Source: a virus
IMG/VR virus record: IMGVR_UViG_3300040770_000357
DNA length: 64,000 nucleotides
Direction: 5' to 3' (one strand)
The notes under the pieces are model-generated. The model had not been told where the DNA came from. It did not search any database and worked only from the letters and a program-made list of their open reading frames with translations. Positions within the stretch are counted from its first letter, which is position 1. Each line of letters opens with the position of its first letter. Positions 1 to 64,000 of this stretch are shown piece after piece. Both the position numbers and the translations under genes were made by a program.

Positions 1-2
1 AA

Positions 3-350
3 ACTAAGGTAATGGCATCGGGTCACTGGAACATTAATTATGCTGTTGGTAGTACTGACATTCAAGGTTCGGACAAAGATTTGGAAACGATATATAATCT
101 ATTGGTTCAAGCTGAAACAACTAAATTATCGATAGTTGGTCATACCGATAACACGGGTAACCCACAGTCTAATATTACATTATCTAAGGGTCGTGCTAAT
201 TCAGTGGTTGAAGCTTTAGTTAGTAAAGGTATTTCTAGAGATAGATTCCAATTGATTGATGGTAAAGGTTCAAATGACCCAATTGGTGATAACGCTTCTA
301 CTAGTGGTAAGGCTCAAAATCGTAGAGTTGATATTACTTTATTGAAATAA
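3..350 (+). CDS. OmpA-like C-terminal domain protein (5' truncated; probably fused to an ABC substrate-binding domain)
   Basis: GHTDNTG, LSKGRANSV and AQNRRVDI OmpA/MotB motifs; frame open to window edge. Confidence 0.85.
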   Translation, partial: TKVMASGHWNINYAVGSTDIQGSDKDLETIYNLLVQAETTKLSIVGHTDNTGNPQSNITLSKGRANSVVEALVSKGISRDRFQLIDGKGSNDPIGDNASTSGKAQNRRVDITLLK

Positions 351-368
351 TCCTTTCACAATATATAT

Positions 369-400
369 AAAACCCTAACAAAATTGTTAGGGTTTTTTTT
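369..400 (+). terminator. Intrinsic terminator
   Basis: AAAACCCTAACAA/TTGTTAGGGTTTT hairpin followed by T run. Confidence 0.8.
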
Positions 401-421
401 GGTTAATACATTTAATAAATG

Positions 422-429
422 TATCTTTG
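422..429 (+). promoter_or_regulatory. Bacteroidetes-type -7 promoter element TAnnTTTG (first of >20 copies, e.g. 4874, 8489, 11024, 11930, 13514, 13885, 16056, 27249, 46948)
   Basis: TATCTTTG/TATATTTG recurs in intergenic gaps ahead of operons, with TTG/TTAGG/TTTGG further upstream. Confidence 0.8.
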
Positions 430-452
430 TCAAGTAATATAAACATTAAATT

Positions 453-1223
453 ATGAAAAAAATCTTTAAACCTTTAGAAGAAATGAATAGCTATGCTAAA
501 TCTTCTTTAATGCTTGGTTGGTTACTTAGCTTAATACTTTTTTGGACAATCGCTAGTTTAGGTGATACTAACATATTCCCAACACCATTACAAGTTTTAG
601 TGGGCCTTAAAGACCTTTGGAATGGTGGGTTATTATTTGAACTTGGTAGTTCATTAGCCTTATGTGCCAAAGCAGTAAGTATTTCAGTAATACTATCATT
701 ATTGATTTCATATTCAACTGCAATACCTATTCTTAAACCAGTCGGAGTGTTCATATCAAAGTTGAGATATCTTCCATTGACTGGTATTACATTTTATATT
801 ACGATACTATTGAATGATGCTAGGTCAATACAAGTATGGGTTTTAGTTATGTTTATGACAACATTTCTTACAACTAGTCTAATGCAGATGATTAAAGACA
901 TATCAATTGAGGAATTTGAGCATGCTAGAACACTTGGATGTAGTCGTTTAGAATGTCTTTGGGAAGTGGTTATTAAAGGCCGATTAGATTATGTGATTGA
1001 GTTGGTTAGACAAAACCTTGCGATTGTTTGGATGATGCTTGTTAGTATCGAGTCAATACTTATTGCCGCTGGTGGTTTAGGTGTGTTAATTAAAAATGGT
1101 GATAGATTAGGTAATAACGGTAGAGTAATTGCCGTTCAAATAATAATAGTATTAGTTGGTTTAACCTTAGATTTTTTATTAACTAAGGTTCGTCAGTTAA
1201 TATTCAGATATTCAACATATTAA
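453..1223 (+). CDS. ABC transporter permease (NitT/TauT-like)
   Basis: About 6 hydrophobic segments, EAA-like loop EHARTLG, adjacent to ABC ATPase. Confidence 0.85.
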   Translation: MKKIFKPLEEMNSYAKSSLMLGWLLSLILFWTIASLGDTNIFPTPLQVLVGLKDLWNGGLLFELGSSLALCAKAVSISVILSLLISYSTAIPILKPVGVFISKLRYLPLTGITFYITILLNDARSIQVWVLVMFMTTFLTTSLMQMIKDISIEEFEHARTLGCSRLECLWEVVIKGRLDYVIELVRQNLAIVWMMLVSIESILIAAGGLGVLIKNGDRLGNNGRVIAVQIIIVLVGLTLDFLLTKVRQLIFRYSTY

Positions 1224-1327
1224 TGGAATATTTTTTAGTTGGGTTGATAGGATTTTTAGTAGGTAGAACAGTCGCTAGTATATATTTTCATATTATCGAT
1301 AATAGAAACAATAAAAATAAATAAGTT

Positions 1328-2167
1328 ATGGAGTATAGTGCAGAAAAAATGATACTTTATGTCGATGGTTTAGATGTAGGGTATAAAGATAAAAATGGTA
1401 ATGTTAAATTGGTCCTTAAAGATATTCATTTAGAAGAATTTGATATAGTAAGACCAAATGTAGCGGCAACGGGTCAAACAATAGCTTTCATAGCTAGGTC
1501 TGGTTGTGGTAAATCTACTTTGTTTAAAGCATTAACTGGGTTATTAAAACCAGAGAGAGGTCAGATACTTATGGCTGATTTAAGTACTTCTGATACACTT
1601 AGCGATGCTAGGAATGTAACTGAAGGTGATATTGGGTTCGTAGACCAAAAATACACGCTTTTTAGACACAAAACCGTTAATCAGATATGTGAGTATGCTT
1701 TAAGAAAAAGCCTCTTTACAAAGCAAGAAAAAGTGCTTTTAATTGACCAATATCTAAGCGAATGGGGTTTAACTGAGCATAGAGATAAATACTCTTGTGA
1801 ATTGTCTGGTGGTCAACGTCAACGTACAGCAATCATTGAACAAATGCTTACCTCAAAACATTTTATGATACTAGATGAACCGTTCAGTGGTTTGGACGTT
1901 GGTAATATTGAGAAGGTTAAAACATCATTCACCAAGATATTAAGTGAAAATGAATATAACACAATCATTTTCTCAACACATGATATTCATTTAGCTGTTG
2001 AGTTAGCTGATAGTATTTATATTCTTGGCCACCCCGAAGGTGTTACAGATTATAGTACCGTTATTAAACATTTTGATATGAAAGCACTAGGGTTAGCTTG
2101 GAAACCTTATAGCGATAGTCATAGGGTTGTTGCTGATGAGATAAGAGAAATATTACTTAATTCATAA
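1328..2167 (+). CDS. ABC transporter ATP-binding protein
   Basis: Walker A RSGCGKST, signature LSGGQRQR, Walker B ILDEP, H-loop STHD. Confidence 0.92.
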   Translation: MEYSAEKMILYVDGLDVGYKDKNGNVKLVLKDIHLEEFDIVRPNVAATGQTIAFIARSGCGKSTLFKALTGLLKPERGQILMADLSTSDTLSDARNVTEGDIGFVDQKYTLFRHKTVNQICEYALRKSLFTKQEKVLLIDQYLSEWGLTEHRDKYSCELSGGQRQRTAIIEQMLTSKHFMILDEPFSGLDVGNIEKVKTSFTKILSENEYNTIIFSTHDIHLAVELADSIYILGHPEGVTDYSTVIKHFDMKALGLAWKPYSDSHRVVADEIREILLNS

Positions 2168-2179
2168 ATCAAATTTAAT

Positions 2180-2503
2180 ATGGTAGTAGTTAGTGATAGA
2201 GCCATTCGTTTTTTCGAATGGTTATTAAATAGTGAAGGTATAAGAGGTTTAGCATTCTACCCTTTTATTTTTGTACCAACTGATACAGTAATTGATGATG
2301 TTTTGATTAACCATGAGAAAATACATCTAAAACAACAACTTGAATTGGGTATTTTACCATTTTACATTTGGTACTTGATAGCATTATATCGAGTAGGTTA
2401 TATGAGTATCTCATTTGAAAGGGAAGCCTATTCTAATGAGGATAACCTAAACTATTTAAAGGATAGGAAATCTTTTAGTTTTTTTAAGTATATTTATCGA
2501 TAG
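2180..2503 (+). CDS. Hypothetical protein with HExxH-like (HEKIH) motif
   Basis: ORF in operon; possible zincin-like motif. Confidence 0.6.
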   Translation: MVVVSDRAIRFFEWLLNSEGIRGLAFYPFIFVPTDTVIDDVLINHEKIHLKQQLELGILPFYIWYLIALYRVGYMSISFEREAYSNEDNLNYLKDRKSFSFFKYIYR

Positions 2504-2575
2504 GGAAACCTAATAAGAATATTGATTATAAAATAATTAATCAATGTTGTATTTAAAAAACATTTATGGATACGG

Positions 2576-2809
2576 ATGATTATTATAAACAGAAAGAAAT
2601 TAGCAACAATCAGCCTAGTGATATGCATGTTCTTCAACCCAATGGGGTTCGATATGCTTTTCAAAGCTGTGATGGAATTAACCGATTCTTATTGGATTAC
2701 GGATTTAATATTTTACCTTATATCACTATTGTTTCTGGTATTATATTTCTTATTATCAAATATAAATCCAATTAAAGAATTAAAACTTAAATTAAAAAAA
2801 AATGGATAA
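2576..2809 (+). CDS. Small membrane protein
   Basis: Two hydrophobic stretches; overlaps next start. Confidence 0.55.
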   Translation: MIIINRKKLATISLVICMFFNPMGFDMLFKAVMELTDSYWITDLIFYLISLLFLVLYFLLSNINPIKELKLKLKKNG

Positions 2810-3212
2810 AACATTTGACGAGCTTTATGAGGAATTTTTCAACGAGAACAACGGTAAGTTTGATGTCAAAAAACTTACCGATATGTTATCTAGTGTCAAA
2901 ATATTAGACACTTTAGATGACGATATGATTAATGCTATGGATGCGACACTTGGTGAACCAGACTCAGTAGATTATTATATTGAAGATGACTTATATTATG
3001 AGAAAAGAACTTGGAATACTGATAAGGGTATCTTAGTTAAGATAATCATAAGAGATGAACCACCAGCAGAAATGTTAGATGAAGGTCTAGAACAAAGTTT
3101 CAGTGAACCAATGACTACTCAAGAATTATTAGATATAGCTCTTGAGTCTGAAGATTATGAATCAGCGGCTTATTATAGGGATATAATTAAAAACGAAAAA
3201 AAGAAAAAATAA
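2802..3212 (+). CDS. Acidic protein with C-terminal UVR (UvrB/UvrC) motif
   Basis: LLDIALESEDYESAAYYRDII. Confidence 0.65.
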   Translation: MDKTFDELYEEFFNENNGKFDVKKLTDMLSSVKILDTLDDDMINAMDATLGEPDSVDYYIEDDLYYEKRTWNTDKGILVKIIIRDEPPAEMLDEGLEQSFSEPMTTQELLDIALESEDYESAAYYRDIIKNEKKKK

Positions 3213-3278
3213 TATAAGAAAAACCAGAGTAAAATTTGGTTTTTCTTTTTTTTTGTCGTAATTTTGGTAAAAAATATT

Positions 3279-3923
3279 ATGAAAGTAAAAGCCCGTGTTC
3301 ATATGTTGGAGACTAAGAAAAGTGACAACGTTTCTGATATTGTATTATCGCAAGATGCCACCAAATTAGCATTTATCAATGTTTTAACAACAGGTGATAC
3401 CCAACCTTGTACAAATCAAGAACTGTATGTTACCGCATACGACCTATATACATTAGGTGATTACCTATTAGACTTTAAGAATAACAAAGTTGTCTTATAT
3501 GACACTATTAATTTTAGTAAAGTTAATGTAGACGACTATAAAAAAATAATTGCAACGACTGACGAAACCATTACTACTGATGGTCAATACTACCTACCAG
3601 ATAGTTTTATTGAAACATATGTTAGTAGATACAATGAGGGTAGACAAATGAATAAAATAAATGTTATTTTAGTAATGACTTGTACTAATTGTGGTCAACA
3701 CTACTGTGATAATTATGGTTGTCGTGGGCATAAAGATAAACTTGAGACACATAGGATTTTCCCAATTAAGGCTGAGTCAAATGAGGATGAATTGTTAGCC
3801 TATGCTTCATATAAAGCAAATAAGTATAGTGTTGATAATGAAGATTTGGTTCGATTAACATTTGCAAAATCTGAATTTGTTAAAGACTACTGGTTTAACA
3901 AATTCAAACAATCTAATGTCTAA
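3279..3923 (+). CDS. Hypothetical phage protein
   Basis: Long ORF after terminator; shares KKIIATTD-like segment with 10005-10745. Confidence 0.65.
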   Translation: MKVKARVHMLETKKSDNVSDIVLSQDATKLAFINVLTTGDTQPCTNQELYVTAYDLYTLGDYLLDFKNNKVVLYDTINFSKVNVDDYKKIIATTDETITTDGQYYLPDSFIETYVSRYNEGRQMNKINVILVMTCTNCGQHYCDNYGCRGHKDKLETHRIFPIKAESNEDELLAYASYKANKYSVDNEDLVRLTFAKSEFVKDYWFNKFKQSNV

Positions 3924-4098
3924 ACATCCACCACAACCAACTTGGACAGGTAAAGATAAACCAAAAAAAGATAAAGATACGCCAGATTTACCAATAGATG
4001 GTTATATTAACTATGGTTTATTGGTTGGGGTTATCATCGCTTTTATATTAATTAAAAAAAATAAACATGTATTATGTAATTCAAGAAAATGTTTTTAG
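3916..4098 (+). CDS. Mini-protein with PID-CTERM-like sorting signal
   Basis: LPIDG + hydrophobic helix + KK basic tail. Confidence 0.5.
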   Translation: MSKHPPQPTWTGKDKPKKDKDTPDLPIDGYINYGLLVGVIIAFILIKKNKHVLCNSRKCF

Positions 4099-4843
4099 AG
4101 AACACAATTATAGTAAAATTTTTGATGTTTTAACTAAATTAGATTTACCGTTCGAAGTGGTTTCAATACCACCAAACACCGAGGATTTAACCATTGAAAG
4201 TGATAGAACAGATATATTTCCTTTTGGTAGCGTTAGGTTAGCAAATATATCGGCTAAAAATAATTGGAATCCTGGCTCTTTTTTTGGTAATAACCATGAT
4301 TATTCAGTGTATAGTGAATATTATCGTGATAACCTATTAAATTGGGGTTGTGATGTACAAGATATTACTGATAACATTGATTGGTTACCAAACGAAATGA
4401 AATTCATTAGACCATCTAAAGATTCTAAAGTCTTTAATGGTGCTGTTTATACTAAAATTAAATGGGACGATATAGTTTTATTAGTCAATGGTAGGTATGA
4501 TGGTGTTATTCCAGATATTGCAATTCAAGTTAATTCAGTTAAAAAAATATATAAAGAAGCTAGGGTATGGATAGTTGGTGGTAAGGTAATCACTAGTTCA
4601 TATTATAAATATAATGAAAATGTAGTCTATATAAGTGATGTTGAACCAGATGGGCTGGCATTTGCCCAATCTATGGTCGATATATACCAAGTTGCTGATT
4701 CATTCGTAATGGATATATGTTTGACACCAGATGGTTGGAAAATAGTTGAAATCAATTGTGTGAATTGTTCTGGTTTTTATGAGGGTGATTTACAAAAATT
4801 AGTGATTGCGTTAGAGGATTTCTTTAACCCAGAAAAAAGTTAA
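4067..4843 (+). CDS. ATP-grasp protein (R2K clade / DUF4343-like)
   Basis: FIRPSKDSKVF, EARVWIVGGKVITSS, VMDIC...WKIVEINC..CSGFY. Confidence 0.75.
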   Translation: MYYVIQENVFREHNYSKIFDVLTKLDLPFEVVSIPPNTEDLTIESDRTDIFPFGSVRLANISAKNNWNPGSFFGNNHDYSVYSEYYRDNLLNWGCDVQDITDNIDWLPNEMKFIRPSKDSKVFNGAVYTKIKWDDIVLLVNGRYDGVIPDIAIQVNSVKKIYKEARVWIVGGKVITSSYYKYNENVVYISDVEPDGLAFAQSMVDIYQVADSFVMDICLTPDGWKIVEINCVNCSGFYEGDLQKLVIALEDFFNPEKS

Positions 4844-4917
4844 AAAAAAATAGATTAAATCAAATAAAGGTTGTATCTTTGCAATCTAAACAATTAATAA
4901 CAATAAAAAATAAAATT

Positions 4918-5289
4918 ATGGCAGTAGCAAAAGCAAAAGAAGCGGCAGAAGAAGTTAAAGGTGCATTGTATCAATCTTTAAATAGAAACAATAAAGACAT
5001 TCTAAAGGATAGAGCTGAGACAATTGGTGAGGACCTTGAAATGACGTTTAAAAGGGGTGTTGAAAATATTGAGGTTAAGTTGAAAAGACTAAATCGTGAT
5101 AGAGCTTCGATGTATGATTTAAGTCCAACGAACACTCAAACATTAATTTTAGCTAAAGATTTAGATGCTCAGTTAATCTTAGAAAACGATAATAAAATGT
5201 CAATTGAAATCAGACAGTTAGAGATAAATCTGGAAATCGCCAACGAACGATATTTACATTTATTTGGTAAAACAACAAAAGAACTATAA
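4918..5289 (+). CDS. Hypothetical coiled-coil protein
   Basis: ATG downstream of TATCTTTG promoter; heptad-rich. Confidence 0.65.
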   Translation: MAVAKAKEAAEEVKGALYQSLNRNNKDILKDRAETIGEDLEMTFKRGVENIEVKLKRLNRDRASMYDLSPTNTQTLILAKDLDAQLILENDNKMSIEIRQLEINLEIANERYLHLFGKTTKEL

Positions 5290-5290
5290 T

Positions 5291-6169
5291 ATGGGAAATT
5301 CATCTTATTCAACAAGTGATAGATTTAGTCGTAGCATGTCTTCTGGTTATACAACCAAAAGTGCTAATGACATTTTTACACAAAACAAACTCCGCATGTC
5401 ACATGCGGAAATGAATCCAAGTGGTGTAACTATTAGGGAATCAAGAGACTCTGATGAACATCCTATGTCTATTCCAATTATTGTTGCTTTAGACGTTACG
5501 GGTTCTATGGGTAGAATCCCACATGACTTAGTTAAAGTTGGATTACCTAACATGATGGGTGGTATTATTGAGCATGGTATCCCAGACCCACAGATTTTAT
5601 TTTTAGGTATTGGTGACCACGTATATGATACATCACCTTTACAAATCAGTCAGTTTGAATCTGGTGATGCAGAATTAGATATGTGGTTAACGAGAACGTA
5701 CATCGAAAGTGGCGGTGGTGGAAATGGTGGTGAGTCTTATGGTTTAGCGCATTATTTTGCTGCAAATCATACAGTAACTGACCATTGGGAAAAAAGAGGT
5801 CAAAAAGGATTCTTATTCACCATTGGTGATGAACCTAATTTACCATCTTATCCATCATCAGCAATGAAAACTATTATGGGTAATGGTGATATCGCAACGT
5901 TTACCGATAAAGAGATTCTTGCAAAGGCGCAAGAACAATGGAATGTTTTTCATATCATGCCTGGAGTTGAAACACGTGGTGCTAGGGCATACTGGCGTGA
6001 AACACTTGGTGATAATTTTATTTTTGTTGATTCTATGAATGATGTTGCATCAGCAATTAGAGATACAGTTATTAAATTTGCTCCAAAAACAAACACACCA
6101 AATGTGGTTACTACTACGGATGTTGATACAACAAGTGGTACATCATCACATGTTAACATAGTACTTTAA
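5291..6169 (+). CDS. von Willebrand factor A domain protein
   Basis: MIDAS-like ALDVTGSMG, GGGGNGGESY, FTIGDE. Confidence 0.8.
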   Translation: MGNSSYSTSDRFSRSMSSGYTTKSANDIFTQNKLRMSHAEMNPSGVTIRESRDSDEHPMSIPIIVALDVTGSMGRIPHDLVKVGLPNMMGGIIEHGIPDPQILFLGIGDHVYDTSPLQISQFESGDAELDMWLTRTYIESGGGGNGGESYGLAHYFAANHTVTDHWEKRGQKGFLFTIGDEPNLPSYPSSAMKTIMGNGDIATFTDKEILAKAQEQWNVFHIMPGVETRGARAYWRETLGDNFIFVDSMNDVASAIRDTVIKFAPKTNTPNVVTTTDVDTTSGTSSHVNIVL

Positions 6170-6178
6170 TTAAAAAAT

Positions 6179-6210
6179 GGGTTCATGTGCTATGAAAGGT
6201 CCATGAACCC
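6179..6210. terminator. Intergenic 9-bp hairpin (no U tract; weak terminator or processing/stability element)
   Basis: GGGTTCATG/CATGAACCC. Confidence 0.4.
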
Positions 6211-6250
6211 CAATATTGAGTTATTAAGTTATTAACTTAAAATTAGCGTT

Positions 6251-7387
6251 ATGAATAATAAAAACATTAAAGCCGACATAGTTGTAGGTTTAGGCTACGG
6301 TGATGAAGGTAAAGGTATTACTACCGATTTTTTGTGTTCAAAATCAGAAAACCCAATTGTTATTAGATATTCTGGTGGTCAGCAAGCTGGTCATACAGTT
6401 ATGTATAATGGCGTAAAACATATCCATTCTAATTTTGGGTCTGGTAGTCTTAGAGGTGTTCCAACATATTTTTCAGAACACACAACCATTTACCCAGTAA
6501 CTATCGCTAGAGAGTTAAAGGTCCTAAAAGGTAAGGGTATTGACCCAGAACTAACAATACATCCATTAGCGATGATTACAACACCTTATGATGTGTATGC
6601 TAATAGAGTTGATGTTGATAATTTAAGTCATGGTACATGTGGTCTTGGTGTTGGTAAAACAATGAAAAGAAATGAAGGGCCATTTAAACTATACGCTATT
6701 GATTTGTTAGACCCTAGTACACTTATGGATAAAGTAAGAAGTATTAGAGAGAACTACTATTGTGGTGTAATAGTTGAAACTAATGAATTTTTAATTGAGC
6801 TTGAAGAATTTCTTGAGGCGATACTTGATTCATCAATCAATTGGAACATTAAAGGTTATAATTATTTATTAAATTACAGTAATTTAATTTTTGAGGGTTC
6901 ACAAGGTATACTATTGGATATGGACCATGGTGTTTTTCCACATGTTACGTATTCCAATACAACATCCAAAAATGCTCATCAAATACTAGATAAAATATCA
7001 GTAACTAACAGGAACATGTATTATATAACTAGGTGTTATAGCACAAGACATGGTTCTGGGCCGTTTATAGAGAATACTGTAACATTAATAAATAATACTG
7101 AGGAAATTAATGTTAATAATGAGTATCAAAAAAACTTTAAGTTAGCTAAATTAAGTTATGTTAGCCTTAACCATGCATTAATGATAGACGATATTTATTC
7201 TAATGGTAAAACGGTTACTAAAAATTTAGTAGTTACGTGTTTAGACCAATTACCATTATTTAAATTAAAAGAGGAATATTTAGAGGTTAAGTTTGATTCA
7301 ATCTACGAATCATATTCACCAGAAAGTAAAGATTATAAACTAAAAACAGAAAAAACATGGGACATTTCTCGCACAATTGCAAACTAA
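6251..7387 (+). CDS. Divergent adenylosuccinate synthetase-like protein
   Basis: GLGYGDEGKG, GGQQAGHT, FEGSQGILLD, TRHGSGPF; no TTGRxRR aspartate loop. Confidence 0.8.
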   Translation: MNNKNIKADIVVGLGYGDEGKGITTDFLCSKSENPIVIRYSGGQQAGHTVMYNGVKHIHSNFGSGSLRGVPTYFSEHTTIYPVTIARELKVLKGKGIDPELTIHPLAMITTPYDVYANRVDVDNLSHGTCGLGVGKTMKRNEGPFKLYAIDLLDPSTLMDKVRSIRENYYCGVIVETNEFLIELEEFLEAILDSSINWNIKGYNYLLNYSNLIFEGSQGILLDMDHGVFPHVTYSNTTSKNAHQILDKISVTNRNMYYITRCYSTRHGSGPFIENTVTLINNTEEINVNNEYQKNFKLAKLSYVSLNHALMIDDIYSNGKTVTKNLVVTCLDQLPLFKLKEEYLEVKFDSIYESYSPESKDYKLKTEKTWDISRTIAN

Positions 7388-8460
7388 GTGGCGTACCGAT
7401 AACTAGTGGTCCAGCAGTGTTAATCGTTATGTTACCTACTGGTAAAATGTACGATAATAGCGATGAAACATTAGTAAAATATGGTAAAACATATATGTGT
7501 TCGAATGATGGGCCAAGAATGAAGTATTCACCATGTTGGTTTCCAATTAAAGGTGATTACGACACATATGGTGGTCTAGAGAACATTATTGAAGATGATA
7601 ATACAAAGGCAATCGAAGAACATTATGGTCTTACAATTCATCAGATTTTAGGTGTTATCACTAGTGGTAGAAAAGATGATGGTTTTGATGATAGTTTAGA
7701 TTGTGTAATCGATAAACGTAAAAGTGACAGAAATAGTCCAATATATTTAAAAAAATATCGTGATTTAATTAAAATGTCTGGTATGTGGGTTCATGGTGGT
7801 GTTTACGCTAAACTATCCGCAAGAAAAGAGGTATATAGTAAATATGGTGGTATTGGTCTAGGTAACCCAGCTATTCTAAAATCGTTAGGATTTAAAGAAA
7901 ACGGTACTACTAGTGGTCGTTTTACCCAAAGGTTCTCAAAAGATGGTTTAATTATTCAATCAGATGGTAATTGGCTTGAGGTAGATGGTTGTAATAATAT
8001 TTATTGCTACTCAGACTTACTTGATTTTTGTGCTGTAAAAGGCGTTGTTATCGATGTTAGTGAGCATATCAAAAAAAGCTACAATGAACAGGTGTATGAT
8101 TATCTACTACCAAAAGTAAAGTCACTTAAGTCTGATATCTTTAGTATGTCGGACCCTAGGGGTGATAGAATGGTAATTGCTAAAACATTGTTGAATTATT
8201 CGGATTATGACATCAAAAATAGTATGACCGCTACTTATTTTGCTAACGCAAAAGAGGGTAAATTAAGAGAAAATATTAGAGAGTTTTGGGAATTTGATTC
8301 ATACATGTATGCTTGTGGTAAATATTATGAGATTGTTGGTACTGGCCCTCAAGATGGTGCACATAGTAGTGTTTTAGAGGTTGTCAATGCCGCTAAAGAA
8401 GTGTTGGAAGATTATATTGGTGAAAGAGAAGGTTATGGTGAAGATGAAGATTATGAATAA
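7357..8460 (+). CDS. Hypothetical protein
   Basis: 367-aa ORF in operon. Confidence 0.75.
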   Translation: MGHFSHNCKLSGVPITSGPAVLIVMLPTGKMYDNSDETLVKYGKTYMCSNDGPRMKYSPCWFPIKGDYDTYGGLENIIEDDNTKAIEEHYGLTIHQILGVITSGRKDDGFDDSLDCVIDKRKSDRNSPIYLKKYRDLIKMSGMWVHGGVYAKLSARKEVYSKYGGIGLGNPAILKSLGFKENGTTSGRFTQRFSKDGLIIQSDGNWLEVDGCNNIYCYSDLLDFCAVKGVVIDVSEHIKKSYNEQVYDYLLPKVKSLKSDIFSMSDPRGDRMVIAKTLLNYSDYDIKNSMTATYFANAKEGKLRENIREFWEFDSYMYACGKYYEIVGTGPQDGAHSSVLEVVNAAKEVLEDYIGEREGYGEDEDYE

Positions 8461-8613
8461 AATATTTGTTTTATTAATAAATTAGTTATATATTTGTATA
8501 ACAAACGCAAGCATGTTGTTTCAACGTGTTATCGGTAGTTTTCGGTACTCACGTAATAGAACCGATGGCAAACAGGGGAAGCGACCAGTGACTAATAGGA
8601 AAGACTAATAATT

Positions 8614-8817
8614 GGGGTTTTGGTGGAATTGGTATACACGGTGGGTTAATGGCCTACTGCACCTCATCACTGAAAAGTTAAAAGGTGTACAACTTTTAAT
8701 TGATAGGTGATGATAGCATACGATAAGGATTTAGGTGGGCACAGTAGGCATACTGATGAGAAGCTTAACTGATAAGGATTTGTGAAAAGCGTGGGGGTTC
8801 GAGTCCCTCATTCCCTA
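8614..8817 (+). ncRNA. tRNA-like RNA with large structured internal insert
   Basis: Leu-like D arm TGGTGGAATTGGTATACAC, T arm GGGGG-TTCGAGT-CCCTC, imperfect acceptor GGGGTTT/ATTCCCT, ~130 extra nt. Confidence 0.6.
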
Positions 8818-9055
8818 CAATTCACGTCAGCTGTGGCTTTTAGTATCTAGAGGCTCTTTGATAAACATTGAGGTGTTTACAGGTAAAAAACTAGCGGTTC
8901 GGAATTTTAACTCAAATATTTGTCATTGGCCCGAAGTCTTTCTAAACATTTAGGTGTTGTAGGTACTGGTCAGATTAGGATAAGTCAATGATAATCAAAT
9001 GTATGTTTAAGGAAAGAAATTTTTAAGTTTGTGACTAATAGGAAAGACTATTAAT

Positions 9056-9164
9056 GGAAGTGTAGCTCAGTCGGTAGAGCAGATTGCCAATAATGGTTTG
9101 AAAGACCAACCTACGTAAAGTAGGTGTAACAGTCGGGTCGTTGGTTCGAACCCAACCATTTCCA
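9056..9164 (+). tRNA. Atypical tRNA with 43-nt anticodon loop (identity undetermined)
   Basis: Good acceptor, D and T arms; stem GATTG/CAGTC encloses two extra hairpins. Confidence 0.7.
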
Positions 9165-9201
9165 CTAAACCAGTGATTATTAAAAATCTTAAAAACCTAT
9201 T

Positions 9202-9693
9202 ATGAAAAAAGAGATAGTAGTAAAGTGTTACGATAAATTCAATCAGCTTTTAAAAGAGGATGATTACGTTGATGTTCAAAAAGATGGTGTACAGCAAATT
9301 TACAAAAAAGAAGATGGGCAACTCTACTTCAAACCTTATGGAGAAGAAGATAGAGTAAGTGCTTATTTCTCAAACGATATTTGTAAGTGTGATGAAGTTG
9401 GAAATTGGATAACTGATGACCGTTATGAAGATATAAAACAAGAAACACTTGAAGAATTTGCTGAAAGACTTTGCCCTAATAAGGAAGTTGAATATGATAT
9501 GATTATTGAGGGTGCTAAATGGCAACAAGCGAGAAGCTATAGTGAGAAAGATATGCTAGCAACATTTCATTACGGACATCAACTTGGTATGAACTCAGTA
9601 TTAGCAATACAATCTCAACATTCACCTCAACCAATTGATAAACCTAATTTAGAAGTTTTAAAAAAGGAATGGTTTGGACAATTTAAGAAGTAA
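9202..9693 (+). CDS. Hypothetical protein (ETLEE...GAKWQQ...WFxQFKK family)
   Basis: C-terminal motifs shared with 10005-10745. Confidence 0.7.
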   Translation: MKKEIVVKCYDKFNQLLKEDDYVDVQKDGVQQIYKKEDGQLYFKPYGEEDRVSAYFSNDICKCDEVGNWITDDRYEDIKQETLEEFAERLCPNKEVEYDMIIEGAKWQQARSYSEKDMLATFHYGHQLGMNSVLAIQSQHSPQPIDKPNLEVLKKEWFGQFKK

Positions 9694-9712
9694 CTAAGTT
9701 AATTATATTATT

Positions 9713-10000
9713 ATGGATGGAAGAACTCATAGATTTACAGATAGTAGTAATTTACAATGCATAAATGAAGGGTTTATGTCAGAATTATTAGGACATAAAG
9801 AAATTTGTTCGCCTAATATTTTAACAACAAAAGAAAACATTAGTGATATAATTAATCGTTTATCTTCAAAATCAACTGATTTTACTATTGAAAGTGTCAC
9901 TTATAATAACAAGTCAGTTGAGTTAGATATTACATCAGTATATATGGATTATGGGATGTATAATTTTACTAAATCGATACGTTACTCTAAAATTAAATAG
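9713..10000 (+). CDS. Hypothetical protein
   Basis: ORF in operon. Confidence 0.55.
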   Translation: MDGRTHRFTDSSNLQCINEGFMSELLGHKEICSPNILTTKENISDIINRLSSKSTDFTIESVTYNNKSVELDITSVYMDYGMYNFTKSIRYSKIK

Positions 10001-10004
10001 TGTT

Positions 10005-10745
10005 ATGAAAAACATATACATATTACCAACAGATAAACCAAGTAGAGTTTATAAACATTTAGGTAGAGAACTTAAATATACCGCAAGATATTTTGAACAA
10101 AAAGGATTTTTATGTGTAAACCAAAATATGTACATCACTTCTGATGAAGAAATTAAAGATGGTTGGGTTTGGCACTTAGGGAGAGGGCATTTACTTAAAG
10201 TAGGGCAGTTTACTGAAATCAATGGAAATAAGGGTTTTAGAGATACTGAATTCATATTGAATGGTATTGAAGTTTTAGTTAAAGACTGTAAAAAAGTTGT
10301 TTTAACAACAGACCAATCATTAGATGGTGTACAAGCTATACCAGATAATTTTTTAGAATGGTTTGTTAAGAATCCAAGTTGTGAGGAAGTTAAAGTTGAA
10401 TATGGGTGTTGTGGACAATGTGATGAAAGATTATGTGAGGTGTTTGATTTAGGTTTAAAACAAGGACTATACAAAATAATCATTCCAAAAGAAGAAACAC
10501 TTGAAGAAGCTATATCTAAAGAATTAGCAACTTTTAAACAAAGTATGGAACCTCATTTAATAAAACGTAATATAAATTTTATCCAAGGAGCAAACTTTGG
10601 TGCTAAATGGCAACAAGAAAGCAGTAAACAAGATTTGAAAGACTTATGGGATTATGTTAATGAAAGGTGTTTAAATCATTTAGACGATGAAGCTCCACAG
10701 TTAGGTACTTTCAACGAATGGTTTAACCAATTTAAAAAAAGATAA
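10005..10745 (+). CDS. Hypothetical phage protein (NIYILPTDKPSR family)
   Basis: ORF in operon; motifs shared with 9202-9693. Confidence 0.7.
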   Translation: MKNIYILPTDKPSRVYKHLGRELKYTARYFEQKGFLCVNQNMYITSDEEIKDGWVWHLGRGHLLKVGQFTEINGNKGFRDTEFILNGIEVLVKDCKKVVLTTDQSLDGVQAIPDNFLEWFVKNPSCEEVKVEYGCCGQCDERLCEVFDLGLKQGLYKIIIPKEETLEEAISKELATFKQSMEPHLIKRNINFIQGANFGAKWQQESSKQDLKDLWDYVNERCLNHLDDEAPQLGTFNEWFNQFKKR

Positions 10746-11036
10746 GTTATGGTGTTAAGGAATATACTTGGGGTTATTGTAATCCTAGCTTGTCTTAGTA
10801 GTTTTATAAGATTCGGTTATTCAATTTATCCATTTGTTATAATTAACCTACAGATAGTTATGTTAATCATTCAAAATAAATATGTTAAGCAATAACAGTG
10901 GGATTAAAAACATTATTTAGTGCAATTTGTATCATATTTGTATTAAAAAGAGTAATATAACGCACTTTAAAAAATAAATTAAAAATAATTGCAAAAAGAC
11001 TTGCTTTATTAAAATAAGTGTAGTATATTTGCAGAA

Positions 11037-11872
11037 GAAATAAAGGAAGTGAAAACTTAATTTAAAATAATAGGGTGCTTATACTCTATAGGATAAACTC
11101 AGCAATGAGGATAAAGCAGAAATGCGTTGGCGATTCCCAATCCACGTAAGCAAATTAAACACGGTTCATGTGTTAAACCTAAGAAACATCTGTTGGAAGG
11201 TTTGTGTGTGAATTATCTACCTTAGTTGAATTCTTTGGGTAGGTTGAGTATGAAAGTACAATAGAAACCCTCGCTGGTGAAGTTTAATAGAAATCGGTGA
11301 ATAACTGTAAAAAGGGAATAAGCTGAAATCATTCTGGATTCTTACGGATAAAGTGAAAACCTAAGTAAGAGAAATGAACATACTGTAAAAGGTATATCGA
11401 GGTGTCGTTGGATAATCTACCCAAAAAGTAGTACGCCATACAATCTGTGAACACATCTTGAATTGAGAGTTTAACGCTATCGGCTGCGTAAGCCAATTTT
11501 TTATTGAAAAAAAAAAGACAGCAAAAGTTTCACAGAACTTGATTTGAAAAATGAGTTATACTGTTGTAATATACAGTTGTGTTAGTAGGCCGCAAGCCAA
11601 ATACATAAAATAAAGTGAGTATTTCTAAGCCAACAGCCAGCCAGCTGCTAACCTCGCAAGGGGGTCGAAAGAAAATAGAGTTTATATAGAGTCGAGTAGT
11701 GATTGCAGAATCGTAAAATCTGTCTCATTGTTAACTATCCTTGGAAACATGGATGTGTGTTATAGGTGAAAACCTTAAAAATGTTAACTCTAATGCTGAA
11801 CACTCAAGCATATAGTAAAATAGGGAGTAGTATGTAAGCTACGGTAGAGGTTGAAGTCCTTGTATTCCCACT
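11037..11872 (+). ncRNA. Large ornate structured RNA, GOLLD-like candidate
   Basis: ~830 nt ORF-free tract after a promoter, many GNRA-capped hairpins, next to tRNA array; family assignment unverified. Confidence 0.65.
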
Positions 11873-11900
11873 AGAAAAAATAAATTAAAAATAAATGTAA

Positions 11901-11950
11901 AAAGACTTGCTTTATTAAAAAAGATGTAGTATATTTGCTAAAGAAATAAA
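11901..11950 (+). promoter_or_regulatory. Promoter of tRNA operon; near-duplicate of promoter at 10994-11043
   Basis: AAAGACTTGCTTTATTAAAA..AG.TGTAGTATATTTGC..AAGAAATAAA in both. Confidence 0.75.
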
Positions 11951-12028
11951 AAAATAAATAAAAATCTGTACTTTTAATAAAAAAGGTATATTTATATTAA
12001 ACGGATAGAATCCACAATAAAAGAAATT

Positions 12029-12130
12029 ATGAAAACAACAACCACATATCAAAAGAAACAGTATACGCAAGGCGGGCAACCGCAAGGCAAGCTGGGTATG
12101 TTAAGTTGTCAAGATTTAACCACGATATAA
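12029..12130 (+). CDS. Putative attenuator leader peptide MKTTTTYQKKQYTQGGQPQGKLGMLSCQDLTTI
   Basis: 33-codon ORF with A-rich initiation context between promoter and terminator; contains antiterminator strand. Confidence 0.7.
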   Translation: MKTTTTYQKKQYTQGGQPQGKLGMLSCQDLTTI

Positions 12131-12159
12131 TGTAGCGTAAAAACCTATATAAAAATCAG

Positions 12160-12195
12160 ACCCAGTTCAGAGTAAAATCTAAACTGGGTTTTTTT
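12160..12195 (+). terminator. Attenuator-type intrinsic terminator upstream of tRNA array
   Basis: ACCCAGTT...AACTGGGT + T run; alternative pairing with AGCTGGGT at 12090-12097. Confidence 0.8.
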
Positions 12196-12213
12196 ATGTT
12201 AAAAAATTAAATT

Positions 12214-12294
12214 GGGGTCCGCTAGAGTCGGAGAGCTAGGGCGGTCTGTAACACCGTTGCGAAAGCTGAATAGGTTCGAATCCTATGGTCCCCA
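12214..12294 (+). tRNA. tRNA-Tyr(GTA), atypical
   Basis: Loop CT-GTA-AC, long variable arm, T arm ATAGG/CCTAT; one T-T acceptor mismatch, short 8-9 linker. Confidence 0.75.
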
Positions 12295-12363
12295 CAGAGA
12301 AGAGACTGTTACTAATTCATAGGACACCAAGGTAAAGTACTGGAAGCGTAGAATTAGAAATCA

Positions 12364-12454
12364 CTAGATGTGAAGGCAATTGGAAGCCGACTCCACTTGG
12401 AATGGAGAAGTAGTGTTAAAACGCTCAATGCGAGTTCGAGTCTCGTCTTCTAGA
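12364..12454 (+). tRNA. tRNA-Pro(TGG) with unusually long variable arm
   Basis: C1-G72/A73, CTCCA-CTTGGAA-TGGAG, 22-nt variable region. Confidence 0.75.
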
Positions 12455-12461
12455 CAAAAAT

Positions 12462-12538
12462 GCGTCCCATAGCTTAAATGGTAAAGCGGCATCCATGAGG
12501 GGTGTATGGATTGGAGGTTCGAGCACTTCTGGGAGGCC
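12462..12538 (+). pseudogene. Degenerate tRNA-like sequence (G-1:C73, anticodon unassignable)
   Basis: Good D arm, mismatched T arm and anticodon loop. Confidence 0.5.
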
Positions 12539-12543
12539 AAATT

Positions 12544-12616
12544 CGGGGTATAGCTTATATGGTAAAGCACTGGCTCGCTGTCAGTTTAATGGTAGGTTCG
12601 AACACTCCTACCCCGA
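12544..12616 (+). pseudogene. Degenerate tRNA-like sequence (5-nt anticodon loop)
   Basis: Perfect acceptor CGGGGTA/TACCCCG, D arm, broken T arm. Confidence 0.5.
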
Positions 12617-12629
12617 CAAAAATTAAAAT

Positions 12630-12703
12630 GCTATATACGCATAAACGGTGGTGCACAACATTTGTAACGTTGAATAGACTCGGTTCGATTCCGAGATATA
12701 GCT
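12630..12703 (+). tRNA. tRNA-Thr(TGT)
   Basis: Full cloverleaf, C2-G71, loop TT-TGT-AA. Confidence 0.88.
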
Positions 12704-12725
12704 CTAAAATTAAATAATATAGATT

Positions 12726-12761
12726 ATGAAAAATATAAAGAACATAAAGAATAAACAGTAA
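12726..12761 (+). CDS. Putative micro-ORF MKNIKNIKNKQ
   Basis: A-rich start context, followed by hairpin and two tRNA-Lys genes. Confidence 0.35.
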   Translation: MKNIKNIKNKQ

Positions 12762-12796
12762 CTACCTTCAATGCGTTGAGGGATAGTAATAACTAT

Positions 12797-12868
12797 GGCT
12801 TCAAAACATTGCTGGCGATGTACTCGGCTTTTAACCGAGGAAAATGAGTTCGATTCTCATTGGGGCTA
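12797..12868 (+). tRNA. tRNA-Lys(TTT), copy 1
   Basis: CTCGG-CTTTTAA-CCGAG; T arm ATGAG/CTCAT; G-U rich acceptor. Confidence 0.82.
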
Positions 12869-12885
12869 CTAGATTATATTAAATT

Positions 12886-12960
12886 GCATCTATAGCCAAA
12901 ATGGAATAAGGCACCTAACTTTTAATTAGGGCTGTCTGGGTTCGAGCCCCAGTGGATGCA
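12886..12960 (+). tRNA. tRNA-Lys(TTT), copy 2
   Basis: CCTAA-CTTTTAA-TTAGG; full cloverleaf. Confidence 0.88.
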
Positions 12961-12979
12961 CAAAATATAATATATAAAA

Positions 12980-13055
12980 CTGGGTGTAGACTAATTGGTA
13001 AGTCGCCTACCTTGGACGTAGGACATTATTGCAGGTTCGAAGCCTGTCACCCAGA
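12980..13055 (+). tRNA. tRNA-Pro(TGG), copy 2
   Basis: CTGGGTG/CACCCAG, CCTAC-CTTGGAC-GTAGG. Confidence 0.9.
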
Positions 13056-13189
13056 CGAAATTAGTAACAATACAATGTGTCGAAAGCATTGGTTACATTG
13101 CGATTAGGAGCCACAATGGGAAGTACGAAAGGAGTAATTAACCAGACGTAAGGGTTCGGTATAGTGATTAACCTTCCTTAATTTTATTT

Positions 13190-13261
13190 GCAGAAGTAGC
13201 TCAATGGTAGAGCACTAGATTTCCAATCTGGGGGTTGCGAGTTCGAGCCTCGTCTTCTGCT
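13190..13261 (+). tRNA. tRNA-Gly(TCC)
   Basis: Canonical cloverleaf, U73. Confidence 0.92.
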
Positions 13262-13323
13262 CTGTGTTCAGTTTATTCGAATGTTCATGAAAAATGAACA
13301 ACCGAATATAATGAACAACATAC

Positions 13324-13396
13324 TGGAATATGATGCAACTGGTTAGCATACTACACTTTGACTGTAGCTATTAGGGTTCGAATCCCTATATTCCGA
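13324..13396 (+). tRNA. tRNA-Gln(TTG)
   Basis: CTACA-CTTTGAC-TGTAG; full cloverleaf. Confidence 0.88.
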
Positions 13397-13400
13397 CTGA

Positions 13401-13471
13401 GAGGTCAAAAGTGTTACGGTACACCCTCGGCATTTAGCTGGGTATTATAGGTTCGAATCCTATTTGGTCGC
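13401..13471 (+). pseudogene. Degenerate tRNA-like sequence (G-1:C73, loop CATTTAG)
   Basis: Good D and T arms, lacks U33, acceptor mismatch. Confidence 0.5.
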
Positions 13472-13539
13472 AAAATAAGTTACTTGAAATTTTGATAGTT
13501 TAAATTAATAATATATATTTGTAATCTAATACATATATT

Positions 13540-13842
13540 ATGGAATGTAGAAAAGAAGTTATAGTTGATGGTGTAAGGGTTTATGAAGATAAGATGAAAT
13601 ACGGTACGTTAGAAGAGGCCATTACTGCTTGTAAGGTTTTAAATTCGTATGATGATAGGGTACAAAAATTAGTCTCATATAAGTGTAAGGAATGTTTTAA
13701 GTTTCATATCGGAAGAAATGGTAGTTTGATTAAAGATAAAGATAAAACTAAAATGCAAATAAAACTTGCTGAGAAAAAGGTAAAAAAATCTTTTAGTGGT
13801 TTTAAGGTAGTTGGTTTTGTTGATTTAGATAGGATAAAGTAA
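13540..13842 (+). CDS. Hypothetical basic protein (YKCxxCxxFHIG)
   Basis: ORF after TATATTTG promoter. Confidence 0.7.
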   Translation: MECRKEVIVDGVRVYEDKMKYGTLEEAITACKVLNSYDDRVQKLVSYKCKECFKFHIGRNGSLIKDKDKTKMQIKLAEKKVKKSFSGFKVVGFVDLDRIK

Positions 13843-13917
13843 AAAAAAATTAAGTTTTTATTAGGTTATATATTTTATTATATTTACCTTTGTTAAATAA
13901 TCTTAAATTATAATAAA

Positions 13918-14307
13918 ATGATAGTAAATATTAATGATTTAGAATTCAATAACGAAAATTTAACTAAACATATTGAATCATTAAATTCACCACGTAATTT
14001 GAAAACAATTAAAAAACGTGAAGACATGTTAATGATTGATTGGTTAAATATTGATATGAATAGAATTAATTTTTCAATTATTGACAAAGAAATTCTTTTA
14101 AATTTTTTCCAATCAGAAAATTTAAATAATTTAAAAAATAAAGAATTTTTTAGTTTATTATTTAAAGCTGTCGAGCTAAAAAATGAAGAATTTTTATGGG
14201 TGTATTGTGTTGATATGAATAGAATAATTTCAAATGAATTTTATCTAATGAACACATACGATGAAAATTTAGAGTTATTATTTAAATATTATAGTAATAA
14301 ACAATAA
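13918..14307 (+). CDS. Hypothetical protein
   Basis: ORF after TACCTTTG promoter. Confidence 0.6.
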   Translation: MIVNINDLEFNNENLTKHIESLNSPRNLKTIKKREDMLMIDWLNIDMNRINFSIIDKEILLNFFQSENLNNLKNKEFFSLLFKAVELKNEEFLWVYCVDMNRIISNEFYLMNTYDENLELLFKYYSNKQ

Positions 14308-14314
14308 GAAAAAT

Positions 14315-14387
14315 TGTTGAGTAGATTAATTGGCAAACGTCCTACGCTATAGTAGGAAGATGTGGTGTTCAAATCCCACCTCAACAG
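14315..14387 (+). pseudogene. Gln-like tRNA body with 6-nt anticodon loop
   Basis: TGTTGAG/CTCAACA, G73; CCTAC-GCTATA-GTAGG. Confidence 0.55.
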
Positions 14388-14395
14388 CAAGATAA

Positions 14396-14455
14396 AGAAT
14401 GATTTCAGCAATTAACAAAAACAAACTTTTAATTTGAAACAAACATATCATTCTG
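14396..14455 (+). ncRNA. Small RNA presenting a Lys(UUU) anticodon stem-loop
   Basis: AGAATGAT/ATCATTCT closing stem, inner CAAA-CTTTTAA-TTTG. Confidence 0.45.
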
Positions 14456-14463
14456 TTCTTAAT

Positions 14464-14544
14464 GGGTTCATTGAGCAATTGGTTGGCTCGCTTGGTTGTA
14501 GCCCAAGTCTTAATCGCATGGGGGTTCGAATCCCTCTGGACCCA
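14464..14544 (+). tRNA. tRNA-Tyr(GTA), copy 2
   Basis: CTTGG-TTGTAGC-CCAAG, 12-nt variable region. Confidence 0.82.
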
Positions 14545-14612
14545 CTAGTTATAGTAAATTTTAGATTTTTGTCTAGTAATTGGCATTTTCAATGGGACAA
14601 TAAAAATCAAAC

Positions 14613-14693
14613 GGAGTTGCTTTGGGTGTGTGAACCCAGCCAGCGTTGAAGCTGGTGCCTTGTGCTGATTAGGTTAGAATCCTTTCGGCTCCA
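14613..14693 (+). pseudogene. Atypical tRNA-like sequence (Ser TGA-like 6-nt loop)
   Basis: Acceptor GGAGTTG/CGGCTCC, CCAGC-GTTGAA-GCTGG, T loop TTAGAAT. Confidence 0.5.
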
Positions 14694-14698
14694 CAAAC

Positions 14699-14769
14699 GC
14701 TCACTTAGTATAATGGTATTACTCTGGCTTTGTAACCCAGAAATAGCAGTTCGAATCTGCTAGAGAGCT
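14699..14769 (+). tRNA. tRNA-Thr(TGT), copy 2
   Basis: Cloverleaf, C2-G71, loop TT-TGT-AA. Confidence 0.8.
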
Positions 14770-15037
14770 CACTTGACTTTTTTGTACTTTATCGTATTTT
14801 TATATAAAACGATAAATAATGGAAAGTTATACTAGAATAGAGGTTATACAATTTATGAATAGGCAAGGTATTGTTTGTGGTAATGATGAAGATTATGATA
14901 AATACTATGACCAATGGTTTGAATATATTGACGATGATAAATATGTTTTAATCGATTAAGTTAATAAATAAACAAAACTATGAAAAACACGCTAAAAAAC
15001 TCTCTGTTTTAAGGACTAATTCCTTAACAACAGAAAA

Positions 15038-15811
15038 ATGAGTAAAAACACAAAACACAAGAATTATAAGAGTTATTTAAAACTCTTGACAGAACAGGAG
15101 AAGTTAGAGGTTATCCGAAGAAATTTAGGGTACCGAGAACTAGAACAACCAAGACACCACGGGTATGAAGCGTATTTGGTGCTTAGGGATGATATCGCAA
15201 ATAGAGATGATGCACATATCTATCAACATTTAATTGATAACTATGCTAGTGTTACTTGGGCTAAAGATGGAGTCTTTTATTATAAGAAAAGAGGTTGTCT
15301 CATTGATAACACACCTAAATTTAGACGTGTTGACGAAAATCATTATAATCGATTAGACCCAAGAATCTTAAAGCATTTCGTTCATGATAGGTTTAAAGAT
15401 GAGAGTACATGGTATGGTATTAAGAAATACTTTTATAGTTACGTACCATCATATTATTTCGTTATGAAAATTAGAAAAAGTTATCTAACTCATGAAAAAG
15501 TAATTGATAGTGAATTGGAAAGAGAAATTAGTTTCGTTTATGATAAACTATACCAACTAAGAGAAGTTACACCTGTATATAATAATTATGGGTATTCTAA
15601 GTACAAAGACAGGTTCAATCGAAGTGATAGGCAGTTCAATAAAATGGCGTTAAGGAAAAATATAACAATGGAGTATGCATTTGATGATTCTGACTTACCA
15701 GATTTTAATGATGATGATTGGACTGATTGGGTTCACTCAAGCAGTTGGTCCCATGACCCATACGAATTTAGATATAAGACGAGAAGCCAAGCTAAATGGT
15801 TGTGGTGGTAA
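15038..15811 (+). CDS. Hypothetical protein, paralog of 20675-21352
   Basis: Shared GY...VLRxDIxNRxDAxxYQ motif. Confidence 0.75.
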   Translation: MSKNTKHKNYKSYLKLLTEQEKLEVIRRNLGYRELEQPRHHGYEAYLVLRDDIANRDDAHIYQHLIDNYASVTWAKDGVFYYKKRGCLIDNTPKFRRVDENHYNRLDPRILKHFVHDRFKDESTWYGIKKYFYSYVPSYYFVMKIRKSYLTHEKVIDSELEREISFVYDKLYQLREVTPVYNNYGYSKYKDRFNRSDRQFNKMALRKNITMEYAFDDSDLPDFNDDDWTDWVHSSSWSHDPYEFRYKTRSQAKWLWW

Positions 15812-16014
15812 GATTAAATGTTCGTTATTATGTACAATATCGATTGAAATGCATTAAATAACGGACATTTAAATACTTTTGGTATACTTTGGTATATTTA
15901 TTTAAAAATTGTTGCACATAGCGAAGATAATGAGGCCGATTATCGTTCAGTTATACGATTCTGAACATAACCATTCCTTTATGGTGGAAAAATTTTATTT
16001 TTCCAAATTTGGTA

Positions 16015-16050
16015 TAATAACCCATCATTAATTTGGTGGGTTATTTTTTT
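16015..16050 (+). terminator. Intrinsic terminator
   Basis: AATAACCCA/TGGGTTATT + T run. Confidence 0.75.
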
Positions 16051-16088
16051 ATGTATATATTTGTCATCTAATAATAAAAAAATAAATT

Positions 16089-16535
16089 ATGGGAGCTCAC
16101 GCAAAAACATTTATCGGAATTTATTTGGAGATTAAGAGTGTGAAGTCAATTGTTGAACAAAAATTACATGTTCATCCAGTTACTGGTAAGATGATGAAAA
16201 CAAAATTCTGTCCAATTACAGGTGTTGAAGGTATTGTTAAGGTCCAAAACCTTGAAAGATATGTGAAACCACCGTTTGCTAACACTGATAAATTCAGAGA
16301 TATGTTTTTCACCCCAGCTTACGTTGGTAGTAGTGATACATCTATTACTATTAATATTTTTAATGGTAATAGACGGTTCAATTATACACTTGAGGAATGT
16401 GAGGATTATAGTTTAGATAAGATTAACCCACAAGAGGTTATTAAAAATTTCATTATTGAATATCGTGATGTGTTAGAGAAGTTTGATTCTGATTATTATA
16501 AAGTTTGTTATGGTGTTATTAATTATGCCCATTAA
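16089..16535 (+). CDS. Hypothetical protein
   Basis: ORF after TATATTTG promoter. Confidence 0.7.
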   Translation: MGAHAKTFIGIYLEIKSVKSIVEQKLHVHPVTGKMMKTKFCPITGVEGIVKVQNLERYVKPPFANTDKFRDMFFTPAYVGSSDTSITINIFNGNRRFNYTLEECEDYSLDKINPQEVIKNFIIEYRDVLEKFDSDYYKVCYGVINYAH

Positions 16536-16553
16536 AAATATAAATATAAAATG

Positions 16554-16584
16554 AAAAAAGCGAAGTGTTATACTTCGCTTTTTT
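16554..16584. terminator. Bidirectional terminator between convergent genes
   Basis: AAAAAAGCGAAGT/ACTTCGCTTTTTT. Confidence 0.8.
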
Positions 16585-17125
16585 CGTTTGTTTTCTTACT
16601 TACCCTTTCAAAATACTTTGCGATTATCGTCATTGATATTCTTACCGAAATATGTGAGAAAGTTGTTGTGCCTAATCGAGTATTTCGTTTAAGTGATGCA
16701 AATGTTTGAGTCTTCAATCCAGCCATTTCAGCAAACTCTCTATCCTTTAAGATACTTTGACTAAAATACTTCGTAAAATTAATCGATTTAAGTCTTTCAG
16801 ATGCATATGCGTTCTCAGCTGTGACTGATATTGCATCCGATTCAAAGTCTAAACCTTCCCATTTTTTAGGTATCGGGTCATATACCTGTTTGTCTCTTGC
16901 CACCAAAGTCGCTCTTAGGTCAGTATTTTGCTCTCCAATTGATTTTACTGGGGTTATTTCAATATCAATTATATATTGTCCTTCGCTAATCAGTTCTTCA
17001 TCAGTTACTAGGTTTGCATTTTTAATTATAGAACCTACATCAGTGTAATATGTTTTACCAATATCACTTTTAGCAATCCATCCATTGCTAACTCTTTCTA
17101 CTTCTAGTTTCATTTTATTGCTCAT
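16568..17125 (-). CDS. Hypothetical protein
   Basis: Third gene of minus-strand operon. Confidence 0.65.
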   Translation of the reverse strand: MSNKMKLEVERVSNGWIAKSDIGKTYYTDVGSIIKNANLVTDEELISEGQYIIDIEITPVKSIGEQNTDLRATLVARDKQVYDPIPKKWEGLDFESDAISVTAENAYASERLKSINFTKYFSQSILKDREFAEMAGLKTQTFASLKRNTRLGTTTFSHISVRISMTIIAKYFERVSKKTNEKSEV

Positions 17126-17136
17126 ATTATTAAGTT

Positions 17137-17466
17137 TTAAATTGTCAATTCTTTTAAAGGGATAATACTCACATCAGTTAATGATGCATCACGGACTTTA
17201 GTTTTCCCTTTACCAAATAGTTTACCTTCAGTGTCACGCCATCTGGCTGTGATTGTTTCTGCCCCGATGAAATATGTTTCACCATGCAGTGCTGGTCGGT
17301 TGAAATATTGTACATTAACTATAACTCTGTTGGAATTGATTGTTATAAGTTTTTTGTTCGAGTAATAACCAAACATAACATACCCATCTTCAATCCCAAC
17401 ATACAGTATAGTAACTTTTTTATCGCCTACAATTATTTCTTCGCCAATAAAATCTGTTAATGTCAT
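17137..17466 (-). CDS. Hypothetical protein
   Basis: Second gene of minus-strand operon. Confidence 0.6.
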   Translation of the reverse strand: MTLTDFIGEEIIVGDKKVTILYVGIEDGYVMFGYYSNKKLITINSNRVIVNVQYFNRPALHGETYFIGAETITARWRDTEGKLFGKGKTKVRDASLTDVSIIPLKELTI

Positions 17467-17487
17467 AATAAATTTTTTAAGTTTTAA

Positions 17488-19920
17488 TTATTCTTTAAAG
17501 GCCATCTTTGTTATATGATGATTTTCATACATCAAAAAGTCAGAATAAGGTTTAATCATTGACGAAACAAAATCATCAACCTCAATACCTTTAAGTTTAT
17601 CGTCATTACGTCTCATTTTTTGCAATATACTAAATAAAAATAACGAATGAAGATATATTGATAAGAAATATTTATCTTTATTGAATTTAATATCGGCTTC
17701 ACTATTTATTCTATTTTTAGAGAAAAAGTTTTTAAGAACAAACGAGTCCATATTTACGATAATACCAGATACCATCAATTCACTTTTAGAATCAGTTGAT
17801 GTTATTATCTTCACAATGTCTTGCCCAGTCCAATTAAGCTCTGGGGAGCTCCATAACAAACCATTTGTATCATCAGTATGTTGGTATGCTTTTCTAGGTG
17901 TTGGAAGCGTAGGGAACGTCTCTGTCGGTTTTTTCTCAGTATGTTTTGGTTTGCTAATTTCAGCATCAACCTTAACATCAAAAACACAACTAAGTTTTCT
18001 ACCACCTTCAGATGTAAGCGTTGCTCTAACCTCAACCTCATCACCAACTTTAGCCTTTTCGGTTGGGTTCATGATTAATTTAATCACACCACCTACTGGT
18101 CCTTCAACACTAACTGCCAGTATATCTGATGTGGCTCTAGCGTTTTCGTTTGCTTGTACCAGACTATTCATTGGTTCATCATCAAGTTTTAGTTTTCTAA
18201 GAACCTCAACATCTAATTTACCAGGGTCATTAGGTCTAAAAAAGTAATCATTGTCAACATCTGTATCGATAGTTACGGTACCCGATGTTTTAATAGGTAT
18301 AGTTCTATATACTTTATCGTTATCACCATTTTTCTTAAGATTTAACTTAAAAATTGATGGGAATCGGTTAAGTTTTGTCGCTTCTTTGATACCTTGACCG
18401 TTTTTATTTAAACCACCTTGTTGTTTAAGAAAATTAAGCGCACCATCTTTTTTTAGTAATGATATAACATCTTTATCGACTGGTAATTTAGATAACATTG
18501 TTTCTAATAAATCAGAATCACCTTCAGAATCTTGAAGAAGTGACTGTTTAATCTGATTATTGATTCTTTTTAATTCATCAGATTTCCTTAAAAGATTAAC
18601 TATTTCAGTTCTTAACTCATCAGCACGAGTACTGTTTTTTAAGTGTGTCCTGTTGGCCATGAATAAATCTTGCCGTACTGAAGTTGGTACGTCAGTACAA
18701 TTCACATGGATTAGGGCATGTCTTTTCAATAGTGAAAAACCTAAATCTTGTGATATAAACGATTGACCTTCAAATCCATGGACTTGACCATTCTGTGTAT
18801 AAATAATAGATTTATTTTTAATAAATTCATTATGGTCCACATTTGGTTTGAAGATTATCACACTTACTGGTATGTCACCAAGGCCAGTTTCTTTTGGTAT
18901 CTTAAAAGAGATTATGTGTTCAACGCTATCTCTACTGTCAATCGTTACCCTAGTTTTATTCCCTAAAAGAATTTTTGTTGGGTTTTTAGAAATATAATCT
19001 CTTTTTTCATATAGAGCGATAGGTAATGGCAAATGATACATGAATTGATTTAAATCTCTCCATAAATCTAATGTAATATTAGAGCGAGACCCTTTTGGTA
19101 ACTCATATGAGTATAATTTTATATAACTACCAGTTGTGAATTTTCGATTGTATAAACCCAAATCAATTGCTGTTATCGGGAATGATGGAATATTACCCTC
19201 GATTGCAAGGTACTCATACCAAGTTGATTTACCATATTCACTTTCCTCTTTTTTTGTTAGTTCATGTCTTCTAACTAGAGTGAACCCAAACAGGTTATCT
19301 TTAACAGGAATTTTATCTGCAATACTTAGCAGCGCATTTCTTTTTGATGCAATAAGTTGGAACTTTTTATCACCACAGAAAGTTACTGCACCAGTAGAAC
19401 CCATATTGTACTTACCTTGTACGAAATGTATATTCGTTTTATTGCTTTGGTGTAGTGACAGGAATGAGTCTTTGAAGTGGTCTGGATGTTGACCCTCACC
19501 ATTATCATAAATAACTATAGATGGAACTTTTTTATCACCCAACGCAATTACTTGTATGTTCTCAGCAAGTAATCTTCTAGCATTTGCTGAAAGCTCACCA
19601 ATCTGACCATCTTTTATTTTATAGAATTCTTCAACTGCTTGGTCCATACTTTTAGGTGCATCTTTCGATTTAGGGTCAATACCGTGTAATCTACAATCTT
19701 TAATAAGAATAGCATCTGTTGAATTTGTAATCTTTTCGATTAGTGCTGGAACAGGATGGTTTTGTTGGCTTTCGAATGTTCCAAAATTACCTTTGTTACC
19801 ACCATAAGGTAGCCAGTTTTTTTGGTCTTTAAGTTCTGAATATTTATTGATTACATCAGACACTTCTTGTTGTGAGTTTGCCTTATACAAATCCCAGAAA
19901 ATTTTTTCACTTGTTTTCAT
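17488..19920 (-). CDS. GHKL (MORC/Hsp90-like) ATPase domain protein
   Basis: LIEKITNSTDA (motif I), DNGEG (motif II), GKYNMGS (motif III). Confidence 0.8.
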   Translation of the reverse strand: MKTSEKIFWDLYKANSQQEVSDVINKYSELKDQKNWLPYGGNKGNFGTFESQQNHPVPALIEKITNSTDAILIKDCRLHGIDPKSKDAPKSMDQAVEEFYKIKDGQIGELSANARRLLAENIQVIALGDKKVPSIVIYDNGEGQHPDHFKDSFLSLHQSNKTNIHFVQGKYNMGSTGAVTFCGDKKFQLIASKRNALLSIADKIPVKDNLFGFTLVRRHELTKKEESEYGKSTWYEYLAIEGNIPSFPITAIDLGLYNRKFTTGSYIKLYSYELPKGSRSNITLDLWRDLNQFMYHLPLPIALYEKRDYISKNPTKILLGNKTRVTIDSRDSVEHIISFKIPKETGLGDIPVSVIIFKPNVDHNEFIKNKSIIYTQNGQVHGFEGQSFISQDLGFSLLKRHALIHVNCTDVPTSVRQDLFMANRTHLKNSTRADELRTEIVNLLRKSDELKRINNQIKQSLLQDSEGDSDLLETMLSKLPVDKDVISLLKKDGALNFLKQQGGLNKNGQGIKEATKLNRFPSIFKLNLKKNGDNDKVYRTIPIKTSGTVTIDTDVDNDYFFRPNDPGKLDVEVLRKLKLDDEPMNSLVQANENARATSDILAVSVEGPVGGVIKLIMNPTEKAKVGDEVEVRATLTSEGGRKLSCVFDVKVDAEISKPKHTEKKPTETFPTLPTPRKAYQHTDDTNGLLWSSPELNWTGQDIVKIITSTDSKSELMVSGIIVNMDSFVLKNFFSKNRINSEADIKFNKDKYFLSIYLHSLFLFSILQKMRRNDDKLKGIEVDDFVSSMIKPYSDFLMYENHHITKMAFKE

Positions 19921-20055
19921 AATAAATAATTTTGATTAACGCTATAGAATTACTTTAACTCTTTTAACAATGTAAAGATAGTTAATATTATTGGTGCCAC
20001 CAAACTATTTAATGATTAATTATAACTTAAATAGCTATAAATCAATGTATTCAGT

Positions 20056-20097
20056 AAAAAACCCTACAATTGTTAATAACTTTGTAGGGTTTTTTTT
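20056..20097. terminator. Terminator-like hairpin between divergent units
   Basis: AAAAAACCCTACAA/TTGTAGGGTTTTTT. Confidence 0.65.
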
Positions 20098-20168
20098 AGG
20101 TATTATATTGCAAAAGGTAATAAAAATAAGTAGTTTTGTTGAATACCAAAATAAATAAACTCTTATCT

Positions 20169-20669
20169 ATGGAAAAAATTAGGTTGTTAGCTATTAAATT
20201 AATTGAAAATAACTGGTTTATTGACGATATTAATTATAATCTTATAGATTTAGGTTGGTCATTTAAATTTAATGATAGAAAAACATCATTAGGTGTTTGT
20301 AATGGTAAAGACAAAACCATCTCATTATCAATACCTTATATACTACTTAATATTAATGACCTTGATGTTTGGGATGATACTATAAGACATGAGATAGCAC
20401 ACGCAATTGATTTTGAGATAAGACGATGGTCTGACCATAGTGAGATATGGAAAAATATTGGTAGACAAGTTGGGTGTGAAACAGAGCATTATAAAGATGA
20501 GAACATTATAAGACCAGATGGTAAGTATATGTTATGTTGTAATATGTGTGGTAATAAAAAAACGATACATAAGAAACCTAAAGCTAAAAAATCTTGCTAT
20601 GATTGTTGTCATAAATATAATAATGGTGAATATAGTAATGATTATGTTTTAGAGTTAGTGATTAATTAA
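20169..20669 (+). CDS. SprT-like zinc metalloprotease
   Basis: LGVCN, TIRHEIAHAI, H...WK, C-terminal CxxC pairs. Confidence 0.85.
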   Translation: MEKIRLLAIKLIENNWFIDDINYNLIDLGWSFKFNDRKTSLGVCNGKDKTISLSIPYILLNINDLDVWDDTIRHEIAHAIDFEIRRWSDHSEIWKNIGRQVGCETEHYKDENIIRPDGKYMLCCNMCGNKKTIHKKPKAKKSCYDCCHKYNNGEYSNDYVLELVIN

Positions 20670-20674
20670 TTTGT

Positions 20675-21352
20675 ATGAAAAAAAGAAATAAACATTTTTT
20701 TAAGAAAAAAAGAGTTATAAAACTTAAATCCCTTGAATCTGATAACCGAAAAGCTATTAGGGCCCAAGGTTATATAGAATTAGCTATCCCGATACATGAT
20801 GGTTATGATTCAACATTTGTTCTTAGACCCGATATTCTTAACCGTACTGATGCTAGTGCGTACCAAGAAGCTTTAGATATATGTAATACTAAAATTTGGA
20901 GTAAAAAACTAGATTTTAAATATTATTGTCGTTCACAAAAAAAATGGTTTGAGGTAAAACCAAAATTATCTAATATTAATAAAAAGACCTATGAATCACT
21001 TAGTATTGAAAGTAGGAAATTATTCTATGAGATATATTCATTAGATAAATACTGGAGAATTGGTTTTTATGATAAAACATATAAGTGTATTCTATCATAT
21101 GAATTAAATATAGTTAAGACTAATTCATATATCACACATCGTAGAGAACATAACAGTGACCTTTATAGTAAACGTGATGAGGTAGAGGCTTTATTATATA
21201 AAGAAACAGATGGTTCCCCTTGGGGTAGTTTAAGTTATTATAGTGCTTTTGAGATTAAACAGTTATCTAAACGAGAAAAATTAAAGTCAAAGCGTGATTT
21301 AAATGAAATAATTAAAAATGTAAAAAATAATGGAAATAGTTTGGACATATAA
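20675..21352 (+). CDS. Hypothetical protein, paralog of 15038-15811
   Basis: Shared motif FVLRPDILNRTDASAYQ. Confidence 0.72.
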   Translation: MKKRNKHFFKKKRVIKLKSLESDNRKAIRAQGYIELAIPIHDGYDSTFVLRPDILNRTDASAYQEALDICNTKIWSKKLDFKYYCRSQKKWFEVKPKLSNINKKTYESLSIESRKLFYEIYSLDKYWRIGFYDKTYKCILSYELNIVKTNSYITHRREHNSDLYSKRDEVEALLYKETDGSPWGSLSYYSAFEIKQLSKREKLKSKRDLNEIIKNVKNNGNSLDI

Positions 21353-21441
21353 TTTTTTTGAGTCTATCGGGTTTCTAGCGGTTATTGTTGTAGCTGGTAT
21401 TTATGGAAAAGGGGTTAATTGTTAAAAATTTAAAATAAAAT

Positions 21442-21999
21442 ATGGATATTAAAGGAAAGTTAAGAAAAGCCTTGTTAAATGAGGGAAAACACACTGAAAA
21501 TGATTTTGGTTGTGTAATGGTTTATCTAAAGTATGATAAAAAAGATTGGTCAGCGTTACAAGGTTTAATCGATGAAGATGACTTGTATGACACTAAAGAT
21601 GATGTAGGTTATGGGCGAGAAATGAACCCACATTCAACTATTCTATATGGTCTTAGCGGAGATATTGAGGATAAGTTAGTTGAGGATAAAATTAACGCTG
21701 TGAAGTCACCATCACTTAAATTAGGTAAGGTTTCTTCATTCTCGAACGATAAGTATGATGTGTTGAAATTTGATATGGATGGTGAAACGATGCCGAATAT
21801 CAACAAAGATTTCGCTAAATTACCACATACTGATACCTATGGGTCTTACAAACCGCATTGTACTATTGCGTATGTTAAGAAGGGTCTGGCAAAAAAATAT
21901 ATTGAAATACTTAACGAAGTGGAACCTTTTGAGGTTGAAGCGGAGAAAATTGTTTACTCTAAGGTTAATGGTGATGAATTGGATTACATAATTAAATAA
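21442..21999 (+). CDS. 2H phosphoesterase (Acb1/57B or LigT/ThpR-like)
   Basis: Two HxT motifs: PHSTILYG and YKPHCTIAY. Confidence 0.82.
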   Translation: MDIKGKLRKALLNEGKHTENDFGCVMVYLKYDKKDWSALQGLIDEDDLYDTKDDVGYGREMNPHSTILYGLSGDIEDKLVEDKINAVKSPSLKLGKVSSFSNDKYDVLKFDMDGETMPNINKDFAKLPHTDTYGSYKPHCTIAYVKKGLAKKYIEILNEVEPFEVEAEKIVYSKVNGDELDYIIK

Positions 22000-22005
22000 A
22001 ATACT

Positions 22006-22317
22006 ATGAGGTTAAAAGCATGTGACATAAAAAAGATTTATGATGATGAATCTGAGTTTTACAGGAAACATTTTAATTTAATTAATGATGATATACCTAA
22101 TGATACTAAAATAGCTATGAATGGGTTTGGTGGTAGTATTACACTACCTAATGGTAGTTCTATTGAATTTATACCACATTTTGAGAAGGATAAAAGTTAT
22201 AAATTAATTAAATCAAACACGGCATACCATATAGCTAAATTTTTGGAGACTATGAATATACCAACAACTGATTTATTAGAATCAAATATACAGAAATACT
22301 TAAAAAATAATATATGA
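22006..22317 (+). CDS. Hypothetical protein
   Basis: ORF in operon. Confidence 0.55.
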   Translation: MRLKACDIKKIYDDESEFYRKHFNLINDDIPNDTKIAMNGFGGSITLPNGSSIEFIPHFEKDKSYKLIKSNTAYHIAKFLETMNIPTTDLLESNIQKYLKNNI

Positions 22318-22589
22318 GTAATAAAATTGTTAAAAATATAATGATTATTGATGTTGATACGGAACGTGAGCATAAATATATTTTTGGTAAATCGAGTGAA
22401 TCAGTAATCCCGACAAATGAATCTGAGGTAAAAGAAGCGGTAAACATTGATATCGTTTGTATGATTGAAGCGTTAATAACATTAATTTCACTTAGTGCCT
22501 CTAATGGTTATGGTAATAAAGAAACTTATATCGCAGCAGTTGAGTCTGCAATTAATGATTTTAAAGGCGATATTAATGATACCAAATAA
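22314..22589 (+). CDS. Hypothetical protein
   Basis: Overlapping stop/start with neighbours. Confidence 0.6.
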   Translation: MSNKIVKNIMIIDVDTEREHKYIFGKSSESVIPTNESEVKEAVNIDIVCMIEALITLISLSASNGYGNKETYIAAVESAINDFKGDINDTK

Positions 22590-23421
22590 CTTTCGGAATA
22601 GGGAATATAATGGTTTTAAGAAAAATGTTGAAAATAACATTTTCTATCTATTAATATCAAAACCAGCGTTTTATTTAAAAAAATTATTATGGCGAACAAT
22701 GTTAATTGGGGGTATAGCGTTTTGTTTAAATTTATTTGTTCGTTTATTACATTATGAGTCAACGACAATCCCATCAGCTATGCATAGCCTTATCGGTTTA
22801 GTAATAGGTTTATTGTTAGTGTTTAGGACAAATACGGCATATGACCGTTGGTGGGAAGGTAGAAAGGTTATCGGGTCACTATCCCAAGAGATAAGCCTTA
22901 TATCGATAAGGTTAAACCTTATAAATGATTCAATTAAAACTGATGGGATAAAAGATTGTGTTTCTGAGTTTTTATTAACACTAAGAGATTATCTTAAATT
23001 CAGCGATGATGGTAAAGAATCACCAAGTTTTCATATCTCTCAGAAGAAATCCATATCTAAAGCCATGGGTAGGTTAGACGATGGCTTTGTTGGTAAAGAT
23101 ATGCATGTTAATGCGATATATAATTCGTTAGGTGATATTCTTGAGTATTCATCGGTGTTGGAGAGGATAAAAAATACCCCAATACCACTATCCTATGTAC
23201 TTCATATTAAGATAAGTATTTTAATTTATTTATTTACATTACCATTTGGTATGTTCCATGCACTAGGGTTATGGTCAACACCATTAGTTATGTTAGTATA
23301 TTACATTATAGCTGGTGTGGAGATTATAAGTAATGAGATAGAAAACCCATTTGCTGATGACCCTAACGATTTACCAACAAACACTTTATTTAACATAATG
23401 ATACAAACACTTTGGGACTAA
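22576..23421 (+). CDS. Bestrophin-family (YneE/UPF0187) channel
   Basis: LLLVFRTNTAYDRWWEGRK, ERIKNTPIPLSY, EIENPFADDPNDLP. Confidence 0.9.
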   Translation: MIPNNFRNREYNGFKKNVENNIFYLLISKPAFYLKKLLWRTMLIGGIAFCLNLFVRLLHYESTTIPSAMHSLIGLVIGLLLVFRTNTAYDRWWEGRKVIGSLSQEISLISIRLNLINDSIKTDGIKDCVSEFLLTLRDYLKFSDDGKESPSFHISQKKSISKAMGRLDDGFVGKDMHVNAIYNSLGDILEYSSVLERIKNTPIPLSYVLHIKISILIYLFTLPFGMFHALGLWSTPLVMLVYYIIAGVEIISNEIENPFADDPNDLPTNTLFNIMIQTLWD

Positions 23422-23765
23422 TGAGATTCACTAAAAAAATAATTAACGACGAATTATACCTTTATTATAATGGTAAATTGATATATAAACGCTGGATAAG
23501 TAAAAATCGTTCAGTAATTTTTGATGTTAGTACTTATGATAAAAATACACTAGTGTCGATAACTGATAAGGGTGTAAAATTTATGCTATTAATTATTTTA
23601 TTAGCAATGACAAGCTGTGGGACAGAAACAGTTTTCTACTGGAATATGAGAGATGTGATTGGTCTTTCTATATTCGGTTTTGCTGTTGCTGTTTATTTTG
23701 TTTTAATAATAGTAGAATGGTTTACTAATAAATTAAAACTATGGAAACGTAAAGAAACTAAATAA
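23412..23765 (+). CDS. Hypothetical membrane protein
   Basis: C-terminal hydrophobic segments. Confidence 0.55.
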   Translation: MGLMRFTKKIINDELYLYYNGKLIYKRWISKNRSVIFDVSTYDKNTLVSITDKGVKFMLLIILLAMTSCGTETVFYWNMRDVIGLSIFGFAVAVYFVLIIVEWFTNKLKLWKRKETK

Positions 23766-23794
23766 AACAATATAAACTAAATAAACTAAATATA

Positions 23795-24295
23795 ATGTGT
23801 AAAATTAAGATTATAGTAGCTGTTACTGAAAATATGGTAATAGGTGATAAAAACGACCTTCCATGGTCATTACCAACTGACCTTAAGTATTTTAAAGAGA
23901 CGACAAATGGACATACAGTGATTATGGGTCGTAAATGTTGGGAAAGTATACCAGTTAAACACAGACCATTACCAAATAGAACTAATATTGTTATTAGTAG
24001 GGATAAAGATTATAAGGCTGATGGTGCAAAGGTTCACACTAATTTTAAAGAGTTAATTGTGCAGTTAAAAGAAAACGGTAAAGATGATGACATTTTTATT
24101 ATTGGTGGCGGTGAATTATATAAAGAAGCATTTAAACACGCTTGTACTCTATACCTTACAAGAATCCATTCGGTTATTGAAGGTGATGTTAAATTAAATG
24201 GTTTGGATTTTAATGATTGGGATTTAGATGAATCTAGTGAGTTATTCACTGAAAATGGTTTAGATTTTAATTTTCAAATTTTTTCTAGAAAATAG
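23795..24295 (+). CDS. folA: Dihydrofolate reductase
   Basis: VIGDKNDLPWSLPTDLKYFK, VIMGRKCWES, PLPNRTNIV, IIGGGELY. Confidence 0.95.
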   Translation: MCKIKIIVAVTENMVIGDKNDLPWSLPTDLKYFKETTNGHTVIMGRKCWESIPVKHRPLPNRTNIVISRDKDYKADGAKVHTNFKELIVQLKENGKDDDIFIIGGGELYKEAFKHACTLYLTRIHSVIEGDVKLNGLDFNDWDLDESSELFTENGLDFNFQIFSRK

Positions 24296-24330
24296 TTGAT
24301 TTAATAGTAAATTAAAAGTAGTTTTGCACT

Positions 24331-24675
24331 ATGAGTGAGGAAAGAAAGAGACCAGAAAAAAAAACAGTTTTACCCATAGTATCTAAAAAAAGAGATGGTG
24401 ATAAAGAGATTGTAAAATCTACAATCAATACTGTTAAAAAAATGGTCGTTAAAACAGAAGATATTTCACAGGTTATAGTATCTTCAGATGACCAAGAGGT
24501 TAAATCTAGGACTAAAACCAACCCAGATAAATATCTTAAATTAGCTGAAAATGCATCAATGGAAGATAGAAAATTTATGAACGACAGAGTATTAAAGGGT
24601 GAATTAAGCCCAGCATATTACGCAATAGATGGTGATAAAAGTTATCATTATTTTTTAATTATAAAAAAAATGTAA
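24331..24675 (+). CDS. Hypothetical protein
   Basis: ORF in operon. Confidence 0.6.
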   Translation: MSEERKRPEKKTVLPIVSKKRDGDKEIVKSTINTVKKMVVKTEDISQVIVSSDDQEVKSRTKTNPDKYLKLAENASMEDRKFMNDRVLKGELSPAYYAIDGDKSYHYFLIIKKM

Positions 24676-24676
24676 A

Positions 24677-25105
24677 ATGACGTTAAAAGAACGTATTGTC
24701 GCTGATTTCCTTTCAGCTTACAAACAAAGAGACATGGTTAAGAAAAATTTTTTAAGTGTGTTAAAGGGTAGTATTGAAACAAATGAAGGTAAGGGCGTTG
24801 AGTCTAACGATGAGAACGTATTAAAGCTTATTAAGTCATTAGAAAAAGGTCTTAACGAAACAATTGCTGGGTATAAACGTTTGGGTACTGAAACATCTGA
24901 GCAAGAGAATGAATTAAATTATTTAAATGCTTATTTACCAACACAATTAACTGAATCAGAGATTAGGGTTAGCCTTATAGCGATTATAGCCAATGCTAGT
25001 GAAAGTATGAATGCTGGGGTTTTAATGGGTGCTTTCAATAAAGAGAACAAAGGTAAACATTTTGATAATAAACTTGTGTCAAGTATTGTAAAAGAACTTA
25101 TATGA
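24677..25105 (+). CDS. GatB/YqeY domain protein
   Basis: LKERI..D...AYKQRD, YLPTQLTESEI, MNAGVLMG. Confidence 0.8.
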   Translation: MTLKERIVADFLSAYKQRDMVKKNFLSVLKGSIETNEGKGVESNDENVLKLIKSLEKGLNETIAGYKRLGTETSEQENELNYLNAYLPTQLTESEIRVSLIAIIANASESMNAGVLMGAFNKENKGKHFDNKLVSSIVKELI

Positions 25106-25485
25106 TAGATAGTATTTTTATTTGCCTATATTTTATTATTGTTCATTGGATTGCTGATTTTGTCTTACAGTCAGAAGTAATGGGTAAAAACAAGAGTAAA
25201 AGTAACTATTATTTAACGATGCACGTTACAATATACTCAATAACTACGATTTTAATGTGGTATCTAGCGTTTTTATGTATTGGTATTTATGTTACTGGTG
25301 TTACCTATTTAGTAGTTTTTGGTAGTATTTTTTCTCTACATTGGGTAACAGATTACGTTACCAGTAGAGTTACTGGGTATTATTGGTTGGAAAAAAATAT
25401 TCATAATTTTTTCACTATGATAGGTTTTGACCAAGTACTACATTATTTTCAATTATTTTTAATTTTTAAATACGTGATATTATGA
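25102..25485 (+). CDS. DUF3307-like membrane protein
   Basis: HWIADFVLQ, LHWVTDY, IGFDQVLH. Confidence 0.8.
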   Translation: MIDSIFICLYFIIVHWIADFVLQSEVMGKNKSKSNYYLTMHVTIYSITTILMWYLAFLCIGIYVTGVTYLVVFGSIFSLHWVTDYVTSRVTGYYWLEKNIHNFFTMIGFDQVLHYFQLFLIFKYVIL

Positions 25486-25910
25486 GAATAAGTAATGATA
25501 AACTGTATGGTTTACTAGATAGTATGTTAGATGGAAATTATTCAAGTAAAAATTTTATAAACCATTTGATACATAGCTATTACTCTAAAGATATGGTTAC
25601 GACAGTTAAAAGTGTCGATGGATTCTTTAAATGTGTGTTAACCAATGAAGATTTCAATGATAAGGGTAGGTTTAATAAGAGTATTGCTGTAACTGGTCTT
25701 AATACTACAACATATATGAGTAAACCAGCGTATGATATTTTTAGTGATTGGTTATTTCTGAAAACAACTGAAAGTCACCCACATGTTAATTGGGTGTTAT
25801 CTAATATGAGGGTGACTAGAAAAGTAGATGTATCATCTAAATATTCGTTAGGTGATGTAAATGGTGTGCTTGCTAAATTAAAATTAAAAATAGAATTAAA
25901 TGAACGTTAG
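25482..25910 (+). CDS. Hypothetical protein
   Basis: ORF in operon. Confidence 0.6.
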   Translation: MRISNDKLYGLLDSMLDGNYSSKNFINHLIHSYYSKDMVTTVKSVDGFFKCVLTNEDFNDKGRFNKSIAVTGLNTTTYMSKPAYDIFSDWLFLKTTESHPHVNWVLSNMRVTRKVDVSSKYSLGDVNGVLAKLKLKIELNER

Positions 25911-27198
25911 GGAAAATGACCCATGGGGCGAGAAATCTTTAGGTAAAATATTTGAAGGTATTAAAGAAACAAGAAAAATGCTTAATAAAAAAGAAGTTAT
26001 AAAAATGACAGAAGAAAATAAAGTTTTAGAGTTTGAAGAATCAGTATATACGTCAAATGATGAGGATGTAAGCTTTATTGAGTTTGGTATAATAAATAAG
26101 TTTTTGATGAATGTTTACCACGGAAAAGTGGATAATATGTCTGTATCTGCTTATGGAACAACTGATAGTATCGGTAGAGTAAATATAGGTGGGGTGTTTG
26201 ATATTACACATTCATTTTGGTTTAGTTTTAAGTTTGCTGAAGATGATAATGATTATATTATCCAAACTAAAATATATCTAAACAATCATGGTGAGACTAT
26301 TAGTCAAATACATATTACAGCAAAAATTGGTATTGTAGAATCAAAATTTGAGGAAATTTTTATGTTAATTAAAACAGAAGCCTTTAATACATCAGAATTT
26401 AAAGGAAAATGTATTATGGTTAAAGTTAAAGAAGGTCAATTTAGGGGTATTAAGATAATAGACATTGAAGAAGCTGGTAATGAGTTAATACTTAATGCAA
26501 CGCAAAGAAAATTCATCGACCATTTTATTAACCGTGTTGGTAGAGGTGGTAATGCTAGGTATTTGTTAAACGGAGAACCAGGATGTGGTAAAACTGAAAG
26601 CATACGTGAGATTGCTAGACGTTTAATACCAAATGTTACGTTTATCATTCCAGATTTCACAACATCAGATGATTTAACCTCAATAATGGAAGCATGTGAG
26701 ATTTTTGAAAATGGCGTTATTATTATGGATGATATCGATTTATACTTGGGTTCAAGAGATAATGGAAGTTATACCAGATTATTGGGTCAGTTCTTATCGT
26801 TTTTTGATGGTATTAAGAAAAGAAAAATTAGTCTATTAGCATCCACTAATGATAAAGGTTTAGTTGATAAAGCAGCTGAAAGACCTGGACGTTTTAACTT
26901 AACGTTAGACTATAGCTATTTAGATGATGAGCAAATAATAAAAGTTTGTGAAATACATTTACCAAAAGATTGTCAAGTCCAAGATGTTTATGATGTTTTG
27001 ACTGGTAGGGTTAACGGTAAAAAAGTTAAGGTTACTGGTGCTTTTATAGCTAATTTAGCTGATAATATTAGAGAAATGTCAGAAGATTCTGATGATTGGA
27101 CCATTGACGATACAGTAAGTCTTATTACTGAATCATATAAAGGGTTCTACTCTACGCAATCAGAAAAAGAGAAATCAACTATGGGTTTCAGTAATTAA
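25900..27198 (+). CDS. AAA+ ATPase
   Basis: GEPGCGKT, IIMDDID, ASTN..LVDKAAERPGRF. Confidence 0.88.
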   Translation: MNVRENDPWGEKSLGKIFEGIKETRKMLNKKEVIKMTEENKVLEFEESVYTSNDEDVSFIEFGIINKFLMNVYHGKVDNMSVSAYGTTDSIGRVNIGGVFDITHSFWFSFKFAEDDNDYIIQTKIYLNNHGETISQIHITAKIGIVESKFEEIFMLIKTEAFNTSEFKGKCIMVKVKEGQFRGIKIIDIEEAGNELILNATQRKFIDHFINRVGRGGNARYLLNGEPGCGKTESIREIARRLIPNVTFIIPDFTTSDDLTSIMEACEIFENGVIIMDDIDLYLGSRDNGSYTRLLGQFLSFFDGIKKRKISLLASTNDKGLVDKAAERPGRFNLTLDYSYLDDEQIIKVCEIHLPKDCQVQDVYDVLTGRVNGKKVKVTGAFIANLADNIREMSEDSDDWTIDDTVSLITESYKGFYSTQSEKEKSTMGFSN

Positions 27199-27270
27199 AA
27201 AAAAAATAATAATCTTACAAATAATTTGGTTTATTTGTAAGATTATTATATATTTGTAAAAAAATAAACT

Positions 27271-28266
27271 ATGGTAATCAAGACAGATTTTAACCCAAAA
27301 GATTTTGATGTGGCAGTGCTTATTGCACGACTACAAGTTGACCAATTACATACTGGTCATAAAGAGTTAATTGACCACATTCAGTCATTACATAAAAAAG
27401 TTATCCTATTCTTAGGTGTACCTAGGGTAGAGGGAACTAGAAGGAACCCATTAGATTTTGCTATGCGAAAAATGATGGTTCAAAGTGAATATCCAAATAT
27501 TGTTATTTTACCAATTGTTGACCAAAGGTCTAATGAGATATGGAGTAATAATTTAGATTCTATGATACCAACAGTGTATGGTAGCAAAAAAACTATACTG
27601 TATGGTAGTAGAGATTCCTTTATACCATATTATAGTGGTAAATATAAAACAATTGAGTTACAACCAAGTGTTGACTATAATGGTACTAATATCAGAGAAG
27701 AATTATCAAAAGAAATAATAGACTCACCACTATTTAGAATTGGTGTGATACATCAAGCGTATTCTCAAAGACCATGTACTTTCCCAACAGTTGACATCTG
27801 TGTGTTTAATGATAAAGGTGAAATACTTATGGCTAAAAAGCCAAATGAGGCTTTGTGGCGATTCGTAGGTGGGTTTGTAGATACTGATGACACTAGTTAT
27901 GAGATAGCCGCTGAGAGAGAGTTTAGAGAAGAAACTGGCGGTAATTGTTCTGTTGGTGAAATGACTTATATTACAAGCCAAAAAATTGATGATTGGAGAT
28001 ACAGAAAAGAGACCTCTGGTATCATGACAACATTATTTCTTGCTGAATATGGTTTTGGTATGGTGAGTGCTAGTGATGACATTGTTGATTTAAAATGGAT
28101 TGATTTTAATAATTTCAGTAATTACGATGGTATCAGAACGAATGTTATGCCAGAGCATAGAGAACTTATGAGTACTTTAGTTGATAAGGTTTATAAGTAT
28201 AATCTTTTACCAAACATAGGTAAAAGATTAGTTGAAAGAACAAATGTAACATATATAAACGAATAA
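27271..28266 (+). CDS. Bifunctional NMN adenylyltransferase / Nudix ADP-ribose pyrophosphatase (NadM-Nudix)
   Basis: LHTGH motif, RNPL, Nudix box GGFVD...AAEREFREETG. Confidence 0.9.
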   Translation: MVIKTDFNPKDFDVAVLIARLQVDQLHTGHKELIDHIQSLHKKVILFLGVPRVEGTRRNPLDFAMRKMMVQSEYPNIVILPIVDQRSNEIWSNNLDSMIPTVYGSKKTILYGSRDSFIPYYSGKYKTIELQPSVDYNGTNIREELSKEIIDSPLFRIGVIHQAYSQRPCTFPTVDICVFNDKGEILMAKKPNEALWRFVGGFVDTDDTSYEIAAEREFREETGGNCSVGEMTYITSQKIDDWRYRKETSGIMTTLFLAEYGFGMVSASDDIVDLKWIDFNNFSNYDGIRTNVMPEHRELMSTLVDKVYKYNLLPNIGKRLVERTNVTYINE

Positions 28267-28267
28267 T

Positions 28268-28762
28268 ATGAAAATAGATGAGGTTAAGTTAGGCGAAAGA
28301 CTTATTAAAATAGCTAAAGATTTAAATATTGAGGTAACTGACGAAGTTGCCAAATTACTTTCTGAATTTACTAAAGAATTACTTATGGGTGATTTTGTTA
28401 AAGAGAAAACAAAAAAAGTTAAGGTCATTAAACATAATTATCTTGGTAGGATAGATTTAGATGAACAAGAGTTTTTGGAATTTGAAGAAGATAATGAATA
28501 CTGGTTATCCGAGTGTGATATGCCAAGTTTCAGTTATGATAAGGGAAGCGTAGCGGAAGCAGAAGAAGATGATGAATTTTTTATTAGGTTAAATGATAAG
28601 TTATATTCTTTTACTATACATGAAGGTGAATGTATTGAGGCTAGTTGGTCTGGGTCTATTTACGGAACTGATGTTAGAAATGTAAAGTTAATCCCAAAAG
28701 AAGAGGAAGGTAATTACAATTTAACTAAACTAGGTCAGTATGGTTATGATTTTAGTGAATAA
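28268..28762 (+). CDS. Hypothetical acidic protein
   Basis: ORF in operon. Confidence 0.65.
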   Translation: MKIDEVKLGERLIKIAKDLNIEVTDEVAKLLSEFTKELLMGDFVKEKTKKVKVIKHNYLGRIDLDEQEFLEFEEDNEYWLSECDMPSFSYDKGSVAEAEEDDEFFIRLNDKLYSFTIHEGECIEASWSGSIYGTDVRNVKLIPKEEEGNYNLTKLGQYGYDFSE

Positions 28763-28794
28763 AAAAATGAATATAAATATATAAACGAATAATT

Positions 28795-29424
28795 ATGACT
28801 GAGGAAGTATTAAATATTTTAAATGAAGACTATAATCAAGGTTCAACATATAGTCTTGTTGGTTTAAGTAACGTGGGTAAAACAGCGTTACTTTTAAATA
28901 TAGCTGTTAAGTTAAGTCTTAGAGGTAAGAAAATTTTATTTTTGACTGATGAATCAATACCACTAACCTATAAAAAGTTACATAATTTAATGGGTAGCTT
29001 TGCAAACGGAGAAATTATTGTTTCAGATAGTTTAAGTAATATAAATGAGCTTGACAATATGTTTAAAGCTTTAAAATTTGATTTACTTATTGTTGATGAC
29101 ACTATGATGTCTGAGTATTCATATGGAGTGTTTAGTACTATGTCTAAAGAACATAATTGCTCAGTTATTTTTACATATAATGCACGAAAAAATATTATTA
29201 CCAGTACTAATATTTTTGGTAGAAGCATTAAATACTTACAACAGAGTGATGTTGTTATGCAATTAGAGAAATTATCTTTAACCGAAACGTTATTAACTAA
29301 AATTTATTACGTACTTTTGTTTTGGAATAAAAAACCAAACCTTAGCCTCAGTATTATTAAAAATAGATTTGGTAAAGAATCAACCACAAACTTTTTTTTA
29401 GATTTAAACTTAAATAAAAAATAA
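28795..29424 (+). CDS. RecA/DnaB-like P-loop NTPase (short)
   Basis: GLSNVGKT, LLIVDD, IIKNRFG. Confidence 0.65.
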   Translation: MTEEVLNILNEDYNQGSTYSLVGLSNVGKTALLLNIAVKLSLRGKKILFLTDESIPLTYKKLHNLMGSFANGEIIVSDSLSNINELDNMFKALKFDLLIVDDTMMSEYSYGVFSTMSKEHNCSVIFTYNARKNIITSTNIFGRSIKYLQQSDVVMQLEKLSLTETLLTKIYYVLLFWNKKPNLSLSIIKNRFGKESTTNFFLDLNLNKK

Positions 29425-30986
29425 TGAGTATACATAGACAATTAAGAAGAAAATTAACCAATGCGATAACCAGTCAAAATTGGGGTGATTTTAAAGAAAT
29501 TGAAAAGCAGTTATTTAAAGTACTTGAAAAACCAGAAAACCTTATTTTATTAAGTGATGGATATAAGTATTCACACCCAAAATTTTATGGTAGTGAAATG
29601 ACAAAAATGATTTCGTATATGGAATCAAGAGGTGGTAAATTTTCAGAAACAGTTTTTTACGGGCTTCAAATTTTTCTTAAAACATATCTTGATGGAATTG
29701 CGATAATTAAAGAAGATGTTGATGAAGCGGAAGCATATCTTGGGGGTAAATTAGGTATTTTTGGTAGAAGTGATGTATTTGATAGAAGTAAATTTGATTA
29801 TATCATTGATAAGTATGATGGTAGATTACCAGTTAGGATTTGTGCTGTACCAGAAGGTACCGTTGTTAATGTTAAAAATGTTCTATTAACTATTGAAAGC
29901 CTTGACCCAGAATGTGCTTGGTTAACCAATTTCTTGGAATCACTTATTCTTCAGATTTGGTACCCAATTACTGTTGCAACGCTTTCTAGAGAAGTTAAAA
30001 AAGTTGTATTAAAGGCATTTAAAAATAGCACATCATATGATGATGCAACAATCGATATTTTGGTTGGGTATGTTTTAAATGATTTTGGTTTTAGAGGTGT
30101 TTCATCTGTACAATCAGCAAAACATGGTGGTTCGGCTCACTTAATTAATTTTGATGGTTCTGATACGGTTGTTGCATCAAAATTAATTAGAGAATTATAC
30201 AATACTGATACTATTTTCGGTAAATCTATTCCAGCAACTGAACACTCAATAATGACACTTAAAGGTGAAGAAGGTGAGTTGGAGTTAATGAAAAGAGTTT
30301 TAACATTATTCCCAACAGGTTTAGTTGCCTGTGTGTCTGATAGTTATAACATATTCAGAGCATGTAGTGAATATTGGGGTGGTGAGTTGAGAGATTTGAT
30401 TTTATCTAGACCATCAGAACCAGGTAATCAATTGGTTATTAGACCAGATTCTGGTCATGTTACTAGAACATTAATTGAGATTTTTAATATTCTTTTTGAG
30501 ACATTTGGTTATACAACTAATGAAAAAGGGTATAAAGTTTTACCACCACAAGTTAGGGTAATTCAAGGTGATGGTGTTAATTTTGAGTCAATCAGTGAGA
30601 TTTATGAGTTATTGGATAAGCATAAAATTTCACCAGAAAACTTAGCATTAGGTATGGGTGGTAAGTTATTACAAGCTGATATAAATAGAGATACACAAAA
30701 TTTCGCAACAAAAGCATGTTTTGCAATTGTTGATGGTGAAGAAAGAAATATTATCAAGTCACCAACTGAAATGGATGCGGATGGTAATATAGTTAAATCA
30801 TTTAAAAAATCTAAACAAGGTAAACTTAAATTGGTTAGTAATGGTGATGGTACATTCAGAACTGTAACATCATTGGATAGCGATTATAATACTGTTAAAG
30901 ATGAATTAATACCAGTATTTGATAGTGGTGTAATTCTAAAAGAATATACTTTTGAAGAAGTGAGAGATAATGCAAAAATAAACTAA
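29424..30986 (+). CDS. nadV: Nicotinamide phosphoribosyltransferase
   Basis: SDGYKYSH, NDFGFRG, IPATEHS, VSDSY, VIRPDSG, IQGDG, GMGGKLLQ. Confidence 0.92.
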   Translation: MSIHRQLRRKLTNAITSQNWGDFKEIEKQLFKVLEKPENLILLSDGYKYSHPKFYGSEMTKMISYMESRGGKFSETVFYGLQIFLKTYLDGIAIIKEDVDEAEAYLGGKLGIFGRSDVFDRSKFDYIIDKYDGRLPVRICAVPEGTVVNVKNVLLTIESLDPECAWLTNFLESLILQIWYPITVATLSREVKKVVLKAFKNSTSYDDATIDILVGYVLNDFGFRGVSSVQSAKHGGSAHLINFDGSDTVVASKLIRELYNTDTIFGKSIPATEHSIMTLKGEEGELELMKRVLTLFPTGLVACVSDSYNIFRACSEYWGGELRDLILSRPSEPGNQLVIRPDSGHVTRTLIEIFNILFETFGYTTNEKGYKVLPPQVRVIQGDGVNFESISEIYELLDKHKISPENLALGMGGKLLQADINRDTQNFATKACFAIVDGEERNIIKSPTEMDADGNIVKSFKKSKQGKLKLVSNGDGTFRTVTSLDSDYNTVKDELIPVFDSGVILKEYTFEEVRDNAKIN

Positions 30987-30992
30987 ATTAAA

Positions 30993-31475
30993 ATGGCAAA
31001 AGAAGATTTTATATTATTTTGGGGTGGAACATATAGCCAATGGATTCCATCTGAGTTTGAAATAGATGGTGAGTGGTATAACACTGCTGAACAATACATG
31101 ATGGCTAAGAAAGCATTATTGTTCAAAGATTTTGATGCGCATAGTGAGATAATGTTGGAAAAACAACCAGCCTTACAAAAAGCTATAGGTAAAACCGTTA
31201 AGGGGTTTGATAAAGTAACTTGGGAAACATATTGTCGAAAATATGTTTATGATGCAAACTATGCAAAATTTACTCAAAACCCTAAAATGTACGATGAACT
31301 AATGCGTAGTGGTACAAAAGAGATTGTTGAAGCTAGTCCAGAAGATAAAATTTGGGGTATTGGTTTACATTCAACAAATCCTTTAGCTTGGGATAAAGCA
31401 ACTTGGCAAGGCACCAACTGGCTTGGTGAGGCAATCATGCAAGTTAGAGAAACCTTACGTAAAGAACTAGAGTAA
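30993..31475 (+). CDS. NADAR family protein
   Basis: SQW, TAEQYMMAKKA, AKFTQN, VEASPEDKIWGIG, GTNWLG..IMQVR. Confidence 0.92.
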   Translation: MAKEDFILFWGGTYSQWIPSEFEIDGEWYNTAEQYMMAKKALLFKDFDAHSEIMLEKQPALQKAIGKTVKGFDKVTWETYCRKYVYDANYAKFTQNPKMYDELMRSGTKEIVEASPEDKIWGIGLHSTNPLAWDKATWQGTNWLGEAIMQVRETLRKELE

Positions 31476-31477
31476 TT

Positions 31478-31720
31478 ATGGGAAAAGAACCTAATTTTTT
31501 AGACATGCATAAAGAACATTTAGAGTCAATTGGTTTTTATGAAGAAATAAATACTAGTTATCTGTGTCAAGTTTTAGAGGGAACTTATATAACTAGTATA
31601 ATTAAAGACTATTATATAAGTAAAATAGTTCCAGATAAGGATGTTTACTTAGTTAAGTGGAAGAAAAGGTTTCGACAGTTAACTGATAGTGAAATAAAAG
31701 ATAAGTACGGTAGAGAATAA
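31478..31720 (+). CDS. Hypothetical protein
   Basis: ORF in operon. Confidence 0.5.
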   Translation: MGKEPNFLDMHKEHLESIGFYEEINTSYLCQVLEGTYITSIIKDYYISKIVPDKDVYLVKWKKRFRQLTDSEIKDKYGRE

Positions 31721-31735
31721 ATAAAAAATAATACT

Positions 31736-32197
31736 ATGATAAAATATATTGATGGTGACTTACTTAAGTTTTCAGATGAGGGAATATTTGATGTAATTGC
31801 ACATTGTTGTAATTGTTTCTGTAATTTTGGTGCTGGTATTGCGCCACAAATAAAAAATAAATACCCAGAAGCGTATGTTGCTGACTGTAAGACAGCTTCT
31901 GGTGATAAGAGTAAGTTAGGTACTATATCCTATACTGAAACAATCACACCAACCGTTGTAAACATATATGGCCAATTTGGTTATGGAAATAGACGACATG
32001 GCGGTATAGATTTAGACTATGATGCTTTGCGTTCTGGTATGTTGGCTATGAAGAATAAGTTTACTGGGTTAAGGTTCGGTATGCCTATGATTGGTGCTGG
32101 CCTTGCTGGTGGTGATTGGGATGTCATTGAGGAAATGATTAATGATATATTTGTTGACGAGGATATTACCATTGTTAGATATGTTCCAAGCAAGTAA
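31736..32197 (+). CDS. Macrodomain protein (ADP-ribose binding/hydrolase)
   Basis: GDLL, IAHCCNC, GAGIA, MPMIGAGLAGGDW. Confidence 0.92.
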   Translation: MIKYIDGDLLKFSDEGIFDVIAHCCNCFCNFGAGIAPQIKNKYPEAYVADCKTASGDKSKLGTISYTETITPTVVNIYGQFGYGNRRHGGIDLDYDALRSGMLAMKNKFTGLRFGMPMIGAGLAGGDWDVIEEMINDIFVDEDITIVRYVPSK

Positions 32198-32258
32198 ATA
32201 ATTATTAATTAAAGTTGCGTGTTGGTTAAATAATATGTAGTTTTGTAAAAAAATAGTT

Positions 32259-32879
32259 ATGAGTGTTACAAAAGCAATAAATAATTTTTTTGATATGCAG
32301 AAAATAAGAAATTGGGATAAAGGTTATTTCTTTTTCGATATCCATTCAACAATACTAAAGTCTAATTATAAATTGGGTAAAATTTCTGATGAGTTTTACC
32401 CACATGCTAAGGAAGCCTTACAGTTAATGACTAAAATGCCAGATATCGTGATGGTAATCTATACTTGTAGTCATCCAAATGAGATTCTTGAATACATTGA
32501 GTTCTTCAAGAAACATGGGATTACATTTAAGTATGTTAATGATAACCCAGAGGTAACTACAGAAGGTTATGGTTGTTATGATTATAAACCATATATGAAT
32601 GTATTGTTTGAAGATAAAGCTGGTTTTGATGGTGATACAGATTGGTTAGGTGTTTTAGAACTAATGACTGCTAAAGCTAGGCCATCAATATTTAGCGATG
32701 TGTGTAAATCATCAGACGATTTACATGTATTGACTGAGAAAGCATATGCTAATTATGAGTATTGGCACAATCATCATCCGACAATACATTCAAATAGATT
32801 CGATACCTTAACATTTAAAGGGTTTAGTTTACAGAATATTGATTTCATAAAATCTTGGTTAACACAAAAAAAATATTAA
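32259..32879 (+). CDS. HAD-like protein
   Basis: FFFDIHSTI, YTCS, FEDKAGF. Confidence 0.6.
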   Translation: MSVTKAINNFFDMQKIRNWDKGYFFFDIHSTILKSNYKLGKISDEFYPHAKEALQLMTKMPDIVMVIYTCSHPNEILEYIEFFKKHGITFKYVNDNPEVTTEGYGCYDYKPYMNVLFEDKAGFDGDTDWLGVLELMTAKARPSIFSDVCKSSDDLHVLTEKAYANYEYWHNHHPTIHSNRFDTLTFKGFSLQNIDFIKSWLTQKKY

Positions 32880-32880
32880 A

Positions 32881-33606
32881 ATGAAGATAGTAATATTCAC
32901 TGGTGCTGGTATTAGTAAAGAGTCGGGTATAGAAACATTTAGGGATTCAGTAGATGGACTATGGAATAATCATCGCATTGATGATGTGGCAACAAAAAGT
33001 GCTTGGGGTAAAGATAGAGCAAAGGTTTTAGATTTCTACAACGAGCGTAGACAACAATTACCTAGTGTTGAACCAAATGATGCTCATAGAGCATTGGTTG
33101 AATTGGAAAAACATTTCGAGGTTACTATTGTAACACAAAATGTTGATGATTTACATGAAAGAGCTGGGTCAAGTAACATTCTTCATTTACATGGTGAGTT
33201 AACTAAAGCTAGAGGTTCCTTTCCAATGTCAACACCAAATAACCCAAATCAAACAGTGATAGATATTGGTTATGATGATATAAATATAGGTGATAGATGT
33301 TTGGTTAGTGATTCACAATTAAGGCCACATATAGTATGGTTTGAGGAATATCCTTTTTACATTGATGAGGCTTATACTGCAATGTTTCATGCTGATATTC
33401 TTTTAGTCATAGGTACAAGTCTTCAAATAGGTTATACTTTAACTATGATTAATGAAGGTATGAAAGAAAGTGGTAGGGTTATCTATATCGACCCAGACCC
33501 AAGGAAATATTTGGACAACTATGGTCTTGATGTAGAATATATTAAAGAAACAGCGGTAAATGGTGTTGTTAGAGTAGTAAATGAATTAATAAATAACAAT
33601 AAATAA
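32881..33606 (+). CDS. cobB: Sirtuin NAD-dependent deacylase
   Basis: TGAGISKESGIETFR, TQNVDDLHERAGS, HLHG, RPHIVWF, IGTSL. Confidence 0.92.
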   Translation: MKIVIFTGAGISKESGIETFRDSVDGLWNNHRIDDVATKSAWGKDRAKVLDFYNERRQQLPSVEPNDAHRALVELEKHFEVTIVTQNVDDLHERAGSSNILHLHGELTKARGSFPMSTPNNPNQTVIDIGYDDINIGDRCLVSDSQLRPHIVWFEEYPFYIDEAYTAMFHADILLVIGTSLQIGYTLTMINEGMKESGRVIYIDPDPRKYLDNYGLDVEYIKETAVNGVVRVVNELINNNK

Positions 33607-33617
33607 AAAAGAAGAGT

Positions 33618-33977
33618 ATGCATTATTTTTTTGAGGGTTCGATTTCCACAATAGGTGAAACACAGACATTTGGGGAGAAGTTTAAAAAACGTGAGTTTGT
33701 AGTAACTACCGAGGGTAAATACCCAAACAGTGTTAAATTTGATTTCATCAACGAAAACGTTGATATATTAGATAACCACATAGAGGGTGAAATGGTAACC
33801 GTTGGTTTCATTATTAAAGGTAACGAGTATAATGGTAAACATTATGTTAACCTACAAGCGATTGCTATCGGTGAGATAGAGGATGGTAAAGTTGAAGAAG
33901 ACTTTGCTAATAAAAGTGGAAAAGTAGTTGTTGATGCGACATTCGATGATGATGAGATAGATGATTTACCTTTCTAA
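33618..33977 (+). CDS. DUF3127 OB-fold protein (SSB-like)
   Basis: FKKREFVVT, YPN.VKF, acidic tail DDLPF. Confidence 0.85.
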   Translation: MHYFFEGSISTIGETQTFGEKFKKREFVVTTEGKYPNSVKFDFINENVDILDNHIEGEMVTVGFIIKGNEYNGKHYVNLQAIAIGEIEDGKVEEDFANKSGKVVVDATFDDDEIDDLPF

Positions 33978-34060
33978 ATAAAGACTAAAAAAAGTAAAAA
34001 TAAACATCAATTAACTTTGGTGTTTATTTTTTTATATATATATTTGTAAAAAAAAACAAC

Positions 34061-34417
34061 ATGAGTGTACTAATATTAACGCTGACCGAGGACCATTTAA
34101 AATTGCTTAAAAACCTTAGATGGGGAATTAACGCAAAGAATTTTATCAGTGGTACTGAGGACGAAACAGAAGACCCAGCACCTTTCCGTGAGAATACTTT
34201 ATATGAGGGAATTGATTTAATTCTTAATGGTAAAGGAGACCAAGACCCATTTACAACAGATAGTTTTACTCAGTATACTACTGAACAAAAAGCTGAATGG
34301 GATAAATTATATGCTGAATTACCAATTGCATTAGATATCATACTATATAATGGTAATTTTAATTTGGGTACGTATAAAACAAGATTCCATTTAAGGGATT
34401 GGGTTAAAACTAATTAA
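34061..34417 (+). CDS. Hypothetical protein
   Basis: ORF after promoter. Confidence 0.7.
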   Translation: MSVLILTLTEDHLKLLKNLRWGINAKNFISGTEDETEDPAPFRENTLYEGIDLILNGKGDQDPFTTDSFTQYTTEQKAEWDKLYAELPIALDIILYNGNFNLGTYKTRFHLRDWVKTN

Positions 34418-34418
34418 T

Positions 34419-34733
34419 ATGAGTACAAATAAAACAGTTTATTTGGTATTTGGTTGTCGATTTAATTCTGATTGGGTTAATGATTTTTATTTAAGGGATA
34501 ACCATGAAAATATTGAAGATTTATTAAGTGATGAATGTTTCATTATTGATGGTATGAATGGTAATTATGCCTTTTTAGGTAAAATTAAAGAACTGGACCA
34601 AGATAGTGAATCCGTTGAGATAGATTTTGAGGGTAGTAAAGAAAAAAAAGAAGTTGAGGATTTATTTATTGAGCATTTTTCAGATATTGACATGCCAGAA
34701 ATTAAAATGTATTATGTTAATCATTTAACCTAG
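34419..34733 (+). CDS. Hypothetical protein
   Basis: ORF in operon. Confidence 0.65.
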   Translation: MSTNKTVYLVFGCRFNSDWVNDFYLRDNHENIEDLLSDECFIIDGMNGNYAFLGKIKELDQDSESVEIDFEGSKEKKEVEDLFIEHFSDIDMPEIKMYYVNHLT

Positions 34734-34897
34734 AATTATGAAAGAAAAAATAATCTATGCCTTTATAGGCATATTAATCATTTTATTTATCCTTGGTGGG
34801 ATAGTATTTGGTTTATATCTATCAGTTATACTAATTAAATTTATAGTAATCGCTGGATTTATTACTCTTACAGTATTAATTTTTAAAAATAGAAAGG

Positions 34898-35872
34898 ATG
34901 AGTAGTTCAATACTATTTACAATCGGTAAAAGTCAGTTAACAGTACCTATTATAAGGGAATGTAATAATTTTAGTTTAGATATAATTATAGGTGAATTAA
35001 GGGAACAACAATTTTCTGATGGTGAGTTTTGTGTTGATTTTATTAGTTCTGTTAGAGGTAAAAAAATATATATTCTATCCACTTTAAACAACTCTAATGA
35101 GATAATTAAACTATGTTTGGCGATTGATGCCGCTAAACGTGCTGGTGCAATGGAGATTATACCTATTTTACCTTATTTCATATATGCAAGAGGTGATAAG
35201 AAAGACCAGTCACGTGGACCTATTGCTGGTAAAATGATGGCTGAAATGATTGAACAGCGTGGTGCAACATCTGTTATAACATTTGACTTACATGCCGACC
35301 AAATACAAGGGTTCTTTACAATACCAGTAATTCACATCCAAGGTAAGAATGTTTTTGATACATACATAAAAGATGTTTATGATGCGCATACTATTCTATG
35401 TTCGCCAGATGCTGGTGGTGGGAAACGTGTAAAGCGCATGAAAGACCAATTAGAAAAAAGATATTATTTACAGTTAAACTACGTTATGTTAGATAAGACA
35501 AGGAGTGAAGCTAATGTAGTTGACGAAATGGTTATAATTGGTGATGTTAGAGGTAAAAATGTTATAATAATTGATGATATGGTTGATACTGCTGGTACTC
35601 TATGTAAGGCTGCTGAGGTTATCATGGCAAATGGTGCTAAAAGCGTTAGGGCTGTTATAACACATGGTATTTGCTCTGGTGCTGCGTTAGCACGAATTGA
35701 GAACTCTGTTTTAACTGAGTTAGTTATTAGTGATTCACTACCAAAACCATGGGATACTAATGGAATATATGGAAATGGTAAGATAACAGTTGTTAGTGTT
35801 GGTAAACAAATAGGTATGGCCATAGCCTCAATGTCAAATCATTTGAGTTACGAAGAATTGAAAAACAAATAA
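34898..35872 (+). CDS. prs: Ribose-phosphate pyrophosphokinase family protein
   Basis: FSDGE, PYFIYARGDKK, DLHADQIQGFF, SPDAGG, IIDDMVDTAGT. Confidence 0.9.
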   Translation: MSSSILFTIGKSQLTVPIIRECNNFSLDIIIGELREQQFSDGEFCVDFISSVRGKKIYILSTLNNSNEIIKLCLAIDAAKRAGAMEIIPILPYFIYARGDKKDQSRGPIAGKMMAEMIEQRGATSVITFDLHADQIQGFFTIPVIHIQGKNVFDTYIKDVYDAHTILCSPDAGGGKRVKRMKDQLEKRYYLQLNYVMLDKTRSEANVVDEMVIIGDVRGKNVIIIDDMVDTAGTLCKAAEVIMANGAKSVRAVITHGICSGAALARIENSVLTELVISDSLPKPWDTNGIYGNGKITVVSVGKQIGMAIASMSNHLSYEELKNK

Positions 35873-35880
35873 TAAATAAA

Positions 35881-37248
35881 ATGGATATAAAAATGTTTCA
35901 TGAAAAATTTTGGACTAACACATTAAACCATTTAGATGTTAGGATGTACTATACTAATAAAGCTCAAGAAAAAAGATATTATGAAAAAGTTAGTGATTTT
36001 GACCCACATTATTCTGTTGGAAATGGTGAGAGTGCGTTAACGGCTAAAGTGATTGACCAACTTTATAATAAATTTAACTATCTTCATACATTACATGGTA
36101 AGAAAATAGTTTTAGGTGATTATAGTTTTTACGGTTTTAGTGGTGTGGAAAAACCAGACGATTTTTATAAAGGAATGGTTAAAACTAGTTTTACAGTTAT
36201 TATGGAATATCATGGATATAGGTGTAGAGTTTTTTATTTAGAAAAATATGTTAACGGTGCAATGTCAATACATAAAGGATATGGTAAACATATCAAAGGT
36301 AGTTACGAAATAATGGACTTGTTTAACTATTTTGATGGAGATTTAATTGATATTGATGTTAAGGTGGATATTTTAGGTCCAAAATACGCAAATAATAAAT
36401 TTATAATAAACCCACTGGCTTATCCAAGTAAAAAAGGGTCAACAGATTGGTCAGATACCCCAATTGGTGAAATTGATATGGACTATTTTATATTGATGGA
36501 AACTGATAAAGGTATTTATAAACCATCTTATATTATATACCCCAAAATAATCGGGTATGAACATGAAAACGTTAAAAAGATTCGTAGTAAAAAATTAACT
36601 GATTTAGGTATTCATACAGTACAATTTAGAAATAATTCTTATTTTGATATCAGTAGATATTATGATTTAGAGGGTATTGATATCAAAGCATCTAAAACCG
36701 TTTTTAAGGCATTACCTCATCTACAAGAATATTGTAATAATGAAACGATTAAAACAAAAATAGTTGAAGAAGATAATGCTGACAAGTTAAAACTTGAGAA
36801 AATGATTTATGATGATACATTTACATTGTCTCATCATGGTAAAATAATCTTAGAAAATGTTAGGTCGTATGATATAAGTAATTATTTTGAGAATAGGGCG
36901 TTAAAAGATTTTGAATTAGATATGATAGCTGCTGGTAAAAAAGTTTTTGCGGCTGCACCAGAAATGACAAGAATATTTTTTATGTCATTTGGAATTTATT
37001 CTCATTCAGAAATGGCTGGGGAGTCATTCGTTAGATATGAGGACTATGAGGCAATAAATAGTTTAAAAGGTATTAAGTTACCAAAAAGAATTGTAGTATT
37101 ATTAGAGTCATCCGCTATTGAACCACCAATGTTTGAAATGGAAGATAATTTATTTGACTTTGACAAAGGGGCTAAGTATCTTGGTGTTGAAATAGATAAA
37201 AATGGGGTAATCACTATGATTCAAGAAAGTGGTGACCAAGGAATATAA
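35881..37248 (+). CDS. Hypothetical protein
   Basis: 455-aa ORF in operon. Confidence 0.75.
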   Translation: MDIKMFHEKFWTNTLNHLDVRMYYTNKAQEKRYYEKVSDFDPHYSVGNGESALTAKVIDQLYNKFNYLHTLHGKKIVLGDYSFYGFSGVEKPDDFYKGMVKTSFTVIMEYHGYRCRVFYLEKYVNGAMSIHKGYGKHIKGSYEIMDLFNYFDGDLIDIDVKVDILGPKYANNKFIINPLAYPSKKGSTDWSDTPIGEIDMDYFILMETDKGIYKPSYIIYPKIIGYEHENVKKIRSKKLTDLGIHTVQFRNNSYFDISRYYDLEGIDIKASKTVFKALPHLQEYCNNETIKTKIVEEDNADKLKLEKMIYDDTFTLSHHGKIILENVRSYDISNYFENRALKDFELDMIAAGKKVFAAAPEMTRIFFMSFGIYSHSEMAGESFVRYEDYEAINSLKGIKLPKRIVVLLESSAIEPPMFEMEDNLFDFDKGAKYLGVEIDKNGVITMIQESGDQGI

Positions 37249-37266
37249 TAAATAAATAAAGGAAAA

Positions 37267-38019
37267 ATGAATTTAAGTACACGAATTAAAGAATTTTATG
37301 AGGATAGAACAAAAGTATTGTTACCTCGAAAGATGATTACATGTATCCGTTTGGATGGTAAAGGTTTCAGTAAGTTAACAAAACTATTGGATAAACCTTT
37401 TGATGATGGTTTTAGCGATGATATGGATACAACGGCAATATACCTATGTGAAAATATTCAAGGGGCTAAATTCGCCTATACTCAATCCGATGAGATTACA
37501 ATTGTAATGACCGATTTTGACACATATGAAACCTCAGCTTGGTTTGATTATAGTGTTCAAAAAATGGTGAGTATTTCAGCTAGTTTAGCGACTGCAAAGT
37601 TCAACCAGTTACGAATATTTAGAGATATCAAATATTTAGAAAAACTAGCCATGTTTGATGCTAGAGTTTTCCAAGTACCTAATGTTGATGAAATGGTTAA
37701 TACTATAATTTGGCGACAACAAGATGCTAGTAGGAATAGTATAAGTATGGCATCAAGTGCATTTTACTCACACAATGCATTGGAAGGTAAATCTGGTAGT
37801 GATAAACAAGATATGTTGATGCTTAAGGGTATTAATTGGAACGATTATAAGACTAAATATAAGAGAGGTAGTGTTATTAAGAAAATATCAGTAGATGCTA
37901 TATCACCTATTGATGGTAGCCTTTCCACTAGAAATAAGTGGGTTGCTGATGTTGAGACACCTATTTTCACACAAGATAGAGATTATTTAATGGATTTAGT
38001 TGCAACTACATCAAAATAG
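37267..38019 (+). CDS. tRNA(His) guanylyltransferase Thg1-like
   Basis: RLDGKGFSK, YTQSDEIT, FDARVF, WRQQDASRNS, YKRG. Confidence 0.92.
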   Translation: MNLSTRIKEFYEDRTKVLLPRKMITCIRLDGKGFSKLTKLLDKPFDDGFSDDMDTTAIYLCENIQGAKFAYTQSDEITIVMTDFDTYETSAWFDYSVQKMVSISASLATAKFNQLRIFRDIKYLEKLAMFDARVFQVPNVDEMVNTIIWRQQDASRNSISMASSAFYSHNALEGKSGSDKQDMLMLKGINWNDYKTKYKRGSVIKKISVDAISPIDGSLSTRNKWVADVETPIFTQDRDYLMDLVATTSK

Positions 38020-38064
38020 AAGTAGGTTTGTCAAAAATAACATTAGAATAATTTAAAAGATTAC

Positions 38065-39663
38065 ATGAGTAAAATAACGTTTAAAAAATTAACTGAAGAA
38101 GATAAGATTAGATTAACAAGTTCTTATATCAATAGAGCTGAATTAGGTTTGACAGTTGAGAAGTTAGCAATTAAAATTGGTTCTGAATTAAATGTGTCAG
38201 AGCGTACAATTAGAAAATGGTTTAATAAACTAAATCTTAAAGAAAAAGAAGAAACTGAGTCAGCCCAATACTTAAAAGCGAAAGCTAAAAAATTTGATGG
38301 TGGTAAGAAAAGGTTTATAATTACATGGGCACAAAATAATACCCCAGTACATAAAAAGTTTTTAAAGAACATAAAAACATATTCTAAATTCATTGATGCA
38401 GATATACATGTAATTGCTGGAAGGTATAGGAACCCAACATCAATTTGGTCAAATAACCAAAAAGACGAAGAATTTTGGGCTGATGAATTACAACCTTATT
38501 TAGATGCGAATAGACATGATATACATAAGTATGTATCTATTCTTTCAGATATTAAGATTCAACCAACAGCTATCAATCCAATGACTGGTATGCAATCTTT
38601 AAGTGGCGTTAATTCATGTATTTTTGGTTCACCTAGAGTACAGTTAGAAATGATACCAGTATTAGAGGCTAACAAACCTAAAATGATGTTAACCACTGGT
38701 GCGATAACTAAAAGCAATTATACTGACTCAAAGTCTGGTAAAGTTGGTGATTTCCATCATACTTTTGGGTTCGTAATTGTTGAGATTAAAGATGATGAAA
38801 CGTTTTTTGTTAGACAAGTTACTGCCGATGATAAATCTGGTGATTTTAGTGACTTATATAACAGAGTTTCTGATGGTAATGTAACTAGGTTAGACTCTAT
38901 AGCTGCTGTTATCTTAGGTGATATACATTATGGTCATCATGACCAACGTGTTTTAGATACTACAATGGGTTTGTTAGACATTTTAAAACCTAAGCATGTT
39001 ATTTTACATGACGTATTTGATGGTAATTCTATTAGTCATCATGAAATGAAAGACCCATTTGTTCAATATGGTAAAGAGTGTACTGGTACAAATGATTTAG
39101 GTAAGGAAGTTGATGTGATGCTTGATGGTTTGAAAGCGTTTGAGAAGTTTAAAAATGTTGTGATTGTTAGAAGTAATCACGATGATTTCTTAGATAGATG
39201 GCTTAAAAATGAGGATTGGAAGAAACAACCTACCTATAAAAACTCTAAGCTTTACATGCGTTATTCGTATATGTTACTAGGACAATACGCTGACGACCCT
39301 TATAATGTTAAAGGTGTTATACCTACGTTAATTAACGAGAGATACCCTAAATTCATCACACTTGGTCGAAGTGCATCTTATTTGGTTAAGAATTGGGAGT
39401 TAGGCCAACATGGTGATATTGGTTCTAATGGTAGTAGAGGTTCATTGTTACAGTTTCGTAAACTTAATACAAAGATTATAGTTGGACATTACCATTCTCC
39501 TGGACGTAAAGATGGTGCTTTATCGGTTGGAACATCAACACATTTAAGGGTTGGGTATAATAAAGGTGCGTCTTCTTGGTTACAATCACATATTATAATT
39601 CACCAAGATGCTCGCTCACAACACATTAACATGATTGATGGGGAATATACTACATTTATATAA
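38065..39663 (+). CDS. N-terminal HTH + calcineurin-like metallophosphoesterase (resembles T5 A1-type proteins)
   Basis: GDIHYG, HDVFDG, RSNHDD, GQHG, GHYHS; SERTIRKW HTH. Confidence 0.75.
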   Translation: MSKITFKKLTEEDKIRLTSSYINRAELGLTVEKLAIKIGSELNVSERTIRKWFNKLNLKEKEETESAQYLKAKAKKFDGGKKRFIITWAQNNTPVHKKFLKNIKTYSKFIDADIHVIAGRYRNPTSIWSNNQKDEEFWADELQPYLDANRHDIHKYVSILSDIKIQPTAINPMTGMQSLSGVNSCIFGSPRVQLEMIPVLEANKPKMMLTTGAITKSNYTDSKSGKVGDFHHTFGFVIVEIKDDETFFVRQVTADDKSGDFSDLYNRVSDGNVTRLDSIAAVILGDIHYGHHDQRVLDTTMGLLDILKPKHVILHDVFDGNSISHHEMKDPFVQYGKECTGTNDLGKEVDVMLDGLKAFEKFKNVVIVRSNHDDFLDRWLKNEDWKKQPTYKNSKLYMRYSYMLLGQYADDPYNVKGVIPTLINERYPKFITLGRSASYLVKNWELGQHGDIGSNGSRGSLLQFRKLNTKIIVGHYHSPGRKDGALSVGTSTHLRVGYNKGASSWLQSHIIIHQDARSQHINMIDGEYTTFI

Positions 39664-39742
39664 AAAAAAGTTTGCATATGTAAATATAAGATGTATATTT
39701 GTCAAACATATTAAGAGATTATTTAAATTAAAAACAAACCAT

Positions 39743-40522
39743 ATGGATATCAATATTGAGGTAATTAGGTTAAAAAAAGAAATTGCATTATTGAATAGTG
39801 AATTACTTATGTTTAAATCTTTTGGTGTGTTTACAATTGGTAATGTCCAATCAATGAGGCGATTTCCAGACAATTATTTTGGCATGAGCGTTGGTGAAAA
39901 AGCGCAATCTGATTTAGAGTTTATTAATAGCGATAAATCAGATGGCCTTGCCAATAAACATCTTTTCCATTATGCTGAAATAATAGACATTAATAGTAGC
40001 CTTGTTAAAACAGATGCTTTCATTGAAAAATCAACTCAAGTACATGGTAATAAATATGATTACTCTTTAGTTAATTACGTAATTGATAAAACAAATGTTA
40101 AGATAATTTGCCGAGAGCATGGTGTTTTCGAGCAAAGACCATCAAACCATACAAATGGTCAAGGTTGTAGAAGTTGTTGGAATGATAATAGACAACCTAG
40201 GGATAACCAGAGTGATAAGATAAAAAAGTATGGTGAAAAATTTTTAGCTGATTCAGCAAGAATACATGGTGATAAATACGATTACTCTTTATTTGAGTAT
40301 ATTAATTCTAATGACAAAGTTAAGATAATTTGCCGAGAGCATGGTGTTTTTGAGCAAAGAATGAGAAACCATACATATGGTCAAGGATGTCGTAAATGTA
40401 ATAAAAAGACTAAAGAAACAACACAACCTATATTTAATTTTGAAGAGGTTGTTGAGGCTAATACAGATAATGAGGGTTTTAGTGTAGAATTTAATGAATT
40501 TTTAAAAAAAATAAGTAAATAA
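39743..40522 (+). CDS. Protein with two DUF723/CapR-like zinc-ribbon repeats
   Basis: Two copies of HGxKYDYSL...KIICREHGVFEQR..NH..GQGC..C. Confidence 0.75.
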   Translation: MDINIEVIRLKKEIALLNSELLMFKSFGVFTIGNVQSMRRFPDNYFGMSVGEKAQSDLEFINSDKSDGLANKHLFHYAEIIDINSSLVKTDAFIEKSTQVHGNKYDYSLVNYVIDKTNVKIICREHGVFEQRPSNHTNGQGCRSCWNDNRQPRDNQSDKIKKYGEKFLADSARIHGDKYDYSLFEYINSNDKVKIICREHGVFEQRMRNHTYGQGCRKCNKKTKETTQPIFNFEEVVEANTDNEGFSVEFNEFLKKISK

Positions 40523-40541
40523 ATAAATAAATAAATAAATT

Positions 40542-41495
40542 ATGACAACAGAAATTTTTGAACAATTGGTAGAAAACGAGCAGAGCGTTAGCCTAAAAGA
40601 ATTAACTAGATTACTAGATTTGAACTTAGTAACTGATTCAGTAGTGGGTTCCGAAACAATTAATGGTGTAAGGACAGAATCTAGAACGGTAAATATTTCG
40701 CCAGTATTGGCAAATACGTTATTAAATAGGAATAACCATAACCGACCATTAACTCGTACTAATATTACTAAGATAAGTAATGCGATGACTAATGGTGAAT
40801 GGGTATTTGATGGTACACCGATAAGTTTTGATAAATATGGTAATTTATTAAATGGACAACATAGGTTGTCATCCGTTATCAAATCTGGAAAGAGTAATAT
40901 TTTTAAGGTTGCTACTGGTTTTAAACCAGATGTTTTCTCAACAATGGATATTGGCCAAACTAGAACTGGTGCTGATGTATTAGCTATTGATGGTGTTGAA
41001 AACTATAAACTAGTCGCTAAAACGGCTAACTTTATTTATAAATTCATCCAAGGTTCAATTGGTGAGTCAGCAGTTAGCGATTCGGCAAAACATCGAAATG
41101 CTGGAACCCAATTATCACATCCAGAATTGATTAAATTTGTTTCGGTGAAACCATTACTACATGAAAGTGTTTTATTTCAGATGAAAACAAAAAAATTACA
41201 ACCTACCAGTATTATACCAAATTATATGGTGTCTGGACTTTATTTTTTATTCGCTGAAAAAGACAAAGATGCTGCCGATGTTTTCTTACGAAGATTGGTT
41301 ACTGGTGAATCACTAAGTTTAACATCACCTATTTTTCATTTGAGAAATAGATTGCTTAACTCTAAAACAGACAGAAATAAACGACTTTTACATAATGAAG
41401 TTGTAAAACTAACAGTTTTTGCTTGGAATAAATTCAGAAAAGGTGATAACGTAAAACAGTTACAAATCCCAGAAACATTACCTGTAATTATCTAA
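40542..41495 (+). CDS. ParB/Srx-like (GQHRL) domain protein
   Basis: NNHNRPL, GEW, LLNGQHRLSSV, MDIGQTRT. Confidence 0.7.
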   Translation: MTTEIFEQLVENEQSVSLKELTRLLDLNLVTDSVVGSETINGVRTESRTVNISPVLANTLLNRNNHNRPLTRTNITKISNAMTNGEWVFDGTPISFDKYGNLLNGQHRLSSVIKSGKSNIFKVATGFKPDVFSTMDIGQTRTGADVLAIDGVENYKLVAKTANFIYKFIQGSIGESAVSDSAKHRNAGTQLSHPELIKFVSVKPLLHESVLFQMKTKKLQPTSIIPNYMVSGLYFLFAEKDKDAADVFLRRLVTGESLSLTSPIFHLRNRLLNSKTDRNKRLLHNEVVKLTVFAWNKFRKGDNVKQLQIPETLPVII

Positions 41496-41504
41496 AATTT
41501 ATAA

Positions 41505-41930
41505 ATGATTAAAACATACCGTGAATCTTTAGTAATTGGGTTGGATTTTGATGGCACGTGTACAACACATGCCTATCCAAATATTGGTGGTGATATTGGC
41601 GCATTGCCAGTATTGAGAAAGATTGTCGATAATGGCCATAAATTAATGTTATGGACTATGAGAGGAACCGTTTTAACGTCTGCGAAGCGAAATACTTTAG
41701 AAGAAGCGTTAAAATGGTTTAGTGATAATGAAATCCCTTTATGGGGTATTAATGAGAACCCATTACAAAAAGAAACTGGTTGGTCTAATAGCAATAAGCA
41801 ACATGCTGATTTGTTTATTGATGATGCTGCATTGGGTTGTCCATTGAAATATGATGCAACCTTAAGTGGTAGACCATTTGTTAATTGGGTCGTTGTAGAG
41901 CAAATGTTGACTTTAAATAAAATAATATAA
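41505..41930 (+). CDS. HAD-superfamily hydrolase (BT0820-like)
   Basis: LDFDGT, LWTMR, DLFIDD. Confidence 0.8.
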   Translation: MIKTYRESLVIGLDFDGTCTTHAYPNIGGDIGALPVLRKIVDNGHKLMLWTMRGTVLTSAKRNTLEEALKWFSDNEIPLWGINENPLQKETGWSNSNKQHADLFIDDAALGCPLKYDATLSGRPFVNWVVVEQMLTLNKII

Positions 41931-41936
41931 TTAAAG

Positions 41937-42302
41937 ATGAACACAAAAGATAAAATTAGTTTCGATGATTTTTTAGGTATTGAAGCTAAATTAGATATTA
42001 GAATTGGTGAAGTAGTTGCTGCTGAAAGAATACCTAAAAAAGATAAATTAATTAAGTTAACCGTTAGTTTTAGTAAAAAAGAGGGTGATGAGATAACAGT
42101 CGTTACTAATTTAGGTGAATTTTATGAACCAGATGATTTCGCAACTTTTTTCTTCCCATTTATTGTTAACCTAGAACCTGTTAAATTAGGTGGTGTGATG
42201 AGTGAAGCGATGATTATTGTTGGTAAGAGTCAAACAGATGGCTTTGAAGGTAATATTGAACTTACATATGCTGATTATACAATGGGTAGTAAATTATTAT
42301 AA
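41937..42302 (+). CDS. tRNA-binding OB-fold protein (Trbp111/CsaA/MetRS C-terminal-like)
   Basis: LDIRIGEVV.AE, DKLIKL.V, VNLEP.KLGG.MSEAMI. Confidence 0.85.
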   Translation: MNTKDKISFDDFLGIEAKLDIRIGEVVAAERIPKKDKLIKLTVSFSKKEGDEITVVTNLGEFYEPDDFATFFFPFIVNLEPVKLGGVMSEAMIIVGKSQTDGFEGNIELTYADYTMGSKLL

Positions 42303-42317
42303 TATAAAAAAATAGAA

Positions 42318-42572
42318 ATGAAAAAAATATTAATGATTGCCTTATTTTGTTTAGTGTTCGTATCATGTGCTGACTCAAAAAAACTTAATATAGATGGTAA
42401 AGATGTTATCGTAGAACCATATGGTTGGTTTGATAGCAGTGCTAAGAATGATAGCGTTAACTATAAAGTTAATGTTGGTAATATAGTATTAAGTGTTATA
42501 TTCTCTGAAACGATAGTGGTTCCAATTATATTAACTGGAACTGAATTATATGAACCAAAAAGTAAGTTATAA
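42318..42572 (+). CDS. Putative lipoprotein
   Basis: Signal peptide ending LVFVSC. Confidence 0.65.
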   Translation: MKKILMIALFCLVFVSCADSKKLNIDGKDVIVEPYGWFDSSAKNDSVNYKVNVGNIVLSVIFSETIVVPIILTGTELYEPKSKL

Positions 42573-42755
42573 ATGTATAAAGTACCTTTAAACGAGTTAG
42601 AAGAAATAAAAAAACGATTAGTTGAATCTAATAGTTTATTAACAGACATTTTACGTAGTAGAGGTTTTAGTGTGGCCCAGTTAATTGATGCGATTGATGA
42701 TAATCAACGATTAATTGATTCAATCACAATAAAATATCATATAAGCAAGGATTAA
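42573..42755 (+). CDS. Hypothetical protein
   Basis: Short ORF abutting neighbours. Confidence 0.5.
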   Translation: MYKVPLNELEEIKKRLVESNSLLTDILRSRGFSVAQLIDAIDDNQRLIDSITIKYHISKD

Positions 42756-42757
42756 TT

Positions 42758-43213
42758 ATGGGAATAGTAAAAGCGGCTGGGATTTTCATTATACGTAAGA
42801 ATGGTGAATTATTAATCTGTCACCCAACAAATCACGCAAAAGATTTTTGGTCAATACCAAAAGGTAAGGTTGATAAAGATGAAACAATGTTAGATGCGGC
42901 ACTTCGTGAAACTTATGAGGAAACCAATATTGACTTAGTTAACATGAAAGGTTTTGTTACCCATTATTTGGGTTCTAAAACATATTTACATAAGAAAAAA
43001 AGAATCTATTGCTTTGCTTTCATTGAATCACAAGATTCAGTAATTAATTGGAGTGATATTGATATTAAATGTATGTCAAATGTTCCGATAGAACGTGGTG
43101 GTTTTCCAGAAATGGATGATTATATATGGACCACACTTAATGATGCGAAATCATTGTTACACGAAACCCAAGTATTTTTCCTAGATTCAATAAAAGAATG
43201 TTATGGTAACTGA
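42758..43213 (+). CDS. Nudix hydrolase
   Basis: WSIPKGKVD...AALRETYEET, FPEMD. Confidence 0.88.
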   Translation: MGIVKAAGIFIIRKNGELLICHPTNHAKDFWSIPKGKVDKDETMLDAALRETYEETNIDLVNMKGFVTHYLGSKTYLHKKKRIYCFAFIESQDSVINWSDIDIKCMSNVPIERGGFPEMDDYIWTTLNDAKSLLHETQVFFLDSIKECYGN

Positions 43214-43326
43214 AAAACAATATAAAAAAGCTTTACTAGTCATTGAAACATATAAAAAAGAAGAGTTTATTAGGTTAAACTATGAAAGGTTTCGTGAGGA
43301 AGATAGGGTAAGACTTAATAAGTTTA

Positions 43327-43605
43327 TTGATAATTTATTTAAAAAATAGAGTGTGGTATGTTTATATCGTTGAATGTAGTGATACCACATTATATACTGG
43401 TGTTACCACTGATATTGAACGTAGGGTAATGGAGCATAATTCAAGTAAGAAAGGTGCTAAATACACAAGAAATAAAAGACCAGTGGTATTAATGACCTAC
43501 TTTGAGTTTAATGATAGAAGTAGTGCCTGTAAGGAAGAATACCGAATAAAACAACTAACTAGGTTGGATAAGATAAAATTAATAAAAAATAATGGTAGAA
43601 TATAA
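43327..43605 (+). CDS. GIY-YIG nuclease (UPF0213-like)
   Basis: YVYIVECSD.TLYTGVTTD..RR..EHN...GAKYT. Confidence 0.88.
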   Translation: MIIYLKNRVWYVYIVECSDTTLYTGVTTDIERRVMEHNSSKKGAKYTRNKRPVVLMTYFEFNDRSSACKEEYRIKQLTRLDKIKLIKNNGRI

Positions 43606-44065
43606 ATCACCACAAAAAACTGAAAAAATTGAGGGAAATCTAACGGTTTTCTTAGGTGGCTCGATAGAAATGGGTGTTGCCGATGATTGGCAAACGAAAT
43701 TAGTTAAAGAGCTAAAAAATGAATCGATTACATTTTATAACCCAAGACGTGAAAATTGGGACTCAAGCTTGGTTCAATCAATTGATGATTTGAAATTTAA
43801 AGAACAAGTAGTTTGGGAGTTAGACAATTTAGAATCTGCTGACACTATAGTAATTGCTTTCGACCCAGCAACAAAATCACCAATATCACTATTAGAATTG
43901 GGCTTGTTCGCTAAAAGTGGTAGGCTAATTGTTCTATGTCCAGAGGGATTTTATCGTAAAGGTAATGTTGATATTATTTGTGAGCGTTATTTGATTGTTC
44001 AAGTATCAACATTTGCTGATTTAGCTGATAAACTTAAAGAAATTAGTAGACTCCATGGTAAATAA
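43592..44065 (+). CDS. Nucleoside 2-deoxyribosyltransferase-like protein
   Basis: VFLGGSI, YNPRR, QVVWEL, SPISLLELG. Confidence 0.85.
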   Translation: MVEYKSPQKTEKIEGNLTVFLGGSIEMGVADDWQTKLVKELKNESITFYNPRRENWDSSLVQSIDDLKFKEQVVWELDNLESADTIVIAFDPATKSPISLLELGLFAKSGRLIVLCPEGFYRKGNVDIICERYLIVQVSTFADLADKLKEISRLHGK

Positions 44066-44396
44066 AACAAGAGCAGAAAAGTTAAGTGATAGTATTTCAC
44101 AAGAATTAAAAAGTGGTAACCCAAAGCTTCATATGATATTGGCTTTTATAAATACATATGAAGCTAATAACCTAAAAACTATAGATAAATTGAATAGGGT
44201 TAAGGTCGTTACGCTTAAAAAAATAAGTGGTGCACTTAAAGGGTGTATCAATAGTCATGGGCCAATCACGAAAGTATTAATAGGTTCGGCAACCAAAAGA
44301 GTATATGGTAGCCTTTTAAGTGAATCGACTAATAAATCCTACAACTTTATTAGTTCAATTAGAAATAAAATATTATCTTTGTGGGGTAGAAAATAA
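44055..44396 (+). CDS. Hypothetical protein
   Basis: ORF in operon. Confidence 0.6.
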   Translation: MVNKTRAEKLSDSISQELKSGNPKLHMILAFINTYEANNLKTIDKLNRVKVVTLKKISGALKGCINSHGPITKVLIGSATKRVYGSLLSESTNKSYNFISSIRNKILSLWGRK

Positions 44397-44401
44397 ATAT
44401 T

Positions 44402-44929
44402 ATGAAAAAAATAACAAAACTTAGTGTATTCGATTTCGATGGGACACTAGTTAAATCTCCAACACCAGAAAATGGTAAAGAGATTTACAAAACAAAAACT
44501 GGTAATGATTGGCCATATATTGGTTGGTTCAGTAAACATGAATCATTGGATTTAAATATCTTTGATATCGAAACAATTGACGATGTTATAGTTGACTACG
44601 AAAGAGAGGCTGCAAGTAAGTCATCTGTTGTTGTTATGTTAACTGGTAGAATACTTAAGCTATCTGAACATGTTAAAATTGTTTTGGGTGCTAAAGGACT
44701 TGTGTTTGATGAATACGAATTTAATAGAGGTGGTTCAACAGAAATCTCTAAAATGAGAACAATGGATAAATTATTGTTTAAATATAAAGATGTTATTGAA
44801 GTTGAGCTTTGGGATGACCGTTTACCCCATATACCAATTTTTGAGCAATGGGGTAAGGCTCACGTACTTAGTGGTCGATTAAAAGACTTTAAAGTTAATG
44901 TTGTCCTTGGATGGGATGGTGATGAATAA
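44402..44929 (+). CDS. HAD domain protein, Swiss-Army-Knife RNA-repair-like
   Basis: VFDFDGTLVKSP, MLTGR, ELWDDRLPH. Confidence 0.75.
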   Translation: MKKITKLSVFDFDGTLVKSPTPENGKEIYKTKTGNDWPYIGWFSKHESLDLNIFDIETIDDVIVDYEREAASKSSVVVMLTGRILKLSEHVKIVLGAKGLVFDEYEFNRGGSTEISKMRTMDKLLFKYKDVIEVELWDDRLPHIPIFEQWGKAHVLSGRLKDFKVNVVLGWDGDE

Positions 44930-44991
44930 TAAACCACTAATTAAAGTGGTTTATTATTGATATTATTAAATTTTAGGAGTATGTTTGTAAT

Positions 44992-46920
44992 ATGAAAGAA
45001 GAAAAAATAAAAATTGGTGATATTGTAGAAGGTAAACTACAATTTAACCAAAGTGGTTCAGCCTACTTGGTAAGCACAGATTTACCAAAAGACATATATT
45101 TGAATAAGCATAACACAAATAAAGCGTTACATTTAGATATAGTAAAAATAAAAGTGATTAGCGGTAATGGTCGTTCAATCGAAGGTGAGGTTACTGAGAT
45201 AGTAACAAGGTTTAAAGATGAATTTGTTGGGTCATTACAAATAACCCCAAAACATGCATTTTTTGTTGCAGATAGTAATAAGATTTCAGTTGATTTTTTC
45301 ATACCATTAGACAAACTGATGGGTGCTACTGATGGTCAGAAAGTTATTGTTAAACTAACTACATGGAAAGACACGGCAAAGAATCCTAACGGTGAAGTCG
45401 TAAAAATACTTGGTGATGCTGGTGAGTATGAAACAGAAATACATGCAATCTTAGAGGAATATGGTTTACCATACGATTTTGAAGAAGAAGTTCTTTTAGA
45501 GTCAGAAGCAATTTCGTCAGAGATTACACAATCTGAGATAGATAAACGTAGAGATATGAGAGGTATCTTGACCTTTACGATTGACCCAGTTGATGCAAAA
45601 GATTTTGATGATGCGCTAAGTGTTGAATGGATTAATGGTGAGTTATTTGTTGGGGTACATATTGCCGATGTATCACATTATCTAGAACAAGACACTGAAT
45701 TAGATAAAGAAGCATATACCAGAGGAACTTCGGTTTACTTAGTTGATAGATGTATCCCTATGCTTCCAGAGAGGCTATCTAATGGATTATGTAGCCTTAG
45801 ACCAATGGAAGACAAGCTATGTTTTTCAGCAGTCTTTAAACTGGATAGAAAAGGTAAAGTATTAGAAGAATGGTTTGGTAAAACTGTCATTAATTCTGAC
45901 CATAGGTTTTCATATGAAGAAGCTCAAAAAATAATTGAGGGTGATTCTAGTTTTATGACAACAAACATTAGGGAACTAAGTTCTGCAATTAGGGAATTAG
46001 ATAAAATTGCGAAACAAATGCGTAAAGAACGTTTGATTGAAGGTTCTATCTCATTTGATAAACAAGAGGTTAAGTTTCAGTTAGATGAAGGTAATAAACC
46101 AGTTGGGGTTATTTTAAAGACATCTAAGGATGCCAATAAATTAATCGAGGAATATATGTTATTAGCTAATAAACATGTTGCTCAATTTGTTAATAGAAAA
46201 GGATTGCCAATGGTAAATCGTTCACACGATAAACCTAATGAAGTTAAACTAGATTCCCTTAAGGAATTTATTAAACAATTTGGATATGTTATCAAGACAG
46301 ATAATCCAATGGAAATCACACGCACACTTAATAAGTTATTGACAGATGTTAAGGGTTCACCAGAATCTAGTATGATTGAAACGTTAGTAATAAGAACTAT
46401 GCAGAAAGCGAATTACTCTACAAAAAATATAGGACATTATGGTTTAGGGTTTAAAGATTACGCTCATTTCACAAGTCCAATTAGGAGATATCCAGATGTA
46501 ATCGTTCATAGGTTATTAGCTACATATTTAAATGAAAAATCTTCACCTAATCTTGGGAAATTAGAAAACAAATGCTTACATTTGTCGGAACGTGAGAAAA
46601 AAGCGCAAAAAGCAGAGAGAGAGTCTATCAAATACATGCAATGTATTTATATGTCTGACCATATTGGTATGGTTTATAAAGGAATTGTAACATCTATTGC
46701 TGATTTTGGAATTTTTGTTGAAATAAAAGAAACTAACTGTGAGGGATTTGTTAGGTTAGCTGAAATAGATGGTGATACGTTCACTTCTGACCCAGCTAAT
46801 TATTGTGTTAAAGGGTTTAATACTGGTATTACTATAAGTCTTGGTGATGAAGTTGTTATTGTGGTTAAATCAGTTGATATTGAAAAGAAAAATATTAATT
46901 TAACATTATTAAAATTATAA
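44992..46920 (+). CDS. rnr: Ribonuclease R
   Basis: TIDPVDAKDFDDA, GTSVYL, AHFTSPIRRYPD, C-terminal S1 domain. Confidence 0.95.
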   Translation: MKEEKIKIGDIVEGKLQFNQSGSAYLVSTDLPKDIYLNKHNTNKALHLDIVKIKVISGNGRSIEGEVTEIVTRFKDEFVGSLQITPKHAFFVADSNKISVDFFIPLDKLMGATDGQKVIVKLTTWKDTAKNPNGEVVKILGDAGEYETEIHAILEEYGLPYDFEEEVLLESEAISSEITQSEIDKRRDMRGILTFTIDPVDAKDFDDALSVEWINGELFVGVHIADVSHYLEQDTELDKEAYTRGTSVYLVDRCIPMLPERLSNGLCSLRPMEDKLCFSAVFKLDRKGKVLEEWFGKTVINSDHRFSYEEAQKIIEGDSSFMTTNIRELSSAIRELDKIAKQMRKERLIEGSISFDKQEVKFQLDEGNKPVGVILKTSKDANKLIEEYMLLANKHVAQFVNRKGLPMVNRSHDKPNEVKLDSLKEFIKQFGYVIKTDNPMEITRTLNKLLTDVKGSPESSMIETLVIRTMQKANYSTKNIGHYGLGFKDYAHFTSPIRRYPDVIVHRLLATYLNEKSSPNLGKLENKCLHLSEREKKAQKAERESIKYMQCIYMSDHIGMVYKGIVTSIADFGIFVEIKETNCEGFVRLAEIDGDTFTSDPANYCVKGFNTGITISLGDEVVIVVKSVDIEKKNINLTLLKL

Positions 46921-46959
46921 ATAGTTGCATCTACCAATATAGTTAAGTATATTTGTAGA

Positions 46960-47450
46960 AGAAATAAAGGCTAAACATTGAACCTTTGTGAATATATTGC
47001 CTTAATGTAGTTCTGAATTGGCTGAACTATTATTCACATAAAGATATCACCCACGAATTGACGTGGGGTTATTAAGAACGGCTGGAAGGTGATACGGATG
47101 CTGAAGTGTACGAACGTGAGTACTTAGTCCGAGCACTGTAATAATAGAGTAATCTTGAGCGTGCCCTCTCCCTTTGAGAAAGGAGAAAGTATCTGAACAA
47201 CCCTAATAAGGTTGGGTAACACAGTGTACAGGTAACGAATGAGCGACTATCCGTGAGGACGTTGGGCTATTAGTTAAACATACATAAGAAAAGGTGTCAA
47301 AGCACAGCTCTATGCTAAGATGTATGTAAATGGAAGTAAGCTTTAGGCTTCTAATAGTTTTCTCAGCAAGTAGTTAATTAACTGCGTGACCCTACTCTTG
47401 TCATGAACGTCAGATTGCAAATGTGACAGTAGTGACAAGAAAGAGGGTGC
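46960..47450 (+). ncRNA. Large structured RNA of unknown family
   Basis: ORF-free ~490 nt after promoter; >10 helices visible by eye. Confidence 0.7.
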
Positions 47451-47475
47451 TAATAAATTATTTAAAAATATTGTT

Positions 47476-47793
47476 ATGACAAAAAGTAACGCAAGGGTAA
47501 TAGCGAATTTAATAACCAATGAACAATTGGTTGGGACATTTAAAGCAGCTAAGGTTTCAATAACTAATTGGGATGTACCTAGTGTTTGTAATAAAGGTTT
47601 ATCAAAAGGTATTGCTTGGAACATCTTAGCGAGTGATTTCGATGTATCTAAAGAATATAATTCACTCGCTAAGACAAATATGGTTAGAGAGTTTAGTGAT
47701 TTCATACCAGACTATTTAAAACCGAAAAAAAAAGAACCTAAACCAGATTTGTATCTTTCGCATCAAATCCCAAATTTTAAGAACTATGAGTAA
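47476..47793 (+). CDS. Hypothetical protein
   Basis: ORF overlapping smpB start. Confidence 0.65.
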   Translation: MTKSNARVIANLITNEQLVGTFKAAKVSITNWDVPSVCNKGLSKGIAWNILASDFDVSKEYNSLAKTNMVREFSDFIPDYLKPKKKEPKPDLYLSHQIPNFKNYE

Positions 47794-48229
47794 GTTAATT
47801 GTTAAAAACAAACGTGGTTATTTTGAATATGAAATACTAAAAAAAGAGGTTGCTGGTATACAATTAGTTGGTTCAGAGGTTAAATCAATTAAAAGTGGTA
47901 ATGTATCCATATCGGAAGCGTATTGTTACATAAATAATGATGAGATATTCATAAAAGGGATGCATGTCGCTGAACATAAAGAGGCTGGAACTAAATTGAA
48001 TCATGAACCAATTAGGAATAGGAAGTTATTGTTAAAGAAGAAAGAAATTATTGGTCTTCGTGAAAATGTTTCAGTGAAAGGCTTTACAATTATACCTTTG
48101 AGTATTATATTATCTGACACTGGATATATAAAGCTTGAGATTGGCCTTGGAAAAGGTAAGAATCTATACGATAAATCAAAAGCTATCAAGTTACGTGATT
48201 TAGACCGAGATTTAAAAAGAAATGTATAA
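47786..48229 (+). CDS. smpB: SsrA-binding protein
   Basis: AGIQLVGSEVKSI, RKLLLKKKEI, GKGKNLYDK. Confidence 0.93.
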   Translation: MSKLIVKNKRGYFEYEILKKEVAGIQLVGSEVKSIKSGNVSISEAYCYINNDEIFIKGMHVAEHKEAGTKLNHEPIRNRKLLLKKKEIIGLRENVSVKGFTIIPLSIILSDTGYIKLEIGLGKGKNLYDKSKAIKLRDLDRDLKRNV

Positions 48230-48271
48230 CATTAAAAACCCCAAGTTTTAAACTAAACCACAATTACCCAA

Positions 48272-49168
48272 ATGAGAAAAATTTCAATAATGGCTGGTTC
48301 ATACACCAGAAGAGAAAGTGAGTCGTTTACCCAATATTTAAAAGATGTCGCTGAGATAAAATTACTTACAGTTGACGAAGAAGTTGAATTAACTAGAAAA
48401 ATTAGTCTTGGTGATTCAAAAGCTATTGATGAGTTAGTTAAAAGGAATTTAAGGTTTGTTATTAGTGTAGCTAAACAATATGCATCTTCTAAAGTTTCTC
48501 TTGAGGATTTAGTAAATGAAGGTAATATTGGTCTTATTATGGCAGCTGGAAAATTTGATAGTACAACGGGTAATAAATTCATTACGTTTGCTATTTGGTG
48601 GATTCAGAAATTAATCCTTGAATATATAAGCAAATTTGGTTCCACTGTTAGACTACCATCTAACAAGATAAATGGTGTCAGCCGTTTGGATAAACGAGTT
48701 AGAGAACTAGAACAAAAGTTTGGTAGAGCAGTCGATATTGAGGAAATTATTTCTGAGTTTGGTAGTGGTGATACGGATGGTGATAACTATAGTCAATTAG
48801 AATTATTGAGGTCATTCAGTATTCACTCATTAGATAGGCCAACAAATGTTAGTGATGATAGTAGTAATAGTGGAACTTTGGTTGAATTATTGGTTTATGA
48901 TGATGACTTAATGTCAGACCATTTAGTTACTGGTGGTGATGTTAAGGAAAAAATAACTTTATTATTGGAAAAACTTAAGCCTAGAGATAAAGATATTATG
49001 ATTGCGCTATTTGGTTTAGATGGTTTTCCACCTAGAAACCTTGAAGAAGTAGCTAATTCTGTAACACCAAAGTTAACACGTGAAATGATTAGACAGATAA
49101 GAATTAAATCACTTAAAAAATTAAAACTTGTTTTAGATAAGGCTATGATTACTGAAGATGTATTGTAA
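48272..49168 (+). CDS. Sigma-70 factor, Bacteroidetes primary-sigma-like (no region 1.1)
   Basis: NLRFVISVAKQY, DLVNEGNIGL, WWI, SLD, region 4 TREMIRQI. Confidence 0.9.
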   Translation: MRKISIMAGSYTRRESESFTQYLKDVAEIKLLTVDEEVELTRKISLGDSKAIDELVKRNLRFVISVAKQYASSKVSLEDLVNEGNIGLIMAAGKFDSTTGNKFITFAIWWIQKLILEYISKFGSTVRLPSNKINGVSRLDKRVRELEQKFGRAVDIEEIISEFGSGDTDGDNYSQLELLRSFSIHSLDRPTNVSDDSSNSGTLVELLVYDDDLMSDHLVTGGDVKEKITLLLEKLKPRDKDIMIALFGLDGFPPRNLEEVANSVTPKLTREMIRQIRIKSLKKLKLVLDKAMITEDVL

Positions 49169-49260
49169 AACAAATTTATAGTGACTACCATGTACACTTA
49201 TGTGTACATAAGGTATGTCTTTTTTACATATCTTGGATATTTATAATAAACAAATATATT

Positions 49261-49587
49261 ATGGAAAGGAATAGGATTAAAAGTATACTTAGAGAGTCAT
49301 TGGGTTTCGTATCTGAAGATGAAGAGGGTAATGACTCTCAAAAACGCAGAAACACGAAAAGAGATTATACTGATATTCAGAATGCATTGAATAAAGACCA
49401 TAACCCTACCGCACCATCACACGTGGGTGTAATGAAAGATGCATTAGCTTGGGATGATGACGAATCTGGTACCAATAGGTCACTGTTTGGTAAAATGGTC
49501 CACCAAGACACCAACGATGAGGGTTCCTATTACCAATTCGATGAAAAACAACTAGCCAGAGTTAGAGCTTCATTACATTTAAACTAA
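49261..49587 (+). CDS. Hypothetical protein with IKxxLRExL..E N-terminus
   Basis: Preceded by ATATTTATA motif; followed by terminator. Confidence 0.7.
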   Translation: MERNRIKSILRESLGFVSEDEEGNDSQKRRNTKRDYTDIQNALNKDHNPTAPSHVGVMKDALAWDDDESGTNRSLFGKMVHQDTNDEGSYYQFDEKQLARVRASLHLN

Positions 49588-49792
49588 TAACAATCCTCGT
49601 TTTTCGGGGATTTTTTGTTTTCAGTAAAGACCAACGTAAAAAACCCCATACTTACTTGAGTATGGGGTTGCTTGGCTTTTTGGTGATGCAAACATACAAT
49701 TAATTTCTTATAAAAAAAAACTTTATTTTTATTGTTTACTAAATAAAAAGGTTATATATTTGTGGTCAACTAACCCACTAACATATATAATT

Positions 49793-50149
49793 ATGAATAG
49801 TCACAATATTGCCGATAAATTAGAATCATTTTTATCTGATTATAATGAACTTAACAAAATATATGATATTGAACTACAGAAACTTAGTGATATAGATAAA
49901 AAATTATCTATATTCTATCATAAAGTTGAGGGTGTTAAAATTAATCATATTAGTGAATCACATAATATGATTAAAGAATTAAAAGAAATACTAGCTATAA
50001 GGCGAGAAAGTAAACTTAATACAAGGTTGTTGTTATCGTTTAACCAAACACTTGAACCAAAAATGAAACAGTTTAAGGACAGTAAAAACAAAATGCAGAC
50101 TATACATTTAAAACTACTTAAAGATTTAGAAATTAACGCTAATAAATAA
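49793..50149 (+). CDS. Hypothetical coiled-coil protein
   Basis: ORF after promoter. Confidence 0.65.
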   Translation: MNSHNIADKLESFLSDYNELNKIYDIELQKLSDIDKKLSIFYHKVEGVKINHISESHNMIKELKEILAIRRESKLNTRLLLSFNQTLEPKMKQFKDSKNKMQTIHLKLLKDLEINANK

Positions 50150-50153
50150 TTAT

Positions 50154-50771
50154 ATGAAACTAGACATCGAAAAAAAAGCAGATTTGATTTTTAATAATGT
50201 AATTACTTTAAAAATTATCGAATCAGATGTTGATTTAACCAGCATATTCAATGATGAAGTTAAACTACCTTTCGGTATACTTCAAAAATTGGCGTTAGAG
50301 GATAAGTTAAATGATACAACTAAAGATATGTTGTTGGCTATTTTTGATGGTCTTATAATCACTAACCAAACATTTATTGATTTATACCTTAGCTATGAAA
50401 ATGGTAGTCAAAATATTGACACTATTATCACCTCTACACCTATAATAGAGGTTGAGGTGGAAAAACCTATCGCTATCGTTAAAGTGGTTAAAACTAAGGT
50501 TGAGTCGGATAAGGTAGAGTTACCAAGAAGATATGGTAAGGAGAAAATTGTTCAAGATATTAAAGACCAAGGTGGTGTCGCTACTTCGGTGCAAAGAGCA
50601 ATGTTAAAGGTTAATGACCTTAAAAATATATATGTGAACCTATCGAATAGAGGTATTAAAGCTATGATAGGTGGGGATGAAACTATATTGTCTGATACAG
50701 ATTGTAGAACAATTACATCGGCAATTACAATACTTGAACGAAAACTTGATGAAATACTTAAAACAAAATAG
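50154..50771 (+). CDS. Hypothetical protein
   Basis: ORF in operon. Confidence 0.7.
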   Translation: MKLDIEKKADLIFNNVITLKIIESDVDLTSIFNDEVKLPFGILQKLALEDKLNDTTKDMLLAIFDGLIITNQTFIDLYLSYENGSQNIDTIITSTPIIEVEVEKPIAIVKVVKTKVESDKVELPRRYGKEKIVQDIKDQGGVATSVQRAMLKVNDLKNIYVNLSNRGIKAMIGGDETILSDTDCRTITSAITILERKLDEILKTK

Positions 50772-50782
50772 ATAAATTTTTT

Positions 50783-51094
50783 ATGATTGCATACAAATTA
50801 ATTAGAAAATTAAAAGATGGTTCATTATCACCACTTTTTATTAATAGAAAAAGCCGAACACCATTAAATATATGGTTAGAAGCTGAATCACACCCAACAA
50901 ATGGTTTTGCCTTTCGTAAAGGTTGGCATTGTACACTTGAACCAATTGCCCCACACTTATCAAAAACAAATAGAGTTTGGGTAGAAGTTGAAGTTGAGGA
51001 TTATGTTAGTCATAAAAGACCATTATCACAAGGTGGCATCTGGATTTTAGCTCAAAGAATGAAAATTATTCGTGAATTAGATAATATAATATAA
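50783..51094 (+). CDS. Hypothetical phage protein
   Basis: ORF in operon. Confidence 0.7.
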   Translation: MIAYKLIRKLKDGSLSPLFINRKSRTPLNIWLEAESHPTNGFAFRKGWHCTLEPIAPHLSKTNRVWVEVEVEDYVSHKRPLSQGGIWILAQRMKIIRELDNII

Positions 51095-51098
51095 TATT

Positions 51099-51470
51099 AT
51101 GGAACGATATGAAAAAGTTATTACACCAGAAATAGAGGAACGATTAATTTCTTGGTGTGAAATAGAAAAGTATTCACAAGGTGATAGTTACTTTGCTTAT
51201 GTCTCTCAAGATAATAAGTTTTGTGTTGGGTATACTAATGATTATCCTTTACAACACGGTAAGGGAAAATGTTTTACTCTAAGCGATACCGAGTTTGAAT
51301 ACGCTATGAATAGACCCTTAACAGAGTTAGAGTTGATGCAGAAATTTTGGTGGCCTAAAACCATGTTAGAACGACAAGACTTATGTGATAAATATTTTGA
51401 GGGTGAAGTCGCTAGATGTCTGAATGAAAATAAACGAATACACATATATAAACAAGAAACTTTAAACTAA
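51099..51470 (+). CDS. Hypothetical protein
   Basis: ORF in operon. Confidence 0.65.
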   Translation: MERYEKVITPEIEERLISWCEIEKYSQGDSYFAYVSQDNKFCVGYTNDYPLQHGKGKCFTLSDTEFEYAMNRPLTELELMQKFWWPKTMLERQDLCDKYFEGEVARCLNENKRIHIYKQETLN

Positions 51471-51475
51471 ATAAA

Positions 51476-51715
51476 ATGATATTATTACTATTACTTCCAA
51501 CATATTTATTAAGCGTATATTTAATGTATAAATATATGAGGATTGCGCATAGCGAAAAAGGTATATGGTGTTCTTTAGATATTAAAACTCCAGAGTTACT
51601 CATTGTTTTCATACCTATTATAAATACATTATTTGTAATAATTGCTTGGGTATTTATGTATCCAATTGTAAAAAGAGAACGTAATTATAATAATTTCTTT
51701 AACGTTAAAAGGTAG
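51476..51715 (+). CDS. Small membrane protein
   Basis: Two hydrophobic stretches. Confidence 0.55.
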   Translation: MILLLLLPTYLLSVYLMYKYMRIAHSEKGIWCSLDIKTPELLIVFIPIINTLFVIIAWVFMYPIVKRERNYNNFFNVKR

Positions 51716-51805
51716 TTATATTTAATAAAATGTTAAAATTTATTAAATATTTGGTGGATTGGTTTGAATGTTATATATTTGTACTCAACATTAAAACCAA
51801 TAGCC

Positions 51806-52006
51806 ATGAAAAAAGTCGCAAAATTAGTTACAGTAAGTTTTACAACACGTATGATAGTTGATGAGTCAGCTTCAGAAAATGAAATAATCGAATTATCAAA
51901 AGCTAGATTCATTAACAAAGTTAATTCTGAAATTAGTGAGCATATTGAAAGCATTGAGGATGATGAAGAATGTCCATATGATGCAAATTTTGATACTATT
52001 AACTAA
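51806..52006 (+). CDS. Hypothetical protein
   Basis: ATG after TATATTTG promoter. Confidence 0.6.
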   Translation: MKKVAKLVTVSFTTRMIVDESASENEIIELSKARFINKVNSEISEHIESIEDDEECPYDANFDTIN

Positions 52007-52017
52007 AAATCATTGTT

Positions 52018-52581
52018 ATGGAAATTAAAAACACTAATACTGAGTTAATACCTAAAAGTATCTTTAAAGGTACTAATGCTGATGGAAGTAAATTCACTGT
52101 TAATGAATGGTCACCAAATAGTATTGGTAATACACCCGATATGATTGGTTGCTCTGGCGTTATTGCGGCATGTTTCTTAACGGCAATTATAGCACCACTT
52201 ACATTTATATTTTCAATTTTTAGTAATGCCCATAGAAGTTTAAACATCATTGGTGCGATATTGGGTACATATTTCCTTATCGATTGTTATAATAATTGGG
52301 TAATATTTATGGGTATTCAAATATTTGTTTCAAACGAAACGATATTGATGTTACTACAATTAACAGTCGTTGGTGTTATCGGAAACATAGTGGTTATACT
52401 ATCTGATTTTGTGTTTCATAAAATAATAACAATAATTTTAAGTTTAGTTATAGCTGGGTTTGCCTTAGTATACTATAATAACAATATAGAGGATAGTCGA
52501 AAACTATTTGATTATCAAAAACAAAGAGATGTAAATTTATACCAACAAGAAGTTGATAGGGCTGAGGAACTTTTAAAATAA
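52018..52581 (+). CDS. Membrane protein
   Basis: Four hydrophobic stretches. Confidence 0.65.
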   Translation: MEIKNTNTELIPKSIFKGTNADGSKFTVNEWSPNSIGNTPDMIGCSGVIAACFLTAIIAPLTFIFSIFSNAHRSLNIIGAILGTYFLIDCYNNWVIFMGIQIFVSNETILMLLQLTVVGVIGNIVVILSDFVFHKIITIILSLVIAGFALVYYNNNIEDSRKLFDYQKQRDVNLYQQEVDRAEELLK

Positions 52582-52587
52582 ATAATC

Positions 52588-52875
52588 ATGGAAGTTTATA
52601 AAGCAATAACAGAAGAAGAATTTTATGAATTAGAGTTAGTTCATAACCATTTTGTTGATGCAAGTTGGAATGGTAATCTATTTGAGACATATGGTGAAGA
52701 ACTTGACTATGTTATTAAACATATTGATACTAACCAAGTCTTGACGATAATAGAATATTCTGACGATGATGAATCGGTGTTCTATGTAACAACTGGCTTT
52801 CATAGGGTTAATAGATATGGGTATCTAATCTTAGCTAAACCATACGAATACGAATTTGAAGTTAAAATTGATTAA
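52588..52875 (+). CDS. Hypothetical protein
   Basis: ORF in operon. Confidence 0.65.
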   Translation: MEVYKAITEEEFYELELVHNHFVDASWNGNLFETYGEELDYVIKHIDTNQVLTIIEYSDDDESVFYVTTGFHRVNRYGYLILAKPYEYEFEVKID

Positions 52876-52932
52876 TAATTAGGTTATATGGTAGTAATAC
52901 CATATCTTTGCTAAACAAATAAACCATATATC

Positions 52933-53136
52933 ATGAAAAATCAAGAATTAAGAAAAACAGCTAAAAATTTGGCAGTTGATGCCTCAAATGTTGCCTCAAT
53001 AACTAAAGGTACTATTGGTGGTTGTTCAATTGAAATTGAAACAATTGACCCTAAATCATTTGATTCTTACTTATACTTAATAGAGACTGTTAGGGATGAA
53101 GATTTTGAAGAAGTAAGAAATCTTTTAAAAGCATAG
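52933..53136 (+). CDS. Hypothetical protein
   Basis: ORF after promoter. Confidence 0.55.
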   Translation: MKNQELRKTAKNLAVDASNVASITKGTIGGCSIEIETIDPKSFDSYLYLIETVRDEDFEEVRNLLKA

Positions 53137-53323
53137 TACTATGAGTTATTACACAAGAACTAAACGTTCCAAGGTACTTAAAGCCTTGGAACTTATTTTA
53201 ATATTTGGTGGTATGGGTATCATATTGTACAACACCAGTATATGGGTTGGACTAGGCTTTGTGATGCTTATCGCATCTAATTTTATCACATCATATCGTA
53301 TTTTTAGAAATAATTAAGACACA

Positions 53324-53533
53324 ATGGATAAAGAAATAAAATATTACCAAAGAAACGAAATACTTAAAGATTATAACGCTTTAAGTTATGAAAAAAAATG
53401 TATTGTTCTATATGAAGCACTTGGCTGGATGGAACAATATAACGGTAGAAGTAAAACTAGATGTATTGCAATGGCTATGGGTTATGATAATACAGAAGGT
53501 GATTATGATACCTATTTTAAACGTAAAAATTAG
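53324..53533 (+). CDS. Hypothetical protein
   Basis: ORF in operon. Confidence 0.55.
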   Translation: MDKEIKYYQRNEILKDYNALSYEKKCIVLYEALGWMEQYNGRSKTRCIAMAMGYDNTEGDYDTYFKRKN

Positions 53534-53585
53534 GTTATAACGTTTATAAGTTATATATTTGTACTCAACTTTAAAACTAAACATC

Positions 53586-53855
53586 ATGGAAACTAAAAAA
53601 ACTGCTCCGACTAAAACATCTGACAAAAACAGACCAAACAAAACATTCATCCAACAAATGGTAGAATTTCGTGGTCATATGACACCAAACGAAAAAACTC
53701 AACTGAATACCCTTGAAGTTAAAAATGTGCTTCAACGTGTAAACAATAGAGCAATGAGTGAGGACAAAGCTTTTGATGATAAAAGCAATGAAAAGCTACA
53801 AAAATTGATGGCAAAATTCGTTAGCGATATGAATAAGATAATTAACACTAAATAA
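53586..53855 (+). CDS. Hypothetical protein
   Basis: ATG after promoter. Confidence 0.6.
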   Translation: METKKTAPTKTSDKNRPNKTFIQQMVEFRGHMTPNEKTQLNTLEVKNVLQRVNNRAMSEDKAFDDKSNEKLQKLMAKFVSDMNKIINTK

Positions 53856-53988
53856 TATGATTATATTATTTTTAATTGGATTATTATTATTCCCAATCTT
53901 TGCAATAGGTTGTCTATTAGTACATTTAAATTATGTATTTATCGGAATCTGCATTATAATTTATTCATTATTTAAATAACAAACATAA

Positions 53989-54450
53989 ATGCCTAGACTT
54001 AAAAACATAGTTAAATCCGTTGTATTCAATAGTAAGTGGTTACTGATACCATTCCTATTAAAATTAATCTATACGCTAATAGTATTAGCTTACGATTTTA
54101 TCATCGATGGTCATATCACAAATGAAAACATGATGGAGATACTTGAAGCAGTAGATGTTGTCATGGTTGCTTCATTAATCAAAATGATTATAAGCGGTAC
54201 ATATCATTCACTTATCGATAAGTATCATGGATTTGAAGACGAGGGGGTTTCTTCTTGGTTACTTAAAATAAAGCTGGCATCATCAATTATAGGTGTCGCA
54301 TCAATTCATTTATTACAATCATTCGTTATAGCAAATAAATTAACAGATGAAGTAGTTCAAAGACAATGTTTAATCTTTGGAATGTTTCTATTTGGTGCAT
54401 TGGTTTTATCAATAATAGATTTTCTTCATTTTAAATCTGAATCACATTAA
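53989..54450 (+). CDS. UPF0114/YqhA-like membrane protein
   Basis: SKWLLIPF, VDVVMVASLIKMII, LKIKLASSIIGVASIHLLQSF. Confidence 0.78.
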   Translation: MPRLKNIVKSVVFNSKWLLIPFLLKLIYTLIVLAYDFIIDGHITNENMMEILEAVDVVMVASLIKMIISGTYHSLIDKYHGFEDEGVSSWLLKIKLASSIIGVASIHLLQSFVIANKLTDEVVQRQCLIFGMFLFGALVLSIIDFLHFKSESH

Positions 54451-54460
54451 AAAAAAACTT

Positions 54461-54844
54461 ATGAGAAATTTAATTAAAGGGGATAAGGTAATCGCATTAT
54501 CTACAAATAACGACAATTTAGAACAGACAAGGGTAAAAGGCGCAACCTACATAGTACATGATGTTATGTATTGTAATAAATGCGGTAATCAACTAATAAA
54601 CGTTGGTTGTAAGACCTCTAAACAAACTGTTGCTCATTGTGATACATTTATGTTAGCCGATGGTCTTGCGTGGACGAATCGTGACGTTTTCTTACTGCTT
54701 GATGATGTAGAAGCGGTAACTAATCTTAAAATCGAAGCAGTACGTGAGCAAGATTATGAAACTGCAATTTTAATTAGGGATGCATTGATGGAAGCTGAAT
54801 ATGCAATCGAAAAATTAAAAAGAGATTCATTAAAAAATAGTTAA
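54461..54844 (+). CDS. Hypothetical protein with C-terminal UVR-like motif
   Basis: EAVREQDYETAILIRDAL; CxxC. Confidence 0.65.
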   Translation: MRNLIKGDKVIALSTNNDNLEQTRVKGATYIVHDVMYCNKCGNQLINVGCKTSKQTVAHCDTFMLADGLAWTNRDVFLLLDDVEAVTNLKIEAVREQDYETAILIRDALMEAEYAIEKLKRDSLKNS

Positions 54845-54910
54845 CTATTTTGTAGGATTATTTAAATATAATCGTATCTTTGCTGAACTAATAACAAAAC
54901 CCATAATATT

Positions 54911-55498
54911 ATGAAATTATCCACTTTAAATAAACGTATTGAAAAAAATAATGAAATTTTCAATAGAATGTCTAATGCTAAAAAAAGAGTTGTAATAGCT
55001 AAAGATGTTTTAGATAGGATTGCGATTGGTCAACTAAAATCATATTGCGGTGCTATTGTTCAAGATGTTAAACTGTATAAAGGTAGGGATATTAAAGATG
55101 CGCTAAATAATGATAGTGATTTTACTTGTAGTGTCTGTGCTAAAGGTGCTATGTTAATGGGTTATGTTGGGCGTGTTAATCAAATGAAATTTGATAATAT
55201 AGTAAATAGTAATTATGGTGATTCAAAGGTACATCAAAAACTAGCTGAGATATTCACACTTGAACAATTGGCATTAATAGAATTAGCTTTCGAGGGTGTT
55301 CAATATTTAAATTCAAATGTTGAAAATTTTATTACGGCTGATGATGAGGATATCATAATTAACGCAGAAGATACAAAAGCTGGTTTAGCTTTTTATAATA
55401 AATATAAAACTAGTGATTATAAACTATATGAACTAAATAATAGACTAATCGCTATCTGTAAAAATATAATCGAAAACAAAGGAACCTTTAAACCATAA
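54911..55498 (+). CDS. Hypothetical protein (tandem paralog A)
   Basis: Similar to 55503-56063. Confidence 0.8.
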   Translation: MKLSTLNKRIEKNNEIFNRMSNAKKRVVIAKDVLDRIAIGQLKSYCGAIVQDVKLYKGRDIKDALNNDSDFTCSVCAKGAMLMGYVGRVNQMKFDNIVNSNYGDSKVHQKLAEIFTLEQLALIELAFEGVQYLNSNVENFITADDEDIIINAEDTKAGLAFYNKYKTSDYKLYELNNRLIAICKNIIENKGTFKP

Positions 55499-55502
55499 TA
55501 TA

Positions 55503-56063
55503 ATGACATTATCTGAACTAAATAAAAGTATTGAAGAAAGTAATGTAGCTTTTGCCAAAATGTCTAAAGCTAAGAAAAGAGTTGAAATAGCTAAAGATAC
55601 AATCCAAAGGGTTCTTCTTGGTCAATTAAAACCTAATATTGGTAATATAATAGCCATAAATCTATTGGTTAGACGTAATGAAAACTATAGCATTAGAGAC
55701 GTTATCAACAATGATGATGAATTTAATTGTAGTGTATGTGCTAAAGGTGCTTTGTTAATGGGTTATGTTGGACGTGTAAATGAAATGCAATTTGGTCAAG
55801 CTAAAAACAGTAACGATGGTAGTTCAGCAATACATACAAAACTAGCTGAGATATTCACACTTGAACAATTGGCATTAATAGAAGTGGCATTTGAGGGTAA
55901 TCAATATCTAACATTTTGTTCTAATAATATTGATAGAAAAATAATTGTCAGTGAAGAAGATTATGACAAAGCAGATAAATTTTATGCTATCCAAAAAAAG
56001 GAAGATAGACTAATCGCTATCTGTAAAAATATAATCGAAAATAAAGGAACCTTTAAACCATAA
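55503..56063 (+). CDS. Hypothetical protein (tandem paralog B)
   Basis: Identical C-terminus RLIAICKNIIENKGTFKP and CSVCAKGA motif. Confidence 0.8.
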   Translation: MTLSELNKSIEESNVAFAKMSKAKKRVEIAKDTIQRVLLGQLKPNIGNIIAINLLVRRNENYSIRDVINNDDEFNCSVCAKGALLMGYVGRVNEMQFGQAKNSNDGSSAIHTKLAEIFTLEQLALIEVAFEGNQYLTFCSNNIDRKIIVSEEDYDKADKFYAIQKKEDRLIAICKNIIENKGTFKP

Positions 56064-56065
56064 TT

Positions 56066-56332
56066 ATGGAGAAAGTAAACGAACAATTAAGAGAGTTACA
56101 GAAAAAAACTATTGGTTTATTTAAACGAGGGTTTGATAAAGATGTTTGGCTAGTGGTAGAAAATTATAATGGTACATTAACTTGCGTGTCAATCACACCA
56201 TTATCAGCAATGCACACGTTAACAATTAATATAAAAGAAGGTGAATATTTATCATTCGGTGGTCAATCATTATATGAAATTAAAGACGATGTATATGCAT
56301 TCAATGAATTATACACCAATTTCATCAAATAG
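56066..56332 (+). CDS. Hypothetical protein
   Basis: ORF in operon. Confidence 0.55.
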   Translation: MEKVNEQLRELQKKTIGLFKRGFDKDVWLVVENYNGTLTCVSITPLSAMHTLTINIKEGEYLSFGGQSLYEIKDDVYAFNELYTNFIK

Positions 56333-56478
56333 TATGCAAATATCCCTTAAACTTAAAAAAAACTGCATCTTCTCACGTAGAAATGGATTCAGAGGACTAT
56401 CAATAGGTAAATATAACCTAAGCATACGTATATTCGGTATAGAAATATTTACTAAATCACCAAAAAAACACAAACAAA

Positions 56479-56775
56479 ATGGGGTCAGTTAAAGTAATTA
56501 TTAACCTTTCAGAGTATAATGAATTGGTTGAGTTTAAAGATAAAACCTTAAGAGGTAATGTCGTATACAAGTTAAAAAATCAGTCAATTGGCTATGGGTA
56601 TATGGATGTTACTTACCTAACAAATGATGAAGCAGTAGGTGAAATAACTAAAGAAGCTATCCATTTAAGACAACAAGTCGATATACTTCAAAATTCCAGA
56701 CGTAATGGTAAGGATACAATCGATGAAACATGGTCAATATTTAAGTTTATAAAATTTAAATTAGGTAAAAGATAA
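56479..56775 (+). CDS. Hypothetical protein
   Basis: ORF in operon. Confidence 0.6.
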   Translation: MGSVKVIINLSEYNELVEFKDKTLRGNVVYKLKNQSIGYGYMDVTYLTNDEAVGEITKEAIHLRQQVDILQNSRRNGKDTIDETWSIFKFIKFKLGKR

Positions 56776-56850
56776 AAATATGTCTAAAAAAATTAGATAT
56801 ATCAATATGTTTACCATATCTTTGCTGAGAACAATTTAAAAACACATATT

Positions 56851-57141
56851 ATGACAAATGCTGAATTAATGCAGTTATCAACTGAAGAATTATTAGACTT
56901 GAACAAAAGAGTAGTAATGATTGTTAAATTGAAAAAACAAAACGATGCAGTTTTGAATAAACACACTCTAAAAGTAGGTATGGATGTTAAATACACCAGC
57001 AACGCCAAAAATATGTCACACGACAAATTTACTATCATAAAAATTAATAGAACCAAAGCACATTGTAAATGCCATGTTACAGGTACATTGTGGGGAATCA
57101 GCCTAGCTAACCTAGAACCATTAGTTGCTAAAAAAGTATAA
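56851..57141 (+). CDS. Hypothetical protein
   Basis: ORF after TATCTTTG promoter. Confidence 0.65.
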   Translation: MTNAELMQLSTEELLDLNKRVVMIVKLKKQNDAVLNKHTLKVGMDVKYTSNAKNMSHDKFTIIKINRTKAHCKCHVTGTLWGISLANLEPLVAKKV

Positions 57142-57145
57142 CCAA

Positions 57146-57442
57146 ATGGGGGAAGAATTTATACAAGAAGAATTTATACTATGTGCCGCATTAAATTTTA
57201 ACGGTAACATCATTTGCGGTTTCAGACATTCAGATTGTTATGCTACCTTAAGAGAAGTAGGGAAAGTGGAAAATGAAGCACTACCGCAAAGAGAAAACCA
57301 AGGCTTCCTTACATCACATAACAGATATGTTGATAGGAAAGAAGGTTGGAAAATAGCTAGGAAGAAGAACCAAATTGTATTTGGTTTGGAAGTATGTGAT
57401 TTTGGTGACGATTCAATACTAATAAGTGAAAATATATATTAA
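57146..57442 (+). CDS. Hypothetical phage protein (ICGFRH...QGFLTSHNRYVDR)
   Basis: ORF in operon. Confidence 0.7.
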   Translation: MGEEFIQEEFILCAALNFNGNIICGFRHSDCYATLREVGKVENEALPQRENQGFLTSHNRYVDRKEGWKIARKKNQIVFGLEVCDFGDDSILISENIY

Positions 57443-57444
57443 TC

Positions 57445-57801
57445 ATGGAAATGAACAAAGAACAACAAACATACCTAGATGCCGTTAGGATAAAAGCAAC
57501 AGAAATATATAGTCTGATGTATGACCAAACACCAATTAGAACCAATCCACAAGATATAGAAAAAGATAAACAAACAGCTATTGATTGTGCTATTATATGT
57601 ACTGAACAAATGCTATTGGCAAACCCAAAAGACCATACCTTTTACCTATTCTTAAAACACTATCTTCAAACATCAATAACAACTTCTGTATTGGGTAAAG
57701 TATCAATAGAAGAAGTTAAAGAAGTTGTTGAAGAAGTTAAATCAGAGGATAATTGGTTTCATAAAATTATAGCCAGTGCTTATAATAAGAAGAATAGATA
57801 A
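57445..57801 (+). CDS. Hypothetical protein
   Basis: ORF in operon. Confidence 0.65.
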   Translation: MEMNKEQQTYLDAVRIKATEIYSLMYDQTPIRTNPQDIEKDKQTAIDCAIICTEQMLLANPKDHTFYLFLKHYLQTSITTSVLGKVSIEEVKEVVEEVKSEDNWFHKIIASAYNKKNR

Positions 57802-58001
57802 TTTATTTTTAAAAATCTATATTAATCATGGGAAGAAGTCGAGGACATAAGTATAACGCAAAATGCCCTAAGTGTAATTATACATCTAGGATACCATATT
57901 ATGGTTTTACATTAACAAACAAAAATTCTAACCATAGCCAAACTTGTCCAAAACATAGACTTAAACTAGAGCAATTTTTTGTCCCACTTAAATAAAACAT
58001 T

Positions 58002-58229
58002 ATGAAAACACAAGAAGAAATACAGGGGAAAATTGAGGAATTATTAACTAAGACACAAACAAAAAATCTCAAAGCAGTAATTGATGTGTTGGAAAATGAT
58101 TTGTCCGATGAAGATATTGAAGATAAATACTTTGATGAAAATGACCCGTGGTTAGAACAAGATGCATATAGAGCAAGAGAATGGATGGATGGTAAATGTT
58201 CTGATGAAGAGTTTAACGAATACAATTAA
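58002..58229 (+). CDS. Hypothetical acidic protein
   Basis: ORF in operon. Confidence 0.6.
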   Translation: MKTQEEIQGKIEELLTKTQTKNLKAVIDVLENDLSDEDIEDKYFDENDPWLEQDAYRAREWMDGKCSDEEFNEYN

Positions 58230-58232
58230 ACA

Positions 58233-58481
58233 ATGTATAGAATAATCGTAGAAGTACAAAAAAATGGTGAGGAAAATTTCTATGTGCAGAAACAAATCCT
58301 TTTATACTTCTGGAAGTATTTTAAAACAGAAGTGCAATCTAATGTTACCGATTTATACTATAACCGCAGAACGTTGTATCGAAGCCTAAAATATGCCAAA
58401 GATGAAATACAAAAAGACGTGGAGAAAGAATATAAAAAAGAACAGGAGAAAATTATTCGCAAATATATCCTAAAGGATTAG
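58233..58481 (+). CDS. Hypothetical protein
   Basis: ORF in operon. Confidence 0.6.
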   Translation: MYRIIVEVQKNGEENFYVQKQILLYFWKYFKTEVQSNVTDLYYNRRTLYRSLKYAKDEIQKDVEKEYKKEQEKIIRKYILKD

Positions 58482-58638
58482 CGCAAATTGAGCAGAATTT
58501 ATAATAGCGAAATACGTCCCGAACACCCGTTTTATATAGAACCTACACCATAGCCGTTTAAGTAACATATATGAAGTAAGTTAATGATAACAACAGAAAA
58601 AACACCATTCAACTAACATAATTAATATACAGAACAAT

Positions 58639-58926
58639 ATGATAAATAAAATATATAAAACAACTCAAGAGAATGATAAGATAGAAACTATTACTCTAGA
58701 TTTTATATATGAAGATACTGTATATCACTCAACAGAATATATGGCTGAAACATACATAGCTAAAAGAATTGCCGATAGAAGTAATATGCCAAAAGGTTTT
58801 AAAGTATATACATGCACCGACTGTAAAGAAATAAACGTAAAGAAAAATAATGACAAAATTAGAGTAGGGTTCTGTGATAACTGTGAACACCCTTTATGGA
58901 ACGATGAAACATATACAGATATATAA
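58639..58926 (+). CDS. Hypothetical zinc-ribbon protein
   Basis: CTDC...CDNC. Confidence 0.6.
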   Translation: MINKIYKTTQENDKIETITLDFIYEDTVYHSTEYMAETYIAKRIADRSNMPKGFKVYTCTDCKEINVKKNNDKIRVGFCDNCEHPLWNDETYTDI

Positions 58927-58938
58927 AAATAAAATACC

Positions 58939-59118
58939 ATGGCAGAAATTAAATATATAAATACCAAAGAACCAAATAGTACCAGCATTAGTATATTGCC
59001 ATTTATAATATATGAAAAAGTTATTACAGATTATATCACGTTCTATAACATAACTATAGGATTCTGGCAATGGGGAATAGAACTTACTTGGAAAAGAAAA
59101 ACAAAGGATGAAGCTTAA
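58939..59118 (+). CDS. Hypothetical 59-aa protein (below ORF-track cutoff)
   Basis: MAEIKYINTKEP...GFWQWGIELTW with A-rich start. Confidence 0.5.
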   Translation: MAEIKYINTKEPNSTSISILPFIIYEKVITDYITFYNITIGFWQWGIELTWKRKTKDEA

Positions 59119-59430
59119 CTTAAAAATAGCCATATATGTAATGACTAAAATAGGAATGCTATACTGTATGATAAATTCAGAATGGTTAGCACTATACGGA
59201 TTTATAATAGCAACAATATATACATATATAGATATGGTGACATATGATACATAGAAGCTATATAAAGACTCCTAAGACATGATAACCTATTATATGGGCC
59301 GTAGGCCCATAAGGTACTATATGGTACCTTAATTAGCACGTTACGTCTATTTTGGGATTTTGTGGGAAAAGTGGTAATAAGTGGTAGAAGGTGGGATTTT
59401 TGCTCGATTTCAGTACCTATAATTGGAAAG

Positions 59431-59483
59431 TACTTAAAAATACCTAAAAATAATACTTAAAAATACTTAAAAATACTTAAAAA
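59431..59483. repeat. Tandem 10-nt repeats (AAATACTTAA-like) x4-5
   Basis: tacttaaaaa tacctaaaaa taatacttaaaaa tacttaaaaa tacttaaaaa. Confidence 0.75.
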
Positions 59484-60208
59484 GTTTTATACTATGTTCT
59501 TTCACACGACGATTTTTCCAGCCAGAATTTTCAGAACTAGGTTATCTGGTATAATATACACATTTGTGTACACGGTTTATATAAAACCATAAAAGGGTTA
59601 ATTAGGGTGTCTTATATGATTATATGTATATAGGGTAATCTAGATATTCTCTATATAGGATAATATAGATTGGCGTTCTTTAACATATTGAATAGACTGG
59701 TTATATGTATGGCCGATATGTACTATAGTCTCTGGTGACCTCTGGTAATTATACACTATGGTCTTATTATACGGCCCAGATTGTACCACCCTAGTTATTA
59801 GGTGGTTATAGTTTATGGTTCTATATAGGATAAGTTGTTTACTGTAGTCTCTGGTAATTTATTATATGACACTGTTATACTATGCTATATATACACATTT
59901 GTGTATACAGCTTTGGGGTTCCATGGTTTCATGGGTTATATGGTCCTATCTAGTTTTGTTTGAGTCATGGCATAGATATGTTGTTCTGTATATGGCATTA
60001 TCTATATAGGATAATATCATATCAGTTTTGGCATATTGTTATAGCATGATTTTATGGTACTTATGCTGACTTCACAATATTGCGTGATTAGTCACCTTAT
60101 ATACTATATGGTATTATACTAGAGTGGCCGATATTTTTTTTAATTTTTTTTAGCGCATAATTAGCTTGTTTTATTTAGATAGGCATTTGAGTTATGTGTA
60201 CGACTTTT

Positions 60209-60238
60209 TGCCCTATCTGAGTGAACGGATAGGGCAAT
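60209..60238. terminator. Strong hairpin/terminator
   Basis: TTGCCCTATC/GATAGGGCAA. Confidence 0.65.
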
Positions 60239-60394
60239 AGATTTCCTTCCCACGTATTAGGTGGGATAAAGCGTACTTTCTCACACCACCATTATGTATG
60301 GCGTGTGTCATTGGCAAAGATAGGTTAAAATAACGGTTCTACCAAATAATTTCGTTATTTATATTTGGTCTAGATAGCGTTGAATATAAGGTAG

Positions 60395-60500
60395 GTTGGA
60401 GTCTACACTCTAGCCCGATTGCTACCTGTATCCGTTTCCTTCCTACTATACAAAGATAGGGAATTAGTATTTAGTACGCAAGAAAAAAGTGATTTATTTT
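60395..60500 (-). ncRNA. Antisense promoter + small RNA cassette, copy 1
   Basis: Near-identical to 63668-63772 except a central 18-nt segment and the promoter spacer. Confidence 0.55.
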
Positions 60501-60609
60501 ATGGTATATAAGGAGTAATAAAATCCTGGAAAATAATTCATATAGTATAGTGTAAAATCCAATTAAAGGTTATATCTTTGCTGAGGTAAAACCAACTAAA
60601 ACTATTATT

Positions 60610-61002
60610 ATGAGAATGACTAGAAAATTATTTATTGTAGAAGTTATTGACGAAATCAATAACATAAAGAAACGTGCAACAAGTGAAGAGATATCTAAAT
60701 TAGATTTAGAGACTTTTGACCATGCTAATCGCTATGCGTGTATCTATGGACAAATGACGGGTAGTTGTACAAGTGTTAGGGCAAAAGACTTGATGGCTAA
60801 AACTTATTCTGATGTATGTCAATCTCTTACATTTACAGATTTCGTAAAATTCAGTGAACAAAAATTTAAAAATGATGGTGAAACTTATTATACTCCATTA
60901 GAAAAATATCTATATATGGTAGTAGTTAAAAACCGTGCTAATATTTTTTATTCTATCATAACTTATTTGAAAGGTGAGAGTGATGAATTGATTAAGTTAT
61001 AG
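60610..61002 (+). CDS. Hypothetical early protein
   Basis: ORF after TATCTTTG promoter. Confidence 0.7.
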   Translation: MRMTRKLFIVEVIDEINNIKKRATSEEISKLDLETFDHANRYACIYGQMTGSCTSVRAKDLMAKTYSDVCQSLTFTDFVKFSEQKFKNDGETYYTPLEKYLYMVVVKNRANIFYSIITYLKGESDELIKL

Positions 61003-61099
61003 TGAATAAAAAAATTTAAATAAAACTATATAATATATTAGATTATATCATATAGTTTTATTATCTTTGCTAAAGTAAAAACCAATAAAATATAAAGTC

Positions 61100-61621
61100 A
61101 TGAGTTTAACAGTAAATCAAAAAGAAATTGTCGCTAAATTAAAAGAAGAGTTCGAGGTATTGAATGCTATCGAAGCTACTAAATCTGTTGTAGGGTTTTT
61201 TGATTTTAGTGCTATTGATGCATTAAAAAAGGCTGAACAAAAAAAAGCGGGTGAAATCAAGTTACAGAATGAATTAATATTCAATAAGTTTTTTACTGAT
61301 TTTAAAGATAATGTAACAAAATTAAAGGCTGAACTTGTGGAGCGAGGTTTTGTAGTTGAAATAAAGTTAGATATTACAACTAAAGATACTTGGAACCAAA
61401 GATGTATTGTATCATATGATGGTCGTGAAAAGTTCACAATTTTAATGGCTGAGGGAAGTGATTTTATTAATTTAGCTATTGGTTCTGTAATTAAAAGAAT
61501 TAGTATGTCATATAGGGTAAAAAGTCCTTATACTGAAAAGGAGTATGTTACTTTTTTAGAAGCGTGTGGTAAAGATGGTCTTATAAAAGCGATTGTTATG
61601 GACACGTTATTAAAGGATTAA
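61100..61621 (+). CDS. Hypothetical early protein (paralog of 61711-62235)
   Basis: Shared MSLTxNQKEIVAKLKEEF start. Confidence 0.75.
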   Translation: MSLTVNQKEIVAKLKEEFEVLNAIEATKSVVGFFDFSAIDALKKAEQKKAGEIKLQNELIFNKFFTDFKDNVTKLKAELVERGFVVEIKLDITTKDTWNQRCIVSYDGREKFTILMAEGSDFINLAIGSVIKRISMSYRVKSPYTEKEYVTFLEACGKDGLIKAIVMDTLLKD

Positions 61622-61632
61622 ATTATTTAAAT

Positions 61633-61680
61633 AAAACAATACAATATATTAGGTTATATTGTATTGTTTTATTATCTTTG
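61633..61680 (+). promoter_or_regulatory. Promoter embedded in 15-bp perfect inverted repeat
   Basis: AAAACAATACAATAT-ATTAGGTT-ATATTGTATTGTTTT then TATCTTTG. Confidence 0.7.
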
Positions 61681-61710
61681 CTAAAGTAAAAACCAATAAA
61701 ATATAAAGCC

Positions 61711-62235
61711 ATGAGTTTAACAATAAATCAAAAAGAAATTGTCGCTAAATTAAAAGAAGAGTTTATAAAACTGAATAAGGAATTGATTGTATCTAATAAT
61801 GATATTTTTGATTTTGGTTTTATTGATGAGCTTAAAATTAAAGAGACCAAAGTTGTAAATGATGTTAATTTGAGTAATAGTTATCTTAGTAAAACTATTT
61901 TAACTGAATGGGATAATAACGTAAAACGTATTAAACCTATTTTTGAAGCGAGAGGTTTTGTGGTAACTGAGAAAAATTGTAGTGATACTAAGAATAATTT
62001 TGAGACACGTAGATTACATTTTGATTTTAATAAAGAAAATGTTTTTGTTATATCTATTGATGCTGATTTTTTAACTATAAAACAAACTGTTGTTTATGTT
62101 TACCAATTAAAAGGGCATAGTTATAAAGTAGTTGGTAATGGTCGTTATCGTGATGCGGTTAATTCAGATACTTTTGATGGACTGTTTAAAACTAATTTTG
62201 TTATCGAGAGAATTAAAAGATGTCTTTTAAAATAA
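61711..62235 (+). CDS. Hypothetical early protein (paralog of 61100-61621)
   Basis: Shared promoter and N-terminus. Confidence 0.75.
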   Translation: MSLTINQKEIVAKLKEEFIKLNKELIVSNNDIFDFGFIDELKIKETKVVNDVNLSNSYLSKTILTEWDNNVKRIKPIFEARGFVVTEKNCSDTKNNFETRRLHFDFNKENVFVISIDADFLTIKQTVVYVYQLKGHSYKVVGNGRYRDAVNSDTFDGLFKTNFVIERIKRCLLK

Positions 62236-62319
62236 AATAAAAATTTGTGCAAATATATTAGGTTATATTATATAAAAGCTATATATTTGCACAAGTAATA
62301 ATCAACTAAACCAAATCAT

Positions 62320-63090
62320 ATGTCTAAAATTGTCGAAGTAGTAAAAAGAAAACCATTATTAAGTTCAAATAATTCAAAAACCGTTAAGGGTGAAAAGTTA
62401 GGCTATATGACTTATATAGTTTATATGTCGCCATTTACCGACAATAGCAAAGGTATTAACGTTTGCAGTCATGCATCGAAAGGTTGTGCTGATAGTTGTT
62501 TAGTTGGTAGTGGTTTTGGTGGTATGTTTGAAAATGTAATGATAGGTCGTAGAAACAAAACTGAATACTTTTTAAGTAACAGGGTTGAGTTTATGAACCA
62601 ATTAGTAAGTGAGATTACTAAGGTGTTAAAAAAGCACGCTGATAAAGCTATTGTAACTATTCGTTTGAATGGTACAAGTGATTTACCTTTTGAAAAGTAT
62701 AAGATTAAAGATAATAAAAATATCTTTGAATTGTTTCCAGATGTACAATTTTATGATTACACTAAAAACTATTTACGTTTTGATAAAGTGTTACCTAAAA
62801 ATTATCACTTAACATTTTCACGTTCTGAAACGAACCATACTAAAAGTATTGAAATGTTAAACAGAGGTTTTAACGTTGCAATGGTATTCGACAAATTACC
62901 AAGTCATTACGAGGGTTTTGAGGTTATTAATGGAGATTTAGATGATTTACGTTTCTTAGATAAAAAGAATGTCGTAGTAGGTCTAAAATACAAAAAAATG
63001 ACTGGGAAGGGTGCTAATAACAAATTAGCTTATGATAGTGGTTTCGCTATCAAAACTGAAAATGATGTAGCTTTATTAAATGTAGCTTAA
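62320..63090 (+). CDS. GP88-family protein (radical-SAM-like Cys motif)
   Basis: CSHASKGCADSC, RLNGTSD, FYDYTK, YHLTFS, GDLDDLRFLD. Confidence 0.8.
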   Translation: MSKIVEVVKRKPLLSSNNSKTVKGEKLGYMTYIVYMSPFTDNSKGINVCSHASKGCADSCLVGSGFGGMFENVMIGRRNKTEYFLSNRVEFMNQLVSEITKVLKKHADKAIVTIRLNGTSDLPFEKYKIKDNKNIFELFPDVQFYDYTKNYLRFDKVLPKNYHLTFSRSETNHTKSIEMLNRGFNVAMVFDKLPSHYEGFEVINGDLDDLRFLDKKNVVVGLKYKKMTGKGANNKLAYDSGFAIKTENDVALLNVA

Positions 63091-63174
63091 ATAAATTAAA
63101 ATACCCTATCTAAAATTAGGTAGGGTTATTTAAATTATCTATATTTGTCATCTAATCAACAAAAACTATTTACC

Positions 63175-63603
63175 ATGCAAAAATTTCTAGCGTTACCAAT
63201 AATACAAACAAATGAGATGTACGGATACTCAACTATTGTAGTTCCATTAACTGATGAGAATATCACAAAAGTTAATGACTTAAAAAGTAATTTTGAAAGC
63301 ATCAAAAAACTATATCCAAGTATATCAAGTGTAACATATTATAACATTATGTTTGACTATGATGTTATGAATGATACCTTAGATATTGACTTAGATGAGG
63401 ATAACGCAAATATAATTCAATTAAGCGAAGAGGATTACGAAAAGTATTCTGATACGTCAGACTGTAATTGTCGTATTGATGATTCCTATATTGTTGTTGA
63501 TGATAGAGGTATAAGAATTGTCTATAACGCAAAGTGGACTGCTGATGAAGTATATACTTCATTATATTTTATCCTATTAGATAAAATTGAAGTAACTGAA
63601 TAA
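63175..63603 (+). CDS. Hypothetical acidic protein
   Basis: ATG after promoter; followed by terminator. Confidence 0.65.
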   Translation: MQKFLALPIIQTNEMYGYSTIVVPLTDENITKVNDLKSNFESIKKLYPSISSVTYYNIMFDYDVMNDTLDIDLDEDNANIIQLSEEDYEKYSDTSDCNCRIDDSYIVVDDRGIRIVYNAKWTADEVYTSLYFILLDKIEVTE

Positions 63604-63609
63604 AAAATT

Positions 63610-63637
63610 AAAACCCTATCAACTTGGTAGGGTTTTT
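63610..63637. terminator. Bidirectional terminator
   Basis: AAAACCCTA/TAGGGTTTT. Confidence 0.7.
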
Positions 63638-63667
63638 GCGCTGAACTAAAAAAAAAAGTATAGACGT

Positions 63668-63772
63668 GTTGGAGTCTACTCTTTCACTCATCGTGACCCG
63701 TATCCGTTTCCTTTCTACTATGTAAAGATAAGCTATTTAGAATTACCACGCAAGAAAAAAGTGATTTATTTT
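63668..63772 (-). ncRNA. Antisense promoter + small RNA cassette, copy 2
   Basis: Near-identical to 60395-60500; T run follows on minus strand. Confidence 0.55.
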
Positions 63773-63854
63773 TATTTAAATTATTTTGTTTAAAAATTAG
63801 GTTATATTGTATAAAAGCTATATCTTTGTCCTCTAACCAACTAAAACCTTTATT

Positions 63855-64000
63855 ATGGGAGTTAAGAAATGTATTAAGAAAATTGAGCGTAAAATAGAGT
63901 TTAATAGATTGTTATCTATAGGACAATTTAATGATGGTCAAGATAAGGCATCACGTAAAACTAATGAAGTTAATGCAGTTTTATTAGATGTATTAAAGGT
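63855..64000 (+). CDS. Hypothetical protein (3' truncated)
   Basis: ATG after TATCTTTG promoter, open to window end. Confidence 0.55.
   Translation, partial: MGVKKCIKKIERKIEFNRLLSIGQFNDGQDKASRKTNEVNAVLLDVLK

Follow-up and report, generated by a model that had tools for sequence, protein, structure and literature searches.

A GUGAC/GAAAGA RNA hairpin of DNA and RNA phages recurs just 5' of tRNA-shaped genes

The window analysed here is a stretch of 64,000 nucleotides of viral DNA (IMG/VR record IMGVR_UViG_3300040770_000357). Behind the stop codon of ORF 7357-8460 lies a promoter candidate of the Bacteroidota type on the + strand (8465-8496), recognised from the sequence by TTTG, a 20-nt spacer and TATATTTG, with a predicted start near 8503. 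The consensus for Bacteroidota promoters was used for this assignment, and the candidate is supported by its -33 box and by its location behind the ORF; TAnnTTTG by itself is frequent, with 85 occurrences on the + strand of the window. All further elements of the locus are on the same strand. A putative 5' leader or spacer RNA (8503-8587) is predicted to form a single long hairpin at about 8527-8569, the fold of 8503-8613 having a z value of -1.6. It is followed by the first copy of the short hairpin that is the subject of this study (8588-8610; stem 8593-8598/8605-8610 with one A.A mismatch, loop 8599-8604) and by a first tRNA shell (8614-8817), whose +1 lies 8 nt past the loop-closing C. This shell has a Leu-type D arm, a T arm, five of seven acceptor pairs and about 130 nt of additional structure; it encodes no CCA and is called neither by ARAGORN nor by Rfam. 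A putative spacer RNA (8818-9030), with a predicted long imperfect hairpin at about 8935-9017, separates it from the second copy (9031-9053; perfect 6-bp stem 9036-9041/9048-9053, loop 9042-9047, z -4.1). The second shell (9056-9164) starts 7 nt past the loop-closing C of that copy. Its acceptor, D and T arms are intact and two hairpins expand its anticodon loop; Rfam scores it as a tRNA (45.9 bits) with a large insertion in the anticodon region, and ARAGORN makes no call. Compared with canonical tRNAs, neither shell has the 7-nt anticodon loop with its 5-bp stem, nor a normal variable arm. A 163-aa ORF with no Pfam or PHROG match comes next (9202-9693), probably on the same transcript as the shells, no terminator-like site being found on the + strand.

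Two further candidates at this locus were rejected. A TAAGTTTG box overlapping the second copy (9024) has no -33 partner and is frequent by chance, and a possible hammerhead in the first shell (8745-8788) contains the core words CTGATGAG and GAAA, while the required stems are missing by inspection. The first shell also contains GATAAGGATTT twice, at about 8727 and 8770.

The earlier note on this DNA had described an identical 20-nt leader 5-6 nt before both aberrant tRNA-like genes. Its exact copies (8588-8607 and 9031-9050) and its gaps (6 nt to the body at 8614, 5 nt to the body at 9056) stand, but not its unit boundaries nor the meaning given to two upstream complements: the real unit is a hairpin that extends about 3 nt past the 20-mer. 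The two copies are the only ones in the window, even allowing three mismatches, for a chance expectation of 0.01, and a covariance model run over the 64 kb finds the same two. The normal tRNAs of the window, at 12.2-14.8 kb, do lack the leader as had been stated, and none of the 11 tRNAs called by ARAGORN in the window is preceded by a GUGAC/GAAAGA hairpin. Other odd tRNA bodies of the window lack it as well, for example that at 14315-14387, which is matched by Rfam and missed by ARAGORN.

Elsewhere in the window, about 830 nt without an ORF (11037-11872) are rich in hairpins and end in a tRNA-like acceptor/T-arm piece; this segment looks GOLLD-like by eye, with no Rfam match up to E 10 and no GUGAC/GAAAGA hairpin. 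Two hairpins, at 11518 and 14405, are opened by ACAGCAA or TCAGCAA. The same word is found at four other loci, in the inserts of hairpin-led shells directly 5' of a gene for a DUF2828/DUF7788 RNA-binding protein; this protein is encoded close to seven hairpin loci and has no homologue in the window. The gene at 6251-7387 belongs to the PurA/PurZ family (phrog_1211), and a pattern search of IMG/VR gave no close relative of it. No close relative of the phage itself was found through this PurA-like neighbour or by DNA comparison.

The hairpin is about 23 nt long and consists of an unpaired GUGAC, a stem of 5-6 bp of free sequence and a GAAAGA loop closed by a G-C pair. In the window, the second copy has the stem TAATAG/CTATTA, and the first is identical save for its one mismatch. 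We evaluated the structure in an unselected IMG/VR sample of 114 distinct matches to the pattern GTGACA-N3-6-GGAAAGAC. At least four stem pairs were present in 49 of these, against 9.6 (maximum 20) when the 3' arms were permuted. Long ORFs contain 10 of the 49 stem-bearing copies vs 45 of the 65 stemless matches. Among 25 copies picked for having a stem, 97.6% of stem cells are paired, with 48 double-sided changes. About 40 different stem sequences were seen, with G-U outnumbering C-A by 12 to 4, and an A comes next after the stem in 80% of copies. The flank also occurs as UUGAC or CUGAC and the loop as GAGAGA, GAAUAGA or GAUAGA; the pattern scans held GTGAC and GGAAAGAC fixed, so that the invariance of both words is partly built in. 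The hairpin is an autonomous, free-standing RNA module, independent of upstream sequence.

This independence bears on the proposal that a larger conserved fold has the 20-mer as its 3' closing strand, paired with upstream TAGTTTT or AGTCTTTC. Both partial complements exist. TAGTTTT (8536-8542) can form seven pairs including G-U, a value reached by 16% of shuffles, and AGTCTTTCT (8935-8943) can form nine pairs with the second copy, reached by 2-3% of shuffles, which is the point in favour of the larger fold. Across 115 other copies, such complements are as rare as in shuffles (2% vs 2%), and both complements of the window are predicted to lie inside other helices: the first within the long leader hairpin, the second within the long imperfect hairpin of the spacer, where it would pair with another GGAAAGA (9003-9017). 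The local stem, in contrast, covaries. The copies have 142 unrelated upstream families without a common element; in the 150 nt upstream of 226 copies from these families, no common word was found save tRNA T arms, and this region shows no folding excess over controls. We consider the larger fold extremely improbable.

Viral and cellular genomes were searched for the hairpin. Phages of many bacterial phyla have it in their non-coding regions, among them phages of Vibrio, Pseudomonas, Ralstonia, Erwinia, Rhodobacter, Bacillus, Gordonia, Bacteroides and Cellulophaga, of crAss phages and of others, including the cultured Bacteroides phage BS-TP2, Bacillus phage BC-5, Erwinia phage phiEt88 and Vibrio phages. 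In BS-TP2 (PQ571275, about 19525), it stands together with a tRNA shell. The majority of the genomes seen have one or two copies; in crAssphage cr272_1, Bacillus phage BC-5 and two further loci, several copies lie within a few hundred bases. For one stem class, only 39 matches were found in 185,579 cellular genomes, spread over about ten phyla, and eight of ten genes adjoining copies in cellular genomes match phage or mobile-element families. None of 300 sampled Bacteroidota genomes has the hairpin before a tRNA. Three Collinsella matches were discarded as chance matches inside ORFs. A degenerate copy with a GCGAC flank and a bulged stem occurs in tailed viruses of Halorubrum (L233, 2995-3024; L234, about 1997-2025), in a 5' UTR about 35 nt before a gene; it is doubtful that it is a true member. 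No linked protein was found for the hairpin, the best family (CI-like HTH and HNH) occurring in 18 of 221 loci. The hairpin appears to be uncatalogued, as no Rfam family or paper was found: Rfam 15 gave no match, at gathering thresholds or up to E 10, over either copy of the window, nor over copies in 18 other loci, a literature search that included the motif letters found no description, and the main text of Fremin et al. 2023 (PMC10690425), a study of 10,006 models of candidate viral RNAs, does not mention it.

The hairpin is also present in some ssRNA leviphages. In NC_073863, a copy in the 3' UTR shares 22 identical nucleotides with DNA-phage copies. NC_073994, of another genus (55% identity), has a 3' UTR copy with a different stem and 19 nt identical to DNA-phage copies, and NC_073865 has a variant copy at the same 3' UTR place, again with a different stem. 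The GAAAGA hairpin occupies that place in Andhaxevirus and Manohtivirus. NC_073994 and NC_073865 belong to a set of ten relatives picked on replicase similarity only. Seven other related leviphage records lack the motif or end before it; in three Sholavirus records, a hairpin with the loop UGAAAU or UGGAAU, then UGGAGG, stands at the matching place. The covariance model was built on 25 copies and scores the leviphage and Halorubrum copies only weakly (E 0.2-10); the leviphage claim is based on exact identity and position. Since these genomes code for four or five proteins and exist at no stage as DNA, the element would act at the RNA level, and scarcely by way of a dedicated phage protein or of RNA polymerase. 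Leviphage copies with different stems likewise argue for an action as RNA through a host factor.

In DNA phages, the hairpin is coupled to tRNA 5' ends. In IMG/VR, 67 loci have it 10-24 nt before a TAGCTCAR D arm and five have it at 25-54 nt; the close loci place it 7-11 nt before the tRNA +1. A further 63 loci have it before a TGGYGGAA D arm, with the +1 at 8-9 nt past the loop-closing C in 35 of 42. It was found 3' of a tRNA, within about 30 nt, in only 19 loci, where the distance is variable and a second tRNA mostly comes next. A tRNA-shaped RNA stands behind 12 of 48 unselected viral copies vs none of 65 stemless controls, behind 8 of 34 copies in cellular genomes and behind 7 of 16 exact 20-mers; some of these bodies lack the D arm or the anticodon arm. 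A start codon lies 17-67 nt downstream in 16 of the 34 cellular-genome copies. The hairpin is thus genuinely and directionally coupled to tRNA 5' ends, but this applies to about a quarter of its copies. Two other arrangements were noticed at these loci. At eight of them, a conserved A/C-rich spacer of 28 nt between a tRNA shell and the hairpin would form with it a candidate small RNA of about 55 nt between two tRNA bodies. In several AT-rich phages (five loci), a tmRNA gene is followed at about 130 nt by the exact 20-mer, which stands behind a conserved segment starting with CCTTA(C/T)AAACCTT.

The earlier note had read the leader as a mark that directs aberrant tRNAs into a dedicated maturation pathway. 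That interpretation holds in so far as the RNA element is conserved, is associated with tRNA 5' ends and leans towards shells; the tag for aberrant tRNAs does not hold. The lean is seen in complete IMG/VR bodies with a Leu-type D arm, 31 of 83 of which are shells: the motif stands at 4 of the 31 shells and at none of the 52 canonical Leu tRNAs (P=0.017). This sample was chosen by the D arm only, and host clade confounds the comparison. Motif-led TGGYGGAA bodies are non-canonical shells with an insert of 10-200 nt in 41 of 42 cases; their motif-less neighbours are shells too (25 of 29), and the within-locus difference is not significant (P=0.15). Against a dedicated pathway, 24 of 40 motif-led TAGCTCAR bodies are canonical, a share no different from that of motif-less neighbours (P=0.27), and the exact 20-mer also precedes a canonical tRNA-Gln as well as start codons. 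Copies independent of tRNAs were looked for and are common, three quarters of the unselected copies having no tRNA behind them. Nor do shells require the motif, since 87% of them lack it. The motif leans towards shells and is neither needed by nor confined to them. The alternative wording of a processing signal or protein-binding site is plausible. As to the shells themselves, AT-rich phages (including many of the loci L254-L429) carry a large family in which the acceptor, the Leu-type D arm and the T arm are fixed and enclose a hypervariable insert of 10-200 nt, with up to six different members per locus. In L011 (about 420-580, - strand), a motif-led tRNA has in its anticodon loop an insert of about 85 nt that resembles a small tRNA ending in CCA, and similar insert-in-anticodon-loop tRNAs occur at six other loci.

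We tentatively favour, at somewhat less than even confidence, a model in which the spacer RNA upstream, once cut by RNase P, ends 3' in the hairpin, which is bound by a protein and protects that RNA. The 5' ends of tRNAs are made by RNase P (PMC10879173). Phages would insert the hairpin where a non-coding stretch gives way to the next functional unit. At this locus, RNA transcribed from the promoter candidate would be cleaved twice by host RNase P, at 8614 and at 9056; each time the hairpin, with a tail of 2-5 nt, would become the 3' end of the RNA upstream. Besides the two shells, this would yield two hairpin-ended spacer RNAs, one of about 110 nt and one of about 235 nt. The tRNA or shell would serve as a cutting site that needs acceptor and T arms and no anticodon, which would explain the lean to non-decoding shells and even to bodies without a D arm. 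The hairpin would protect or hold the spacer RNA, and its reader would most likely be a widely conserved host RNA-binding protein or RNase, so that no adjacent phage gene would be needed. Several observations stand against this model. The upstream stretches are no more folded than controls, and many may thus not be RNAs worth protecting; the copies in 5' UTRs, 17-67 nt before a start codon, show no evident cut 3' of the hairpin; where no tRNA follows the hairpin, terminator-like sites show no excess either (6 of 74 vs 3 of 58); the seven leviphage records mentioned above lack the motif or end before it; and the short spacing may be no more than a consequence of compact tRNA arrays.

A broader proposal, possible though doubtful, is that the hairpin is one RNA handle for one conserved host factor, shared by tailed DNA phages of at least ten bacterial phyla, leviphages and perhaps haloarchaeal viruses, missing from host tRNA genes, and stamped on RNA ends by means of shells as disposable RNase P sites. 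If true, this would give a function to part of the large family of anticodon-less phage tRNAs, with a new host target of phage RNA. An element of 23 nt that reaches from Bacteroidota jumbo phages to RNA phages points to an undescribed, shared host-side interaction. It offers a possible reason why phages retain many non-decoding tRNA-shaped genes, and the hairpin could be used as a portable RNA-stabilising or processing part.

The hairpin could instead act forward, recruiting a helper or nuclease to release or stabilise whatever unit follows on its 3' side, be it a tRNA, a shell or an mRNA, which is the idea of the earlier note minus its restriction to aberrant tRNAs. The tight coupling to the tRNA +1, the copies in 5' UTRs and the enrichment before shells, on which RNase P may act poorly, all suit such a signal. 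We nevertheless hold it to be unlikely, since most shells and most phage tRNAs do without the hairpin even inside one array, a spacing variation of 4-5 nt is too loose for a ruler, and the leviphage 3' UTR copies have nothing downstream to mature. The strict polarity 5' of tRNAs would in turn be needless for a decoy, in which abundant copies released as spacer RNAs of 30-230 nt titrate a host RNA-binding or defence protein. This role would fit the restriction to phages without a linked gene, the clusters of copies within a few hundred bases in some phages and the inter-tRNA spacers that are barely more than the motif (L449); with one or two copies in most genomes seen, it is distinctly unlikely. 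An antitermination or pause-suppression signal of the nut-boxB or put kind, helping RNA polymerase through the next structured unit, is rather improbable. Its GNRA-like purine loop, its location just before structured RNAs and its presence in early leaders and in the late leader behind the Q gene of phiEt88 speak for it, but the loop has six bases and a G-C closure, unlike the boxB pentaloop, no boxA-like word lies upstream, no N-like family was found linked at the 221 loci, and the element is kept in ssRNA phages, which do without host RNA polymerase.

Two readings retain very little probability. A self-cleaving ribozyme, or part of one, cutting near the tRNA 5' end as a mirror of theta ribozymes at 3' ends would agree with the fixed place beside tRNAs, the invariant unpaired bases and the want of a partner gene; a single hairpin of 23 nt without a second conserved element, without an Rfam ribozyme match up to E 10 and at a varying distance to +1 makes it very improbable. 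Slighter still is the chance that the hairpin mimics segments of the 23S rRNA peptidyl-transferase centre and decoys an rRNA-recognising enzyme. GGAAAGAC does occur in 23S rRNA, in the A2058 region (PMC12116650), and GAGACAGTTCGG, also in 23S rRNA, equals the 5' half of the NC_073865 copy. The match was noticed after the fact, however, an 8-mer would turn up in rRNA about 7% of the time, the stem positions needed for the rRNA match vary freely, and the Erm substrate differs in loop and closing pairs.

Among described systems, theta ribozymes are minimal HDV-like ribozymes at the 3' ends of phage tRNAs, common in phages of Bacteroidota and Bacillota (PMC10879173). Like them, the hairpin is a small phage RNA at a fixed short distance from tRNA genes, and the role proposed for theta ribozymes is the processing of tRNA precursors (PMC10879173). 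They cleave no more than 5 nt from the 3' end of the tRNA, whereas the hairpin lies on its 5' side. The theta/HDV-like fold is a double pseudoknot with a catalytic C, whereas ours is one hairpin without pseudoknots or Rfam ribozyme match, spans many more hosts and occurs also away from tRNAs. The boxB hairpins of lambda and P22 nut sites and the put RNAs of HK022 are short hairpins in phage leaders, and they resemble the hairpin in size, location in leaders and purine-rich GNRA-like loop. Against the five-base GNRA-like loop of boxB, the hairpin has six bases (GAAAGA), G-C closed, with an invariant 5' GUGAC and a free stem. Unlike at nut sites, only tRNA T-arm words are enriched in the 150 nt upstream across the 142 families, with no boxA. 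A search for an N-like gene found no protein family shared by more than 18 of the 221 loci, in loci of up to 15 kb where short divergent basic proteins may escape BLAST clustering. With the Erm substrate (23S rRNA helix 73, AAAGACC loop, two G-C closing pairs), the hairpin has the 8-mer alone in common. CsrA/RsmA proteins bind a consensus with GGA exposed in an A(N)GGA loop; in the hairpin, by contrast, the first G of GGA is part of the closing pair of the stem and is preceded by a stem base of free sequence.

The nearest described kind to the shells of the window is that of RNA C and RNA D of T4, phage stable RNAs of unknown function (PMC9697503), which are likewise non-decoding stable RNAs in phage tRNA regions. 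The shells show no similarity past the tRNA arms in the phage collection, and no such leader is described in PMC9697503. The leviphage copies sit among 3' UTR hairpins, as do the hairpins U1, U2 and V of the leviphage 3' domain (PMC3561173). Their loop differs from that of U1, a 3'-terminal helix with a UGCUU-type loop. Analogies are also offered by the 3' stem-loop of histone mRNAs, by the MALAT1 triple helix with mascRNA and by the E. coli tRNA-spacer RNA 3'ETS-leuZ. These have no sequence relation to the hairpin and belong to other organisms or domains of life. The likeness lies, respectively, in a 5' flank, stem, conserved loop and short tail read by a protein, in a tRNA-like RNase P site, and in an RNA freed from a tRNA precursor. 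If the RNase P model holds, the hairpin would act like these known end-protecting or tRNA-flanking RNA elements.

Follow-up and report, generated by a model that had tools for sequence, protein, structure and literature searches.

In the Lak megaphages of Prevotella, the tRNAs for Tyr, Phe, Thr, and Gly contain highly conserved introns that have been described as "enigmatic" (Devoto et al. 2019, PMC6784885). Group I introns likewise interrupt the anticodon loops of bacterial-type tRNAs, as in tRNA-Leu(UAA) (PMC3984707). A third class is formed by the archaeal and eukaryal bulge-helix-bulge (BHB) introns (EndA/Sen), which are small anticodon-loop inserts incapable of self-splicing. Other RNAs resemble tRNAs and do not decode, namely tmRNA, the stable RNAs C and D from the tRNA cluster of phage T4, and bacterial YrlA. 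In these molecules a tRNA-like acceptor and T domain bears another domain, and their genes lie by tRNA genes. Finally, a "tRNA scaffold" for the expression of structured RNAs was reportedly engineered by Ponchon and Dardel in 2007. Large phages are known for tRNA genes with unexplained inserts, and to our knowledge nobody has demonstrated a function for such RNAs.

Described here is a gene of this type from a 64,000-nucleotide stretch of DNA, referred to as the window, that belongs to the IMG/VR virus record IMGVR_UViG_3300040770_000357. Relevant coordinates are provided in Table 1.

Table 1 Features of the tRNA-shaped gene and its flanks (window coordinates)
Feature	Position	Strand	Remarks
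Promoter-like box TAAGTTTG	9024-9031	+	Fits TAnnTTTG; lies 25 nt before the mature 5' end
Conserved 5' leader hairpin	9031-9053	+	Stem 9037-9041/9048-9052, loop GAAAGA; ends 3 nt before +1
Whole tRNA-shaped gene	9056-9164	+	109 nt, CCA not encoded; Rfam RF00005, 45.9 bits
Acceptor stem, 5' strand GGAAGUG	9056-9062	+	Partner 9157-9163; 5/7 pairs changed on both sides among three homologues
D arm GCUC-AGUCGGUA-GAGC, with G18 G19	9065-9080	+	Stem invariant in three homologues
Anticodon stem, 5' strand GAUUG (GATTG)	9082-9086	+	Partner CAGUC 9130-9134; invariant in 3/3 homologues
Junction linker 1, CCAAUAA	9087-9093	+	Invariant
Hairpin 1, UGGUUU-GAA-AGACCA	9094-9108	+	MFE and RNAalifold
Hairpin 2, ACCUAC-GUAAA-GUAGGU	9109-9125	+	Basal A-U, C-G, C-G invariant; distal stem and loop variable, covarying
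Junction linker 2, GUAA (UGUAA when U9125 is unpaired)	9126-9129	+	Invariant
Anticodon stem, 3' strand CAGUC (CAGTC)	9130-9134	+	Invariant in 3/3 homologues
Variable loop GGGUC	9135-9139	+	Followed by the T arm
T arm GUUGG-UUCGAAC-CCAAC	9140-9156	+	Canonical T loop; 3/5 stem pairs changed on both sides
Acceptor stem, 3' strand CAUUUCC, and discriminator A	9157-9163 and A9164	+	Covariation in three homologues
Downstream 13-mer AGTGATTATTAAA	9172-9184	+	Also 29 nt downstream of the L003 homologue

As can be seen from Table 1, the gene is a near-perfect tRNA in which the anticodon loop has been expanded to 43 nt and holds two hairpins. The original prediction had described it in these terms, and both its coordinates and its arm layout proved correct when re-read from the sequence; the Rfam match, the minimum free energy (MFE) fold, and two homologues all agree with it. 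The Rfam tRNA model (gathering score 29; E of 1.4e-6 over the whole window) aligns with the element from end to end, spanning model positions 1-71 with 49 nt counted as an insertion in the anticodon arm. The acceptor, D, and T arms and the tertiary nucleotides are those of a canonical cloverleaf (RF00005). Indeed, U8 and A9, A26, the G15-C48 pair, G18 and G19, and the T loop UUCGAAC are all in place, and the acceptor stem contains a single G.U pair. What the element lacks is an anticodon loop of 7 nt in which position 33 is U and position 37 a purine. In its stead, the loop from 9087 to 9129 is composed, in succession, of CCAATAA, TGGTTTGAAAGACCA, A, CCTAC-GTAAA-GTAGG, and TGTAA, and those of the homologues are 40-42 nt long. 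ARAGORN does not call the element.

The MFE fold consists of the cloverleaf and the two hairpins (z = -3.46), and none of 200 shuffled sequences folded equally well. RNAalifold, when applied to the three homologues, independently predicted the same fold and added an invariant A-U pair that closes hairpin 2. The two hairpins adjoin one another without a linker and thus could stack coaxially. It had further been pointed out that TAATGG and a CCTAC/GTAGG stem recur in the insert of an odd tRNA-like RNA at position 8614. Both are present there, but the sharing is best read as coincidence, since by our own arithmetic one 6-mer in common is a chance expectation for stretches of 43 and 200 nt. In the homologues, the stem of hairpin 2 is CCUC/GAGG or CCUCU/AGGGG.

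The homologues were identified by searching IMG/VR with an 18-mer that covers the anticodon stem and runs into the loop. One, L002, resides in a complete phage genome of 157 kb (G030), and the other, L003, in a 35-kb fragment (G031). As judged by tblastx and blastp, the window and these two contigs have few proteins in common overall and essentially none near the element. Over the region from the D arm to the 3' strand of the anticodon stem, and leaving aside the distal part of hairpin 2, the alignment of the three sequences contains only three substitutions. That distal part, the acceptor stem, and the T stem, by contrast, are almost fully different, yet always paired. All 94 cells of the alignment pair, and sliding the partners against one another lowers pairing to about 50%. 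Both sides have changed in 10 of the 32 base pairs (five in the acceptor stem, three in the T stem, and two in hairpin 2), as compared with 3.6 ± 1.5 in shuffles. Hairpin 1 differs by only two substitutions, one giving the loop GGA in L002 and the other converting a U.G pair to U-A. The anticodon stem and hairpin 1 draw no support from covariation because the family has only three known members and these helices are invariant. Note that the anticodon stems of canonical tRNA-Phe genes in related phages vary freely, which makes the invariance of GAUUG/CAGUC notable.

To judge from this alignment, constraint on the insert is tighter than on the body stems of the tRNA. Linkers and a hairpin that are invariant or nearly so, beside diverged stems, argue for a long period of divergence with selection on the insert at the level of its sequence, which is the opposite of what would be expected for a discarded intron. 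Likewise, compensated stems in carriers that share almost no proteins suggest an old and selected RNA gene rather than a recent copy. An insert that was not conserved had been named at the outset, together with an unstable and unprocessed transcript, as grounds for setting the element aside; its linkers and hairpin 1 are instead kept almost letter for letter in three phages. The same data bear on whether the locus is without function, either a tRNA pseudogene in decay or what is left of a recombination event between tRNA genes. Relatives do hold tRNA remnants, as in L182, where a 5' fragment of tRNA-Phe is fused upstream of a real tRNA-Phe. Here, however, every helix is maintained in three homologues from otherwise unrelated contigs, with the 10 double-sided changes and an invariant junction, and the gene has a promoter-like box of its own and a conserved leader hairpin. 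A recent transfer of a single sequence, which might revive the pseudogene explanation, is contradicted by the divergence of the stems, and we consider a functionless locus hardly credible.

Beyond L002 and L003, exact and gapped patterns retrieved no further members of the family from IMG/VR, metagenome contigs, or GTDB genomes (one per prokaryotic species), and all other matches were chance occurrences within coding DNA. There was no match to the insert among GenBank phages. An allele lacking the insert was also not found in IMG/VR, where the pattern GGTAGAGCAGATTG-N7-CAGTC matched only two coding sequences.

A covariance model, R1, was constructed from the three sequences. It scores the element at 124.7 bits, but the element is one of its three training sequences. 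R1 was used to scan 31 related jumbo phages, each as a whole record, which had been picked via a T5 A1-like "DNA transfer protein" encoded at 38065-39663 of the window. In all 12 records checked, the best canonical match was a tRNA-Phe(GAA). When tRNA bodies were compared without their anticodon arms, 10 of the 20 most similar among 209 distinct tRNAs were Phe, although the set is partly biased in that many of its loci are best R1 matches or matches to an acceptor/D-arm pattern. The best blastn matches to positions 1-33 include many phage tRNA-Phe genes. One canonical tRNA-Phe(GAA) from another IMG/VR phage (L207) has an identical acceptor stem and a D arm that is off by one loop base. The body, including discriminator A73, is similar to that of a tRNA-Phe, whereas the variable loop, GGGUC or AGGUC, differs from the GUGUC of Phe; ancestry from tRNA-Phe is for this reason likely rather than certain. 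On sequence grounds, the element thus likely descends from a class I elongator tRNA, the closest being tRNA-Phe.

Hairpin 1 can be drawn in two ways, either as 6 bp closed by a GAA triloop, which is preferred in the MFE fold, or as 4 bp closed by the 7-nt loop UUGAAAG. In the second drawing the loop presents U33, GAA, and A37, and it resembles the canonical Phe arm AUGGA-CUGAAAA-UCCAU. The corresponding loop of L002 is UUGGAAA, with a Ser-like GGA. Given the preference of the MFE fold, the Phe-like loop may be simply a GNA triloop on a 6-bp stem. The GAA is not found at positions 34-36 of the anticodon arm but in the side hairpin, beyond the 5-bp anticodon stem.

The resemblance raises the question of whether hairpin 1 is the real anticodon arm of a working tRNA-Phe, exposed either by an alternative fold in which hairpin 2 serves as a long variable arm or by removal of both flanks. 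The body is closest to Phe, the loop UUGAAAG is Phe-like, and the tRNA array of the window contains no canonical tRNA-Phe according to ARAGORN. Geometric reasoning argues to the contrary: in the predicted fold the GAA loop sits on a side arm past the anticodon stem, too far away for decoding in the A site, and a crossbar of about 12 bp, probably made up of the two hairpins, would leave the decoding center out of reach when the acceptor end is at the peptidyl-transferase center. The fold without an anticodon stem is less favorable by 3.3 kcal/mol than the designed structure and by 7.9 kcal/mol than the MFE fold. In addition, the GGA (Ser) of L002 on a class I body would miscode, and removal of both flanks would require two excisions and two ligations. 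The complete genome G030 encodes 23 canonical tRNAs beside the element, among them Phe(GAA), Thr(UGU), Ile(GAU), and Ser. The notion that the element substitutes for tRNA-Phe was rejected on account of that canonical tRNA-Phe, and decoding of Phe codons by hairpin 1 is very unlikely.

With respect to the Lak introns, the likeness is that of a tRNA gene from a large phage enlarged by a conserved, non-self-splicing insert in the anticodon loop that has no Rfam match (PMC6784885). As in the Lak phages, the insert is conserved between phages, its linkers and hairpin 1 being nearly invariant in all three. The differences lie in the details. The Lak inserts are 79-114 nt in length, whereas that described here is 36-43 nt. 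The former adjoin position 37 of a canonical loop that contains U33 and a clear anticodon (CUGUA.., CUGAA.., or CUUGU..), whereas the flanks here are CC... and ...UGUAA. The Lak inserts contain a module resembling a T arm or minihelix, in contrast to the two plain hairpins, with no GTTCRA-type loop, of the present element. The Lak hosts are Bacteroidota, and for the window the pointer to such a host is its TAnnTTTG box.

The BHB introns share with the element a small size, a position in the anticodon loop, and an inability to self-splice. A strict 3-4-3 scan, however, revealed no conserved bulge-helix-bulge motif (two spurious T-arm candidates in the window and zero in the homologues), and the setting is that of a bacterium or phage. 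No member of the tRNA_int_endo family (PF01974) was found in five records of carrier or related phages or among the scanned ORFs of the window, and RtcB is absent from the same number of carrier or related records. The group I introns are similarly inserted into the anticodon loop of a bacterial-type tRNA, but their core needs about 200 nt or more and the elements P3-P9, as compared with 43 nt here. No intron, ribozyme, or group I model of Rfam matched either the 57-nt payload or an 800-nt region at E values up to 10, and the small self-cleaving ribozymes (hammerhead, twister, pistol, and others) gave no match at that same limit. A hammerhead-like junction was considered and rejected, given that the linkers are CCAAUAA and GUAA rather than CUGAUGA and GAAA.

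Splicing by proteins would not require a catalytic insert. In such a scheme the element is a tRNA with a small intron; an endonuclease of the phage or host cuts the loop twice, and a T4-type RNA ligase reseals it. Removal of the 36-nt segment of the loop that is flanked by UAA direct repeats would yield the loop CCAAUAA (anticodon AAU), and a cut at 33/34 would yield CCUGUAA (anticodon UGU, Thr). Either product would lack U33 and might thereby resist anticodon nucleases. The "enigmatic" Lak introns provide a precedent (PMC6784885). A T4-type RNA ligase (PF09414) is encoded in all four of the complete genomes searched, namely three relatives and the carrier G030, and in G030 it lies about 2 kb from the element. 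Healing of RNA ends could be carried out by two proteins encoded in the window itself, a 2H phosphoesterase and one with a HAD_SAK_1 domain. The search for ligase and endonuclease genes that the original prediction had called for, carried out in carrier and related phages, turned up the ligase and neither an archaeal-type endonuclease nor RtcB. Furthermore, canonical-length tRNAs without U33 (G33 and other odd loops) recur in related phages, so a missing U33 argues less strongly against splicing here than it otherwise might. In one relative, the tRNA-like gene L183 has a contiguous loop CCUGUAA followed by a T-arm-like insert of the Lak type.

Set against these points is the sequence that splicing would leave behind. 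The spliced loop "ending in TGTAA" that had been predicted would read CCUGUAA, with C33. There are eight possible single excisions that leave a 7-nt loop (k nt from the 5' side and 7-k nt from the 3' side), the products being GGUGUAA, CGUGUAA, CCUGUAA, CCAGUAA, and CCAAUAA, and none of them restores U33; C33 is present in every product of the proposed splicing. Conservation is higher in the insert than in the exon stems, and no insert-less allele was found. There was no signal of a conserved BHB, an archaeal-type endonuclease, RtcB (in the carrier and related genomes), a ribozyme, or a group I intron, and the insert does not possess the T-arm minihelix of the Lak type. Finally, canonical Thr(UGU) and Ile(GAU) are already provided in G030. 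A common splice or processing motif, AAUAAUGG, was also entertained and rejected, as its second example, in L182, is the tRNA-Phe remnant that precedes a real tRNA-Phe starting at that GG. Taken as a whole, a protein-spliced intron is possible but doubtful. Two alternatives had been offered originally, and it is the non-decoding mimic of a tRNA that fits better; the small protein-spliced intron is less favored in that the insert is conserved and no product contains U33.

The promoter-like box conforms to TAnnTTTG, which we take to be the -7 promoter box of Bacteroidota; this assumed identity is all that suggests the host of the window. The motif occurs 133 times in the window versus 108 ± 10 in shuffles, and many of the copies on the + strand lie from a few to about 40 nt upstream of the starts of ORFs or RNAs. 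On this basis, TAAGTTTG may function as the promoter of the element. The leader was also examined as a sigma-70 promoter, for which the spacing is wrong. A 20-mer of the leader has one exact second copy at 8588-8607, before the odd tRNA-like RNA at 8614, and these two are the only copies in the window. In the related phages G014 and G023, the leader motif is positioned 7 nt upstream of other insert-bearing tRNA-like genes. The 5-bp leader hairpin has 96% of its cells paired and one covarying pair (A-U / C-G), and it ends 3-7 nt before the mature 5' end. Its loop, GAAAGA, has GAAAG in common with the loop of hairpin 1.

Downstream of the gene, AGTGATTATTAAA is the longest common substring of the DNA that follows the window copy and that follows the L003 copy, and only one of 300 shuffles reached such a length. 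It resembles the start of the leader, GTGAYTAWTA, exact occurrences of which are found in the window only at 8588, 9031, and 9173. Pairing of AGTGATTATTAAA with linker 1 was considered and discarded, just six A-U pairs being possible.

These flanks are pertinent to the suggestion that the element is a tRNA-scaffolded RNA with a role other than that of a decoy, for example in ribosome rescue, as a signal for the processing of neighboring RNAs, or as the RNA subunit of a phage ribonucleoprotein. In L003, the element follows a permuted tmRNA gene (52.8 bits; gathering score 47) at a distance of 36 nt, and from the sequence the two look like parts of one transcription unit that ends in a terminator-like hairpin. 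In the window, the element follows the odd tRNA-like RNA with the identical leader, and with GAAAG in the loops of both the leader and hairpin 1, one hairpin-binding protein could recognize both. L002, on the other hand, stands alone between protein genes, and a tag-like reading frame across the insert is not conserved, the frames differing among the homologues. Indeed, a mini-tmRNA was rejected because the frame GCC-AAU-AAU... stops only in the window copy and continues in L002 and L003. The tmRNA model of Rfam does not match the element. Unlike tmRNA and YrlA, the element has a complete D arm and anticodon stem, is much smaller, and contains no conserved tag frame; YrlA is permuted, and the models of these RNAs do not match the element. 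An alternative role of this kind is rather improbable.

No gene neighbor is common to all three carriers, the protein encoded upstream of the element has no relatives in IMG/VR, and comparisons of the carriers by tblastx and blastp revealed nothing near the element. Besides the 2H phosphoesterase and the HAD_SAK_1 domain protein, the latter from a family named after RNA-repair proteins, a Thg1-like enzyme and an RNase R/II-like protein are encoded in the window. Numerous tRNA bodies in the related jumbo phages bear structured modules within or close to the anticodon arm. In L181 the module is a compact three-way junction whose two hairpins have tiny loops, the genes of the L184-L189 family are 98-99 nt long and have a 9-bp arm with compensatory changes, and further examples are L180, L191, L192, and L193. 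A tRNA scaffold plus a variable payload therefore seems to be a design that recurs within this group of phages, and the element at 9056-9164 is one conserved payload type. The 98-99-nt genes are not positional homologues of the element. The G014 locus, which lies between homologues of RNase R and a sigma factor, corresponds to 46.9-47.8 kb of the window rather than to 8.6-9.2 kb. Only the leader motif is common to these genes and the element.

Measured against the defining features of a decoding tRNA, a group I intron, a BHB intron, a Lak-type insert, and tmRNA, the element falls short in each case. By analogy, it would work most like the engineered tRNA scaffold and the natural tRNA-like RNAs. 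As in the former, a foreign structured module takes the place of the anticodon loop and the tRNA would provide processing and stability, the difference being that the arrangement here is natural and conserved rather than designed in a laboratory. The features retained are those of tRNA folding and maturation: the acceptor stem, the D arm with G18 and G19, the T loop, the G15-C48 pair, and the discriminator A. The 7-nt anticodon loop is replaced by a three-way junction of 40-43 nt that is tied to the anticodon stem via CCAAUAA and (U)GUAA.

The explanation that we prefer, and to which we assign an even chance, is that of an unspliced, non-decoding tRNA scaffold with a functional three-way junction as its payload, perhaps serving as a decoy for a tRNA-directed host enzyme. 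A Bacteroidota-type promoter belonging to the gene would drive transcription of an RNA with a short hairpin leader, and this RNA would then mature in the manner of a tRNA through RNase P, 3' trimming, and CCA addition. Stability and recognition would derive from the tRNA body. The junction module would be the working part and would bind a conserved partner, a candidate for which is a host anticodon nuclease or another enzyme that binds anticodon loops. The RNA would then act as a decoy or competitive inhibitor. A tRNA-directed host enzyme is favored as the partner on circumstantial grounds, in light of the RNA-repair-type genes of the phage and the anticodon-like loop of hairpin 1, which is Phe-like in the window and Ser-like in L002. 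In our judgment, such an enzyme is the most likely partner, and its inhibition would account for roughly half of the probability given to the non-decoding scaffold. We know of no anticodon nuclease that is specific for tRNA-Phe. A further proposal combines splicing with defense: the element would be the substrate of a hairpin-specific endonuclease and the phage T4-type RNA ligase, and the product without U33 (CCUGUAA or CCAAUAA) would evade anticodon nucleases. We hold this combination to be distinctly unlikely.

The locus represents an unusually clean case: a tiny insert in an otherwise intact tRNA body is held under tighter constraint than the body stems in three unrelated phages. Such constraint speaks for a function residing in the insert and against its being junk removed by splicing. 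If the element is spliced after all, it would be an example of protein-dependent tRNA splicing in the bacterial world, and if the product lacks U33, splicing itself would be part of a counter-defense. If, instead, the scaffold acts on a tRNA-directed host enzyme as a decoy or inhibitor, it would constitute an RNA-based anti-defense tool and the natural counterpart of the laboratory "tRNA scaffold."

The coordinates of the features described here are collected in the table. The RNA that neighbors the element displays a D arm of the tRNA-Leu type (GUGGAAUUGGUAUACAC), a canonical T arm, and an acceptor stem that contains two U.U mismatches. Its extra structure amounts to about 135 nt, and the stem-loop GUGGG-UUAAUGG-CCUAC appears to be intact. 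The sole match provided by an Rfam search with this RNA was the T arm. A shorter homologue may be present at locus L190 of the related phage genome G006.

Both of these odd RNAs are preceded by a 20-nt leader that forms a small hairpin of five base pairs with the loop GAAAGA. In three phages, the hairpin ends 3-7 nt before the 5' ends of several different insert-bearing tRNA-like RNAs, and one of its pairs covaries from A-U to C-G. The leader could be a signal for processing or for protein binding that is peculiar to the odd RNAs. Its first 10 nt are similar to the 13-mer AGTGATTATTAAA, which the window shares with L003, the locus of one of the element's two homologues; a common stretch of this length was reached in one of 300 shuffles. 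The exact motif GTGAYTAWTA occurs in only three copies in the window, each of which flanks one of the two odd RNAs.

Coordinates of the RNA features and associated genes (window unless a locus or genome is named)
Feature	Coordinates	Strand	Remarks
Neighboring RNA, 205 nt	8614-8819	+	
Leader hairpin copies	8588-8613, 9031-9055; L202 874-900, 1288-1314; L203 about 1079-1105	L203 copy -	
Common 13-mer	9172-9184; L003 832-844		3' of the element in both phages, which are unrelated
Permuted (two-piece) tmRNA gene	L003 436-658	+	Rfam RF04321, 52.8 bits versus gathering score of 47
tRNA-like family, 98-99 nt	L184-L189, e.g. L202 1315-1413		six related jumbo phages
tRNA bodies with structured anticodon-region modules	L181, L180, L183, L191, L192, L193		95, 102, 115, 117, 133 and 161 nt, respectively
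Canonical-length tRNAs with G33	L152 1868-1938; L161 422-493 (-); L188 32-103 (-); L203 811-883 (-)		
RNA-repair-type gene set	21442-21999, 37267-38019, 44402-44929, 44992-46920		
ORF-less gap, about 550 nt	46920-47475	+	after RNase R/II-like gene
tRNA, anticodon CUA	G030 143040-143111 = L205 2241-2312	-	

On the L003 contig (IMGVR_UViG_3300000730_000108), the element's homologue starts 36 nt downstream of the permuted tmRNA gene, from which it is separated by the hairpin GGGAGU-GCGAAAA-ACUCCC. The sequence TAAATTTG lies upstream of this gene, for which ARAGORN returned no call.

Other tRNA bodies with unusual anticodon arms are found in related phages. The members of the 98-99 nt family combine a class II-like D arm, a bulge AACAA, and a 9-bp "anticodon" arm, which encloses a 3-bp hairpin with the loop GAAGUACNA. 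They differ, as judged by eye, by compensatory changes, and are called by ARAGORN as tRNA-??? with a 4-nt anticodon. The module of L181 is a compact three-way junction with the loops GACG and AAA. In L183, the loop CCUGUAA is followed by an insert bearing its own T-arm-like hairpin, which resembles the conserved inserts in tRNA genes of Lak megaphages. Among tRNAs of canonical length, G33 is observed in Pro(UGG) of three phages (loop CGUGGAG) and in Gln(UUG) (loop CGUUGAG); anticodon loops of 8 nt (CUAGACGG) are also present. Loops without U33 seem to be recurrent in this phage group.

The RNA-repair-type set comprises a 2H phosphoesterase (2'-5' RNA ligase superfamily), a Thg1-like 3'-5' polymerase, a HAD_SAK_1 domain protein, and an RNase R/II-like enzyme, and is accompanied by the NAD-related genes NAMPT, PRPP synthase, NUDIX, NADAR, Macro, and SIR2. 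No RNA ligase was found in the window; a PF09414 ligase is encoded in relatives. The ORF-less gap, preceded by TATATTTG at position 46948, may contain a further non-coding RNA. The syntenic gap in the related genome G014 holds two tRNA-like RNAs with the leader in front and one tRNA-Lys. Finally, the complete 157-kb carrier phage genome G030 encodes 23 tRNAs, among them the tRNA with the CUA anticodon, a candidate amber suppressor that hints at TAG recoding.

Follow-up and report, generated by a model that had tools for sequence, protein, structure and literature searches.

The question raised by this locus was which kind of RNA, if any, is encoded directly ahead of the tRNA genes of a viral DNA. 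The window, i.e. the whole stretch analysed, comprises 64,000 nt (IMG/VR record IMGVR_UViG_3300040770_000357); a sequence-only reading had described a GOLLD-like RNA there and had left room for a new family. GOLLD RNA (RF02032) reportedly goes back to Weinberg et al. 2009 and is, to our knowledge, among the largest bacterial or phage RNAs without a known function. As judged from sequence comparison, 11037–11871 (+) is very probably the gene of a GOLLD-family RNA (about 835 nt), delimited by an RF02032 match, nhmmer matches and covariation. The RNA is a divergent new member of the known family, not ROOL and not a new family. The full account, comprising a promoter-driven GOLLD RNA gene, a processed 3′ end and, by analogy, a cage, is considered likely. 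The novelties are modest: a clade below the Rfam threshold, a Y-shaped 3′ extension, a kept 5′ opening module and a repeat-flanked gene with its own promoter.

Coding potential, hairpins and folding energy

No ORF of at least 60 aa was found in 10896–12028, in agreement with the sequence-only reading; the longest has 55 aa, lies on the minus strand and starts with TTG. Downstream, 11 tRNA genes form an array from 12214, about 340 nt past the RNA, so that the proposed position beside a tRNA array was confirmed. GOLLD genes are carried by phages or prophages, as a rule within or next to tRNA clusters, and the relatives described below also occupy such positions on viral contigs. All six GNRA-capped hairpins that had been listed are present on the + strand: AAGU-GAAA-ACUU (11047–11058), CUCA-GCAA-UGAG (11098–11109), GCA-GAAA-UGC (11116–11125), GUAU-GAAA-GUAC (11248–11259), CCUC-GCAA-GGGG (11652–11663) and AGGU-GAAA-ACCU (11764–11775). 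Those at 11098, 11248, 11652 and 11764 are conserved, and those at 11047 and 11116 are not. The several AGTA motifs were also recovered, as AGUA at 11427–11433, 11694–11699, 11813 and 11826–11832. The folding energy of the 836-nt RNA was no better than that of shuffles on either strand (z +0.09 and −0.11). Hairpins and folding energy alone therefore prove nothing; the RNA gains its significance from the match to the covariance model and the covariation seen among its relatives.

Family membership

The Rfam gathering score for GOLLD is 150 bits. When the window was scanned at the curated gathering thresholds, tRNAs alone were reported, and neither GOLLD nor ROOL. With an E-value threshold, 11397–11810 (+) was matched to RF02032 from model position 1 to 416 of 416 with 93.4 bits and E 1.1e-24, the match containing few non-canonical pairs. 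As this score lies below the cut-off, default annotation overlooks the RNA, which is a divergent rather than a textbook member. For calibration, the canonical GOLLD of Acinetobacter phage Herod (MW316732, 26253–26621) was scored and gave 225 bits. RF02032 covers the conserved 3′ half of GOLLD and no more, so a full-length member of 835 nt should be matched from about 360 nt onwards, as was observed. The two-domain layout of GOLLD (about 700–850 nt, in which the 5′ domain is less conserved and the linker varies) was found in the window RNA, at about 835 nt in total.

In env-38 GOLLD, the 5′ region comprises residues 1–420 and the 3′ region residues 421–833 (PMC12286853). Kretsch et al. took cmsearch hits with E<1e-5 as GOLLD (PMC12286853), and by that standard the window RNA is GOLLD. 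Their supplementary alignment already includes contigs of Flavobacteriia, Flavobacterium and Bacteroides among its GOLLD hits, and it lists the GOLLD of Acinetobacter phage Herod (PMC12286853). The ROOL model gave no match in 10700–12300 at E up to 10, and other large-RNA Rfam families gave none at E up to 10. The comparison with the Rfam GOLLD and ROOL models that had been proposed as a check thus came out on the side of GOLLD, and the full-length match bears out the GOLLD-like label. Since the sequence-only reading had itself held that a strong GOLLD hit would make the RNA known rather than new, its alternative of a new family falls away.

Relatives and clades

To collect relatives, IMG/VR and JGI/ENA metagenomes were scanned with sequence patterns, and nhmmer was then applied. 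Among 50,697 GenBank phage records, neither blastn of the RNA nor megablast of 25 kb of the window gave a match. Three clades were distinguished. Clade A contains the window, L123, L101/L166, L154, L173 and the more distant L189, which was the one new lineage obtained when IMG/VR was scanned further for close relatives; the nhmmer matches of L123/L166, L154 and L173 span about 11060 to 11871. L123 and L101/L166 (two loci on one other contig) carry near-identical RNA and come from two viral contigs of 274 kb and 368 kb. Clade B contains L174, L140, L030, L124, L160, L153 and L138, and clade C L122, L161, L170, L136, L152, L121, L158, L162, L150 and L159. Of clade C, L122, L161, L170, L136, L152 and L121 were joined to the clade profile by nhmmer (E 1e-21 to 1e-31). 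All ten loci of clade C have a complete tRNA inside the linker; their promoters are of the sigma-70 type (TTGAAA-17-TATAAT), and they score 93–107 bits, below the Rfam threshold.

A full-length RF02032 match was obtained for 13 of the 15 relatives submitted, with 78–107 bits, and for L030 and L154 there was no hit at E up to 0.001. At such scores the whole assemblage is a divergent branch under the Rfam threshold. The sequence-only clade profiles do not detect the Herod GOLLD, to which the clades are linked by the structure-aware model alone. A whole GOLLD clade of large environmental phages is accordingly missed by default annotation.

A loose pattern (AGCAAAAGT..GAAANNTGA) returned mostly chance matches, three of 118 being GOLLD by nhmmer. 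Thirteen matches of a tighter pattern on genome contigs, mostly 'uncultured Flavobacteriaceae' MAGs, were considered as host evidence and rejected, because they have no Rfam match and different flanks and represent an unrelated AT-rich intergenic element or chance. A highly conserved AT-rich intergenic element that happens to fit the 23-base GOLLD pattern was observed in L176–L178, L181–L188, L139, L141, L145 and L169; it is found in many MAGs labelled 'uncultured Flavobacteriaceae' as well as on large contigs from metagenomes, is matched by no Rfam model and has no relation to GOLLD. In L158, 80 nt within the phage tRNA array (3231–3310, minus strand) were matched by the tmRNA model from end to end with 74 bits (gathering score 47); this element may be a minimal or split tmRNA-like RNA.

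Covariation

Five sequences were aligned (alignment A4), and an RNAalifold consensus of 181 pairs in 37 helices was derived. Paired cells amounted to 91.4%, as against 36.5–41.3% when the 3′ partners were slid; this percentage is inflated, since the consensus was derived from the same alignment. Changes on both sides were counted in 78 of the 181 pairs (shuffle mean 35.9), and the covariation score was 0.463, compared with 0.07–0.10 for slid partners and 0.233 for shuffles; none of 500 shuffles reached the A4 value. The evidence for structure stands nonetheless, by the compensatory counts and the slid controls, and is spread over the 5′ domain (helices 1–13), the 3′ domain (helices 14–34) and the 3′ tail (helices 35–37). 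Across clades, the MAFFT alignment could not be relied on for the middle of the 5′ domain or for parts of the 3′ domain, and tests on 21 sequences were therefore limited to helices in well-aligned blocks.

The RNA encoded here is thus structured, conserved and non-coding, and its gene heads a phage tRNA array. That the locus might instead hold no functional RNA, whether as an AT-rich spacer, as a decayed gene or as a region for small proteins, would agree with the folding z-score near 0 and with the short ORFs of 31–55 aa on both strands, but it is at odds with conservation in six lineages, with 78 compensatory pair changes, with the lack of any reading-frame pattern and with a dedicated conserved promoter. 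This explanation is already refuted by the covariation and is given practically no probability.

5′ domain and linker

The RNA begins with a variable 5′ leader (11037–11069, +), whose local hairpin AAGU-GAAA-ACUU is not conserved in L123 or L154. The 5′ domain follows at 11070–11396 (+) and comprises helices 1–13 of alignment A4, with many compensatory pairs. It starts with an opening module consisting of a hairpin at 11070–11089 and then GAUAAAC, the hairpin with GCAA loop at 11098–11109 and then AUAAAG, a UGG/CCA pairing (11128–11130 with 11137–11139) and a closing helix GGAU/AUCC (11091–11094 with 11140–11143). Over 21 sequences from the three clades, the module was 94% paired (slid control 22–47%), and its individual helices were 81–100% paired in clades A, B and C. 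The same motif order was found in Herod (L191, about 1125–1165 and 1238): GGGUCGUGUAUAACCC, GAUAAAC, UGC-AAAA-CAG, UAUAAAG and later CCAAUC. The 5′ halves of GOLLD RNAs have been described as variable (PMC12286853, PMC12990946). Further 5′-domain helices lie at 11217–11223/11238–11244, at 11290–11302/11318–11330 (7 of 11 pairs compensatory) and at 11380–11395, together with the GAAA hairpin at 11245–11263, the loop of which (hairpin 11248–11259) is kept in close relatives and is a possible counterpart of the conserved GAAA loop L11a of env-38. The middle of the domain covaries within clade A and could not be aligned reliably to clades B and C.

Between the two domains runs a variable linker (11462–11535, +) without a tRNA insert; it contains a 13-nt hairpin GGCU-GCGUA-AGCC (11482–11494), an A10 run (11507–11516) and an invariant AGCAAAAGU (11520–11528). 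In solved GOLLD members, the linker is disordered and faces the cage interior (PMC12286853, PMC12990946). A kissing contact of linker positions 11482–11486 (GGCUG) with the loop at 11638–11642 was considered on the basis of a 5-nt complement (p about 0.04), and in L154 the linker GUGAC complements its own loop GGUCAC (p about 0.14). The contact was not accepted, because such a complement was found in the window and L154 and in none of 15 other members. It was observed that the window loop CAGCCA and the L154 loop GGUCAC both depart from the usual CCGCAA; the linker complement could be a contact or chance.

3′ domain and pseudoknot

The first 3′-domain hairpin (11397–11461, +; Rfam model 1–60, helices 14–16) carries an A-rich terminal loop CCAAAAA at 11421–11427. 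Its top stem was 99% paired in clades B and C, and CAAAA of the loop is nearly invariant in 21 sequences. Helix A (9 bp) joins 11537–11545 with 11689–11697 (model 139–148 with 289–298); it is kept as 7–10 contiguous pairs in most relatives, with 5 in L160, while its letters vary by lineage (ACUUGAUUU/GAGUCGAGU, ACAUGAUUU/GAAUCAUGU, GCUUAUAGAU/GUCUAUGAGC and ACUCUAUGUU/AACAUAGAGU). The core of the domain (11550–11729, +) is closed by helix B, AAUGAG/CUCAUU (11550–11555 with 11724–11729), which crosses helix A and so forms a pseudoknot. Helix B is absent from the nested consensus displayed by cmscan; over 21 sequences it was 96.5% paired and showed two compensatory pairs, and its partners are complementary in the Rfam consensus (GGUGAC/GUCACU) as well as in phage Herod (GGUGCU/AGCACU; L191, about 1575–1585 and 1735–1745).

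Within the core, hairpins were placed at 11560–11577, at 11578–11607 (CGCAA loop), at 11634–11647 (loop CAGCCA, 11638–11643), at 11652–11663 (GCAA loop, 11656–11659) and at 11705–11723, and helices at 11610–11616/11679–11685 and 11622–11625/11667–11670. The 3′-terminal part of the Rfam model (11730–11810, +; helices 30–34) comprises the helix GUUAAC/GUUAAC (11730–11735 with 11783–11788), two hairpins with GAAA loops (11744–11747 and 11768–11771) and the last family hairpin, GCU-GAACACUCA-AGC (11795–11809). The 3′ half has the complete GOLLD architecture, and the 5′ half opens with a module of canonical GOLLD; the opening module and the pseudoknot are kept across very distant members.

These features also bear on the idea that the RNA belongs to a separate new family of ornate phage RNAs and resembles GOLLD by convergence. 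The RF02032 score below the gathering threshold, the empty blastn search of GenBank phages and the failure of the nhmmer profiles to reach canonical GOLLD could all be read in that way. They are set against a full-length RF02032 match at E 1e-24, about 15 helices in the same order as in GOLLD, two crossing long-range helices that are both retained, with compensatory differences from the Rfam consensus and from phage Herod, a 5′ succession of motifs (GAUAAAC-hairpin-AUAAAG...CCAAUC) that the window and Herod have in common, and the genomic context of GOLLD. Convergence is very improbable and already nearly refuted.

The Y-shaped 3′ extension

Past the end of the Rfam model, the RNA continues for about 60 nt with a clade-specific Y-shaped extension (11811–11871, +). 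It consists of an outer stem GGGA/UCCC (11823–11826 with 11866–11869), a variable hairpin GUAG...CUAC (11827–11842) and a hairpin GAGG-UUGAAGU-CCUU with a 4-bp stem and a 7-nt loop (11847–11861). The extension was found in the window, L123/L166, L154 and L173 only, with a longer form in L189. In A4, helices 35–37 showed compensatory changes in 8 of 12 pairs, and single-sequence folds of the window and of L123 agreed on the three-way junction of the extension. The 3′ end of the RNA reads ...CCCAC, and in the window and L154 ...ACUAG, then an A run; in L123 and L173, a tRNA-like gene starts 4–5 nt after the terminal CCCCAC. The tRNA-like genes that follow GOLLD in L123 (2318–2391), L166 (1226–1299) and L173 (738–811) have an abnormal anticodon loop and were called by ARAGORN as 'tRNA-???' with a two-letter anticodon. 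The tail 11811–11871 was itself considered as a degenerate tRNA and rejected, since it gave no tRNA-model match (E up to 10) and none by ARAGORN; its sole likeness to a tRNA is the 7-nt loop UUGAAGU on a 4-bp stem, which recalls a T arm.

Clade A could be a distinct structural variant of GOLLD in Bacteroidota phages, in which the Y module, with its T-loop-like 7-nt loop, and the tRNA-free linker might alter the cage; this proposal is regarded as doubtful. If it holds, the change could concern copy number, cargo, or an outward handle for docking or processing where the RNA meets the tRNA genes, and clade A would provide a natural design for a knock-out in hosts for which genetic tools exist.

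Promoter, flanking repeats and predicted transcript ends

The gene is flanked by an 82-nt direct repeat, copy 1 of which (10963–11044, +) is 89% identical to copy 2 (11869–11950, +). The core 20-mer of this promoter cassette occurs within the 64 kb at two sites only, which flank the GOLLD gene. In copy 1, TTG at −33 (11001–11003), a 20-nt spacer and TATATTTG at −7 (11024–11031) make up a promoter of the Bacteroidota type; located just upstream of the RNA, it substantiates the earlier claim that the RNA has a promoter of its own. For TTGC-N19-TAnnTTTG, 7 occurrences were counted in the window where 0.35 would be expected, and TTG-20 nt-TAnnTTTG stands at the same distance before the RNA in the window, L123 and L154. 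Host RNA polymerase would thus transcribe the GOLLD gene from its own Bacteroidota-type promoter, with a predicted start near 11037.

The 3′ end near 11871 would arise by processing rather than by termination. This is suggested by the relatives with a tRNA-like gene 4–5 nt downstream, where RNase P would cut, and by the window, which has no terminator before the next promoter; no terminator-like site was found within 11872–12160. Copy 2 of the cassette is the predicted driver of a downstream 33-codon leader, a terminator and the tRNA array. In the region 12029–12200, it was observed that this copy is followed by the 33-codon ORF and by a strong stem-loop with a T run (12163–12196) just before the first tRNA.

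Recombination between the 82-nt copies would excise the RNA gene exactly and leave one promoter before the leader and the tRNA array. The flanking promoter repeats could in this way render the GOLLD gene a cleanly excisable module. With a repeat-bracketed gene and a host-type promoter, a deletion test of GOLLD function would be straightforward if a cultivable relative were found.

Phage and host

Among the genes of the window phage are an RNase R-like nuclease, a DNA transfer protein, NAMPT and an adenylosuccinate-synthetase-like enzyme. The RNase R-like nuclease (44992–46920) is closest to proteins of uncultured phages of 635 and 642 kb (46–49% identity). A search of four viral contigs with related GOLLDs gave no homologue of the nuclease, so that kinship of the RNA does not by itself show kinship of the phage. 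L001–L003, which were found via an upstream 264-aa protein, have neither GOLLD nor tRNAs and hence provide no synteny information. The sequence-only reading had spoken of a Bacteroidota jumbo phage. The first half of this label is partly supported by the TTG/TAnnTTTG promoters of the window, L123 and L154, that is, at the level of promoter type, and the assignment is to be taken as a tentative one. For the second half, the partial support comes from the sizes of the viral contigs with the closest RNA relatives (274 kb and 368 kb) and of the phages with the nearest nucleases (635–642 kb).

Proposed cage and possible function

All GOLLDs examined so far self-assemble without protein (PMC12286853, PMC12990946). 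A D7 14-mer cage has been solved for env-38 GOLLD (PDB 9MEE; PMC12286853), and 10- and 12-mers for Streptococcus agalactiae GOLLD (9LMF, 9L0R; PMC12990946), in which the 3′ domain mainly gives decamers and the full-length RNA a dodecamer (PMC12990946). In the solved members, 3′ domains build rings and the 5′ domain caps them; the contacts are made by the A-rich loop of the first 3′-domain hairpin, by self-pairing GC/CG loops and by GNRA loops docking on the neighbour (PMC12286853, PMC12990946). Candidate loops of these types, matched by loop type and model position, are present in the window at 11421–11427 (A-rich), 11638–11643 (GC-containing), 11656–11659 (GCAA), 11744–11747 and 11768–11771 (GAAA each). 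L154 and L189 lack an equivalent of the GC-containing loop, and so not every contact is conserved in clade A.

The preferred reading is of a cage-forming RNA whose own promoter, ahead of the tRNA genes, would yield it in large amounts. By analogy with the solved members, its 3′ domains would join side by side into rings, with the 5′ domains capping them, and two half-shells would close into a hollow cage of 10–14 copies held by RNA–RNA contacts only, with the A-rich linker (11462–11535) pointing inward. That the window RNA forms such a multimeric cage appears fairly probable. GOLLD has recently been shown to form RNA-only cages. The window copy adds little in kind.

The RNA could instead be a GOLLD-derived monomer that forms no cage and serves, for instance, as the structured 5′ portion of a long leader–tRNA precursor, i.e. 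as a platform for processing or stability. Such a role would suit the lack of a terminator between RNA and tRNA array, the RNA abutting a tRNA-like gene in relatives, the extra 3′ module of the clade adjoining that junction, scores well under those of canonical members and contact loops some of which vary within the clade. However, the RNA and the tRNA array are served by separate promoters, that of the array lying in the second copy of the 82-nt repeat (89% identical); every 3′-domain helix, the ring-forming part in solved members, has been kept under selection, and every GOLLD tested so far multimerises (PMC12286853, PMC12990946). A monomeric platform is therefore thought unlikely, and the multimeric cage is preferred. 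A role of the RNA tied to tRNA or translation is put forward tentatively, as a possibility that is somewhat improbable; the suggestion comes from the location, from the other translation-related RNAs and genes of the phage and from a pull-down cited in PMC12286853.

Comparison with known systems

The window RNA resembles the canonical and solved GOLLDs in its length of about 800 nt, in its two domains joined by a variable A-rich linker, in the full set of 3′-domain helices, including two crossing long-range helices, in GNRA and A-rich loops at the same places, in the 5′ opening module and in being phage-encoded next to tRNA genes. Unlike them, it scores 93 bits (its clade 78–107) against a threshold of 150, it cannot be linked to a canonical member by sequence profile alone, it has its own Bacteroidota-type promoter, and it carries, downstream of the last family hairpin, the Y-shaped module (about 60 nt), together with a lineage-specific middle of the 5′ domain.

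A tRNA in the GOLLD linker is a known trait, according to PMC12990946, in which Mycolicibacterium tRNA arrays (Morgado et al. 2020) are cited. With the linker-tRNA GOLLDs of clade C, the window RNA shares the clade-level 5′ and 3′ domains and the tRNA-array setting; it differs from them in its linker, which has a 13-nt hairpin and an A10 run and no tRNA, whereas clade C has TTGAAA-17-TATAAT promoters and is without the 3′ extension. ROOL, the rumen-originating ornate large RNA, forms an 8-mer cage (PMC12286853). Like the window RNA, it is a large ornate RNA of phages or prophages near tRNA islands, and RNA-only cages are a feature of ROOL as well; it differs in having another fold with intertwined 5′ and 3′ regions, and the window has no ROOL match at E up to 10.

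Follow-up and report, generated by a model that had tools for sequence, protein, structure and literature searches.

A probable leader-peptide transcription attenuator in front of a tRNA array in a large phage

The role of phage tRNAs has been debated for decades; among the functions under discussion are compensation for codon usage, making good the loss of degraded host tRNAs, and evasion of anticodon nucleases. In a stretch of viral DNA of 64,000 nucleotides (IMGVR_UViG_3300040770_000357; the whole stretch is called the window here), an array of tRNA genes is preceded by a promoter, a short open reading frame (ORF) and an intrinsic terminator. This arrangement raises the question of how transcription of the array is controlled. 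An earlier note on this DNA, written from the sequence alone, had read the arrangement as a leader-peptide attenuator of the trp/his type whose codons mirror the tRNA cargo. Our analysis supports this core reading, in that the ORF, the terminator and an internal copy of the terminator 3' arm are all kept in 27 distinct versions of the cassette. We consider it likely that the cassette is a ribosome-mediated (leader-peptide) transcription attenuator that sets how much of the tRNA array is transcribed. The attenuator very probably senses decoding capacity, and the phage probably makes these tRNAs only when the leader codons are read slowly.

The promoter, ORF, terminator and tRNA genes reported in the note were all found in that order and at those places; their coordinates, and those of the other features discussed below, are listed in Table 1. 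The distance between terminator and first tRNA needed a small correction: tRNA-Tyr starts 18 nt past the T run, and not 19 nt as had been stated. The leader ORF is preceded by an A-rich 5' untranslated stretch of about 90 nt. Alignment of the related loci showed that the promoter form TTG..TAnnTTTG is kept in them, and this form we take to be the -33/-7 promoter type of the Bacteroidota. A Shine-Dalgarno sequence is absent 5' of the leader ATG, which presumably also agrees with this phylum. The host of the phage is probably a member of the Bacteroidota.

Table 1. Features of the leader cassette, its surroundings and its tRNA cargo in the window, followed by the four cassettes of the related contig G001.
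Feature	Position	Strand	Details
GOLLD RNA (RF02032) match	11397-11810	+	93.4 bits over the full model (1-416), E 6e-25; gathering score 150 not reached
Promoter of the leader-tRNA transcript	11907-11937	+	TTG (-33), 20-nt spacer, TATATTTG (-7); A-rich stretch before
Leader ORF	12029-12130	+	33 codons, MKTTTTYQKKQYTQGGQPQGKLG...; stop TAA 12128-12130
Region 1	12038-12062	+	In the sensor codons (Thr-Thr-Thr-Tyr-Gln ... Gln-Tyr); pairs with region 2, anti-antiterminator
1:2 apex hairpin	12067-12088	+	GCGG/CCGC over Gly-Gly-Gln-Pro codons
Region 2	12090-12109	+	Core AGCTGGGT (12090-12097), near copy of the terminator 3' arm
Hairpin H1	12100-12120	+	Within the ORF, toward its 3' end; one arm of the antiterminator three-way junction
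Hairpin H2	12124-12157	+	At/after the stop codon; second junction branch
Intrinsic terminator (regions 3 and 4)	12158-12195	+	Stem 12158-12167/12182-12191, inner 3 bp; T7 12189-12195
tRNA array (regulated cargo)	12214-14770	+	ARAGORN and Rfam
Array start: Tyr(GUA)	from 12214	+	
Array start: Pro(UGG)	12364-12455	+	92 nt, long extra arm
tRNA-like genes Ser(tga), Ala(cgc)	12463-12538, 12544-12617	+	ARAGORN default, low confidence
Thr(UGU)	12630-12704	+	ARAGORN lower threshold (tgt); Rfam 42 bits
Array middle, after Thr		+	Lys(UUU) x2, Pro(UGG), Gly(UCC), Gln(UUG)
Third Lys, weak	13401-13472	+	ARAGORN lower threshold
Two ORFs in the array	13540-13842 (100 aa), 13918-14307 (129 aa)		Between Gln/Lys and the last Tyr/Thr
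tRNA-like gene, 8-nt anticodon loop (ctat)	14315-14388	+	ARAGORN lower threshold
Array end, after the gene at 14315-14388		+	Tyr, then Thr
G001 cassette A			Leader begins MKTQTTYQTQYQPKGGKP; tRNAs Pro, Lys, Lys, Pro, Gly, Gln, Tyr, Thr, Gly
G001 cassette B			Leader begins MRTINIHMISISNWRRNSHQ; tRNAs Ser, His, Trp, Ile, Ile, Met, Asn, Asn, Arg, Arg, Ser
G001 cassette C			Leader begins MRNTFNILVLLSLCLLVV; tRNAs Cys, Val, Leu, Leu, Val, Leu
G001 cassette D			Leader begins MRTLTNIFDFAFFAAEED; tRNAs Phe, one called SeC(tca), Glu, Asp, Ala

According to RNAfold, the terminator stem on the plus strand consists of 10 + 3 bp. A generic terminator scan reported a hairpin on the minus strand only; it missed the one on the plus strand because a C-A mismatch splits the stem. 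No promoter-like site was found in the 18-nt gap between the terminator and tRNA-Tyr, and transcripts reaching the tRNA genes must therefore cross the terminator hairpin. The alignment revealed that in one subgroup of relatives (L006, L012, L040, L042, L020 and L025) the gap of 18 nt seen in the window is replaced by a conserved spacer of about 58 nt containing TTCTTTGAAATATTGTATTTTTATC; this spacer might serve in processing or as an additional promoter of lower strength. When sequencing runs were searched, the stretch was matched in a single DNA run, from an ice metagenome, and in no RNA run.

A near-identical copy of the promoter is present at 10998-11032, at the head of an 830-nt stretch without ORFs (~11040-11870) that lies immediately upstream of the leader promoter. 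This copy was considered as the head of a second leader and rejected, as a GOLLD-like RNA is located there instead; no second leader cassette was found within the window. The counterpart of this promoter copy in the relative L015 also drives an RNA without a leader ORF. A first 5-kb Rfam scan had given no GOLLD match. The match obtained later covers the full GOLLD model with a score below the gathering score (Table 1), and a sequence 74% identical to the GOLLD-like stretch of the window occupies the same location in another locus (L205:260-735). The stretch is probably a GOLLD RNA gene; GOLLD RNAs are known near phage tRNA islands (bioRxiv 10.1101/2024.12.08.627333).

Elsewhere in the window, at 6251-7387, 27271-28266, 29424-30986 and 34898-35872, we observed a gene resembling that for adenylosuccinate synthetase (phrog_1211), together with a group of NAD salvage genes (NUDIX/cytidylyltransferase, NAMPT and PRPP synthetase), as is typical of large phages. 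If the former gene is of the PurZ type, the phage DNA would contain a modified adenine. Several contigs carrying relatives of the cassette are 200-367 kb in size, and a large phage as the source also fits the NAMPT, PRPP synthetase and large nuclease genes in the window.

The tRNA genes were identified with ARAGORN and Rfam. At default settings, the confident ARAGORN set comprises two Tyr, two Pro and two Lys tRNAs, and one each for Gly, Gln and Thr. The list in the earlier note thus held for the confident genes, except that one of its two Thr genes is detected only at a lower threshold. A third, weak Lys gene and three uncertain tRNA-like genes have to be added to that list. The latter three have Rfam scores of at most 29 bits or no match, and the Ser(tga) gene lacks U33; they may be decayed copies or unusual tRNAs. 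The Ser and Ala tRNA-like genes are not mirrored by the leader, and the two GGC codons of the leader lack a matching Gly(GCC) tRNA in the array. For the 100-aa and 129-aa ORFs within the array, no Pfam match was obtained.

The sizes of some of these tRNAs deserve mention in their own right. Near the start of the array in the window, and in many other arrays (for example, L010:6252-6347), there is a UGG (Pro) tRNA of 92-97 nt that has a long extra arm and often follows the terminator directly, and several arrays contain "long" Lys, Gln, Thr, Gly and Tyr tRNAs of 83-91 nt beside copies of normal length. A long variable arm is unexpected for Pro, Lys, Gln, Thr and Gly tRNAs.

We then analyzed the composition of the leader ORF. 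A recount of its codons 2-23 confirmed the figure given in the note: 21 of the 22 encode Lys, Thr, Tyr, Gln, Gly or Pro, the sole exception being Leu22. These six residues make up 29.6% of the residues in the 73 large ORFs of the window, and against this background the binomial probability of 21 out of 22 is about 1e-10. When 205 ORFs of 25-60 codons starting with ATG were compared over the six frames of the window, the next best reached 16 out of 22. The other two frames of the leader DNA contain just eight and six residues of the set in 22 positions, and one of them has a stop codon; the A/C richness of the DNA therefore does not explain the composition of the leader. Several leader codons are rare in the phage (GGC 4%, GGG 10%, CCG 3% and ACG 8%), which fits a sensitive sensor, RNA pairing being another possible cause.

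Relatives of the cassette were collected by pattern searches of IMG/VR with the terminator arms, of IMG/VR with two leader-core patterns, and of JGI metagenomes, and the matches were filtered by nhmmer and the codon pattern. Most of the loci returned by the two leader-core searches were chance matches that this filter removed, and L007 and L016 were chance matches to the terminator pattern. The cassette was found in about 48 related contigs, in 27 distinct DNA versions encoding about 20 distinct peptides, and many of these loci were identified by leader-core patterns that exclude the terminator arms. The DNA patterns were more productive than a search with the leader peptide alignment, which gave two loci only; a search with the neighbouring 264-aa protein gave three loci, all without tRNAs. 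In a blastn search of cultured-phage records with positions 11000-15000, only isolated tRNAs were matched, and the leader had no relative. The arrays behind the leader consist almost exclusively of Pro(UGG), Lys(UUU), Gln(UUG), Tyr(GUA), Thr and Gly tRNA genes.

Each of the 27 DNA versions retains the ATG and stays open for 31-33 codons, and TTYxxQYQPKGGKP is the core common to the peptides. In 23 distinct versions, 322 of the 327 core residues belong to the six amino acids. Among the variant sensor codons, nine changes are synonymous (ACA/ACG/ACC/ACT, CCT/CCG, AAA/AAG and CAA/CAG), 15 are replacements within the six-residue set, including Q/T/K swaps, and four lead outside it; random single-base changes in such codons are expected to give 20 within the set per 100 outside. 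Synonymous changes at third positions are concentrated in the sensor codons. A comparison between the window and L011 was informative, as the two differ by a 1-nt deletion and a 1-nt insertion located 27 nt apart. Between these positions the nucleotides are conserved and the amino acids, read in another frame, are not; beyond them, both sequences encode DLTTI followed by the stop codon, with synonymous differences. The indels compensate each other and the same end is regained, so the frame and the position of the stop matter and the middle of the peptide does not. The maintained ATG and frame, the compensated frameshift, and the synonymous and within-set changes are strong, if indirect, signs that the leader ORF is translated.

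To be an attenuator of the trp type, the leader RNA must be able to form mutually exclusive structures. The full-length leader folds with a minimum energy of -42.2 kcal/mol (z = -4.4), and none of 200 shuffled sequences folded as well. In every version, this full-length fold consists of the pairings 1:2 and 3:4. The 1:2 helices of the window are 12038-12042/12105-12109, 12044-12050/12095-12101 and 12059-12062/12091-12094, and 21-23 of 23 sequences preserve the pairs at their core. The terminator pairing is also well preserved, with 98.5% of the cells in the alignment of 23 sequences paired and three pairs changed on both sides.

The antiterminator is formed by AGCTGGGT (12090-12097) with ACCCAGTT (12160-12167), over 8 bp including one G-U pair; the fold thereby bears out the earlier proposal that the Lys-Leu-Gly codons pair with the terminator 5' strand. 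The 1:2 pairing, which the earlier note had missed, completes the classical four-region design. For the part of the transcript that exists before the terminator 3' arm is made, 2:3 is the minimum-energy fold, and it closes a three-way junction with the hairpins H1 and H2. When nt 1-45 were masked, mimicking a stalled ribosome, and region 4 was left unmade, 2:3 formed in all 23 versions. Across these sequences, 96.9% of the 2:3 cells are paired, versus 10-52% for controls in which the partner strand was slid. Covariation in 2:3 is thin, as four of the seven pairs are invariant and there is one double change. A clean three-way covariation read at first in L020 (region 2 CTGAAT, region 3 ATCCAG and region 4 CTGGAT) proved weaker, because region 2 varies at those positions throughout the subgroup of this locus.

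Both branches of the predicted junction are recognizable in the relatives. In H1, a compensatory change was noted by eye (GTTAA/TTAAC in the window versus GTCAA/TTGAC in L011 and L028). The site of H2 contains a hairpin in every relative, with a variable sequence (for example, GTAC/GTAC, GTAG/CTAC or AATTATA/TATAATT). Most versions retain CTGGGT, the core of region 2, even though the reading frame through it differs between two subgroups; five versions from the "QL" subgroup have one or two changes in it and one mismatch in 2:3. The codons at this place, Leu CTG and Gly GGG, are atypical of the window: GGG accounts for 10% of its Gly codons, and CTG is expected to be uncommon from the 30% G+C of the phage rather than from a codon count.

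Three features of these folds bear on how the switch might work. First, termination is favoured over antitermination by 4-11 kcal/mol in folding energy, and switching must therefore be kinetic, as in trp. Second, without masking, 2:3 is already the best fold before the terminator is made in about 15 of 22 versions, so the default without translation may be readthrough. Third, the stop codon of the leader is located about 30 nt beyond region 2, and a terminating ribosome would therefore leave region 2 uncovered, unlike the situation in trpL. Termination after passage of a fast ribosome would come about either by 1:2 forming again behind it, or by the ribosome occupying the place where the junction would form.

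The arrays behind the leader family of the window always have the same six specificities, and for this reason we searched the other tRNA blocks of the relatives. Three related phage contigs were scanned for all tRNAs, and 40-53 were found in each. The 306-kb contig G001 contains four cassettes, each with the same type of promoter, an ORF of 26-33 codons and a terminator (Table 1). Of the leader residues 2-20 of cassettes A to D, 17, 17, 10 and 11 out of 19, respectively, belong to the amino acid set of the cassette's own tRNA block, compared with 0-6 out of 19 for the sets of the other blocks. The correct assignment of leaders to blocks scores 55, the next best of the 24 permutations scores 36, and the binomial probabilities for single cassettes range from 1e-7 to 1e-3. 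All four cassettes fold into 1:2 and 3:4, and into 2:3 when masked. Taken together, the four leader-gated blocks of this contig leave none of the 20 amino acids without a tRNA.

In the 362-kb contig G003, cassettes A, C and D recur with matching blocks; the Ser/His/Trp/Ile/Met/Asn/Arg cassette (B) is present in only one of these two contigs. The matches between leaders and their own blocks in G001 and G003 show that the leaders track their tRNA cargo. The comparison of leader composition with array content across related phages, which the earlier note had suggested as a check, was thus positive. The cassettes are paralogues in which the sensor codons have been exchanged. As a separate observation, ARAGORN called Pyl(cta), SeC(tca) and one odd anticodon loop among the tRNAs of relatives (L209:4807-4880 and L211:2867-2942 of G001, and L015:9408-9485); such tRNAs may suppress stop codons in these large phages.

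On the basis of the anatomy of the sequence, its conservation, the alternative pairings and the match between leader and cargo, we infer that translation, stalling and switching would proceed as follows. Transcription would begin at the promoter, and a ribosome would translate the 33-codon leader, whose first ~20 codons specify Thr, Tyr, Gln, Lys, Pro and Gly. If decoding is quick, the ribosome would pass region 2 and H1 and reach the stop codon, 1:2 would pair again behind it, 3:4 would form, and RNA polymerase would terminate at the T run. If decoding is slow in any of the six codon families, because too little intact, charged tRNA is available, the ribosome would stall on region 1. Possible causes of such a shortage are decay of host tRNAs, their cleavage, a mismatch between the codons of the phage and the tRNA pool of the host, and amino-acid starvation. 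In the stalled situation, region 2 would be free to pair with region 3 in the three-way junction with H1 and H2, the terminator would be blocked, and the tRNA genes would be transcribed. As the tRNA products would themselves relieve the stall, the circuit would act as a negative-feedback homeostat for decoding capacity. The switch would depend on coupling of transcription and translation in the presumed Bacteroidota host.

The same RNA switch might instead report general translation status rather than the supply of six tRNAs, for example whether any ribosome is loaded, or the speed of ribosomes early versus late in infection, the match in composition being secondary. The preference for 2:3 without masking in many versions is in line with this, as any loss of translation could then give readthrough, and the coverage of all 20 amino acids by the G001 blocks would suit a need for global translation capacity. 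However, a reporter of general status does not require four paralogous leaders rewritten in the amino acids of their own blocks, nor does it require that replacements are confined to the set of the block, and we therefore regard this explanation as unlikely.

Another explanation is that the ORF encodes a functional micropeptide and is followed by an ordinary terminator, that the likeness to an attenuator is incidental, and that the tRNAs are obtained from leaky readthrough or from other promoters. The peptide core is indeed highly conserved, the ORF looks translated, and the conserved spacer that follows the terminator in one subgroup might hold a promoter. The C-terminal half of the peptide, however, switches frame between subgroups while the nucleotides stay unchanged, and the peptide cores of the paralogous cassettes are unrelated to each other and matched to their own tRNA blocks. 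In addition, a micropeptide gives no role to the internal copy of the terminator arm or to the 1:2 pairing, and the 18-nt gap of the window is too short for a promoter. Taken together, this makes a micropeptide very improbable.

Equally hard to sustain is the notion that the leader is an untranslated structured RNA (an sRNA, a processing signal or a protein-binding leader) with an open frame as a by-product of its A/C-rich sequence: the strength of the fold and the conservation of several segments at the nucleotide level irrespective of frame would suit it, but the poor composition of the other two frames, the frame kept open in 27 versions, compensated frameshift included, the clustering of third-position synonymous changes in the sensor codons, and the lack of any Rfam match in the leader, the T-box family included (positions 10500-15500, E up to 1), argue against it.

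Returning to the attenuator, the earlier note had gone one step further and proposed a damage sensor for counter-defence, aimed at anticodon nucleases such as PrrC, PARIS and PtuAB. This part is not specifically supported by our results. Four blocks in G001 gate all 20 amino acids, so the six-tRNA set is a partition of the full complement, and the idea that the six tRNAs are a list of nuclease targets is thereby weakened. Cleavage of tRNAs would trigger a general decoding sensor as well, but so, equally, would host tRNA decay, codon mismatch and starvation. Inducible counter-defence, in which loss of one of the six tRNA species to a host anticodon nuclease or to tRNA decay set off by infection would stall the leader ribosome and replacement tRNAs would be made within seconds, is a tentative proposal that we hold to be rather doubtful. 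If it is true, each tRNA operon of a large phage would have its own modular sensor, and the sensors would jointly watch over all 20 amino acids.

There are known defences in which tRNA-Lys(UUU) and tRNA-Thr(UGU) are cleaved, and phage tRNAs overcome them; thus, the tRNA-Lys, tRNA-Thr and tRNA-Asn of T5 counter the AriB nuclease of PARIS (PMC12409363). The likeness to the window lies in phage tRNAs that replace lost host tRNAs, and Lys(UUU) and Thr(UGU) are both in the window array; the difference is that the T5 work deals with the tRNAs themselves and describes no inducible control of their transcription (PMC12409363), and that here no nuclease is linked to the phage.

If the proposed attenuator operates, these phages would measure decoding capacity directly and correct it by feedback, and leader-peptide attenuation would extend from amino-acid and synthetase genes to tRNA genes, in a phage of a probable Bacteroidota host. 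The sensor codons appear modular and swappable, the paralogous cassettes provide natural controls, and a possible use is as a cellular reporter of the availability of specific tRNAs. A full-text search of the literature did not yield a description of leader-peptide attenuation of tRNA genes, whether phage or cellular.

The known leader-peptide attenuators of enterobacteria are trpL, hisL, leuL, thrL, pheL and the multivalent leader of ilvGMEDA. Set beside them from textbook descriptions, the window cassette has in common with the trpL type a short leader ORF with clustered regulatory codons, pairings 1:2, 2:3 and 3:4 that exclude one another, rare sensor codons, and an intrinsic terminator immediately ahead of the genes under control; with thrL and the ilv leader it shares the reading of several amino acids together. 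In contrast to the attenuators of amino-acid operons, its cargo is a tRNA array and not a set of biosynthetic enzymes, and the product therefore acts directly on the step that is sensed. For all the likeness of its proposed working, the cassette thus falls outside their class. It also differs from the trpL type in that six amino acids are monitored, the antiterminator is a three-way junction, and the ORF continues for about 30 nt past region 2 through a hairpin, whereas theirs stops beside region 2. Moreover, it is phage-encoded, modular with swapped sensor codons, and has a Bacteroidota-type promoter. It is not known to be related in sequence to the trpL-type attenuators.

Leader-peptide control of a gene of the translation apparatus is known from the pheST attenuator of E. 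coli, with the leader pheM. There too, stalling at the codons of an amino acid controls a component of the decoding machinery instead of a metabolic enzyme; the regulated gene, however, is a host gene for an aminoacyl-tRNA synthetase, and a single amino acid is sensed. The T-box (RF00230) is similar in that an intrinsic terminator upstream of genes of the translation apparatus is gated by tRNA status. It differs in that the RNA itself recognizes uncharged tRNA, by means of a specifier codon and the T-box bulge, without a need for translation, whereas the window leader has a conserved ORF and gave no RF00230 match in 10500-15500. Compared with these systems, the proposed mechanism is of a known kind, and the cargo, the quantity that is sensed and the modular setting in a phage are new.
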